64,000 nt of DNA from Eledone cirrhosa (lineage: Eukaryota): positions 130,076,001 to 130,140,000 of the forward strand of contig OZ024745.1 in the NCBI GenBank assembly GCA_964016885.1, written 5' to 3'. A program made the position numbers and the translations under genes. The notes under the pieces are model-generated. The model was given only the letters and a program-made list of their open reading frames with translations, ran no database searches and had not been told where the DNA came from. Shown here one piece after another: positions 1 to 64,000 of this stretch (the stretch's first letter is position 1; each line of letters opens with the position of its first letter).

Positions 1-987
1 AATTTGACTGTTCCGCTTACAGATTCATATGACAATACACAAGTTAGATTTACAGTTCTTCGCCTGATAGCTGCATATTATTCTATTATTACTTTAAACA
101 CGTATACCATATTACAATTCTAAATTCGTAATTTTGTTAAAAATATTGCCAGCTTCGATACAGTTGACTATAAATATGTTTTCATCGCTACTTTTAAATC
201 AAATTTTCAAATCTGCTAGAAAGCTGATTTCGAAAAATTATATATCAGCAAATCCCGCCGAGGTTAACTTTGCTTTTCATCGTTACGGAGTCGATAAAAT
301 AAAGTACCAGTAATGCGCTGGCCTTGTTCCAAAAGTAGAAACAATTATATATCAACATATATTTTCCTCCCTCGGTTATTATGTTATTTTGTTGACTGTG
401 CGTTTATTGGAAGTTTTAAGGAAAAGTGTCCATAAATATTGTGTTTGATAGAATGTCCGATTTTTTCGCCCGTACAATCTGACCAGGGATTCTTTCCTGA
501 GCCATCCTAACCCCATCCCCATAGTATCAAAGCGGTGATCTCTCAATTCGAAGTAGGATCTCTACCTAGAGTGACTCTCTGATCTCCGATCTGCATACTG
601 TACCAAGAAACGTTACTTCATGAACCATTCAAAGGAACCCATTTGTTCTATACATCTAATGCCAAATCATATGCAGTTACCTATGCTTAGAGTGCTTTAA
701 GATGTATAGAAGTCAGTTTGGTTCCAAGTATCGAACACCAATCCATGCATTGATATGATCCTCTTTTTATATCAAAAACACCTTTATTAAGATTTCAACA
801 ATTTTTTGAAATTTCATCAGCTGCCAATGACGTGCCACATTTGAACACTATAGAAAGGACAGCAAACTGACTCGTAATAAACTCGTTGAAAAGACATAAG
901 GACCGACACCTTTACTAGGTAAATCTATCTAAGCACATAGACCCACACACACACACGCACACATACACACAAACACACATACACACG

Positions 988-1321
<334 letters not shown>

Positions 1322-1475
1322 ATATCTTTATTAAAATAACACATTAAAATTTGACCAAAGAATCGCTGCTTTCACCCTCAATTTGTGCTACGGTTTTTAT
1401 ATATTTATATATATATATTATCCTTATCGAGCCCTCTTCGGATTTTAGTCTATTATTACTATATATAAGGACGAT

Positions 1476-1660
1476 GGATTGGCAGTATCGGTAGAGCGTC
1501 TGACACCAAGCTTTGAAGTATAGAGTTACGTCCCTTTGCGGTCTGAGTTCAAATCCCGCCGAGGTTAACTTTGCCTTTCATCCATACGGGGTCGATAAAA
1601 TAAAGTACCAGTAATACACTGGTTAATTTGCTGGTCTTCTGCCAAAAGTAGAAACAATTA
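1476..1660 (+). mobile_element. tRNA-derived SINE family 1 (full length)
   Basis: TGGCAGTATCGG A-box-like, GAGTTCAAATCC B-box, then CTTTGCCTTTCATCC...GGTCGATAAAATAAAGTACCAG. Partial or diverged copies at ~250-346(+), 5372-5512(-), 22154-22292(+), 23043-23180(+), 36382-36525(+), 48797-48865(+). Confidence 0.88.
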
Positions 1661-1999
1661 TTACTATATATATGTGTGTGTGAGTGTGTGTGTGTATGTG
1701 TCTGTGTGTATGTGTTTGTGTGTATGTGTCTGTTTGTCTGTGTGTGTCTATGTATTATTTATACATGTACCTATATATGTATGTACATATGTATGAATGA
1801 GTTTCTCTGCGTAAAATAAATAAACATATTTTTTCTTTTTACTACAAATTCCCTCGGCAGGAAAGAAGACTCTCTGAAATATTTTAGGAAAGATCCGACA
1901 AAAAAGAGTGAGAAAAATAATGGAAATCAACACGCAATCATGGGCACACACGAAACGTCCATACAACCACACCCATGCATGTACAAGACTACACCAGTT

Positions 2000-3570
<1,571 letters not shown>

Positions 3571-3599
3571 TATTTATTCATTTATCATCATCATTGTCA

Positions 3600-3830
3600 T
3601 TATCATTGTTTTTACACCCGTTTTTCTACAACTGCATGGGTTTGATGAGTCCTTCTCAGCACAGTATTTCTCCACAACCCGCGTATCTTCCACATCTCAT
3701 CTGTTCGTCTCAGAGATATGAGATCGGCTCTCACCACCGCTGCCCAGGGCTTTCTTTTTCATCCTTTACTGTGGCTCCTTTCCACTGGGATTTTCCGGCA
3801 CTTCGTCACCCACCGATCATCATCATGTGC
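3600..3830 (-). mobile_element. Probable RTE-like LINE 3' remnant
   Basis: PWAAVVRADL...IRGLWR, followed by a short TGA-repeat tail. Confidence 0.4.
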
Positions 3831-5553
3831 ATCATATATAGTTGAGTTCAAAAACAATAGAATACAATAGAACCGTCAATACTAATTATTGTATTTAAGC
3901 TAACATTACATATCTTGTTTTATAACAGTGGACAAATATTGTCTTACTCCTAAATATGCTGGCTACTAAACCTGAAGTCTTATACAGCTACTGATCTTTG
4001 AACTTCTTATCGTTAATCAGGCAACACTCTCTAAGAACACGCATAACATATCAATAAGCCCATTGATTGAGGGTGCTACTTTTGCCAAACAATATCTATT
4101 ATAGATACGCTCCTGCAGTCATTTGATAAAACCAAGCTAGCTATCTTGTGATGATCCTTTCCAATGTCCAATATCACATGTTACATGACCGTACACATAA
4201 TGCTGTACGGGAAACACAGCAAATGACTCCAAGCCAGATGTTACACAACTGAAGAACGCCGTAATGGTCAATTCCTTTTCGCGTGATTTTAGGTTTTCCT
4301 GGATGTTACCATTTCCAGTAAAACACGAGAGTCTTCTCGATATACACCTGAAATATGCTGCGAATTTCATGTCGATATGCATTTTAACTATTAATATAAT
4401 TTTTCTTTATTCGTTTATGAGAAATTATATTCATTATTCATAACGATAAATAGATGCTGGAAAATGGAAATTATTTGTAATATTCTACAAAACAAATTAT
4501 AGCACCTTTATCTCATATAATAATGAGTTTTTGTTCCCGAAAGCCTCTTCAAATATATTTCCATTTACTATAAACAATATTTAGCGATTGTTTGCTTTAG
4601 AAGTTTCTCTAGCACAATAAAGATCTTTTTATATGTATATGTCAGAATGATTATTGAGTATTTTGAAATAAATTTAAGCACACAATATTTGAACTTTAAA
4701 TTGCAAAGACATGTAAATAACATAAAATGAAAAAAATGTTATGTATAAAGATGTATTAAAATGCTGTAATACATATTATAAAAATTGTAAAGGATCATTT
4801 CCTCAGTTCGTTAAAATAATTTTATTGCGTATATCTCTTTAACTTGTTGATGTGATTTCCAAATGTATTGCCAGCATTAAAAATTACCAAATTCAACACA
4901 AATAGATTATTCTAGAAAACAAGCTCTCTTTTCTACAATTGCCTGCAAAACTAACAGGAAGACTCAATAAGGTTACCAAAGTGTGTCAGAGGTTTTCAGC
5001 TACGGATTTTACCTGTAGTTTTCCCAAGGATCTATGTTAGTGATGATATCTGTAATGAATTACACAGAAAGCAAGATTTTCTCTATACCTATACGGTTAT
5101 TTGTTAAAAAAACGTCCGAGGTAACAGCGCCTTCTGTTTATTCTCTGTATTTCTTGATTGCATATAAGTTCTTCAAGAAGATTTTGACTTGAATAAAATG
5201 GACTTAAATGCACGCTTCATAAATAACTCATCAACTACTAATTATCACATTTTTCGGGGGTGGGGATAATTCCCATTTACTAGTAATCAGCTAAATTACT
5301 TTGATGTTACGGCAGTCCATGCACTTATTAACTTATAGTAGAATGAGATATAGAGGACGAATTGGCCCTAGATCTAGACTGGTTCTTTGTTTATCGACCT
5401 CGAAAGGATAAAAAGCAAAGTTGATCTCGGCAGGGTTTGAAGTAAGAGAACAGCGAGCCAGATCACACAAAGCACTCTATCCGACGTGCTAACGACTCAG
5501 CGAATTCACCACCATCAAAATAGCTCCACTATGAAAAAATTGATTAACAGAAC

Positions 5554-5884
5554 TTTATTAGAAATAGAAGCTTCAGCCGTATTTTTGACTAATGAAACTT
5601 TAGCTTGATAGTGGGATTTAAAACCCTCTTAAAAATAGAAAAGGATGAGTATTGACGTACATGGGAGTCAAAGACACATCTTTGGTTATTCAGACCACTG
5701 TGCTACCATTACACCAACGCATCACCCATATGGTAGCACATTGGCGTGGATAACCAAAGATGTGGGTTCGACTCTCATATAGGTCAATACTTATCCTTTT
5801 CCATTTTTAGACAGTTTTAAACCCCACTATCAGGCCAAAGTTTCTTCAGTCAAGAATACGGCGAAAGCATCTATTTCTAATAAA
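5554..5884. repeat. Fold-back element containing a tRNA-like segment
   Basis: ~155-bp arms. TGGTAGCAC...GGTTCGACTC (A/B-box-like) at ~5730-5775. Related single copy at ~17440-17577. Confidence 0.8.
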
Positions 5885-6421
5885 TTAGAAACTTCACTCG
5901 CTGTTTCAAAACAAACTTACTTGAACGACAGAATGTTCTGCAGGGAATTTAAGCTTAATTATAGATGTCTATGATCCACACTGACATTGTCATCGATCCC
6001 TTCATAATAGATAGTAAATATACGAGTCCAGTACTGAGGTCAGTTGAACCGATTTCACACGTCACTTACTAATATGTGTCAAAATGCCAATGTAGGAAAT
6101 TACACACCATATGTGTACACAATACCGGTTGAACTGTTTATAGAACCCTATAGACATATACAACTGTGAGATAGAAAACCTGTAGGGATATTTCAATTAA
6201 TCGTACATCGCATTCGTGGTCAATCACATTTTCCGGCTTTTTGTCTGTCTCTTTTTATTCCCCCTCAAATTTGTTTCCAACTGTCCCCTTTTATACAACA
6301 ATCTTTCTCCACTATTCCACACAAGAAGCAACCTCTCTTTCTCTTTCTCCTCTCTCTCTCTCTCTTTGTATAACTATATATACACACACACACACTCACA
6401 CACACAAACACACACACAAAA

Positions 6422-6560
<139 letters not shown>

Positions 6561-6574
6561 TACACACACATATA

Positions 6575-7143
6575 TACAGGGTGCAGACGGTATTTGAGGA
6601 CAGATATTTGAGGACGTATATGGTTTTAAAAAAACGCTTATATAATAACAGAAAAAACTGTATTCTAATAAAAATAACATAAAGATAAAGATAAATTATC
6701 AATTTAATAATTTCATTCAATAAAACCACCATAAGCATCAATAACTGCCTCTACACGGGGTCGAAATCGTTTACAAGCTCGGATTAAGTGGTTCTTATTC
6801 CTATCGGACATGACTCGAATTATGGCGGCTTTCAAAGAATATTTGGTGCTATGGGGGTGTTCATTGACATTTTTTCTCAACGATGGTCCATACATAGTAG
6901 TCCAGTGGATTGAGATCTGGAGAATTAGGAGGCCAAATGTTGGGGGTGATGATGTGATCATGCAAATTGTCAGCCATCCATTCTTGTGTCAACTGAGCCT
7001 TGTGTGATGGTGTAGAATCTTGTTGAAAGACATAAGGCCTTCCATTGCATACACTGTTGATCCAAGGCTTAACAACTTTATCCAGAACCTCAATATATGC
7101 AGCAACATTCACCCTAAGGCCTTCTGGAAAAAAGTGAGGAAGC
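6575..7143 (-). mobile_element. Tc1/mariner superfamily (maT/DD37D-like) 3' fragment
   Basis: YVFQQDSTPSH...WPPNSPDLNPLDYYVW (38 residues between the two Ds by my count), frameshifted C-terminus, and a TA-CAGGGTG terminus at 6575. Confidence 0.88.
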
Positions 7144-7175
<32 letters not shown>

Positions 7176-7254
7176 CCCGGGTTCAATCGGGGGTAACTAC
7201 ATTAAGTAAGGTACTCAATATATAGCAGAGTATATATATATTTAATATAGAAAT

Positions 7255-7305
7255 GGCTTCTACAGGACTAGAACTGCTTCATTCGGGAGAAATCATCAGG
7301 AAGCC
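7255..7305 (-). ncRNA. Hammerhead with GAAA changed to GAAG
   Basis: Minus strand GGCTTC-CTGATGA-tTTCtcccGAAt-GAAG-CAG(loop)CTG-TA-GAAGCC, inside a (TA)n-flanked element at ~7172-7310. Confidence 0.72.
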
Positions 7306-7694
7306 CCGTATATATACATACATGTATATATAAATATATATATATATATATATAACGGCGATGAATTAGTTTTGCGAGGTTTTTGATATGAAATCGTGTG
7401 TCGAAACAAACATTGTAATACTTGGGCGTACAATACAACGGGAGGAAAGATAATAGCACCACTGACGATGTTGCAGATGTGCAACGAAAGAACTTTGTTA
7501 GACTATATATATATGTGTTTGTGTCTATACTGCATCTGTATTTTTGACCGTTGGTCAGTCAATGGTAACATTGAGGACCGAATAAATTAAATTAACCGAT
7601 ATAAAAGACACAGAAAAAACCCAACCAAACAGTGAGTGTGTTCTGTTATTAATTCTAGCAATATTATTACACAAATATGACCCTCCCCAAGTAT

Positions 7695-7800
<106 letters not shown>

Positions 7801-8313
7801 GATGGCTGCAAACTCTCCTAAGAGTATTGCAATCGCTTGTCAGATTATAGAGTTTGGTGCACTTTTAGGCTATGGCCAGTGACACGAACCTATAACATAT
7901 CCTGAATAACCAATGCCTGTGCTTTAAAGGTTTTTTTTGCACTCAACTAATCCCACTCACTGAGTATCGGAAACAATACCCGAAAAGGAGAACCGGTCAA
8001 CATCATCGGAAGCTTCCGAAGCCGCAGGACTTTTTTTTGTTTTCAGATTCCCCTCTCCTGGAATGGTGTTGTGGCAACAACTGGGGGCTTTTCACTCCCA
8101 CGTGGGAAAAAAAGTACAATTTGGATGGCCGTTGACTCTGCTGAGTACCTCCGCCTTTTGCTGAGTCTTGTATTTCATACCACAGAGTGTCTATATAACA
8201 CTCTTTTCACCAAGCTATCTTGGTGGGGTTGCCGGTTTAGTCACCGACGACCCGACCATAAGACAGCTTGTACTGGGTTACATTTTACCAGTAGCCCTCG
8301 AGAGCGACCTGAC

Positions 8314-8370
<57 letters not shown>

Positions 8371-9397
8371 CGCGTGTGTGTGTGTGTGCGCGCGCGCGCA
8401 TGTGTGCGTCTATGTCTATATATGAATGCATATTTTTGAGTGAGAGTAGGGGTTTGTGTTTGATTGTGAATGTGTACTGTCGCTTTTACGCGTGTCACAT
8501 AAACAGTCGAAGACATGGAAAGGATACTCTCTAATGTCGGAAAGGAAATGTAGGCCGGTCTGAGTTTTAGATGACATTATATATATATATATAATATATA
8601 TAATAATAACTTTTGTGGTTTCTCTGTTGCCAAACTCCCACAAACTGTTTGTATTTGTATATAATCAAACCAATATGCATGTATTTAACCGTGATGCTTG
8701 ACTGATAAGCTTATTTGGATAAACTAAGCTATAATAAATTGTATGAGAAATCATTTAAAATGCAATATCTCTAATTTAAATTAGGTGATAAAACTCAGAA
8801 GAAATTATGTTAGAATTACTTGGCATATAAAATAATACTCGGTGATAACTACTTCCAAAACGCCCAAATGATACAGCGCAGTCTACCAGTGACAATGACA
8901 CCCTAAGACACTTACATACTAGCTTTAGCATTTTCTAAAAAAAATCATACTTACACCCACTAGAGTACACGAAATCGAATAGTTTTAGAAGCATATATGT
9001 ACAAATATAGAAACAAGTATACAAATATATACTTAGATATATTGGTCTACAGCAGAGGTTCTCAAACGTCTAGGGACAAGTCCACTCACCCCCACCCCAC
9101 CCTCAGGGCAACCTAATACCATCAACTTCCCCCAACCTTATTTATAGACAGAGCTGCCTACACACGAATTGTAAATAATATGTAATAAATAAAATCCTTA
9201 ATTTATATAATATAAATGATATAATACATACTATGGCTTGATAATGTCAACCTATGGACTGGACTTGATCTTTGCTCTTTAAACTTTGCTGATAGTGATC
9301 GAACTTTGTGGAGTAAAATATCTCATGTTGATGCGAAGTCTGCAACTGGCGGAGTTTAGTGTCAAAGTATGTATATATACTGTGTATAAATATCATG

Positions 9398-9580
9398 TGG
9401 ATTGGCTGTATCGGTAGAGGGTCGGACACCATGCTTTCTAGCATAGTTACGTCCCTTTACGGTCTGAGTTCAAATCCCGTCGAGGTTAACTTTGCCTTTC
9501 ATCCTTACGGGGTCGATAAAATAAAGTACCAGTAATGCACTGGATAATTGCTGGCCTTGTGCCAAAAGTAGAAACAATTA
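9398..9580 (+). mobile_element. SINE family 1
   Basis: Full consensus, nested in the hAT element. Confidence 0.9.
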
Positions 9581-9712
9581 TGTATGTATACTATGTATAA
9601 ATATCATATATTATGTATATATACTATGTATAAATATCATATATTATGTATATATACTATGTATAAATATCATATATTATGTATATATACTATGTATAAA
9701 TATCATATATTT
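9579..9712. repeat. Four-copy ~33-bp AT-rich minisatellite
   Basis: TATGTATATATACTATGTATAAATATCATATAT repeated four times. Confidence 0.9.
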
Positions 9713-10312
9713 TTTATTTTACTATATGTATATATATATATTTCATTTGACATTTAATTTACTATTATATCATCTCTACTCTTCCCTTAGGCCTCTGTGC
9801 CCCGTTGAACTTCACAAGCCCCCTTGAGAACCTCTGGTCTACACAATCAAATATATACATTCAATTACGTAAACACTGAGATATGCATAAAACATAAAAT
9901 TTGCAGAAATATGTCAATTTCATCGAAGATTGATGAAAAGAGTATTTGGGGTTTGATTAGTTTTAAGAACTGGTTGTCTAATTTCAGCTCAGTTGAAAAC
10001 AAAATTACTCAAATTCTAGGCATACGGGGTGGTGGGTAAGTTACATAGTTAATGTCAGGGGAATGTTGATAGAAATTAATTTACCTGGTCATTAAGCTAA
10101 TTTAATTTACATCAATTAATTTACTAAGCTCCGATTCTCAGCCATTATACCGAAAAATCTTATTATCCATTCAACCATGACATTTTATCATGGTCAAATA
10201 CACTTTACACTCTGACCTTTTTAAACATACTTTTCCAATATTATAATTTTTTATTTCAACTAATTTTGTTTCAACTAATTAACATAAACTTATCGGATCT
10301 GCACAAAAAATG

Positions 10313-10525
10313 CCAGGACGGCCCATCATCTCCATCAATGGAAAATGTGACTGTGGAGACGCTGACCAGACAATACTGCATGTTATTCTAGATCGCTCCC
10401 TCAAATGTTTTCTCGACGGCCAGGTCACAGTCCATAATATTACAAATGACGCCTTTGTCTGGCTTACCGGTCTCGAGCTGTTTCTCTAACTATTGTACAG
10501 ATGTCATACGGCAACAAGAAAAACA
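10313..10525 (+). mobile_element. Possible Ingi/Vingi-like LINE 3' remnant
   Basis: KCDCGDADQTILH zinc-knuckle-like motif, then CATACG and an A-rich end. Confidence 0.45.
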
Positions 10526-10585
10526 TTTTATACTATATATTTAGGTATTTGTATTTTTTAAGTTACCTTCCGTACATATGTTTCG

Positions 10586-10870
10586 TGGAGGCACGTAGCC
10601 TAGTCGTAAGGATATTAGACTTACGATCATATTGTCGTGGGATAATTTCCGGCGCTGAGTTGTGTGTTGTGTTCTTGAGCAAAACATTTTATTTCACATT
10701 GCTCCAGTATACTCAACTGTAAATAAGTACCAGCAATATCTGGGTGTTTAACCCTGCGATGGACTGGCATCCTGCCCAGGGGGAAGTCGTATCCTCTCAG
10801 TCACTTCAAGTCATGAAACCGGGATAAGTACCGGCTTAACGAGCGTTCTGGCTTAAGACAGACTTTAGAC
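10586..10870 (+). mobile_element. tRNA-derived SINE family 2
   Basis: tRNA-like head, TGTGTTCTTGAGCAAAACA, CCCTGCGATGGACTGGCATCCTG. Relatives at ~13407-13540(+), 14170-14410(-), 46665-46770(+), 62772-62900(+). Confidence 0.75.
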
Positions 10871-13800
10871 TTTAAATATATGTATCTCATGTCGTCCAAC
10901 ATTAACATACACAAAGCCACCAACATCATTAATTATTACACACATTTTCGTAATGTATTCTAGTTTATATTCTTCACCCCTATATGTTTCTATATTTCCT
11001 CTTACGTTTTATTTATTCTTGTAATTATTCATCCTACTATTTAATATCTAATATACTTCATTTTGATATATTCCTACCCTATCGTTGAGTCTTATCACCT
11101 CTTACACGAAAGTATTATATTGTTTCTGAAACTTTTGTCTGGCAGTCATTGGATTGGACAATAATATTTCCTTACTCTGTAAGTATGTTCTGTAACATAC
11201 GTTCTAGTTCATAATTTAGTATGTGTCTTATTACTATATATAATGTTTTAGGTGTGTGAGTATTTCCCTCAGTATTAATTAGTAATATTGCCCTATATTT
11301 TTCTACCAGCTTTTTAAACCTAATTTATCTTATTTTAATGTAATTATCAAATATTGTACTCAGGTGATATATATGGAAACCTATTGTATTTACGAACAAG
11401 AAAAGTGTCATATTTTATTAAATTACTAACACATTAGCAATAAACGTTTTAAAATTATTATGCACAAGAGAATAAACATCTGGAGGTAAAGCAACACTAC
11501 GCCTTGCTTTTCCTCACCCTTTCCTCTCATTTATAGCATTTATAGTTATTTCCGTTATGTTCCCATGCCGCCAGATCTGCCGTTCTGTACCTCTTTCTAC
11601 TCGTTTCATTTTGTTTAATTTTGTATTTATCATTTTATTTCCCATTAAATGACTCTCTCTTTTAATTTATAACACATACCAGAGCAAAGGTGTATTGTAA
11701 GATACCATAGTTTAAATATTGATTGAGATTTAATCAACAAATGAATACCTTTCTCTAATGTTCATCACCCGTACTGTATGTGCATATATCTTTTATTAAC
11801 TCATTTACACCAATTTGTATTCCTTGCTGCTGGTTTGATGGATAAATTACTAATATACGTGGCATCATGTGAGAAATATTACATGAAATTCCTCATTACA
11901 AAATGATGTGCTGCATGCATTTTCTTTAATGATACATCTAAAACTTTTCAAGATATCAAGGACATTCTCTCGTCAAACAAAAACTTTAAAACATTTTATT
12001 GAATGGTTTTAACAATAAACAACATTGCCAAGTTACACGGTTTATTAATATAGAATTTAGTAAGCGTTGCTTCTAAAAATTTTAATTTTCGACATACGAA
12101 ATTTTTAATCAGATATATATTGCTTATTCCCACAGGTTAATACTATTTTATTTGCGATAATCATTCTGTGTCAAACGAAAAGAAAATGGAGACGCAGAAT
12201 TTGATTTTTCCAGGATATTCTACTGAATTCAAAATGACAAAAGAATAAGATTTATAGAATATCACAATCCTACACCAAACAAGACTAACTTACTGGATAG
12301 TACATATCGAACATTCTGCATAAAATATTTCTACTTCGTGACGATATTTATACAGAGATGCTACCCTAATTATATGTGCGTATAAGAACTGCCACGCTCT
12401 AGACAAATTTGGAAAAGGCTCCATCATATAATTTAGCGAAAGAGATTCAAGAATTACAGTTGACACTAAACTTAACACACGCATTTTTCTGTATATTACT
12501 TAACATTCAGAAATGAATGAATGTTACTATTTCCAAAAATCAAATTGTAAGATATTAGATATAATATAAATAAGTATATTTAGGTATAGATAAGTATATA
12601 TGTGTAGATAAGTATATATAAGTGTAGATAAGTATATATCAGTATATGTTTTTCCTTTCGTTTTGTATGTGCAAGATTTCATGAGTTGAAAGGTAGTGAA
12701 TATGTATTTATATATACATACAAATATAGACATACATATATATATATACATGTGTATTTATAAATACGTATACATACATACATACATACATACATACATA
12801 CATACATACATACATACATACATACATACATACATACATACATACATACATACATACATACATTTCTATGAAGTGTTCAGAAGTCGAGTTATCAACTAAA
12901 ACCATTGCTTGTTCAAACGACTCTGTATATTTCAGAGACGATTTTATCGTTGGGGACCTGACGACTTAACGGAGTTTACGTTTGAACAAACAAAGACTCT
13001 AGTAGAAATCTGCCGGCTCAGACCGGTGGCAAATCTGACAAAAACTGAAGCTTTTTCTTGTTGAACGACAGATTGTTCGACTGCTCACTTACGCTAAATA
13101 CTTTCCTGGAATAAATATTGACACGGCCTTTCAACTTCTCAAATCTCACACTTATGAAAGGAAAAGAAAAGGAAATATACTCTACTATATATAGTCTATG
13201 CCTTCAAACTATAACAACTTTTTAAAGAAAGGATGACATCAACTAAAGGCTTTGCTTTTTCAATCTTCAACTCCGGCTAGTCCGACCTTTATACAACGCT
13301 AATTCTTTTTTTGTTATTTCCTTTCATGCATTTTTGAGGCTTTTATTCATCACACAAACACACACGCACGCATACACACATACACACACACACACACACA
13401 CACAGTGTGGAGGTGCGTAGCATAGTGGTTAGAAAATTGGATTAACAATCGTGAGGTTGTGAGTTCGATTCCCTTATCGAGCGTTGTGTTGTGTTACTGT
13501 GCAAGGCAATTTATTTCACGGTGCTCCAGTTTACTGAGTTGGTATATATTATAAGCGAGTAAAAATATCCAGAAATTCGTCTTACGTTCATTATTTGATT
13601 TGTATTTTTTACTAAACCTATATTGAATATAAAAGCTCACAGATATCCTCATGAGGTGCTGATTTTATAAGACATCATATATATCTGTTAATCGTCTTAA
13701 ACTTCCAACGGAAGTAGATGGTTAAGGAGTAAGTGTTATGCAATCAAATGCAATTACACAATTCCAAGTCGATAAGACGTTCGTCATAGCAAAATTCTTA

Positions 13801-14602
13801 CATGATATTCGTTATATAATCTATACCTATTTTATTAGGTTTGACATTGGCGCCTTGAACTGAGCAGGAAATGTTATTGCAACGAAGGTTCCCGTATCTG
13901 AGTCATTTATCTAATGCATACAAAGAAGAATTAACATTCTTGTATGCGTTTAATCTCCATTTACCTTTTATCATTTTTAAGTTTACCTTTTCTTCAGTTA
14001 CCTTGTAAGAAAATTATGAAAGAATTAAAAGTATCCAGCATTTAATTGTAATTGAGTGAAACCACTTGAGTTCTACGAACAAATAATTTCATCTACATTA
14101 CTGTAAGATTATATTTTCTGTTAAATTTTTAAGAATAGAAAAACCTTCTGGTTTTTTCATGTCTGTCTTTATGTCGGTCTCAAGTCAGAAGGCTCGTCAG
14201 GAAGATATGTATCCCGGTTTCGTTACGTGAAGTAACTGAGAGTACTACAAGACACCCTCATGACAGAACACCATCCTATCATTGGGTTAAACCCCCAGGT
14301 ATTGTTGGTATTTATTTTCGTTGGAACACCACACACAACCCAGCCCAGGAATCGAACCCAAAATATCGTGATCGTATGTCCGACATCCGTACTACTAAGC
14401 GACGGGCCTCCATTATTTACTTATGAGCATTTTATTATTTTGTATTCAGGTTATTTCTTCTACATAATTTAGAGATAGAATAATGAGTGTAAGCGAAATA
14501 TATAAGAAATGTCAACATGAATGGACCTGTTATTTTTATCTAAAGACATTTTTCCAATTCCATTACCGCCCGTCCCCTCAAACTATTTTATTTCTCATTC
14601 TT

Positions 14603-14638
14603 TCTTCCGATAAAGGACTAGGGTCCGAAACGTTAAGA
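14603..14638 (+). ncRNA. Degenerate minimal hammerhead
   Basis: TCTT-CCGATAA-aGGACtaggGTCC-GAAA-CG-TT-AAGA. Two core substitutions. Confidence 0.5.
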
Positions 14639-14722
14639 CCCTCTTCCTGCTATATCAAGCGTTAACCTAATATAAACCTTCCATATACTGTACCGATTGC
14701 GTTGTTATTTCTGTTTACCTTT

Positions 14723-14776
<54 letters not shown>

Positions 14777-14779
14777 CTT

Positions 14780-14893
14780 CGGATTTAGCAGTTGAAACAG
14801 CTGGAGCTGAGCCGTCGGGGTCCTGAATCTTTTCATATTGCCCCCTTTACTACCCCAGATATCAAGTACTCTAGTGGGTCCACCTGGTTTTTT
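14780..14893 (+). mobile_element. Family A, diverged copy
   Basis: GAAACAGCTGGAGCTGAGCCGTCGGGGTC...TACTACCCC...AGTACTCT; (TA)n on both sides. Confidence 0.65.
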
Positions 14894-14906
14894 TTACCAA
14901 AATCTA

Positions 14907-14943
<37 letters not shown>

Positions 14944-15185
14944 TACACCCCAACCGCGTACATAAACACACACGAAGACGCACACATATACACACACGCA
15001 TATATATATATATATGTGTGTGTGTGTGTCTGTGTGTGTGTCTGTGTGTGTGCGTCTGTGTCTGTGTGGTAGTTAGTATATGTAGGTGATTTGAAAAAAT
15101 AATTACTTACGACTGAATAAATGTTGGCCTCCGGCATGGCCAAGGCCTCTTTGCCGAAAGCAGTAAAGTATATTTATATTTAATA

Positions 15186-15402
15186 TTGGTTTCTTATATA
15201 GGCACAAGGGTAGTGATTTTGGGGGAGGGGAAGTCGATTAAATCGACCCCAGAGCGTGACTGGTACTTTATTTTATCGATCCTGTGAGGATGAAAGGCAA
15301 AGTTAACCTCGGCGTGATTTGAACTCAAATCATAAAGGGCCGTAACTCTTTGCTGCAAAGCATGGCGTCTGACCCTCTACCGATACTGCCAATCCACCGC
15401 CC
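15186..15402 (-). mobile_element. SINE family 1 (long variant)
   Basis: Consensus match; ATATTTAATATTG duplicated on both sides. Confidence 0.88.
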
Positions 15403-16057
15403 TCATATTCATATTTAATATTGTTGACATTGCAGTTTTTTTTTCCCTGTTCTGGTAGGAGCAGTAGAAGAAGTAGCGTAGAACGTAGCTTTCTCGAAAA
15501 ACTGTCAACATAGTGAAATCAGTCTATTTTTACTCCTTTCACTATTTTTATTGTAACTGATGTCGCTTATAGCCGAAATATCTATTTGAATATTTATATA
15601 TACATAGATGTGTGCCTGTGCATATGTGTGTAGCTTAGTGTGACTGTGTTGGGATGGGTGTTCCCGGTATGTGTGTATATATGTGACTGAAAGTATGCGT
15701 TATATGTATACATACATAAAACGAGATTTGGTGAAGAGGGAAAAGGAAAAATGATTATTTAATAATCTTTTGAATTCAATTTAATTCATGCTCTCGTATA
15801 CTATGAAAGAAAATAGGAAACTGGATATCTGAACCACAGCACAGTGACAGATATATTCGCGCAAATGTAAATAAATATTGTATTAAAAACGTGCGTTATG
15901 GACAATGTAAGCAGTGTTGAAGGATTGAACGGTTTTTAAATCGAACCCAGTTTTTAACTGACACTTTATGTTGGTGACAGGTTACTTGAACTCGGCGAGA
16001 ATTGAATACGGAATGTATATATATACATACATATACACACACACGCACACAAACACT

Positions 16058-16126
<69 letters not shown>

Positions 16127-16264
16127 TCGTTTAATGTCCATCTTCCACGCTAGCTTGGGTTAGACGCTTTTGTTCCATTTGATGCGAGAATGGTCGGGAG
16201 AGCATATCTCACTCGCACGGAAGCGTCTCTGGCATGCTTTTTTACAGATATGTATACCTATCTA

Positions 16265-16333
<69 letters not shown>

Positions 16334-16334
16334 G

Positions 16335-16524
16335 AGTGGTAAGGAACCAGGTGGACCATAACGCACCAAAGTACTCAATACTTAGGGTAGTAGAGTCGGT
16401 AATAGGAACGAGTAGGACCCCGACAGCTGAGCTCAACCCGTTTCGACGGCTAACTCTGGACTAAATTTAGTCCAGAATTAGCCGTCGAAACGGCTTGAGC
16501 TCAGCCGTCGGGGTCCTACTCGTT

Positions 16525-16529
<5 letters not shown>
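16335..16529. mobile_element. Family A fold-back copy
   Basis: Palindrome centred on GGACTAAATTTAGTCC; (TA)n on both sides. Confidence 0.82.
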
Positions 16530-16565
<36 letters not shown>

Positions 16566-16778
16566 GAGAGTCCGGTCCCGACGTTTGAGAGGTCTTGCCA
16601 TTTCGACAGCTAATTTCACAGATCGGAAATATCTTTCGAAAAGCGAAAGCTGAGCCGTCGAAACCCGACTCTCTAATATAGTTACACTATTCTATCCAAA
16701 ATATCAAATACTCCGTTGAATAATTGCCTTAATTGTTTAAAACTGTTCAAATCCTGATATCCTGATACATATCTATAT

Positions 16779-17410
16779 CTAAGGCGGGTAAAATTCCCGA
16801 GATCCATGGACGAGTTCTCTCCAGCGGTCTCTGTCCCTCATTATCGCTGCCATGTCCTGCGTCTCCAACAGACCAGTGTCTGTCCTTAGGGCATCAACAT
16901 ACGTTAACCTTGGTCTTCCTCTTCTAGTGTGTCCATGTAGGGGCTCCCAAAGGAGCACTGAGTGCAATGTCAACTCTGGATGTCGGTGAGCATGTCCAGC
17001 TAACCTCAATCTCCTCTGTGTCACTTTTGAACTGACTTTTGGGATGCTCCCATACAGCTCTGAGTTTTTCATCCTCAGTGTATACTGATTAATGTTCAGA
17101 GTCATCCTCAACATTCTCGTAGAGAATGTTGAGAAGCCAGAGGGGATCACTAATGTAGGCGGGAAGCCGCTAGAATTGGTTGAGGGCTTCCTGTATTTGG
17201 GAGCAAAGATTGGGAATACGGAAGATGATGTGGTTGAGAGGAAGAGCAAGGCCTGGGCGGCGTGCCACAGCTTGAGATCGGTGTGGAAGTCGGACCTTCG
17301 TAGAGACCTGAAAGTCCGCCTCTTCATTGCTGTAGTGGAGTCTGTGCTGCTGTATGGGTCTGAGACTTGGACACTGACCAAGAAACTCACTCAGATGGTA
17401 GATGGGTGCT
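16779..17410. mobile_element. RTE-group LINE 3' fragment with 5' inversion
   Basis: Plus strand FLYLG...VESVLLYGSETWTL...VDGC continues on the minus strand as TRMLRM...RLRLAGH...RGRPRLTY...DRDRWR. Confidence 0.9.
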
Positions 17411-18109
17411 GATATATATAAATATATATATATATACGTCAATACTCAACTTTCTCCAACTCTCTGAGGGTTCGAAACCCCACTAAAAGGCTAAAGATTT
17501 CTTTAGTCAAAAAGTACGGTGAAAGCTTCTATTTCCTAATTTCAAACTTGCTCGCTGTTTCAAAACATACTTACTTGATATATATATATATATATTAGAA
17601 CGTCCCTTGGAACAGGTAAAAGCGTTATATATATGCTGGGGCATTGGTCTAGTTGTTACATTCTCCGTTTCTGTCCTTCTTATCCATTCGTGAAGAGAGT
17701 TTAACAGCTACATCCATCATATATATAACTCATTTTATTTTTGTCAATATTATCTTGTTTTTATACTAGATATGTAGGTTTGGCAATACACATTAACCTT
17801 CTGGCCAGAAACAAACGTGTGTTGGTACTCCTCCATGACATTCTCTTAATTCTTTTTCAATTCTTTTGGAATTTTATTATTCACAGTTGTATAAATAACA
17901 TTACAAATATTTACAAAGCTCGCTTAAAAACCATTGATGATTACATACATATGAAAAAGAAAGATAAAAGCAAAATTATGTATGAGTAAATGGGGAAAGG
18001 GTAAATAGGGGCAGATCTGACTGTATGGGAAACTAGAAGTAAGCGCTATAAGTGCCTTAAATGAGAGAAAACTCTAGAACCACAGAAGAAAGTGGGGAAG
18101 GTGATGGAT

Positions 18110-18390
18110 TTAGGCCTAGAGTGCGATGGTGTTGTGGCTACACTCCGTAGACAATACTACAAAAGCATTTGCGCGGACAATGGTAAGCGACACACTCGGC
18201 AACGGCAACCGCACCTCGTGGGGCACCTTCCTCAGAGAGGCTACTGACTTTCCAATCTTGCGGAGCAGCTCGCCAGTCCAGGGTCCGAGGACATCTGAGG
18301 TCACGACAGCGAGCGTTGCAAAGAGGAAGCGGCCAGAAAATCCTGGTATCTGTTTGTTTTATTCTCCTCTGCATTGCGGGCCGCATATTA
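18110..18390 (-). mobile_element. CRE-like non-LTR restriction-like endonuclease remnant
   Basis: VLGPWTGELLRKIG...VSLTIVRANAFVVL resembles the ETLGxW...S.AI.RGNA..VL C-terminus. Confidence 0.55.
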
Positions 18391-18722
18391 GTGGCAGGGA
18401 GTAAATTCTTGATAATTCACATCTCTCCTAGTATCTCATTTCTATTATTGAAATATCCTCGTCGCTGCATCATCGTGGGAGTGTTAACGTTTGATATAAT
18501 GGGGGTGGATGTAGTTAAAAGTATTAAACCAAGTGGTTGTAGATTTAATTAAACATATATACATGCAATGTTCTTTATTACATAAGAAAACATAATGTTC
18601 TTTCATATTTTCGGGCATTTCACACAAAACCTATAATTGGTCAATAAATCTATCCATCTTTGCGTCTTTTAATCTGTTCGTATATATGTGTGTGTGTATA
18701 TACATATATATATATATATGTA

Positions 18723-19124
18723 TCACCGGGAGAGATGACCCCTTAGCCTTTGTCAAGGCAGAATTCTAGGAGAAGGAAAACTCTGATATAACACCTGCAA
18801 CCCTGATGGTATCCAATGATGTTGACTTGTTCTTCTTTTTGGTAAATATCATCTTGGTTAAGGGAGTGGGACTGGCTTTGTGCAGTGCCTTTGCTCACTA
18901 TAAAAGCTTCACGGCAAAGGCATGGCTTTATATCTGGAGATCTCTCTGCACTTGTTGTCACATGGTACCATGGGCCCAGCACTATGTGTCAATAATTGTC
19001 ACAAGTGTAGTGTTTGTACCAGAGTTTTCAAGTCGCTGGCTGGACTAAAAAGTCACACTCGTTCAGCGCATCGGTAGGGGTTCTCCTAGATGGATATAAA
19101 GTATTGGCCGTACTCGAAAACGAG
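18723..19124 (+). mobile_element. Second copy of the 43.8 kb repeat
   Basis: Direct sequence similarity to 44001-44406. Confidence 0.8.
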
Positions 19125-19169
19125 TTGGCAGCCACCATATATGTATCTATGTGTACACATATATGTATA

Positions 19170-19256
<87 letters not shown>

Positions 19257-19307
19257 ATATATATATATACATATATATATGTATCTATGTGTACACATAT
19301 ATGTATA

Positions 19308-19362
<55 letters not shown>

Positions 19363-19409
19363 ATACATATATATATGTATCTATGTGTACACATATATGT
19401 ATATATATG

Positions 19410-19485
<76 letters not shown>

Positions 19486-19661
19486 CGTGTGTGTGTTTGT
19501 GTGTATGTGTGTGTGTATGTATGTATGTACATATATGTGTGATATGTGTGTTGGAAAAAAAAAACTCATTTTCTAATATATATATATATAATTGTTTCAT
19601 ATATAATATTAAATAAATACGGGAACACAGAATTAGTGTTGCATCATATACTTATTTAATT

Positions 19662-19753
19662 ACATATTACATATGTTTCACTGCCGATCAGCTCGAGGAA
19701 CGATCGAGTAATGATCGTCCCTCACTCTGGAATCGGAAGCTCCTCAGAAATGT
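19662..19753 (-). ncRNA. Type I hammerhead ribozyme, intact core, very long stem II
   Basis: Minus strand ACATTT-CTGAGGA-~60 nt hairpin (CCGAT/ATCGG, GAGGGACGATC/GATCGTTCCTC)-GAAA-CATATG-TA-ATATGT. One mismatch in stem I. Confidence 0.8.
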
Positions 19754-20173
19754 TTTACATGTAGACTCGCGTTTGATATACATATGTGTGTGTGTGTATA
19801 TATATAGAGAGAGAGATAGATATATGTTGGTTAGGAATGTAACTACAGTTACAAGCGGCACGCCGTTCGAAACACTCGGTGCTGTTAGCTGTTTCTTTGC
19901 ACATATACACTCGCATATCTTGATTGTACCCTGATGTGATCTACATCGAAACAATTGTAATATACCAATAAAGGTTCTACATATGCCGCAACACTGACTT
20001 CGATTCTACTTAATCTATCTCTCTCTCCCTCCCTATCTTCCTCTCTCTCTCTCAGTACTTTGAGAAAACAACACTAAACTTCACCACTGAGCATATAAAA
20101 AGAATAAAAATAAAAGATGTAAGCTTTATTCCATCGTTACATTTTTCTGGGGTATTTTTCTATTCAAATTCTG

Positions 20174-20234
20174 GCTGTCTGAGGAGGTCATAGCTGATGT
20201 ATAATGATTACCACCGAAATAAATATATAACGAC
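20174..20234 (+). ncRNA. Hammerhead, intact core, weakened stems (family of 25927-25981)
   Basis: GCTGT-CTGAGGA-GGT...ACC-GAAA-TAAATATA-TA-ACGAC, followed by the same AATAAACGAAG tail. Confidence 0.65.
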
Positions 20235-20281
20235 GAATATGAATAAACGAAGTTAATCTTAACCTGAGGACTTGCACTTCT

Positions 20282-20357
<76 letters not shown>

Positions 20358-20480
20358 ATGGTTGCAATTAAATGCATCCGTAGGCGGTATGCCGTTTGAG
20401 CACTCGATGCTCGCGCAGAGCAGAGTATACTATTATAGATAACGAGGAATCAGTGATGCATTATAACACAATTTATTAAC

Positions 20481-20568
20481 ATATTACATGTGTTTCTCCG
20501 ACGATCAGCTCAAGGCAGGATCTGTTAGAGATCGAACCTTATTCTGCATTCGCAAGTCCCTCAGATAT
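20481..20568 (-). ncRNA. Degenerate hammerhead, same family as 19662-19753
   Basis: Minus strand ATAT-CTGAGGG-long hairpin-GAAA-CACATG-TA-ATAT. Last core A changed to G. Confidence 0.6.
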
Positions 20569-20991
20569 CTTTTGCGTTTTCATATATATATATATATACA
20601 TTTGTTTAAATGATTAATTCTGTGTGTCGCTCGGACCACACTTGGTAATTAAGGCAAACGTATGCCTAATTCAGCACTCAACGCTGATGGTACCATTACA
20701 TACATGGTATAAGTCTTTATATGATCGGTATTCGATGGAGTGTAGATGCACTAATTAATACGAAGATAGGAAGTTAATTTTCACATTTAGTTTCACGCTC
20801 GTGTGTAGGTGCGTTTGCTACTGTATAACTCCTTTATTATACCCTGCTGAAAATGAACATGCGATTTCTTCAGCAATATTACTCCTTTTAATAGCAGCAT
20901 TCATCTGAATATCTTAATTCTCCTCTTTCTTGTCGTCACTTTCTTAGTCCCCACCCCCTCTCTTTCTCTCTCTCGCTCTCATTATCTCTCA

Positions 20992-21023
<32 letters not shown>

Positions 21024-21050
21024 TTATCCTTCTCTCTATCAATCTATCTA

Positions 21051-21111
<61 letters not shown>

Positions 21112-22681
21112 TTCTAACTCTCCTGTCTGCCAAATAGCCATGCCATTTCTGAAAATTACTATCAAATTTTATAACATTAATAAGGAAGTAATAAAAAATA
21201 CGAAAGTTACAAACTCTCATGTGATATGCAAACGTACCTGCTATTTGACAAAATCTAAAAGAATCTCTTTTTCTTGAAATACACATGTAATATTTTGCTA
21301 TTAATTGAAGCAGAAATCAATATTCACGTTTGTTCGGCATTTGTAAAATATTCCACAATATTGCATTGAAATGTGGTATTTTGCTTTAAGAAAATATCAA
21401 AGTAAAAACAGAAAATATTGTAGAAGCAAATTTCTCTTGAATAACTAATTAGATACTCTTTGACGAATTAATTAAACGTCTCTTAATGTATATGGATCGA
21501 CAAGTTTGTTGTTTGATTCTGATTTCTATATCGTAGGGTGGAAGTAAATATAACTGCAGCAAGCAAGAAATTCAATCGCTATAATATTCTTTAACTAGGA
21601 TTGCTGACGTCAGATTATCAATTCCATAAGGTTTCACAGCTATTGGAGGATTTTTTAATTATTTTTGTTGTTGCTGTTATTTCTATTGTTGTTGTTGTTG
21701 TTGTGGTGGTTGCTGCAATGATGGACTTGTTTTATTGATGCTTTTACATTTATTACCACTTTTTGCTGGGGTAGTAGGTAGGTGTGGTTGTTGACATTGA
21801 TGCGGTATTAAATTAATTAACAACCACTACAGCATAGAAACACATGGATAAAATAGAAATAACAAATAAACTAAACCTAATCTAATATATTTACAACAGA
21901 AAACAATGAAAACAGCAATAAGAAAATCATTATGAGAATCAAGCAAATGACAGCTATATCATAGAAAGTACACAAACAATATAATTTATCAGTTCCATCA
22001 ATCAATACGAGTGGATTATAAAAAGTGATTGACCGATGCGCAAAAGATGTAGGCCTACACGTGACAGTAAAATAATTGTTCCAGCGATAAGTAATTAGAA
22101 AGGAAATAACTCACTGTAAAAGTAACATACATTCCTTAGCACGTGCTATTATTATTCAAATCCCGCTGAGGTTATCTTTTTGTTTCATCCTTGTAGGGTC
22201 GATACAATAAAGTACCAGTAAACACTGAGGCCGATTTACTCCTCTCCCCTCATTCCGGCTGCTGGCCTTGCGCCTATAGTAGAAACAATTATTCCAAGGT
22301 ATAAAGAAGAACATATATTGTAAAGTAAATTGATCTGGAAAAGAGAAAGTGTGCAAAACTAGAACAAACAACACGCAGGATATGCTTTTATCGGCGACAT
22401 ATTTAATTACATAACAAATATTTATGTGTAGCAGCAGAGCGGATATTACAAAACGTCTAAGATGTGTAATGATATAAATAGCGTTTGATTATGGTTCACG
22501 TTGTGGACAGCTTGATAGGACTTTTTTTTCCCGATTTGTTTAATGTTTCAATGCAGAGATGAATATATTCATATCAAGGCTAAATGTGAATGTTGTTACT
22601 ATAGAATTTCACATTTGTATTCACAAGGTCGTCAAAAGAGATAGTCTGACGGCTCAGGTTTGGCCTCAATAACGGACATTT

Positions 22682-22712
<31 letters not shown>

Positions 22713-22822
22713 AGCCGTCATATATATATATATATATGCGAGTTCCGGTTTCAATTAGGGGTAATCACCGGAAGTTACTCAATACATTAGTAGAATGTAT
22801 ACATCATGATGAATATATAACT

Positions 22823-22872
22823 GGTATCTACAGGACCTGAGCTGATTCATTCGTATGAAATCCTCAGGAATG
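22823..22872 (-). ncRNA. Degenerate hammerhead, family of 7255-7305
   Basis: Minus strand CTGAGGA-tTTCatacGAAt-GAAT-CAG..CTG-TA. A third, internally deleted relative lies at ~33076-33135. Confidence 0.55.
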
Positions 22873-23255
22873 ATGTCGAACCACTTTGCTACTGGGTGGA
22901 TGTGCATGACCACCGGCATATCACAATGGTTGCATAAGCAATAATTGCGTAGACATCTGACGAAGTCACATGAATAATTATGTAACAGAAATGTATATAA
23001 TGAAATAAACAATTGTGGTGATTTAATCCCGTCTTAACTACCGAGTTCAAATCCCTCCGAGGCTGAGTACAAATCCCGCCGAAGTTAACTTTGCCTTTCA
23101 TCCTTACGGGGTCAATAAAATAAAGTACCAGTAATGCCCTGTGATAATAGCTGGCCTTGTACCAAAGCTAGAAACAATTATTTGATATATATATATACTT
23201 GCTTTTATATTTTAAAAACGAAATCGTTTTATATACATACATACACACACACACA

Positions 23256-23338
<83 letters not shown>

Positions 23339-23812
23339 TATACTTCATATGTGGGCGTGTGTGTGTGTGCGTATGCATTTATAAATATATGTATGTATAA
23401 ATATATTCACGAATACATCACAGCTATTATTTATGAACAAAATTACATGATAGTAATTTTTATATAATAGTAATCTAACTGATGATGTGCCTAATACTAT
23501 GTATTTGTGAAGATATCGATTTATATAATTATCAGTTGGCATATAAGAAATCAATTGCAAATTTAGGGTTGTCTATTTGTTTGTTCAAATCATGCCGACA
23601 TCCAGATTCCTTCTCATATTCCAGGAATGATAACTTTTATTGTGGGGTAATAGTGCATTCGATGTAACCGAATGACTCAAGTTCAAGTACACCCAAAACG
23701 CATATATGTAAAGATATATATATATAAGCATATATAAATATATATGCTTATGTTCGTTAATGAAGCCAAACATAAGGGTAACCATAAGCACAACTTATAC
23801 ACACCCCCACAT

Positions 23813-23876
<64 letters not shown>

Positions 23877-23877
23877 A

Positions 23878-24534
23878 AAACACTAGAGAGAGATGCAGTA
23901 CGCCATCAATAAAACAGGGTGCCCATGATTTTCTCTCCTTTGAGCACATTATTTACAGGGAACGGCAAGAGTCTATGGCTCCGTTAATGTATCGTCATGT
24001 TCCTTATAACAGTCTTTCTCCGCTCACTCTGTTTGGTTGAGTACACTTCTCTGAGTGGTTTTGGGCTGCCCTTTCAAGCAGCTCGTCTCTCAGAGGCCAC
24101 TGGTTCACTGCCCTTAAATACGCCGTGGCTTCTCTCTCCCACGTGTAGTTGGACGGCCAGTTTAAAAATTCTCTTAGTGTTGTCTGAAATGTATAGCCTA
24201 ACACACGCTGATGAACCTGGGTTATTTCATTTCCGTCAACAACTTACTGGCGAAACAGATCACTTTGGATTTGTACGTGTGTTATATAGCTATCGAGGTA
24301 TTTGTTTACGCTTTAATTTATATTTTTAATTATCGTGTCTATAGTCTGCCTTTCATAGGTTATAGATTCCATACACTGCTGGTTTTTCCCTGTTTTATTG
24401 ATGGCGCACTGTATCTCTCTCTAGTGTGTTACCTTTTCAACATATTGTATTTTAAAGTGCCCAGGATTTCCACTCCTTTGAGCACATTATTTACAGGGAA
24501 CGGCGAGAGTCTATGGCTCTGTTAACGTATCGTG
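23878..24534 (+). mobile_element. Non-coding HHR element with PLE-type architecture
   Basis: ~75-bp direct terminal repeats (23919-23995 and 24457-24533), a 5' inverted copy (23880-23919) of 24388-24428, a central intact HHR and (TA)n flanks. Confidence 0.8.
24199..24284 (+). ncRNA. Type I hammerhead ribozyme, intact core
   Basis: TAACACACG-CTGATGA-stem II (CC.TGGGTT...AACTTA..GG)-GAAA-CAGATC(loop)GATTTG-TA-CGTGTGTTA. 9-bp perfect stem I, 6-bp stem III, GUA cleavage triplet at 24273-24275. Confidence 0.9.
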
Positions 24535-24543
24535 ATATATAAG

Positions 24544-24574
<31 letters not shown>

Positions 24575-24651
24575 GTATGTATATATATACACTCATGTAC
24601 CAATAACCACACACACACATTTATATATATATATACATGCCCACACACAGA

Positions 24652-24695
<44 letters not shown>

Positions 24696-24736
24696 TTGTA
24701 TGTATGTATGCGTGTGTGTGTATGAATATATATAAT

Positions 24737-24922
24737 AATTGTATCTATTTTTGGCACAAGGCCAGAAATTATACCAGTACATTACTGGTACTTTATTTTA
24801 TCGACCCCGTAACGATGAAAGGCAAAGATAACCTTGGTGGGATTTGAATTCAGAACGTAAAGGGACGTAACTATGCTGTAAATCATGGCGTCCGATCCTC
24901 TACCGATACTGCCAATCCACCG
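24737..24922 (-). mobile_element. SINE family 1
   Basis: Consensus match. Confidence 0.88.
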
Positions 24923-25558
24923 CTTAATGCATATATATAATAAGCTATGCATTTATGCATATATGCATATGAGGTTTCGTTTATATTTGATTAAGAAGTT
25001 TCCCATCTTCGTCTACCGATATGTTTCAGCTAAACAGAAATATCTTAATTAGTTGAATATTTGTAAGCAGATGTTATTTTTACGAAAGAAAATCCTTTCA
25101 CTACAGATAAAAATATTGAAGTTTAAATGAAACACTTTATATTCACAGTTGGAAATCTCATATAATGGTTATTGTTAAGTTGTCAACTAAAGCCGTTTTT
25201 TGTCTCTACCATATGCTACCACTTTTAATTTCCGTACATATGATAGAAGAATATATCATTGTAATTCTTATAATTAGTATATTACACATTAACTCTATTG
25301 TCTTAAATGCATTGTTGATTTCTTACAGACGTCTTGTTAAAATGTCATGCTGACTACTCACAAACTAATACGGTTAGCTAGCCTTATATATAAAAAAAAT
25401 TAACTAATATACTTAGGACTGAATATTTGCATAGCACCAATCCTAATTCCTAATTTTTACTGGACCGGCAATCACACTGTGTAATAAACTCCTGATTATT
25501 CCTGGAATTCTATAATAATCCAGCTTCTATAATTTTCGGTGGAACCAGTGGAGTGCGT

Positions 25559-25600
25559 GGTTCTGGTGAACGCCAACCAGCGTGAAACAGACTGTCAACC
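25559..25600 (+). ncRNA. Hammerhead with one core substitution (CTGGTGA)
   Basis: GGTT-CTGGTGA-ACGCcaaccaGCGT-GAAA-CAGACTG-TC-AACC. All three stems are present. Confidence 0.72.
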
Positions 25601-25685
25601 TCTCTCCCTCTTTAAAACTGGTAGCATATAGTCTTCTATAGTTTAATTAAACATACGGTATATTGCCAAATATATGATACATACA

Positions 25686-25783
<98 letters not shown>

Positions 25784-25926
25784 AGTATATGTTGGTTGTA
25801 TACCAACACCTCAGTATGCAGATTGGAGCACTCAACGAAGTGCGCAGGTTGGATTGGTTACTCCGGATTAATGTAAAATAAAATAAAATAAATAATTCAA
25901 ATGTTTAAAATTTGGCTTCGTTTATT

Positions 25927-25981
25927 ACTGCTATATATATTTCGGTGACAGCCATCTTTGGCTGTGACCTCTTCAGGCAGT
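25927..25981 (-). ncRNA. Type I hammerhead ribozyme, intact core (left arm of fold-back)
   Basis: Minus strand ACTGC-CTGAAGA-GGTcACAGCCA aaga TGGCTGTcACC-GAAA-TATATA-TA-GCAGT. Confidence 0.85.
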
Positions 25982-26184
25982 CCGAATTAGTGTGGTATAG
26001 ACGAGTACCCATGTTGTTGAGGTGTTTAACTTTGTCAATACTCTGATATGCCCAGTTCCTGGTTGGGTTGTTATCTCACTGAGGAACTGGAATCATATTG
26101 AATCATATCATTCCAGTTTCTCAGTGAAATAACAAGTTAAACACCTCAACAACATATGTACTCGTCTCTACCACACTAATTCGG

Positions 26185-26239
26185 ACTGCCCGAAGAGGTC
26201 ACAGCCAAATATGGCTGTCATCGAAATATATATAGCAGT
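26185..26239 (+). ncRNA. Hammerhead copy with core mutation (CCGAAGA)
   Basis: Inverted duplicate of 25927-25981 with CTGAAGA changed to CCGAAGA. Confidence 0.7.
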
Positions 26240-26289
26240 AATAAACGAAGCCAAATTTTAAACATTTGACTTATTTATTTCATTTTATT

Positions 26290-26321
<32 letters not shown>

Positions 26322-26489
26322 TTTAACTTTAATTATATCTCATAAAATAATACAACTGGCTTTCCACAAAATACATATAGTTAGCACCCCAAACACTTAA
26401 ATTGGGTTATACTAACATATAACCTAATGTTTGTTGAGTGAGATGGTTACCAGTCGGAGTTTAGCGTTAAGCTATCTCTGTTATTGTAT

Positions 26490-26526
<37 letters not shown>

Positions 26527-27558
26527 GGAAAAATAAAAAGAAAGGAGTGTTCATATTGGTGATCAGTTACAAAGCCTGTACTAACCGAGTGATGCAAACG
26601 CATTATTTAGCGATCCATATTGCTGAGTTAATATCCATGTAGATGCCACCTGCATTACCTTTTAGCACAAAACATACTGTGACGTTATTCTCATTAGTTC
26701 GCATACCCACCACTTTGATACCATCACACATGATCACTAACGTTTTATAATTATGATCGCATGTAACAAACAAACAAACAAAAAATATAACAACAAAAAA
26801 ATATTGTGCCACCGATATAAACGCAAACAACATCGTAAGCATTTCGCATGCTGAGACTTATAACATACATTAACATGCAACTATTCTTTTTCAAAAATCA
26901 AGTCTGGTGTATAAATCCATAATTTACCGTCTCAGGCCTTGTTAATTGAATAAATAAAAGAATAAATGAAAATAATACCTATGATATTTTCAAACAGTCA
27001 TAATTAATATATTCAATGAATTCGATCGTATTTTTAGCAAGAATTTGCTCGACATAAGTGATTGTCTATAGGTGACTTTAAATTTTGAATATTGACGCAA
27101 TTACGTATTCAATACATTTTGTCATCTAACATTTATTTTTGTTCACCTTGATTTTCTTCCGCTCAATTCGATTTATTAATATTTGATTTTACTTCTAAGA
27201 TTTATTCCATTCTATTTCTGAATGTCACAGACTATACGGATACTATGTGGGTGAAAGTTTTTTTTTTTAAATTTAGTATCACTTTGGTTGAGTGGAAAAC
27301 CAAACAAACTCAATGTCTCTTCCACTGATGTCGCACACTAAAGTTTAGAGAGTCTACATGGTGTAGATTTTATGGCTAAATCACATTAGTTTTAAATAAA
27401 AGATGTTAATCCGAGGATCATCAGCTTATCCTTTCGTCATATCTTTTTGATTGTCTACCCTGGCGTATACTCTGTACGCTTGAAATATCGATTTGAAATA
27501 TTTCGAATTCACACTCTATTGGCTCTATCTTGCATTATCAATCTCAACCTACATTATA

Positions 27559-27917
27559 TGGGTGGATTTGCAGTATCGGTAGAGTATCAGACACCATGCT
27601 TTTCGGTATAGTTATGGCCCTTTAGGTTCTGAGTACAAATCCTGCCAAGGTTAACTTTGCCTTTTATCCTTACGGAGAAAAGAGACATCTTGGCTTATTT
27701 GGCGACCGGCTCTCGGACAGTTCACTCACGAGCGAGTTTGTTAACCTTATTATATCTGTATCGAATTAAATTAGTGGTTGGCCTGCAGTGGCGTTTACCA
27801 AAGTAAATAACCCTGTGACCAATTCACGAAAAAAGTATCAGTAATTCACTGGGTCGATTTAATCGACTTTCCCCTCCCCTCTAATTGGTGGCCTTGTGCC
27901 TATACTAGAAATCATTA
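27559..27917 (+). mobile_element. SINE family 1 interrupted by a ~155-bp insert
   Basis: 5' half ends at ~27675; 3' half resumes at ~27833. Confidence 0.75.
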
Positions 27918-28192
27918 TATGGGAAATCACCCCTTGATAATCAATGAGGGAACAAGTTAAGTGCAGTGTAGGTGTTTCTGCAGTCAACTTCATATACAAT
28001 ATATATAAAATTGAGTAAGGATACAACATTCGTACAATTAAGATATACTTTATAGACAACATAAGGAATTCACTGAATTCCTGTTTCTTAACATAAAATA
28101 ATTTTAATAAATATTTCAAATCATTACGTAGACTTTATATAAGATTTCCAAGAGTTTCGTAATCAAGCAAGCAAGCTTGAGTGGAGCATAAA

Positions 28193-28371
28193 TAATTGTT
28201 TCTACTTTTGGCACAAGACCATCAATTACCCAGTACATTACTGGTTCTTTATTTTATCGACCCCGTAAGGATGAAAGGCAAAGTTAACCTCAGCGGGATT
28301 TGAACTCAGATCATAAAGGGCCATAACTCTTTGCTGCAAAGCACGGCGTCCGACCTTTTACTGATACTGCC
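28193..28371 (-). mobile_element. SINE family 1
   Basis: Consensus match. Confidence 0.88.
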
Positions 28372-28760
28372 ACAAATCTTAAGATATCACAGCCATTGAT
28401 AACTGTAGGATGAGAAAAGCTAGTCACAAGCGGCAGTTGTTTAATAAGCCACTTAGGTGTCATCTGTTTGAAAAAGAATTGATGGACTGGGGCTTCAAAT
28501 AAACGAGTATAAATATTATATTTTACATATTGGGAAAAGAAGATTAAGATTATTATAAAGCGTAAGAAATATTAGCCGTTGAGTGTGAAATATGGATTTC
28601 ATAAAATCTCATATCACTGGAGACGTATTATATTAAAAGACAATAGAGGATATGATAAATGTGCCACTGCATAAGTATTTCACTTAATACAGTATTGACA
28701 TAAATGCCTTAATAAATATATACCGAACCACGAAGACGAGATGATGCGTTGAAGTAAATG

Positions 28761-28828
<68 letters not shown>

Positions 28829-29070
28829 CATGAAGTCAAAGTGATCCCGATTGTCATAGGCGCACTGGGGACTATCTCCAAAGGTTTCCAGGGATGGTTA
28901 AAGAAAATCGGCCCCTTCACGCTTTTTGGAACGCTTCAAAAGGCATGCTTGCTTGGAACGGCAAGAACCCTCCGATACGTCCTGAATATCTGAGGCTGCA
29001 GGTAGTGGCTTGATATTCAATCCAACGGACTTTCCAGTTAACCAACATCAATGACTGAGATTCAAGGAAT
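28829..29070 (+). mobile_element. R4/Dong-like non-LTR element, short 3' copy in (TAA)n
   Basis: Near-identical to 29272-29512; (TAA)n on both sides. Confidence 0.85.
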
Positions 29071-29079
29071 AACAATGAC

Positions 29080-29118
<39 letters not shown>

Positions 29119-29119
<1 letters not shown>

Positions 29120-29512
29120 GACCTGACCTGGTGGTTGTGGACAAAGAAAAAAGGTCGTGCCTGATTGTGGATGTGGCCTGCCCGTTCGACACGAGAGTGC
29201 AAGAGAAGGAGAGGGAGAAAATTAACCGATACCAGGACCTGAAGTGGGAGGTGAAAAGGATTTGGAACTGCCATGAAGTCAAAGTGATCCCGATTGTCAT
29301 AGGCGCACTGGGGACTATCTCCAAAAGTTTCCAGGGATGGTTAAAGAAAATCGGCCCCTTCACGCTTTTTGGAACGCTTCAAAAGGCATGCTTACTTGGA
29401 ACAGCAAGAACCCTCCGATACGTCCTGAATATCTGAGGCTGCAGGTAGTGGCTTGATATTCAATCCAACGGACTTTCCAGTTAACCAACATCAATGACTG
29501 AGATTCAAGGAA
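29119..29512 (+). mobile_element. R4/Dong-like non-LTR element, restriction-like endonuclease domain
   Basis: RPDLVVVDK...IVDVACP...EKINRYQDL...VIPIVIGALG; flanked by (TAA)n. Confidence 0.88.
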
Positions 29513-29519
29513 TAACAAC

Positions 29520-29560
<41 letters not shown>

Positions 29561-30530
29561 TAATAATAATAATAATTTGATAATTCAGAGAATCCGTAGT
29601 TGTTTGTGAGAAACTTTAAAGCAATCGCACGTCATACAGAGAATATGGAATTTAGACGCCTAAAAGTGTCAAATGTTTCCAGGTGAAGTGATGGAACTTA
29701 TTTCATCATGCTTTCTTATTAGATTCCTTTGTTGAGTTATAGATTAAGATATTGAGGCAAAATTACATTCAGTTAATTATTTTGTGCTAGCACCTCGGAA
29801 AAATATGATCTACGTGAATGTAAGCTACCAGTGCCCCAAATCTCTCACCATCTTGTTATTTTGAGATATTTTCAAATATTTAACGAGTTGTAATGCCACC
29901 ACAATAGACACTAACACACAATAATATCCATAGAGGAGTTAACATAGTATCCAATGACGTCAAACTTTATTTATAAACGCATGCATGAATATACATTCTT
30001 ATGTATTCTTAGCGATACACATATCTCCTCACTACCTACATGAATACACAGATGTACACATAAAGATACACATATACATATAAGATATGGAAAACTCTCC
30101 ACAGAAGTGTTTATCCCTCTGTTTGTGTGTAGTACTGACCAAAGTCCTTTGCATGGCCTCACATTCAATATATAAATTTCAGAGGCTTCCGTCCGTATGT
30201 CAGACAATGTATGTGTGTGTCTATGTTTGAGTGAATGTATGTATGTAAAAGGAAGGAAGTGGATGGTGAAAAACTATAGGAAAACCGCGGATGTGTGTGA
30301 ATGTATGTGTATGTGTGTATTTGTGTAAATGTATGTATGTGTGTCTGAGTGTATGGGTGTAATTGTGTGAATGTATGTTTGTGAGGGCGTATTTTTGTAA
30401 GTGTCTATGTTTGCGCGTTTATATTTATATACTGATTCATATAAATGTATGAATTTACAAATACACACACGCACACACATACACATAGGCACATGCGTGT
30501 TAGTGTGTAAAATAAAAATCTTAGTTTATT

Positions 30531-30590
30531 AAAACGACGCGTTTCTCGAGGTCCGTGCGAGAGTTCATGCAAGCAACTCATCTGATTATC
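30531..30590 (-). ncRNA. Degenerate hammerhead 3' of a PLE endonuclease remnant
   Basis: Minus strand CAGATGA...GAAA-CGCG-TC followed by AATAAA. GAAACGCGTC is typical of PLE minimal hammerheads. Confidence 0.6.
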
Positions 30591-30599
30591 CAACGTCGA

Positions 30600-30900
30600 G
30601 TTGACTCTTGATGATTATCACATACCGCGAAAGGCACAGCCGACACTGTCTGTCTCTAAGAGTGCATGGTGATGCCCTCTTGAGTACATACAATTCCATT
30701 CTGAAATTGTTGTTTTGGGCATTCAGACCCCATGCCCGCTATGGCAGACTGGTTAATGATATTTTATGTCGACTTGAAGGAGCTGATTTTGTTGTACAAC
30801 CGGGATTTAAAATCCTTGCCTATTACTCCGATGTAGATGTTGTTGTCCTCAGCATGCACCATGCAAGGTGCAGCTGTGAAGAAATATGGAAATATATATC
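30600..30900 (-). pseudogene. Decayed Penelope-like GIY-YIG endonuclease C-terminus (not in the ORF track)
   Basis: Manual translation gives NIYIGVIGKDFKSRLYNKISSFK (YIG at 30827-30835) and later QCRLCL (CRLC at 30634-30645), with stops and frameshifts. Confidence 0.65.
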
Positions 30901-31045
30901 AGTGGCGAAGGGTAACCTGGAAAGCATGGCATGCAGTCCAATCGCCATGGTGGAAAGTGGGGCTGTGCAGCCTTAACTAATTACCTCTATATGACCCTCC
31001 CGCTCGAAGCTGCATGTAGTGTTATCTAGTGTGTGTGCGTATGTG

Positions 31046-31375
31046 TGTGTTATCTTTTTATGTGTCTATGATTTAGTAAGCAGTCAAAATTCTACTTGCC
31101 CCAAAGCAGTCGTGTGTTTGTGTGTATGTGTGTGTGTGTGCTATCTTTTTATGTGTCTACGATTTAGTAAGCAGTCAAAATTCTGCTTGCCCCAAAGCTG
31201 TCGTGTGTTTGTGTGTATGTGTGTATGTGTGTGTGTGTGTGTGCTATCTTTTTATGTGTCTACAATTTAGTAAGCAGTCAACATTCTGTTTGCCCCAAAG
31301 CTGTTGTGTGTTCGTGTGTGTTATCTTTTTTTGTGTCTATACGTTTGAGTAAGCAGCCAAAATCCTGCTTGCTTC
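31046..31375. repeat. Four-copy minisatellite (~70-bp core plus variable GT spacer)
   Basis: TATCTTTTTATGTGTCTA.GATTTAGTAAGCAGTCAA repeated four times. Confidence 0.9.
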
Positions 31376-31431
31376 AACCGACGCAATTGATCAACTCAAG
31401 GATCTACAACGCATGCACGGATCCTTCGCCC

Positions 31432-31500
<69 letters not shown>

Positions 31501-31648
31501 ATATATATAACGATGATAGTGAGTAAATTGATGTTGCAGTTACGACTGGCATCTTTCGAGAGAACAATTCACAGAGTAATAAACATACGTTAAAGGTGTG
31601 ACACATTGAAGCAAACAATTATAGCTGACAATTATACATACACACACA

Positions 31649-31750
<102 letters not shown>

Positions 31751-33370
31751 CCCGAATGTGATTCTTCCTCCTCTCTTGAAAAAGAACTCATGACCCCGCT
31801 GCCATAGTTGATACTACAGCGATTGACAGCAGCGTCTTCACAGCGAACTGTTGGTATACAGTACGAAATGCCTGTTGACATAGGGACTCCCCGATTGATC
31901 TTAGGATATATTGTTCTCTCTCTTTCTGTATCTCTCTCTCTCTTTCACTCTCTCTCTCACTCTCTCTCTCTCTCTCTTTCTCTCTATCTCTCTCTCTCTC
32001 TCTCACTCTCTCTCGCTCTCTCTCTCTGTCTGTGTGTAGGTGTGTGTGTGTATAATTGTCAGCTTCTCGACGATAATTTGTTTTGAATCAAGGGAGATTA
32101 TTACGAATAATTTTACAAATATCTACACATCTTTCTTAAGAGAATTCAATAGTAACATATATTCAGGTAATTCTGTGCTTGTTTGAATTTATCTTTTTTG
32201 TTTTGAATTTTATGTTCTGAATCCATACAACAATTATTGTTCCTACAGACTACTACCACTTCAATATGACCGGAATTAAATTCATGCTTGATGCTGCTGA
32301 AATCATTCCATTCTTTTCAGTTATAGCCGAAGATTTAATCTTTGCTCTTTACATTGACCATATTCACAAATTCTTCACTCGCTACTTCATGAATTAATTC
32401 TCTTCTTACCTCTACATTTAATACCAGCCATATTGAGTCTCGATACAAATCCACAACATAATATCTCTACTGCCGTCCTGGAAACTCGACCAAGTCTTAC
32501 GTCTTTCTTTTTACCTATATAATCCTATAGACGTTTTCTTTCATGCGCTCATTGCATAAAATACTACTTAGCTATAGATTAAATTCTAATGAGCGGTAAA
32601 CTTACAAGCACCTGTGTTTAGTAACCATATATTATTTTGCCTTGATCTAAAAGATGGCATAATAGGAAGACCACACGTTTTACATTTATTTTTTATGTGA
32701 CTCTTTCGTCATTTATTAGCCTCTTATAAGGAATAAAATAGCGATTTTCCATCCCAATTGTGATACGTATCTTATGACCATTCATAGTATACATAAAATT
32801 AGCTTTGTGTAAATTGGGTGTTCTTATCTTTCTAACAAATCAACTGCTGCTAACGGGAATTACGACAATTGTTCCATTAAATAGACGCAACAAATAATAC
32901 ATGTATATATATGAATATGGAATATATGTAAAGGAGTGTATGCATTTTGTGTTTATTTCAACATCGCGTTGTGATATTATCTATTTATCTATCTATCTAT
33001 CTATTTATTTCTCTCCCTCTCTTTTTATCTCACTCTCCCCTCTCGCTATCTCTCTCTCTATATATATATATAAAAGTTATTCAGGGTTGAATCGGAGGTA
33101 ACCACAGTCATTCGTGAGAAATCATCAGGAAGCTAGCTGTCCAAGTAAGTAGTGGTATTTATATCTTTTCTTTTCTGGTGGTAGGAAGGGTGGGGATTGG
33201 GATGGGTGGAGGTCATTGGTTGAAAGATTTAACGAAAATGGAGTTCATTAAAAGCTAATCCTTTAAAGCTACAGTATTAACAAATATATATATACGTATA
33301 TGTATATATATATATATACGTATATATATGTATATATATATATACGTATATATATGTATATATATATACG

Positions 33371-33434
<64 letters not shown>

Positions 33435-33460
33435 CATATACGTATATATATATACATATA

Positions 33461-33542
<82 letters not shown>

Positions 33543-33581
33543 CATATACATATATATTTATGTATATATATATATACATAT

Positions 33582-33631
<50 letters not shown>

Positions 33632-33902
33632 AAACCTATCTATCTCTCTATATATTTATGTTCGACCTAGTTATCTATTCGGGTGACCTGCTGTCTGTAA
33701 CAGATCTTTGTTTGGATTTGAAATTTGCAGCACTTAATCCACTTTCATGTTTCAAGGAGGAAGACATTTGCGGTTAGCTTTAGGCGAGACAGTAACCACC
33801 AGTTGATCAAAACAGACATTTTGGGAATTTAACTAAAGCAATTGATGCGTGCATCTGTGAACTGTCATGTATGAATCCTTCTTAAGTCACCATTGTATAA
33901 AA

Positions 33903-34053
33903 CAGGCATGTTTTTCGAGCAGTGGGCCGTATATGATGTGGTTCTCAAAGGGCGGGCCTAACTACGAAAAAATACGAAAAATACATTAGTTGTGTCATTT
34001 AAAATGCCAAACGGGCCGCATGCGGTTTGTGGATCGCATTTTTCTCATAAGTG
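33903..34053. mobile_element. Possible old hAT-like MITE
   Basis: CAGG start, GGGCCG(C) subterminal motifs, imperfect TATAAA-containing flanks. Confidence 0.35.
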
Positions 34054-34424
34054 TTATAAACTGACCCGAAACCGAATCAATAGTTGGCCCAGGGTCGTAA
34101 TTTCTTATTTTTATTGACGCCTACATATACACATATTTTCCTCTCGATTTTGATCCGATAATAAAATCTTGTTGAGTTTCTTACTACCCACGCACATGGC
34201 ATGAATAATGTTATCTCCTGGTTATCATTGTTTTCTGTTATATATATTTATAGAATTCTGTGAAATCATATTTATTGTTGACACATGAAATAAAATACCT
34301 GTAACTCAGACGATATATTACATTTTTTTAAGTGATTTTCCTGCCTTCCGCATCGCCCACAAATCCATCTTCCCTTCATAATTATTACAAGTGTATGCGC
34401 AGATATATTATATATATATATACG

Positions 34425-34611
34425 GGTGGTGGATTGGCAGTATCGGTAGATGACCAGACGTCATGCTTTGCAGCATAGTTACGTCCCTTTACGAACTGAG
34501 TTCAAATCCCGCCGAGGTTAACTTTACCTTTCATCCTTACAGGGTCGATAAAATAAAGTACCAGTAATGTACTGGGTAATTGCTGGCCTTGTGCCAAAAA
34601 GTAGAAACAAT

Positions 34612-34612
<1 letters not shown>
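34425..34612 (+). mobile_element. SINE family 1
   Basis: Consensus match. Confidence 0.88.
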
Positions 34613-34658
<46 letters not shown>

Positions 34659-34678
34659 CTGTGTGTGTATATATATAC

Positions 34679-34710
<32 letters not shown>

Positions 34711-34777
34711 CTGTGTGTGTGTATATATATATATATATATACACATATACATATATATATATGTGTGTATAAGTATG

Positions 34778-34808
<31 letters not shown>

Positions 34809-35579
34809 CTACACACACGCACAGGCACACCCATACACACACACACACATATATATATATAGTGAGAAAGATGGAGAGAGAGAGAGAGAGAGGGTGAGAG
34901 AGAGAAAGAGAGAGAGAGTATAATCCAAAGTATATCTGAAACGTGATGCAACAACCATGTGTAGAAAAACTAAATTTGGCAATGAATCTGTTTCAACTTA
35001 TGTAAAGTTCATCCGGTTGTCTTTGAAATAACCCCTCCTATGAACAACACTATACATTATGTCAGATATTAAAGTTTTTTCTTGTTTTTCAAAGACATGA
35101 GGGTTGGAGTTGATGATACGGTGTCTGGAAATAAAGATGTATGAGATTGATGTAACTGCTACTTATATAATGTTGATGTAATTACAGTTAGCTGCCTTTA
35201 AAGAAACACTTGTTGGTTTGCAGTAGAATGGAGTATAAGCTAATGGTTTAGGGTTAGGAAAGGGGAGATAAGTGTGAAAGAAAAAGAAGTAGTGACGACT
35301 ATGTATAAGGATAGATGGCAAGATGGATAGAAAGATGAAGGAATATCTCTGACTGAAATGTTATATCAGTAACGAATAGCAAGACATTTAAAAAAAATCT
35401 GAAATGGCTCCTATAATTATCTTAAGAGAGAGAGGGGAGAAGGGAGGGAGGGAGAGAGGGGGGGGGCATGCAGAGACGATTTCTTTGTGTGTTAACAACA
35501 TAAAAAAGGAGAAATATAGGTTAACAATTAAATAATAGAAAATATAAATTTGGAAAAGAAAGAAAATGAAAATAATTTA

Positions 35580-35605
35580 GATGAGAGAGAGAGAGAGAGA
35601 GAGAT

Positions 35606-35640
<35 letters not shown>

Positions 35641-36330
35641 TAGAGAGAGAGAGAGAAGAGAGAGAGTGGGGAGAGACAGAGACGGACAGAAGAGAGAGGA
35701 GTGAGGAAGATAGTGGGAGGGGAGGGAGATATGGGGATGAGGGTGAGAGAGAGAGAAGGGGACAGATACAAACAAAATGAGACAGATAGAGAGATAGAAG
35801 AGAAAGAGGAAGATGTAAGGAGGGTGAGGGAGAGAGAGAGAGGAAGATATAGAGGGTGAGGGAGATGGAGAGAGAGAGAGCTAGAGTGAGGTAGATAGAT
35901 AGACAGAGAGAGAGAGAGGAAGATGTAAGGAGAGTGAGGGAGAGACTCTTAGAGAGAGAGAGAGAGGGGGAGATAAAGATTTAAGGAGGGTGAGAGAGAG
36001 AGAGGGCTAGAGAGAGATAGAGAGATAGATAGCCAGGTAGAGTGGGGGAGGGAGATAATCCAGAGACCATTTCTAATGTTATCAATAGAAGGAAAAGATA
36101 AAAAACAATAAATGAAATTGAAAGAAATTATATAAAATGTAGAAATGTAGGACATCAATTAAATATTAGAATAGAAATTGGGAAAATATAGACAGGAGAA
36201 TATATATATATATGTATATAGAGAGAGAGATAGTGAGAGAGAAAGAGAGAGACAGACAGACAGATGGATAGAGAGGGATGGGAGAGGATGAGGAGAGGAA
36301 GATATAAGGAGGAGGAGAGAGAGAGAGAAA
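35580..36330. repeat. Degenerate (GA)n polypurine tract
   Basis: GA/GGA-rich low-complexity sequence. Confidence 0.9.
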
Positions 36331-38009
36331 TGATTAGTAAAAAAAGATATGAAATATGTAGGATTATTATTGCAGAATGATGAGTTCAAATCCCGCCGAG
36401 GTTAACTTTGCCTTTCATCCTTGCGGGGTCGATAAAATAAAGTACTAGTCACGCACTGGGGTCGATTTAATCGACACTCCCCCACCCCAAATTGCTGGCC
36501 TTGTGCCTATATAAGAAACCATTATTATAGTAGAATGAAAGTGAAGAAAATAATTATTGATAATTTGGGAGAAATGTAGCGAAGTCTTGGAAATACTTTT
36601 AACGTGTTACATATTATGGCAAAGGGATAGAAAATGATACAAGTGTTTAAAATAACAGGATAAGAAGTAGTAATGTATATTGAACATATATATGATAGAC
36701 AAATGTTAGAAAGATGAGGGTGGAGTATACTCTCGGGTCCTGAATAATAGGGGAGGGGGATATGCAGGGAAGTGGTGGTGATATTTGTTTAAATTCTTAT
36801 AAGCGTCAGGGGGGATAAATGGGGAAGGGGTAATTGTATAGTGTATGTACATCTTTTGTTATGTATAATGTCTTTTTAATGTAAAATAAAATTAGTATTA
36901 GATTCTCCAGCTGCTGCAACACTCTGAATCAAAATAAAATTCCGCATATATCCTGGTTATCATTGTATATATGCAAAAAAATATGCAAAACTAAAATATG
37001 CGGGAGGGTTGGATTAAAAGCGGAGATATGAGAGTACCTGAGGGACATGAGAAACGAGAATACAGGAATTGTAACTGGTGAAGAAAGAGATTAACAAGGA
37101 TAGAAAACGGCATACTATGAGAAACCTGAACAGATCCAATCATGAGACTCCAACGATGCAGATGTTGTTTCTATAGAATTACATCTGAGTGACATTTTTT
37201 TTTTTCTGCATACCGTTCCTGCATCATACGCAAGGATCATCCGTGTTTAATGTTCACCATAAACAATTAGCACCCACTCATAGCGAATGCTCTTCAACAT
37301 GTTTTTAATTAAACATACAGTATATACTGCCAAATATACTATACACATATTTATATATATATATAGACCCAGTTCCTGATGAGTGGCAAGTTTAGAGGAG
37401 CTTCCTCTAATATAAGGTGCTGGTTATAACTGGACCTCGAAACTAATGATTGCATCTACATAAGTACCTGACACTTTCTTTTAATACTAAATAAGCTCTC
37501 TTGCATAGATTGACCATTGTTTTCCTTCACCCTTTATCTACAGTTATGGCCGTCACTGTATAGTGGAGGAGCTGAGCCGTTTCATAATTGACCACTCCTC
37601 GGGTACAACATTACGAAAAACCTGTTAGCCCACTAAATTTGATTTTGATACATTGAAAAGAGCCTATTCGAGAACAAGGGTGGCATTTCCCGTGTCCCAA
37701 GTTTTTCGGAGTAGAAACGTTCGTATGTGTAATATATGCGTGACTTAATTTAGAAGTGAGTCTGTATGTAAGTGAGATATGCATCTGACAGGATTTACAA
37801 GTGAATATGTGTGTACTTGTGATAATCATGTGACTTGATTTGTAAGCTAATTATCTAAAATATAATTAAACCGTTTAAACCTGTTCGTTACTAGCCAGGG
37901 GAGTCTAAGAGTTCCGTGGCAGTCTCTGGATCATCTGATATATGTGATTAAACAACATGGATAACTTAGCCACTGAAGACGAAACTTGGATTCCCAGCAA
38001 ATCTAAAAT

Positions 38010-38102
<93 letters not shown>

Positions 38103-38213
38103 GAAGTATTTCAGTAGGAAAGGTACAGGAAAAGAGAGTGCTCTATGTAGGCTACAGAGCTAATTAGTTATGTAATAAACAACATGGAAAAATTATCTTA
38201 TGTTGTTTATTAC

Positions 38214-38299
<86 letters not shown>

Positions 38300-38383
38300 A
38301 TACAGACATTACTGTAGCGTGCTCTGCATCAGTTATAAACATTTATATTTGTTGAATTACCAACAAATTGAATATCCCTTCTG

Positions 38384-38428
<45 letters not shown>

Positions 38429-38499
38429 AGGATGTGAGATATGTTGATTTAAAACTTCACTATTCACAAGTGTTTTTTAACTTTCATATCATGTATCCC

Positions 38500-38570
38500 T
38501 ATTTTATCTGATGAAAACGCAGATGTCATCTCATGATGATATTTGTTTTTGAAATGCGCATAATAAAATA
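38500..38570 (+). ncRNA. Type I hammerhead ribozyme, intact core, palindromic stem III
   Basis: TATTTTAT-CTGATGA-long stem II-GAAA-TGCGCA-TA-ATAAAATA. 8-bp stem I, ATGCGCAT palindrome, AUA site. Confidence 0.88.
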
Positions 38571-38734
38571 CTTGGAATTCTTTTAACCATCTTTTGATCT
38601 TATATTATATTAATATATATTAATATATATTAGAGTATGGGGCAAACCGAACAGAGATGTGCGAACTACATTATGGTGTGTCTGTTGTGATTCTCGGCTG
38701 TCTTCTAGTCCAGCAGTCGCAAACGGTGGGAGGG

Positions 38735-38778
38735 ACCGTCCTGACGATGGCCAGACAAGCCTGAAAAGCATAGACGGT
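38735..38778 (+). ncRNA. Type I hammerhead, intact core
   Basis: ACCGTC-CTGACGA-tGGCcagacaaGCCt-GAAA-AGCA-TA-GACGGT. Stem III carries a mismatch. Confidence 0.75.
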
Positions 38779-38973
38779 TGTCCCCCTTGATTCTGCTGGA
38801 CATCACCAGAGGGCGTTAACCTGAAACCGTATTTCTTTGGAAATACGAAATTTCTATACATATTGTATAAAGCTAGAAGCGAATATCTTATTTCTTTTCT
38901 ATTATAAGTTGAGCCAACTTATGCAGCTTCATATGCTACGGCTTCCTAAAACCGTATTTCTTTCGACATACGA

Positions 38974-39036
<63 letters not shown>

Positions 39037-39041
39037 TGTAT

Positions 39042-39121
<80 letters not shown>

Positions 39122-39203
39122 TGTATATACATACATATATATATATATATAAATAATGGATAGGCGGAGAGAGCGAGAGAGAGAGGGAGAGAGAGGGAGA
39201 GAA

Positions 39204-39246
<43 letters not shown>

Positions 39247-40130
39247 TCGGTTTGCAAATCATGCCTGTATCGTGTCAGAGTTCGATAATCTGTGGTTTAG
39301 GTGGTTATTGGTTCAGTTGTTTAAGGATCAGCTTTGCCTTTCTTTGTCATTGTTTGAACGCACATCACAGTGAATAGCATGGAAGTAGATGATTTCCCCC
39401 GACTTTATCTACGTCTCGATATTGTATTTTTGACTGATTTAAACACTTTCAATCGCATATAATTATTATATCTTAAGTTCAAAAATATAATCATATCCTA
39501 AGTTATTAAAGACACGACACTACTCTGTATTTATTGATATTTTTTCTAGCTATAATTCATCAGTGTTGTTTTATAAACTACAGTTTAATATATCTATAAT
39601 TTGAATGTAATTAATATAATTCATGTGTCTGGTATTTTTAATCTACTGTATTTCATCGAACATTGGCATAAGACCACATAGTTGTCATAAAGGTACCGAT
39701 GGTTCGGTGCAGACGGATGCAGTACACTAACACGTTTATATATCGTTTTCTTATACTATAACAGAACCCCTCAGATGAAAGCACTTTCTAGTTGGATGTA
39801 CCGTCTCAATCTATTGGGAAGATCAGTACTGTTTCTTGGTCGTTGAATCTGCAGTAAATGGAACTTAGTGAAGCCTTCTAGCATCAAATCGGTTAACTAA
39901 AATTATTGTAAGGTACGAAGCCTGTGGATTTTCTTGTTTTAAATTACTTTACTGGGATATACTTGTGGTGGATTTTGCATATGATGTTCTCTCCCTGTCT
40001 GTTATCATCTCTGCATCATGTCAATTTTACTTCTGAATATCTTATAAATGGGAAAATGGTAAACTAAATAAATATTCTTAAAAGACTGCAGTTGTATTTT
40101 CATTTTCTTTTCCTTATATAAATATATATA

Positions 40131-40272
40131 TAGGAACAAGTAGGACCCCGACGGCTGAGCTCAAGCCGTTTCGACGGCTAATTCTATTCCTATTACCCAC
40201 TATACTACCCTAAGTATTGAGTACTTTGGTGCGTTATGGTCCATCTGGTTCCTTACCACATTCCCTTCGTTA
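40131..40272. mobile_element. Family A copy with inverted 5' part
   Basis: GACCCCGACGGCTGAGCTCAAGCCGTTTCGACGGC followed by the TACTACCCTAAGTATTGAGTAC tail. Confidence 0.78.
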
Positions 40273-40292
40273 TATATATATATATATATAAG

Positions 40293-40427
40293 GTCACTTA
40301 TATATAAGGTCTCGGCAAAAACCAAAGGGAGCAATCGACGGCCGTTTCTCCCTCTTGACAACCGCTAATGAGCAAGAAACGGCCGTCGATTGCTTCCCTT
40401 TGCTTTTGCCGAGACCAAGTAAGTGAC
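40293..40427. repeat. Fold-back with a degenerate hammerhead
   Basis: CTAATGA-gcaa-GAAA-CGGCCG-TC; the inverted arm stops right at GAAA. Confidence 0.7.
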
Positions 40428-40479
40428 GTAGTCTCTACTTTAAAACTCACAGCGAATTTTCTTCAAAATGTTTTTAAAT

Positions 40480-40666
40480 AATTGTTTCTACTTTAGGCAC
40501 AAGGCCAGCAATTACCCAGTGCATTACTGGTACTTTATTTTATCGACCCCGTAAGGATGAAAGGCAAAGTCAACCTCGGCGGGATTTGAACTCATATCGT
40601 AAAGGGACGTAACTATGCTGGAAAGCATGGCGTCCGACCCTCTACCGATACTGCCAATCCACCACC
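40480..40666 (-). mobile_element. SINE family 1 with a 15-bp TSD
   Basis: ATGTTTTTAAATAAT at 40468-40482 and 40667-40681. Confidence 0.92.
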
Positions 40667-40864
40667 ATGTTTTTAAATAATAGCGCTTGAAGGATCCAAG
40701 AACACCCTATTGCCTGAAGAACGTAACATTATTATGTAAGAAGCTGTCTGGTGAGGTCATGGCACTGGGTACAAGGATCGTGTGGCTACTGTCGTCATTA
40801 TATGTGTCACAGCCTAATCAATAAAGGATTTTGACATCTGAAACTACTTCATATTTTCTTATTC

Positions 40865-40912
<48 letters not shown>

Positions 40913-41315
40913 AATTAATTTGTATTCCAATTCTTCCTTGAATAGTAGAGGCGTATCTTACAGAAGTAACAGATTTACCTGGATTTTCGAAAACAAAAAT
41001 GTTGAGTGTCAAAATTGTTGAAGTATACGATTCTTTGTATATATTAGATTTGAATTTGTTTGTGCGAGTTATCTGATCATTTCTTTTTTTACTGAATAAT
41101 CTAGATTTCGCAGATTGTCACACATAAGCAATTACACCGACAATAGTCGGTGTACACGTCAATTTAGTACTCGAGTGAAAGTGCTGAATGTGTTGAAGCA
41201 ATTGATACTAATTATCCTCTTTCTCACTGACTATCGAAGTAATGTTCATATCGGCAGATAAGCCGACTGACATTTCTCAAGGTATACGTTTTTCATATAT
41301 TTTCAAGCATATATG

Positions 41316-41372
<57 letters not shown>

Positions 41373-41513
41373 ACCATGCGTGAGTGTATTAATGCTTGTA
41401 TGTATGTGTGTATTTATATATATATTTATGTTTATATGTATGTATTTATATATGTATGTTTATATATATGTATGTATGTATGTATGTAGGTATATATGTA
41501 TAGAGAGAGAGAG

Positions 41514-43640
41514 CCATGCAAGATACCTGGTGGAGAAAAAAGGCTGATGAAATCCAGAAGGCCTCAGGTAGTCATGATATAAAGCTCTTATACAATCTGC
41601 TCAGGGAGATATATGGTCTAACCAGTCCACAAATATCACCACTTCCTTCCAGAGACGGCAAGGAATTGCTCAGAGACCCGAAGGAAATCCTGATTAGCTG
41701 GCATGACCACTGTGATGAATTCCTCAACAGACTATCAGAAATCGATGATGAGTTCATCCGGTTGATTCCATCTAGACCCACATTACCTGGCAATGGCTGA
41801 TCCCTCTTCATTTGATGAGGTGACGGAGGCCATTGCCAAATTAAACAGTGGCAAATCACCTGGAATGGATGGACTGAGTGCTGAGATCTTCAAGTTTGCT
41901 GGTGATAACTTCGTAAACCGCCTCACTGACCTCTTTGTGAATGATTGAAATGAAGACGATGTACCGCAGGATTGGAAAGATGCATTGATGATGGTACTTT
42001 ACAACGGAATGGGAGCGAAAGATGACTGTGGCCACTACAGAGGTATTTCACTGCTATCTGTGACTGGGAAGATCTTGTGAAGCATATTGTTGGACAGATT
42101 GATAGAGCACATTTCTGTTGAGGTACTTCCTGAGTACCAATGTGGCTTTAGGAATGGGAGAGGTACTGCTGACATGGTCCCCTCAGCCAAACAACTTCAA
42201 GAGAAATGCATTGAGCAGTGCTTAGATTTAAACCAACGTTTTGTCGACCTAACCAAGGCATTTAACACCGTAAATCGGAAGGCTTTGTGGGTTATTTTGG
42301 AGATATTGGACTGCCCTGAAAAGCTTGTGAAGAAACTCAAGCTCTTTTACGATGATATGCTCGCATGGGGAAATATCGGGGGTAAACTCTTTGAGCCAAT
42401 CTCGGTTTAAAATGCAGTCAAGCATGTTAATATACCTTATAATGCGGAATGGTGTTCTTCATGGCCTTCAAGGATGGTCAACACGGTATCTATCACAGAT
42501 ATTGCAGTTCCGGCAAGCTGTTCAATCTCAGGCGTCGCATTGCCAACACTAAGGTACTGAGTACCTTGATAATTTAATTTCTACATGCAGATTATTGTGA
42601 TCTCTTTGTACACTCTCAGAGTGACAAGCAGCACGTTATGGACTACTTTTCCAATGCGTGCTTTGGGACTGACAATCAGTCTGAAGAAGACTGTCGTCAT
42701 GTACCAACTTGCTCCGGATAAGGTTTTCAATAACCCTTCATATACGGCTAAATGCTGAATGTTGCTGACAGATTTGTATATTTGGGGAGTACCCTGGATG
42801 TGACCTGCTCTCTGGATGCAGAAGTTGGTCTACGTGCTAGTAAAGCAAGGGAGTCATTTGGAAGGTTCGGCGACCGTCTTTGGTGCAGGTGAGGAATCAC
42901 AATGAAGATCAAGGTGAAAGTGATGCCTCTTGTGTACTGTCAGCATTGATGTATGCATGTGAAACATGGGTTGCCTACAAGCGGCATATTAAAAAATTGG
43001 AAACATTTCAGCAGCAGTGTCTCATGAAGATGCTCGGAATCAAGTGGCAGATGCATGTGAGTGATGTTGAGGTCCTTGGAAGAAATGAGTGTCGGAGCAT
43101 TGAAAGTATCATCCACCAGCGACGATTGCGATGGACCGGACACTTCTGCAGAATGGAGGATGATCGAATGGCGAGCATCTCACAAACCAAAGCTCCGAAT
43201 CAAAGATTGTGTAAAGGACTCATTGACAAAAATTGGTTTGATGGTGGCTGACTATGTGATTGAAAGAGAAACCTGGCGTGGAATGGTGAATGATGGGGTC
43301 CATAATTTTTAGAACAGGTGCCTAGAGCACGAGAAGATCAAACGGGATGTGCGTAGGCAATGCCCTGGTATATCTCTCGAAACGATCGGTGTCTCCAATG
43401 AATTGGTATATCCTGAGTGTGGAAATATTTGCTTGAGCAAATCTAGTCTCAGGAGCCACAGTCGCAGCCATGTTCAAAGAAAACCAGTGAACTATAATCT
43501 CCACGGTATGGTGAAGGGTCACAGACAACCTGATGCAAAATCTGAGGCTAGCCAGATCCGTAGTTGTCGTCAATGTGCGAATTCTTTTTAAGTTTCTGGC
43601 CGGCTTCAAAAGCCATATCCGAGCGTCACACATCTGAATC
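41514..43640 (+). mobile_element. Decayed RTE (BovB-like) LINE: RT plus C-terminal zinc-finger-like region
   Basis: PEYQCGFRNGRGTADM, FVDLTKAFNTV, LMYACETW, RRLRWTGH; many stops and frameshifts. Confidence 0.92.
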
Positions 43641-43807
43641 TCACAAGCGATTGCGATACTCTTAGCTGAATCTGTAGCCATCATGTATGTACATATAAAT
43701 GTTTGCATATATGTATGTTTAGGAATGAAAATGAAGAATCAATAGGACGGGGAAATCTTCTGTGAAGACGCTGTAATCCTTATTTATGGTTGTATATATG
43801 TATGTAT

Positions 43808-44406
43808 GTCAGGTCACCAGTTGGTGCTACTAGTAACATGTATCCGAGTACAACGTGTCCCATGGTCGGGTCGTTAGCGACTAAACTGTCAACCCCACCA
43901 AGGTTTATTGGTGAGGAGGATGACTTTGGACATCCTGCAGGAAGAAAAACAAAACCTGTCAAAGGGCAAGCAGCTCTTAAGAGTCAATGCTCATCCAAAA
44001 TCACCGGGAGAGATGACCCCTTAACCTTTGTCAAGGCATAATTCTAGGAGAAGGAAAACTCTGATATAACACTTGCAACCCTGATGGTATCCTATGATGT
44101 TGACTTGTTCTTCTTTTTGGTAAATATCATCTTGGTTAAGAGAGTGGGACTGGCTTTGTGCAGTGCCTTTGCTCACTATAAAAGCTTCACGGCAAAGGCA
44201 TTGTTTTATATCTGGAGATCTCTCTGCACTTGTCGTCACATGGTACCATGGGCTCAGCACTGTGTGTCAATAATTGTCACAAGTGTAGTGTTTGTACCAG
44301 AGTTTTCAAGTAGCTGGCTGGACTAAAAATTCACACTCGTTCGTTCAGCGCATCGGTAGGGGTTCTCCTACATGGATATAAAGTAGTGGCCGTACTCGAA
44401 AACGAG
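43808..44406 (+). mobile_element. Unclassified interspersed repeat
   Basis: 44001-44406 is highly similar to 18723-19124; its first ~100 bp match ~8220-8313 on the minus strand. Confidence 0.75.
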
Positions 44407-44614
44407 ACGTTTACATTGGAATATAAACATCACCTAGGTAGATATGTATGCATATTTGCATTCGTGCGCGTGTGTGAGTGCATATGGGAGCCCGTGTTTG
44501 CGAAGGTTATGATGTTATTGTATGTGTGGATCAGTATGATTTGAGTTATATGTGTACACATGCATATTTTTTGTATCTAGATATATGTATATGCATTTAT
44601 CATATTTTGTATAC

Positions 44615-44660
<46 letters not shown>

Positions 44661-44667
<7 letters not shown>

Positions 44668-45152
44668 TAAACGGAATAGAAAATGCTGACAAATTGTTCA
44701 CAGTTGAAAAATGGTTTAATTAGGAGTAAAAGAGTATTAGTGATTGTATGGGTTAGTATTCAGTTGTGGTTTTAAGTTTTTAAGTTTTTACCGGTTGCGC
44801 ATTTCTAAATGCTTTTCAAAAATAATTTTGAGATAGAGTGTCCGTGCTGTTTGCTCTGATCTGAATAGTTTTGGGAATTCTACCTATTTTTATGTTAAAA
44901 AAGTGGCTCCAGCGTTATTTTTGTGTTGCAAAAATGCTTGTGGTCAAAACAATTTTGATTGGTCGGTAGAGGTCATGTGAATGTATAAAGTTGATTTTGC
45001 GCCAAGACTGTTTTTATGTTAAAAAAGTGGCTCCAGCAAAAATTCTTGGTCAAAACAATTTTGATTGGTCGGTAGAGGTCATGTGGATAAAAAATTGGTT
45101 TTGCGCCAAGATTGAGAAATGACTCTTTCACAACAAATATGTGTGCGTGTGT

Positions 45153-45184
<32 letters not shown>

Positions 45185-45260
45185 AGTAGTAGTAGTAGTA
45201 AGGTGTTCGATGCTGCGACAATGGCCAGCAGCGATGTGTGTCAAATGTCTATTAAGATAA

Positions 45261-45325
<65 letters not shown>

Positions 45326-45380
45326 GCAGAGTCATTCGAAGGTCAAAAGATATTTTTCAGCTTTTGTCTTATACGGAGAA

Positions 45381-45427
<47 letters not shown>

Positions 45428-46366
45428 AGTCTCTTTGTATGTTGATGTACGCGTGTGTATGTGTTTGTGTATATATGTATGTATGTGTGTGTGTGTGTGT
45501 GGGTGGACCAGTATTTTTTTCCCCCTCGTAAAATGGTGTACATTATTCGATTTTTTCAGTAAAATCGGTTCTCTTAATAGAACATCAAAAATCTTAACAA
45601 TAAAAGGTGTGAAATGATATTCACTATATATATATACACACATACATATATTCACTACATATATATATATATATATATATACATATATACATACATATGT
45701 ATGCACATATATTTTTTTGTATTGCACCATAGAGCATGTGTGTTTACGTGTGTCATTGTGTTTATATGTGGGTAGAGATGTGTGCTGATGTAGGTATCTA
45801 TGTTGACGTGTGTATGTTGTGGGTTCGTCTTAGGGAGAAGTGTTTAGACGGGGTCCGTATTTGTTAATGAAGTAAGATTCCTTGCTGATGCGCTGGGTGT
45901 GGGTGGCATTATCTTTAAATTTGTAGAGGGGAAAGATTCTGAAGTTGGGATGATTTTGGGCGGCACAGGTATCAATGTGTTCACTTAGTGGTATTTTCCT
46001 GTATTCCCGTATTTTAATTTGGGATCTATGGACAGTCATGCGTTGGCGGAGGCTGTTTTTGGTCTGGCCTATGTATTGTTCTCGACAACCTGAACAAGTT
46101 AATACATATATTAGATTTTCCGATGCACATGTGAAATTGTGTTTTACTATAAAACGTTGTCCATCTTTGAAATAGAATTCCGAACCCTCTATTAGGTTGA
46201 TGCAAATGCCACAGTTGGGTCTATCGCATTTTTTTACTGTGGGTTTCGTTGTTGTGGTTGGCAGTACTTTGGCATGTGTTAAGATGTTTTTCATTGACTT
46301 GGATTGTCTTTTGCTCTTTATGATATCGTGTGTTCGTAGAATTTGGTTCATTCTATGGTCCTTTAT
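44661..46366 (-). mobile_element. 5'-truncated Penelope-like element (Neptune-like), endonuclease plus 3' region
   Basis: GIY-YIG ORF followed by ~1.15 kb of non-coding sequence shared with the copies at 53.4-56.6 kb; ends in (TA)n. Confidence 0.85.
45830..46366 (-). CDS. PLE GIY-YIG endonuclease domain (fragment, open frame)
   Basis: CDRPNCGIC linker; NLIYVLTCSGCREQYIGQTKNSLRQRMTVH; KESYFI...LN at the C-terminus. Confidence 0.88.
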   Translation of the reverse strand: MKDHRMNQILRTHDIIKSKRQSKSMKNILTHAKVLPTTTTKPTVKKCDRPNCGICINLIEGSEFYFKDGQRFIVKHNFTCASENLIYVLTCSGCREQYIGQTKNSLRQRMTVHRSQIKIREYRKIPLSEHIDTCAAQNHPNFRIFPLYKFKDNATHTQRISKESYFINKYGPRLNTSP

Positions 46367-46623
<257 letters not shown>

Positions 46624-46624
46624 T

Positions 46625-46667
<43 letters not shown>

Positions 46668-47134
46668 GGCGAGTGGCTGACTGGTTAGAGAACTGGATTT
46701 GCAATTCGATTCCTGGACCAGGCGATGCGTTATGTCCTTGAGCCAGACACTATATTTCACGTTGCCCCTTCTACCTGGAGTTGCGATAGATAATATTAGC
46801 AATTGGAAAGACCAACGGAAACATCGTTTCCTCGGTGCTATCTGACAAAAGTCGATCGACAAATTATTATTTATGTATGTATGTATGATTGTATATATGC
46901 ATATATATATACTACATGTATAGGTGTATATTAGACAGGTGTGTGCCTATGACATTTACTAGATTATGAATATTTAACATTTATCCACTATAAATTGAAA
47001 CGTTTGTCCCAATAATTTACATCGTATACCACTAAAACTGTAGCTTTAACATACGCATTTGTAGGCACATATTCCAGATTCCATTACTTAATGTAGTGTG
47101 ACACATATCCACACCTATTATCTATATATATATA

Positions 47135-47178
<44 letters not shown>

Positions 47179-47308
47179 TACACGCATATATAAATATTAT
47201 CTTCTTTGCCCACTTATTCATGAGAAGTTCGTGGGGGTATAGACCTCAAACAATATACACACACATACACAGACACATATATAAATATATATATATATGC
47301 ATACATAC

Positions 47309-47400
<92 letters not shown>

Positions 47401-47663
47401 ATATATGTGTGTGCGTGTGTGGATGCATGTATTCGAATATCTATGGCTGCGTGTATGATAAGTAAATGCTGAAGGTTTAATTTCTTCAAAATCTCTGTTT
47501 CAAATGAGATAATGAATATTCAAGTTGCATAAGGATATATGAAGATATATTTTAGAATATATCATTCCAAAACACACAAAAATATCCACATATGTATGCA
47601 ACTATAAGCATATATATATATATGTATGTATATATATATATATACACTCACATACACAAACAT

Positions 47664-47704
<41 letters not shown>

Positions 47705-48201
47705 TAAACATATATATATACATATATATATTACACAAAATGATCGGCACGTATATGCAACGATATATATATATATATATATATATATGTATACATACAC
47801 ACACACATACACACACATATATATATATATATGTGTGTGTGTGTTTGTGTGTGTGTGAACGTATGTGCGTATAGCTTCCTATAAACTTCTAAGCCCCATC
47901 ACAACAATATAACGTTTGAAGTTTATACGCCTAGTGAAACCTAGAAAGATAAGGCCGTGTTTTAATATCAAAGGAGACTGCAATATATTTCTAGAATGAT
48001 ATGAAATATTCTAGCTTCCACTATCAGTTTTCACATCAAGAACTATGCTTTTGATATTATTTCGCTTTTGTTCTGCTATCTTTTCTTCTGTGAAAATACT
48101 CATACAATTAATATTCCCACACAAAAGGCAAAATAGATGTTCTCAAGAAATCAGCAAAGTTTAAATTGTTCATTTCCCTATGAGTTAGATTCATTATATA
48201 T

Positions 48202-48268
<67 letters not shown>

Positions 48269-48409
48269 CAATCCACTTAGAGGTAGTCCAGTTAGAGTAC
48301 TCTGTGTTGTGGATGGTATTAACGTATGACTTAGTTTGAAATAGTTTTACAAAAAATGAGCATATGTAAATCTTTTCTATATAAAAACATACCTATGTGC
48401 AATCATACA

Positions 48410-48470
<61 letters not shown>

Positions 48471-48981
48471 TGCATGCGGCATCGACTCGACTTACGGCAC
48501 TTCTAGGAGATATCTTTAAGCCTGGCTGAGCCCTTCTGCTTTCCGTGTCTGAATACAGCAGAATTCTTCCAGAGAAGAATTGAGAATAATACAATGGATG
48601 TGAGAAATAGATATAGACGAAGAATTTACCCGAGTACTATACTCGTAGCAGTGCCGAGAATACACCATTTTTATAAGGAGAAACACTACCAGTGGATCAA
48701 AATAATGACGTCAGTCATCTAACACGTTGTGTAAATGAGACTGTTTGCTTGCAAACAAACCGAATATTAATAATATTATGATATTATTATAATGTATGGA
48801 TTGGTAGTATCGGTAGAGGGTTGGATGCTTTGCTTGACAGCATGGAGTTACGGCCCTTTGCGGTCTGAACAAAACAATTATTGAAACTCTTCTTTATACA
48901 AAACTGAAAATACATTCTCAATGTGTTCATTTTAAACTGAATTGATATGAAGTATCATCATTATTCTGTCCACTGGATTAG

Positions 48982-49815
48982 TGGATTGGCAGTATCGGTA
49001 GAGGGTCGGACGTTTTGCTTTTCAGTATGGAGTTAGGTCCCTTTAAGGGCTGAGTTCAAATTCCGCCGAGGTGAAATTTGTCTTCCATAAGGGGGTCGAT
49101 AAAATAAAGTACCAGTAATGCACTGGGGTAATTACTGGCCTTGTGCCAAAAGTAGAAACAATTATTATTTACTCACGAATACATTTAGGTATCCACCATG
49201 TTATGACGAAAACAAATTTTGTTTTTTAATTTTCGGCCGTAAAATTGGCCGTAAAATCGCTCGGTCTGCAAATGAGGCTAATCAACCCGGGTATGTATTT
49301 GAGAATATTATGTATTTTCAGAGGGTCGGCCGCCATGCTTTGAAGCATAGAGTTACGTCCCCTTATGATCTGATTTCAAATCCCGCCGAGGTTACTTTGC
49401 CTTTCAACCTTACAGGGTCGATACAATAAAGTACCAGTAATGCACTGGAATAATTGCTGGCCTTGTGCCAAACAATTATGTATTTCCAGCAGTTCCAGTG
49501 GGTAGTAGTGACGAGAATACACAACCTTTGTAAGGAGCAAACACTCTGAAACAACTGTCGATTGCTTTCTCTCGGCTACTGCTGGAAGAAACGTGTGACG
49601 TTGGTCATCTAACACATGGTGTTAATGAGGCTGTTAGCTTGCAAACAAACTGAATATTAATTGTTTCTACTTTTGGCACAAGGCCAGCAATTACCCAGTA
49701 CATTACTGGTACTTTATTTTATCGACCCCGTAAGGATGAAAGGCAAAGTTAACCTTGACGGGATTTGAACTCAGACCGCGTCCTACCCTCTACTTATACT
49801 GCCAAATCACCGCCC
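48982..49815. mobile_element. Cluster of three SINE family 1 copies
   Basis: 48982-49165(+), 49321-49478(+), 49658-49815(-). The last has TSD CTGAATATTAAT at 49650 and 49817. Confidence 0.88.
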
Positions 49816-50083
49816 TCTGAATATTAATATTATGATATTATTACAATATTATTATCGTCCACTCACAAATACACACTCACACACATATATGTATATATAA
49901 TTATAATCGAAGATATTGATGAAAGAGAAGCAAGCCGTTAAAATATATTTAACGCTTGTAATATTTAACCCTGTCTGCACAAGCATCGAGCACGAATTCA
50001 CCTGCTTATGGCAATTATCTGTATCGTCTCTTTCTATAACGTTTCTTCTCTCTATTCTCTCTCACGATACTGTAACCTTTTAT

Positions 50084-50130
<47 letters not shown>

Positions 50131-50173
50131 ATACATATACATACATATATATGTTTATACATATATATACATA

Positions 50174-50269
<96 letters not shown>

Positions 50270-50303
50270 TATATACACATACATAAATATATATATAAAA
50301 TAT

Positions 50304-50369
<66 letters not shown>

Positions 50370-50965
50370 ACGTGTGTGTATGTGTGTACGTGTGTGTGTG
50401 TATACGTGTGTGTGTGTATGTGGGTGTACGTGTGTGTGTGTGTGTGTGTGTGTGCGTACTGATACGTTATAACTACTTCACACTGTATGCCATGTGAATA
50501 GAATTGTACGATCTATTGTTGAATGTTGAGAATTATCCCAACGAGATTAATGATGTAATGAGCAACTGCTGTCATATGTATTGTGATATCACCATATTTC
50601 CTTTGCCATTTTCTTTTCTGGTGCGGAGGAACCTCTGTGAAATATTGTGATCCTTTGTTGGTAACCTGTAGAAAGGAATATATTATAACGTTTGACAGAA
50701 AGTGCACATAAACAATGCCACATTATTTCATAACATTACCAATGTTTTCGATAATAGATCTCGACTCTTTGGATTCGCGTACGTCGGAACTTTTCCCAGT
50801 AATACACATTCGATTCTTCTAACAGAAAGTAGTCAACACTTTTTTTCCCCGGAAATAGTATGTTATGTTATTGGATTATGATGAAAACAAAAATCAGTGT
50901 TCATACTTTGGCTTCGTATATTTCAACCAATCGAAATAACCAACACAATCAAAGGGAAACTTCAT

Positions 50966-51338
50966 TGCAGTATCGGTAGAGGGTCGGACGCCATGCTTTC
51001 CAGCATAGTTACGTCCCTTTACGATCTAAGTTCAAATCCCTCCGAGGTTGACTTTGCCTTTCATCCTTACGGGGTCGATAAAATAAAGTACCAGTAATGC
51101 ACTGGGTAATTGCTGGCCTTGTGCCTAAAGTAGAAACAATTATTTAAATATAGTAATTGAGCATTTCTTATTATATTGTAGGTGAATTGGCAGAATCGGT
51201 AGAGGGTTGGACACCAGAGTTACGGCGCTTTGCGTTCTGAGGTTAATTTTGTTTTTCATCCTTACGGGTTAGGTAAAAATAAAGTACCAGTAATGCACTG
51301 GGATTATTGGTGGCCTTGTGCCGAAAGTAGAAACAATT
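50966..51338 (+). mobile_element. Two tandem SINE family 1 copies
   Basis: 50966-51143 and 51181-51338. Confidence 0.88.
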
Positions 51339-53088
51339 ATATTACATTCGTTATGCCAAAGAGGGAAAATTAATCCTTTCAAATGAACTGAAATAGAAAT
51401 ACTTCACACACAATCTCTAATATGTTGGTATTAGATGCAGGCTATGTGGTGCTATAAAATTGCCTACAGCTTCTAACACTTAATAAATTACATCGAATTT
51501 AATGTCATCGTATTTTCTACATTTTTCGCTTAACTCTGTACATTATCATACTGAAGATATAACTGCGTTATTATAATATTTTCTAATTAAAGTTTTCATA
51601 TTCCTTTAATATTTATTTTTGTTTTATAATTATCCAAATTATTTTAAAATATCAAGGCATCAGGTTCTATTTTTAATTTTAATATGGTGGGAGGGATATT
51701 CTGGTAATAGTCTCTTTTATTAATTGATTTGTCAAATGAGATTTCTTAACGACTGTAGCCAGGTATTTAGTGTGGTGTGTGTTTATGGTAAACGCAATAT
51801 ATGTAAGTGGGATTGAGTCTCTCTTTTGAGTCCTTCTGTATTGTATCCGTGTGTGACCGCCATTAAAATGTCGGTGAGTCTATAAGCATGTCCATGTACG
51901 TGCTTCTGTACATGTGGGTGTAGATGAAAATCAACACGAAAAACCAACACGAGGAGACGGTTAAAAGACAGGTAAATTTTTGAAAAGGCGGTAAAATGCT
52001 GTAGAAATAAATACTAAGGGCAAATGATGGTAAAGGAAACAAACACAAAACGAAGTAGAGTAATATTTTACCCAATGTATTTTGGCATGATATTTCACGG
52101 CTATCACCCTCTTTTCAAATGCGGGACTGAAACAGTCCTAGATAAGACAAACGAACGATTTGATCTTTCTTCCGTAAATGGTGTTATATGTTGGAAAATG
52201 CGCATATATTTTCATAGCTACATTTTTGTTGTTACATATTGTTTTATTGGTCTGAAGATACAGTAGATATAAGTGTGTTTTTGCTTTCAATACGGTTTAT
52301 CATTTTTTCAAAGTGATATTGCGTTGGTAAGTTACAAAATATTTTTATCATTAATTTTCTACTTCGTGTTTGAGTTCATACATACATGTCCACACACTAT
52401 TTCCCACACACACAAACCATACAACTACATATGAATATATATATATATAATATGTGTGTGTATTGGGGGAGGGGGGTTGTCGGTTATTTCATTTGCACTA
52501 GTTTGCTTACAAGCGTATATATACATACTCACATACACACACACACATATATATATATATGTATATATATATATATTTAACATGTTCGATTTATTTAATG
52601 TTGTGAGACAAAAAGAAATTGTGAAGCGATTAAAATTAATCCCATAACGAAGAGAAAACTCATTATCGCTAATGACAAAGCTTGCTAAAGTCGACGAGAA
52701 AGTAGGCTTAGAAAATTAAATTGATAAAAATTTGAATGGAGACATGCGGTTGCCTAGAAATATTAATTGATTTAATTTTATCATTTGCAATCTACAATTA
52801 TTAGCTATTCCAGAAATGCAGGAGATAAAAGACAATCTAGATATTCTGAATGGTTTGTGTTATGCATCAAGCCAATCAGTGTAATACTCATGTTTGCGTC
52901 ATAGTTGATACCTTAAAAAAGTAGTTAGAAGAAATGGACTACCGATATCCCCAACGAAATTAATTACAAGTAAATAATTAGCCGACTGTTCGTATTTCAT
53001 ACCGGTTGTTCTCACACTAAGCCATGTGTTACCATTTTAACCGACCATTCCAGTATATGTATTACTCGAAATAAAGAAAGAAAAATGT

Positions 53089-53252
53089 TGAGTATTTACT
53101 TTTGAGTCAGTGGTAAGAAACTCTCGGGAAAGCTGGACAGCAGAAAGTCTTCAGAGATGAAACCCTGCTCACGCGAAATTTTCGGTCATTAACTCCTGCT
53201 GTCCAGCTCTCCTGAGAGTTTATTACCTCTGATTCAAACTGAAATACTCAAC
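53089..53252. repeat. Small diverged fold-back at the edge of the large palindrome
   Basis: TGAGTATTT...AGCTGGACAGCAG / CTGCTGTCCAGCT...AAATACTCA. Confidence 0.8.
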
Positions 53253-53337
53253 TATTTACGTATTCCTTGGAATAAATAAAACAATTCTGATCATTTCTGT
53301 TTGAGTCAGCATTATCCAATTTTAAAACAAATGATGT

Positions 53338-53428
<91 letters not shown>

Positions 53429-53924
53429 AATAGAGGTGTAACACACAAGTTATTATATATTGGTAAACGGATTAGAAAATGCTAACAAATTGTTCACAGT
53501 TGAAAAATGTTTTAATTAGGAATAAAAGTGTATTAGTGATTGTATGGGTTAGTATTCAGTTGTGGTTTTAAGTTTTTAATTTTTTAACGGTTGCGCATTT
53601 CTAAATGCTTTTCAAAAATAATTTTGAGATAGAGTGTCCGTGCTGTTTGCTCTGATCTGATTAGTTTTGGGAATTCTACCTGTTTTTATGTTAAAAAAGT
53701 GGCTCCAATTTGCAAAAATTCTTGTGGTCAAAACAATTTTGATTGGTCGGTAGAGGTCATGTGAATGTAAAAAATTGATTTTGCGCCAAGACTGTTTTTA
53801 TGTTAAAAAAGTGGCTCCAGCAAAAATTATTGTGGTCAAACCAATTTTGATTGGTCGGTAGAGGTCATGTGAATAAAAAATTTTGGTTTTGCGCCAAGAT
53901 TGAGAAATGACTCTTTCACAACAA

Positions 53925-53982
<58 letters not shown>

Positions 53983-54244
53983 TAGTAGTAAGGTGTTCGA
54001 TGTTGTGATAATGGTTAGCAGCGATGTGTGTCAAATGGCTATTAAGATAAGTGTGTGTGTGTATAGCAGGGGAATTTGTGGTGGCAGGGATGGTCAGGAA
54101 GAATGTGTCTGAAAGCAATGGGGGGTATTTTAGCATGTCAAAAGATATTTTTCAGCTTTTGTCTTATACGGGGAAGTGCGTGTGTGTGTGTGTGTATATA
54201 TATAAGTCTCTTTGTATGTTGATGTGCGCGTGTGTATGTGTGTG

Positions 54245-54309
<65 letters not shown>

Positions 54310-54624
54310 ACCAGTATTTTTTCCCCCTGGTAAAATGGTGTACATTATTCGATTTTTTCAGTAAAATCGATTCTCTTAATAGAACATCAAAAATCTTAAC
54401 AAAAAAAGGTGTGAAATGATATTCACTATATATATATACACACACATATATATTCACTATATATATATATATATATATACATATATACATATATATATGC
54501 ATATATATTTTTTTGTGTTGCACCATAGAGCATGTGTGTTTACGTATGTCATTGTGTTTATATGTGGGTAGAGATGTGTGCTGATGTAGGTATGTATGTT
54601 GACGTGTGTATGTTGTGGGTTCGT

Positions 54625-55122
54625 CTTAGGGAGAAGTGTTTAGACGGGGTCCGTATTTGTTAATGAAGTAAGATTCCTTGCTGATGCGCTGGGTGTGGTG
54701 GCATTATCTTTAAATTTGTAGAGGGGAAAGATTCTGAAGTTGGGATGATTTTGGGTGGCACAGGTATCAATGTGTTCACTCAGTGGTATTTTCCTGTATT
54801 CCCGTATTTTGATTTGGGATCTATGAACAGTCATGCGTTGGCGGAGGCTGTTTTTGGTCTGGCCTATGTATTGTTCTCGACAACCTGAACAAGTTAATAC
54901 ATATATTAGATTTTCCGATGCACATGTGAAATTGTGTTTTACTATAAAACGTTGTCCATCTTTGAAATAGAATTCCGAACCCTCTATTAGGTTGATGCAA
55001 ATGCCACAGTTGGGTCTATCGCATTTTTTTACTGTGGGTTTCGTTGTTGTGGTTGGCAGTACTTTGGCATGTGTTAAGATGTTTTTCATTGACTTGGATT
55101 TTCTTTTGCTCTTTATGATATC
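54625..55122 (-). pseudogene. Second copy of the PLE GIY-YIG domain with a 1-bp frameshift near the end
   Basis: Near-identical to 45830-46326; GTGTGGGTGGC changed to GTGTGGTGGC. Confidence 0.88.
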
Positions 55123-55123
55123 A

Positions 55124-55380
55124 TATAGTAAAACACAATTTCACGTGTGCATCGGAAAATCTAATATATGTATTAACTTGTTCAGGTTGTCGAGAACAAT
55201 ACATAGGCCAGACCAAAAACAGCCTCCGCCAACGCATGACTGTCCATAGATCCCAAATCAAAATACGGGAATACAGGAATATACGACTGAGTGAACACAT
55301 TGATACCTGTGCCGCCCAAAATCATCCCAACTTCAGAATCTTTCCCCTCTACAAATTTAAAGATAATGCTACCCACACCC
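55124..55380 (+). pseudogene. Inverted partial third copy of the GIY-YIG domain
   Basis: Reverse complement of ~54690-54946 (MTVHRSQIKIREYR...FPLYKFKDNA). Confidence 0.85.
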
Positions 55381-55413
55381 ACACAAAAAAATATATGTGC
55401 ATATATATATGTA

Positions 55414-55471
<58 letters not shown>

Positions 55472-55614
55472 ATATATGTGTGTATATATATATATAGTGA
55501 ATATCATTTCACACCTTTTTTTGTTAAGATTTTTGATGTTCTATTAAGAGAACCGATTTTACTGAAAAAATCGAATAATGTACACCATTTTACCAGGGGG
55601 AAAAAAATACTGGT

Positions 55615-55691
<77 letters not shown>

Positions 55692-55878
55692 CACACACAC
55701 ATGCACACGCGTACATCAACATACAAAGAGACTTATATATACACACACACACACACACGCACTTCTCCGTATAAGACAAAAGCTGAAAAATAACTTTTGA
55801 CATGCTAAAATACCCCCCATTGCTTTCAGACACATTCTTACTGACCATCCCTGCCACCACGAATTCCCCTGCTATACA

Positions 55879-55957
<79 letters not shown>

Positions 55958-56029
55958 ATCTTAATAGCCATTTGACACACATCGCTGCTAACCATTATCA
56001 CAACATCGAACACCTTACTACTACTACTA

Positions 56030-56101
<72 letters not shown>

Positions 56102-56597
56102 ATATTTGTTGTTAAAGAGTCATTTCTCAATCTTGGCGCAAAACCAATTTTTTATTCACATGACCTCTACCGACCAATCAAAATTGGTTTGACCACAATC
56201 ATTTTTGCTGGAGCCACTTTTTTAACATAAAAACAGTCTTGGCGCAAAATCAATTTTTTACATTCACATGACCTCTACCGACCAATCAAAATTGTTTTGA
56301 CCACAAGAATTTTGCAAATTGGAGCCACTTTTTTAACATAAAAACACGTAGAATTCCCAAAACTAATCAGATCAGAGCAAACAGCACGGACACTCTATCT
56401 CAAAATTATTTTTGAAAAGCATTTAGAAATGCGCAACCGGTAAAAACTTAAAAACTTAAAACCACAACTGAATACTAACCCATACAATCACTAATACTCT
56501 TTTATTCCTAATTAAACCATTTTTCAACTGTGAACAATTTGTCAGCATTTTCTATTCCGTTTAGCAATATATAATAACTTGTGTGTTACACCTCTAT

Positions 56598-56682
<85 letters not shown>

Positions 56683-56815
56683 ACATCATTTGTTTTAAAA
56701 TTGGATAATGCTGACTCAAACAGAAATGATCAGAATTGTTTTATTTATTCCAAGGAATACGTAAATAGTTGAGTATTTCAGTTTGAATCAGAGGTAATAA
56801 ACTCTCAGGAGGGCT

Positions 56816-56893
56816 GGTATTGGATTTTAAAAACAAAAATATAATCTATATAAAAGTGAGGCTGGAAAAGGAAGAAGGAAAGGACAAATACAT

Positions 56894-56943
<50 letters not shown>

Positions 56944-57021
56944 ATGTATTTGTCCTTTCCTTCTTCCTTTTCCAGCCTCACTTTCATATAGATTATATTT
57001 TTGTTTTTAAAATCCAATACC
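56816..57021. repeat. Fold-back palindrome centred on a (TA)n tract
   Basis: GGTATTGGATTTTAAAAAC... / ...GTTTTTAAAATCCAATACC, near-perfect arms. Confidence 0.92.
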
Positions 57022-57259
57022 AATAAATACACCAGGATTTTTTGATTCTGATGATTGAAAGCAAAAGTTCTTTGCATTTAAGAAACCACTGGTAAATGAA
57101 ATAATTGCCTCATGTTGTTTATTACATAAATATATAGCTCTGTTACTTACATAGAGCACTCTTTTTTCCTGGACTTTTCCGATGGAATTACTTCATTTAT
57201 ATATTATATATATATATATATAATAGAGATGAAATAAAGATGGTTATAAGGGTTCCATA

Positions 57260-57328
57260 TATTTTATTATACGTATATCGAATACAAAATCAACCTGGGA
57301 AGATGTTGTGTTCTCTTCAGATAAAAAA
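57260..57328 (-). ncRNA. Mirror hammerhead copy with GAAA changed to GATA
   Basis: Inverted duplicate of 57438-57506; keeps the ATACGTAT stem III palindrome. Confidence 0.65.
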
Positions 57329-57437
57329 ATAAGGTATAATGATATGAGGCATAATAGCACTTGTTTATATGGAAGTGCTATGTCTACATATGACAGAAAT
57401 AATAATATGCTATTATGCCTCATATCATTGTACGTTA

Positions 57438-57506
57438 TTTTTTATCTGAAGAGAACACAACATCTTCTCAGGTTGATTTTGTATTCGAAATACCTATAAT
57501 AAAATA
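57438..57506 (+). ncRNA. Type I hammerhead, intact core (family of 38500-38570)
   Basis: TTTTAT-CTGAAGA-GAA...TTC-GAAA-TACCTA-TA-ATAAAA. Downstream TGGAATTCTT.TAACCATCTTT tail is shared with the 38.5 kb copy. Confidence 0.8.
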
Positions 57507-57633
57507 TATGGAATTCTTATAACCATCTTTATTTCATCTCTATTATATATACTCCACTTCTAACCAACTGTTGAGTGCTACTTATCTGATATATGCATAG
57601 TTTTATTGTTCTACAATATTACTCACCTTCTAT

Positions 57634-57678
<45 letters not shown>

Positions 57679-57731
57679 GAGTATTGAAGTTTGCTTGAAG
57701 CATAGTGGAATAATGACATTTTTTTAATGGT

Positions 57732-58321
57732 CGTTTTGGAAGCCTCAACAATGCAGATGGGTAAATCTCCGGGTAACAGAATCTGGTGGTGAAGAGAGAG
57801 AGATGTAAGGGAATGTAGAATGAGATGTATATTATGTAGAGGAACGTAGGAAAGAGCGTAAAAAAGAAAAATAATAGCACGAGATAGAGTTACATTGGGA
57901 GAGATTTAATAGTCCCTATATTTCGGATTCGCATCCATCAACTGAAGGGGTTATCCAGGGGGGGGGGAAGTTATCTGTCAAAGAAGAACAGTACGTGTCA
58001 TCTGTTGTCCTCTGTTTGTGTGTAACAGTTACACACAAACAGCGGACAACAGAGGCCACATACCGTTCCTCTCCGACAGATAACTCCCCCCCCCCCCCCG
58101 GATAACCCCCCAGTTGATGGATGCGAATCCGAAATATAGGGACAATTAAATCTCTCCCAAGGTAACTCTATCTCGTGCTATTATTTTTATTTTTTACGCT
58201 CTTTCCTACGTTCCTCTACACACTATACATCTCATTCTATATTCACTTACATCTCTCTCTTCACCACCGGATTCTGTTACCGGGAGATTTACCCATCTGC
58301 ATTGTTAAGGCTTCCAAAACG
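57732..58321. repeat. ~590-bp fold-back palindrome between (TA)n tracts
   Basis: Arms of ~290 bp meeting at TGTGTAAC-A-GTTACACA (~58028). Confidence 0.92.
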
Positions 58322-58346
58322 GCAAAACAAAATTATATATATGTAT

Positions 58347-58576
<230 letters not shown>

Positions 58577-59119
58577 TATTCTTTTTCATATTCCTTTGAT
58601 TGATATATATAGAGAGAGGGAGAGTGGATTAGTGTTAGATTTAGAGAGGTGGATAAGAGAGGCGGTGTTTTGGTAGATATAGAGCGAGGGAGTGTTTGCT
58701 TTGTAGCAGATATAGAAAAGCTGATTAAACGGATTAAAAGTGTGTTTTGTGTGATAGATATATAGAGGAGGAGAGCTCGGTGGTACTGTCGTGTTCCAAA
58801 TAATAGAGGGGGTTGGAATAGTGTGGGGGTTTTCGAAATCGGTAATTTGTATTCGTAAATTAGGGGGATTTCTTTTTTTGTCATTCATAATGTTATTTTA
58901 ATATAAATAAAATTATTCGATTCTCCAGCTGTTGTATCAATATGAATCACTTACAATAAAATTTCGCTGGAGATAAGGTAGAACATTTTAATGAGCGGGG
59001 AGGGGGTAAAACAGGGGAGGGGAATCTGAAAAATTAATAAGCGTGGTGAGGAGACGATTATTCAAGACCTGACATTGGCCAAATTTGCCCTCACCACAAA
59101 TTTAGAAATGCTTCCAGGG

Positions 59120-59290
59120 TCGTGAGAGCAGAGTCCTCAACACTCTTTCCAGCTCGTCCTGTCAGAAGGAATCTTCTCTAACTGATCTGGCTGGATCCCG
59201 AAGCGAGAGCAACTAAGCTCATGGATGTTATCCAACCATCTTGTTCGGTGGGGTGTACCCACGGGTCTCCTTCCGGTTGGTTTTGCCCGT
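59120..59290 (-). mobile_element. RTE-like LINE extreme 3' coding remnant
   Basis: AKPTGRRPVG..RTRWLDNI...DRTSWK across a frameshift. Confidence 0.6.
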
Positions 59291-61031
59291 TAAATCTGTC
59301 CATGTTTTATATTTGTACAATCTAAAATATTTTCGATGGCTTCCTCAAATGTTCTTCAGTAAATTTGTCTACACATTGGATTGGCTTTGAAATTATCCAT
59401 GGAATGCTTTAATGTTAAGCAAGCAATACATTGTGTCTGGCGTTCACAGCATGATTCCGGTGACATACTGAACTAAAGCATTTTTTTTATTTATAGTGTA
59501 TGATCATTAAATTGATGGATCATTCACGAAAGGTAAAAGAACTGCAGAAATCTTCAGTTTGCAACTATATATATACAAGTGCAAGCTTAGTAAAATCGAA
59601 GCTTTGGATGTGGGCAAGCAAAGTCGACCTACAATTGGAATGAGTTAGCAAAGCACTCAATAAGGGTAGGTCCTTAGAGTAATAACATACGTTTAAATAG
59701 CTTGACAAATTGAACATTGCGGTAGGCAAAACCCAACCACACAATACCAAAGTAACGAAAGAACTAACAGGTTAAAAGATGTAACCATTGAAGCAATTCA
59801 AGCACTCGACATACTTTTTACACATAGGAATGACGTAGTATATATAGAATAAGAAAATGCGAAGTAGTTTCAGGTTTGAAAGTCCTTTATTGATACGGCT
59901 GTCATACATATTTCAATGACGACAGTGGCCACGCGATTTCCCCAAACAATGTCTTAACATTTTGTCGTGTAGAACGTTGGATATAAACGATGTGAAAATA
60001 ATGTGAAGTGGTTTCGTATCATACCGTGTACTCGACATAATTATTGTTGTCTCTTTCTTTCCCTTTCTCTCTCTCTCACTCCCTTTATCTTCCTCTCTAT
60101 TTCCCGCTCCGTCCCTTTCAATTTATCTTACTTTTTCACTCTCTCCATCTCTCTCTCTCTCCCTCTCTTTCTCTCTGTCCTAGCCGTTTCAGATTTTGTG
60201 TATATATGAATAATTATATTAATCTCTAGCTTTCTTTCTTTATCTTTCTCTCTCCCTTTCTCCCACTTTTTCTCTGTCCCTTTCTCCCACTCTCTGTCAT
60301 TCTCGCTCTTTCCTTTTCTATTTCTCTCACTCTTTCATTTTTTCACTCACCCACTCTGTCTTGCTTTTTCAGATTTTCTGTATATAGGAATACATGTGGA
60401 CATGTTTTTTTTTGTTTTTTCTGTATTTTTATATGTGTATATTTATGTATTTATGAGTGTGTAAATATACTGTAATTAAAATATAACAAATATCAAAAAT
60501 TAGGGTAAATGTATAGTGAAGATCTGAACATTATTAAATGACGTAATATTTCGCTGCAAGCCACCAGGTTTTGCTTTTGATCTCCTTGGCATGCGAATCA
60601 ATATGTAATCCGAATGTTGCTGATGTCAGTTGTTTTCGTTGGACTGAGAGAGAAGGAATCAAAGAGCACATCTTATGCTGATTATATTGGCCTTGAGTGG
60701 AAAATCAATAACCAAAGAGAAGACAGATAGCAAAGAGGAAATCTTAGACAGGAAATGCTTTGTAATATATTGTGTGTGAATCTCCTTCACTCCCTGCCTC
60801 ACGGCGGCATTTCCTCTCGTTTATGTGTATTCCTGACTGTCTGTATATATGTCGGCATGTCTGTTGGTCTCTGTGTGGTTTGTCTGTGTAACTCCTTTAC
60901 ACATCTTTTCAACTGTTTCTTTTTCCGTGTCTGTGTACGGAACAGGCGATTCTACTTTTGATAAACATATAGTCGTAACCATGGTTACCATTGCAGCTCA
61001 ACATAAACATGCACATACGTATAAGTATATG

Positions 61032-61110
<79 letters not shown>

Positions 61111-61112
<2 letters not shown>

Positions 61113-61301
61113 ACGTAGGAGGTGTGGTAAGGAACCAGATGGACCATAACGTAACAGAGTACTCAATACTTAGGGTAGTAGAGTGGGTAATAGGAAAATG
61201 TATAATCCCGACGGCAGAGCTCAAGCCGTTTCGACGGCTAATTCTGGACTATAGCCGTTGAAACGGCTTGAGCTCTGCCATTGGGGCTAAACATTTTCCT
61301 A
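61111..61301. mobile_element. Family A fold-back copy
   Basis: Same consensus; axis near CTGGACTA; (TA)n flanks. Confidence 0.8.
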
Positions 61302-61336
61302 TATATATATGTATGTGTGTGTGTGTGTGTGTGCGT

Positions 61337-61414
<78 letters not shown>

Positions 61415-61952
61415 ACAGACATGCAAACATACACACTTACAAATACAGACTCACACACACACACACATATATATGTATATAATATATATATTAGGATTAT
61501 AAATTAGTGTGTGTTAGTGGGTGGGTGTGTGTATGTGTGTGTGTGTGTGAGCGTGTGTATGTGTGTGTGAGCGTGGGTGTGAGTGTGTATGTGTCGTTGT
61601 GAGCGTGAATGTGAGTGTGTATGTGTGTTTGTGAGCGTGGACGTGAGTGTGTATGTGTGGTTGTGAGCGTGGCTGTGAGTGTGTCTGTATGCGTATGAGT
61701 GTGTGTGTGTGTCTGTATGCGTGTGTGTTTATGTATTTCTATGTGTGAGTGCATAATTTGATATCTTGTAAATTACGGAATTGAGCGACTTCAGATATCG
61801 TCATCCTATCGAAGTCCATTAACATGACAATTAAATACGCCGCTAAAACATACACTCTACATGTGTTGATAAGGAAAATAATCTTTAAATTGTAATTGTC
61901 TTGAAGTGGTATGTATATATATATATGTATGCGTGTGTATACATATATATAT

Positions 61953-62202
61953 TGGAAAAGGTTTGACCCCGACGGCAGAGCTCAAGCCGTTTCGACGGCT
62001 ATTTCTGGACTAAATTAGAATTTTTAGCGTGGTGAAATTTAGCATGCTAAAATTTCTAATTTAGTCCAGAAATAGCCGTCGAAACGGCTTGAGCTCTGCC
62101 GTAGGGGTCAAACATTTTCCTATTACCCACTCTACTACCCTAAGTATTGAGTACTCTGGTGCGTTATGGTCCATCTGGTTCCTTATTACTCTTCCTTCGT
62201 TA
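61953..62202. mobile_element. Family A fold-back copy with the longest central hairpin
   Basis: GACGGCTATTTCTGGACTAAATTAGAA...TTCTAATTTAGTCCAGAAATAGCCGTC-GAAA-CGGC..GCCG-TA-GGGGTC. Confidence 0.82.
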
Positions 62203-62418
62203 TATATATATAAATATATATATTTAAAAAAATATATATATATATATGCAGAGGTTATATTTAGTTTGTTGGGAATCAACAAGCTTAAAAATGTGTATAA
62301 CTGATATAAAGCACTCAACAAGTAAGTGAAGTAAATATAGAATATATTAATAAATGGAGAAATAAAAATAAAATAAAATAATTATGGTTTTATAAATATA
62401 GTTTCCATTTATTAATAT

Positions 62419-62453
<35 letters not shown>

Positions 62454-62498
62454 AAATAATTATGGTTTTATAAATATAGTTTCCATTTATTAATATAT

Positions 62499-62536
<38 letters not shown>

Positions 62537-62597
62537 TATGTATTTTTGAAAATAGCATATATTTTCACTAGCTCTGACAGTTTGGCAGGGAAACAGT

Positions 62598-62647
62598 GAG
62601 CTGTACTGATGAAGGGTGATACCCAGAAACATTAGTGTCTGCAGTTC
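62598..62647 (+). ncRNA. Type I hammerhead ribozyme, intact core
   Basis: GAGCTGTA-CTGATGA-aGGGTgatACCCa-GAAA-CATTAGTG-TC-TGCAGTTC. GUC site; stem I can extend with AACAG/CTGTT. Confidence 0.88.
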
Positions 62648-63019
62648 TGTTCACATGCCAACATAAGAGAAAGAATGAAGCGTTCATTCTACTGACATGG
62701 CTATAAAATTGAGGCTTGTTTGCATAATTGCAAACGTATCGAATGTTATTATTAATATTTGAAAAACTTGATGGCTTAGGGGTTAGAGCGTCAGGCTCAT
62801 AATCGTGTGGTTGTGAGTTCGATTCCCAGACCGGTCTTTGAGTTGTGTTCTTGAGGAAGACACTTTATTTCATGTTACTCCAGTTCACTCAGCTTTAGAA
62901 AAGAGTTGCGACGTCAATGGTGTCAAGATGTATCTGCCTTTGCCTTTACCTTAGACAGGGGAACTTACCTTAGGGGAACTTACCTTAGATAAGGGGAACT
63001 TATATATATACATATATGA

Positions 63020-63125
63020 AAAGTTCGGAATCACGACGGCTGAGCTCCTGCCGTTTCAACAGCTACCCCAAGTATCGAGTACTCTCGTGAGTAATGGTCT
63101 AACTGGTTTTTATCTCTTCCATTCA
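63020..63125. mobile_element. Family A, diverged deleted copy
   Basis: CGACGGCTGAGCTCCTGCCGTTTC joined to CTACCCCAAGTATCGAGTACTC. Confidence 0.6.
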
Positions 63126-63150
63126 CATTAATATATAAAACCATATTTAT

Positions 63151-63321
63151 GTACGCTCTCATCAGATGAAATACAAAATTTGTTTTATAAATGGTGACAT
63201 ATCCAAGAAACCAGACCTTATCAGTTCAGGTTCATATTGAAGCTGAACCTATAAGGTCTGGTTTCTTGGGTATGTTACTATTTATAAAACAAATTTTGTA
63301 TTTTACCTGATGAGTGCGTAC
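63151..63321. repeat. Fold-back overlapping the 63.3 kb hammerhead
   Basis: The left arm GTACGCTCTCATCAG... ends within stem II of the HHR. Confidence 0.85.
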
Positions 63322-63359
63322 CAAAATTTTGGTACCCCTGAAATGTATATAATAGAATA
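63299..63359 (+). ncRNA. Type I hammerhead, intact core
   Basis: TATTTTAC-CTGATGA-(GTACCAAAATTTTGGTAC)-GAAA-TGTATA-TA-ATAGAATA. C-A mismatch at the base of stem I. Confidence 0.72.
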
Positions 63360-63531
63360 AAAATGGTTTTATAAATATAGTTTCCATTTATTAATATCAT
63401 TGATATTATACTCACGGAAAAAAACCTTTAGAGTGCTTCGAATCTGTTATAAATAAATTTGTTGAATAACCACAAATTGAATATCTCTTTGCTTATATGT
63501 TTATATATATATATATATGCTTATATATATG

Positions 63532-63619
<88 letters not shown>

Positions 63620-63740
63620 AATCTTGATTTTAATGTCAGAAAACTGAACCAAAACTTACACAACATTTAGTATTCCTATTTTTTTTTTTAGAGAATAAGC
63701 ACCTCACGAATGTCATCAGGGCGAAAACAAATACTTCAAA

Positions 63741-63863
63741 TAATTGTTTCTACTTTTAGCACCAGGCCAGCAACTACCCCAGTGCCTTACTGGTACTTTA
63801 TTTTATCGACCCCGTAAGGATGAAAGGGAGAGCTAACCACGGTGGTATTTGAACTCAGAACGT
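63741..63863 (-). mobile_element. SINE family 1, 5'-truncated
   Basis: Consensus 3' part. Confidence 0.82.
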
Positions 63864-64000
63864 AAATAACCATAACTAACAGATCAAATATGCTGTATAG
63901 GTAATGTAGAATTCTAGAAAATATTTCCAAGCGTCTAATAATGTTAATAATTTCACAGAGTAATAGGATAAATTTAAGTATATATTGGATCGTCAAGTAT

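Follow-up and report, generated by a model that had tools for sequence, protein, structure and literature searches.

A 538-bp non-coding hammerhead repeat of Eledone cirrhosa bears the insertion marks of Penelope-type elements and is a putative retrozyme

The DNA analysed here, referred to as the window, is a stretch of 64,000 nucleotides on contig C5 of the 3.0-Gb genome of Eledone cirrhosa. An (AT)n microsatellite within it is interrupted by an insertion composed of an inverted 44-bp piece, one 538-bp unit and 80 bp further; we number the unit from m1, at window position 23919, so that m538/m1 denotes the unit junction. The left (AT)n target tract (23827-23877) is followed by the inverted piece (23876-23919, minus strand), which is the reverse complement of 24388-24431 (m470-513) over 44 nt at 93% identity; the outer end of this second arm falls 19 nt short of the m532 site usual in the family, possibly through a small later deletion. 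The full non-coding unit follows on the plus strand (m1-538, 23919-24456) and contains a type I hammerhead motif (24192-24291, plus) with a predicted cut after 24275, as well as a predicted 9-bp hairpin (m504-529, 24422-24447, plus) directly ahead of m532 (24450, plus), the first fixed 3′ end of the family, which is internal in this copy. From there an 86-nt tail (24451-24536, plus) runs to the second fixed end, m80 (24536, plus), its final 80 nt (m1-80) repeating the start of the unit directly (23919-23998 and 24457-24536; 91% alike at a spacing of 538), and the right flank is an (AT)n/(AC)n microsatellite (24535-24693), neither flank being assigned a strand. Direct repeats of about 75 bp some 540 bp apart, a short inverted internal segment at the 5′ end and (TA)n flanks had all been anticipated by the original prediction. 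The locus is a 1.15-unit, 5′-truncated copy of an abundant non-coding 538-bp repeat. Two opposite-orientation copies of a short common repeat (23063-23198 and 24718-24853; 83% complementary) also flank the element and are apparently unrelated insertions.

A search of the genome with the element returned 2,742 candidates, the best of 40 scored being 90-93% alike, and an exact pattern of the hammerhead core gave 1,181 genome matches versus none in the reversed control; a sister family, 70% alike, numbers 1,233 candidates. From 196 sampled stretches we obtained five clusters of at least four members (188 sequences including the window copy), the remainder being ungrouped. These five subfamilies lie 13-29% apart and each is about 8% diverse internally, so the amplification was not very recent; at 27 of 357 columns the window copy does not carry the letter most frequent in its cluster. 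As had been expected, there is no real ORF: the longest stop-to-stop frame of the window copy spans 113 aa, a length reached by 23 of 500 shuffles. A peptide starting at an ATG within the hammerhead core was considered and rejected, since its frame is not conserved across the subfamilies (open for at least 75 codons in 34/139, 0/22, 7/12, 0/11 and 0/4 copies of the five), and the same frame had no codon-position bias (15/18/22). Neither the unit nor its sampled insertions yielded an ORF with both reverse transcriptase (RT) and GIY-YIG endonuclease, as carried by an autonomous Penelope-type element (PLE). The core pattern had 0 matches in viral contigs and, with respect to a tRNA-like head, ARAGORN found no tRNA in the 64-kb window. 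In three runs of contigs from one sample, of unstated type, the sequence appeared as no more than a repeat, which speaks neither for nor against its expression. A literature search returned no paper on the 538-bp family; Repbase and Dfam lay outside its scope, and the family may already be catalogued there. To the host the unit is an ordinary repeat, and nothing points to a host function.

The hammerhead had been described as intact, with a full stem III. All catalytic letters are indeed present (core at 24208-24214 and 24252-24255, with C3 at 24208 and G12 at 24252), and both stem I (9 bp, 24199-24207/24276-24284) and stem III (7 bp, 24255-24261/24268-24274) are formed around the predicted cut, which corresponds to m357. 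The description fails for stem II, which is weak (two G-C pairs only, then U.U) and has A.C at 10.1/11.1, and for the predicted structure, the lowest-energy fold of the window copy being an inactive one (-23.3 versus -17.8 kcal/mol for the active-like fold, that is 5.5 lower); nor did Rfam report a hammerhead at the motif, whether at the gathering score or at E up to 10, where simple-repeat noise was all that appeared. When dinucleotide shuffles of the unit were scanned on both strands with a relaxed hammerhead descriptor, 1 of 2000 matched, which argues that the motif is not a product of chance. Among 116 copies not picked by the core pattern, 89 retain all 11 invariant letters in type I topology, and 10.1/11.1 is A.C in 84 and A-U in 30. 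The G10.1-C11.1 pair, a canonical type I feature that closes stem II and is called highly conserved in PLE hammerheads (Cervera & de la Pena 2014, PMC4209133; this and the other publications are cited from their available portions), is absent family-wide.

Over the five subfamilies, with their divergence of 13-29%, the core is invariant at 14 of 14 letters compared with 125 of 210 other columns (p 0.001), a degree of conservation inflated by the fact that three of the five came largely via the core pattern; subfamily B, recovered without that pattern, has the same core at 28% divergence. The hammerhead stems are invariant at 23 of 26 letters, with changes that are one-sided only and never compensatory, and hairpin m504-529 is invariant at 15 of 18, likewise with no two-sided changes. 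An 8-bp stem that would pair the m468-475 region with the tail is possible in four subfamilies and broken in B, and we do not claim it. Treated as a circle, the sense strand has a more stable predicted fold than its shuffled versions (z -3.5, 60 shuffles), reaching -135 kcal/mol versus -113 kcal/mol for the antisense strand. By eye, about 6 of the 84 insertions described below contain two full hammerheads in direct tandem. Copies of the kind termed 'active' among retrozymes thus occur in the family (for example L002/L009, a locus at 145.43 Mb on C1, L198 and L226); the window copy is not of that kind and, having a single hammerhead, could give rise to no unit-length RNA by double cleavage.

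The architecture of the insertions was read from two sets. One comprised 84 insertions anchored on the hammerhead (from the first 100 core matches listed, all on contig C1, with 4 earlier-sampled matches left out; the 88 loci covered included 4 duplicates, which were dropped), and the other, independent of hammerhead anchoring, comprised the first 90 listed of the 529 exact matches to the m532 end fused to ATAT. In the hammerhead-anchored set, m532 (59) and m80 (60) together account for 119 of 137 outer 3′ ends, and an AT repeat follows the fixed end in 106 of these 119, versus 9% of window positions. An (AT)n target masks any target-site duplication. An inverted arm is present in 54 of the 84 insertions, while 30 are direct. 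Where both ends of an inverted insertion are fixed, one site of each kind was used in 36 of 38 cases (binomial p 5e-9). Inverted partners were also found at 64 of the 90 m532-anchored loci, with 54 ending at m80 and 8 elsewhere, the remaining 2, scored at m538, being parsing artefacts. The tail between the fixed ends measures 86 nt in 61 of 67 distinct copies. The 5′ ends are scattered, with copy-specific truncation and redundancy of variable length; the 80-bp repeat that the original prediction had read as a terminal direct repeat is therefore not a feature of the family, and marks the truncation point of the window copy, by chance nearly coinciding with the tail. A direct m538-m1 junction is found in 67 of the 84 insertions, in agreement with the more-than-unit-length copies of a non-coding unit of about 540 nt that had been proposed, and arrays reach about 4.4 units as a single insertion (L226). 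Insertion lengths range from 280 to 2,467 bp (median 655, 84 insertions), and unit spacing over 29 distinct tandem junction pairs is 512-563, mostly 530-545.

A fixed 3′ end, variable 5′ truncation and partial tandems, the marks of PLE-mobilised sequences, are all seen in the family. That a hammerhead unit lands in (AT)n with a Penelope-type end pattern indicates that it was likely copied by a Penelope enzyme, and we hold it to be very probable that the unit is non-autonomous and PLE-mobilised. We infer that m532 and m80 represent reverse-transcription starts 1 and 2. As for the earlier proposal of a PLE RT acting in trans, the PLE-type insertion marks across the family speak for it.

The nature of the template was approached through 141 arms from the m532-anchored loci (3 duplicate loci dropped), of which 28 are longer than one unit, the longest measuring 1,298 nt. 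The cDNA passages stop within m354-362 in 2 of 86 cases versus 2.6 expected, and within m350-366 in 5 of 89 versus 4.9 expected, so that the template was read across the predicted cleavage site, as the original prediction had supposed; also as supposed, the repeat junction is away from that site, m538/m1 lying 181 nt from the predicted cut. The lack of excess stops at m357 argues for a template that was either a re-ligated circle or uncut tandem RNA, and against cut linear monomers as the main template. Further, paired arms copy the same sequence twice in 38 of 54 cases, which excludes simple twin priming on one linear RNA there. A conserved ribozyme together with the absence of a stop at the cut makes a circle the simplest reading, and we lean, by a small measure, toward a putative circular RNA as the template.

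A serious contender, to which we give somewhat under an even chance, is that the same non-autonomous PLE parasite is copied from a linear transcript that spans tandem source copies and stays uncut, or from read-through RNA, with no circle needed; the hammerhead would then cut rarely, late or only with the help of protein. Read-through of m357 is accounted for equally well in this way, and the double copying of one sequence in 38 of 54 paired arms would be expected from two linear RNAs as well. The non-canonical 10.1/11.1 pair, the competing fold and the fact that most insertions fall below 1.5 units, as the 655-bp median reflects, are likewise in its favour, and in vitro a PLE RT used unprocessed RNA (Frangieh et al. 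2024, PMC11167929). Hammerhead cleavage was dispensable for PLE insertion in the same in vitro work, and 8 of 9 Xenopus retrozyme dimers tested did not cleave (Li et al. 2026, bioRxiv 10.64898/2026.07.22.740005). Such dispensable or absent cleavage, the missing G10.1-C11.1 pair, the lack of compensatory changes and the small number of two-hammerhead sources all count against the circle. With only uncut templates, however, multi-unit sources should be worn down by steady 5′ truncation, short of being restored by a circle or by template jumping; arrays as long as that of L226 nevertheless exist, and the catalytic core is better conserved than other parts of the unit.

The overall explanation to which we give slight preference is therefore that of a 5′-truncated, variant-hammerhead repeat carried into (AT)n by a PLE enzyme, with a self-cleaved and re-ligated RNA circle as template. 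According to this proposal, a rare source copy of at least two units would be transcribed, its hammerheads would cut at m357 and the 538-nt monomer would be ligated; a PLE protein, likely a dimer, would bind the hairpin/tail region and nick both strands of an (AT)n tract. One cDNA would start at m80, the end of the tail, and the second at m532, each proceeding round the template to a random stop. Joining of the two cDNAs would produce the inverted 5′ piece, and a single cDNA a plain truncated copy. A point against the proposal is that microhomology is mostly lacking at the inversion junctions, 26 of 45 having a gap. A more specific version, in which a 538-nt circle with a hammerhead devoid of G10.1-C11.1 hijacks a dimeric Penelope-type enzyme at two obligatorily different priming sites 86 nt apart, is put forward as a speculative and on balance doubtful possibility. 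If it were true, the family would constitute an in vivo record of both PLE insertion ends being made by two coordinated reverse transcriptases, and would provide direct evidence, at the level of individual insertions, for the movement of retrozymes by PLE machinery.

That the inverted arm arose instead by cDNA fold-back with endonuclease trimming from one true start, or that the unit spread by DNA-level routes (satellite amplification, or as passenger of larger repeats), we consider improbable. Self-priming and endonuclease resolution have been argued for in print (PMC3846280 and PMC8557442, respectively), and near-perfect fold-backs do occur at 6 of 45 inversion junctions; at 39 of 45, however, different points are joined, and copies without an inverted arm terminate at one site or the other (m532 in 16 of 30, m80 in 12 of 30). 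One unit fragment has spread as a passenger in a larger repeat, but DNA duplication would not be expected to leave the unique flanks and the variable truncation seen in the dispersed copies.

The genome holds 10,597 GIY-YIG candidates. RT is encoded in PLE frames of 938 and 1,096 codons, of which the former also has a GIY-YIG match, and in these frames a C-x4-C-x2-C motif, ascribed to Neptune/Nematis (PMC8557442), precedes the endonuclease; judged by this motif alone, the coding PLEs appear to be of Neptune/Nematis type. Read by eye, several coding PLE families likewise terminate in (AT)n, using two sites separated by about 40-45 nt. BLAST and a DNA profile of subfamilies A and B against the window and 50 coding-PLE loci, a sample of these candidates, gave no clear shared sequence, the search returning, apart from a unit fragment nested in L065, nothing beyond AT-rich matches below 50 nt, several of them antisense, and 19 loci of a young coding PLE family contained no unit sequence. 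The last 70 nt of one PLE family (L108/L080) weakly resemble m465-532, at a level reached by 39 and 20 of 2000 shuffles; for three other coding PLE families the likeness of their ends to the unit was reached by 710-1,258 of 2000 shuffles. Two candidate partners were rejected: the L251 frame, a one-off junction in which an endonuclease-truncated piece of a young PLE is joined to m434, and the upstream sequence shared at L295/L320, which as a putative PLE body proved to be a larger repeat with a unit fragment and no PLE protein in 30 of 30 loci.

Whether the copies are simply the 3′ ends of long coding PLEs had been raised with the original prediction; 0 of the 84 insertions, the 67 junction-bearing ones included, enter an ORF, and head-to-tail junctions of this kind in 67 of 84 argue that they are not. 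The idea that they are the truncated remains (pLTR stumps) of some as yet undiscovered long coding PLE, although compatible with ends, tail, inversions and target like those of coding PLEs and with the PLE frame lying directly upstream of m434 at L251, is the least probable of all and largely refuted, given m538 joined straight to m1, a PLE protein within the sampled flanks of only 4/120, 4/84 and 4/90 loci (overlapping sets), an L251 frame that is cut inside the endonuclease while 19 of 19 other copies of that PLE are without unit sequence, and upstream flanks of 24 direct-only copies that share no common body except unrelated repeats.

Animal retrozymes are viewed as non-autonomous PLE derivatives with units of 51-972 bp, and have been reported from 31 vertebrates, 3 insects and 1 coral (Li, Clavereau & Pollet 2026, bioRxiv 10.64898/2026.07.22.740005); circles have been shown for the units of coral, mussel and axolotl, with mobilisation by PLEs proposed (Cervera & de la Pena 2020, PMC7229834), while PLE hammerheads had been defined, and circular templates proposed, earlier (PMC4209133). 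The present family shares with animal non-LTR retrozymes a non-coding unit, a type I hammerhead, a GC content under 45%, co-occurrence with PLEs and head-to-tail copies from monomers to multimers, and its 538 bp falls inside their size range. It differs in that its copies are for the most part scattered single insertions, each with its own PLE ends, and not long arrays, that its hammerhead is without G10.1-C11.1 and that it is known from sequence alone; fixed paired ends or a tail are not reported for retrozymes in the available text of PMC7229834 and of the 2026 preprint. The unit is likely a non-autonomous Penelope-type element that works like animal non-LTR retrozymes, its membership in the strict sense being putative; its hammerhead misses one canonical feature.

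With endonuclease-bearing PLEs (Penelope/Poseidon/Neptune) the family has in common 5′ truncation, partial tandems and an inverted 5′ arm (PMC8557442, PMC3846280, PMC11167929), as well as a tail at one end only, two end sites, AT-rich or (TA)n targets and a hammerhead in the repeat. In vitro, two internal RT starts bound a tail of 30-40 nt in one such PLE, with nicking and extension on both strands and a predicted dimer (Frangieh et al. 2024, PMC11167929), and a tail is often found at one end only (Craig et al. 2021, PMC8557442); inverted pLTRs, one-sided tails, (TA)n targets and non-autonomous PLEs are all described (PMC8557442; Arkhipova et al. 2013, PMC3846280; Goubert et al. 2022). The unit in turn has no ORF and an 86-nt tail as against 30-40 nt. 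Its hammerhead, with long stems I and III, also contrasts with the minimal dimer-type motifs of metazoan PLEs (PMC4209133), in which stem III is absent or 1-2 bp with a palindromic loop; the 7-bp stem III does not match that type. Non-autonomous Chlamys PLEs such as MRC1 (PMC8557442) are similar in being non-coding PLE dependants with pLTRs and head-to-tail insertions, but they resemble their autonomous partners at the 3′ end, whereas no such clear partner was found here, and the Chlamys clade is described in the available text as being without canonical hammerheads. Plant LTR retrozymes (PMC4918200, as described by Li et al. 2026) are likewise non-autonomous and ribozyme-bearing, with terminal redundancy; they have a type III hammerhead in true LTRs, PBS/PPT, a 4-bp TSD and mobilisation by Gypsy, while the unit has a type I hammerhead outside the redundant part, and redundancy of variable extent.

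The element class and its PLE link are already in print; new here are the 86-nt tail, the near-obligate pairing of both ends and the hammerhead variant. The published link between animal retrozymes and PLEs consists of co-occurrence and pLTR likeness (PMC7229834, bioRxiv 10.64898/2026.07.22.740005, in their available portions). Here, hundreds of separate non-coding hammerhead-unit insertions themselves bear PLE insertion marks, and the near-strict pairing of two end sites fits the two RT starts and both-strand extension seen for one PLE in vitro. A 0.54-kb, protein-free substrate with mapped predicted starts makes the origin of the inverted arm and the tail testable, and with the same substrate a circular template and cleavage by a hammerhead with A.C or A-U at 10.1/11.1 become testable as well.

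Several other repeats were encountered in the course of this work. Loci L321-L350 (for example L330, L333, L347 and L350) belong to a larger composite repeat with 96 exact matches of a 32-mer, which carries a fragment of the unit in 15 of 30 loci, often lacking the 5′ strand of stem I, with both flanks shared; part of it is another short hammerhead element with the same terminal letters before (AT)n. Loci L351-L370 represent a very young coding PLE family of 1,707 candidates, with copies 99-100% identical and about 25% like Neptune-type proteins, which terminates in (AT)n at two sites separated by about 45 nt, the first being preceded by a hairpin. Another hammerhead repeat has a 511-bp spacing (L101:8068 and 8579), a coding PLE is tandemly arranged with a period of about 6.5 kb and two different hammerhead motifs per unit (L109:3266-9777), and minimal motifs resembling a hammerhead were read by eye in the coding-PLE 3′ regions at L091 and L108; their cores are altered, A...C standing on either side of a 3-nt loop II in one and the core of the other being of U3/A8 type. 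In the window, 3′ fragments of a coding PLE with a zinc-finger-like motif and GIY-YIG endonuclease lie at 45830-46432 (minus; with a Pfam match), 54640-55140 (minus) and 55119-55547 (plus), the latter two as an inverted pair. The frames at 16779-17390 (minus) and 42844-43251 (plus) resemble C-terminal pieces of what are presumably LINE (RTE-like) proteins. Further hammerhead-like motifs, of other families, occur in the window at 25976 (minus), 38508 (plus), 57446 (plus) and 62606 (plus), at least two of them common to other loci, and hammerhead repeat families seem to be numerous in the genome.
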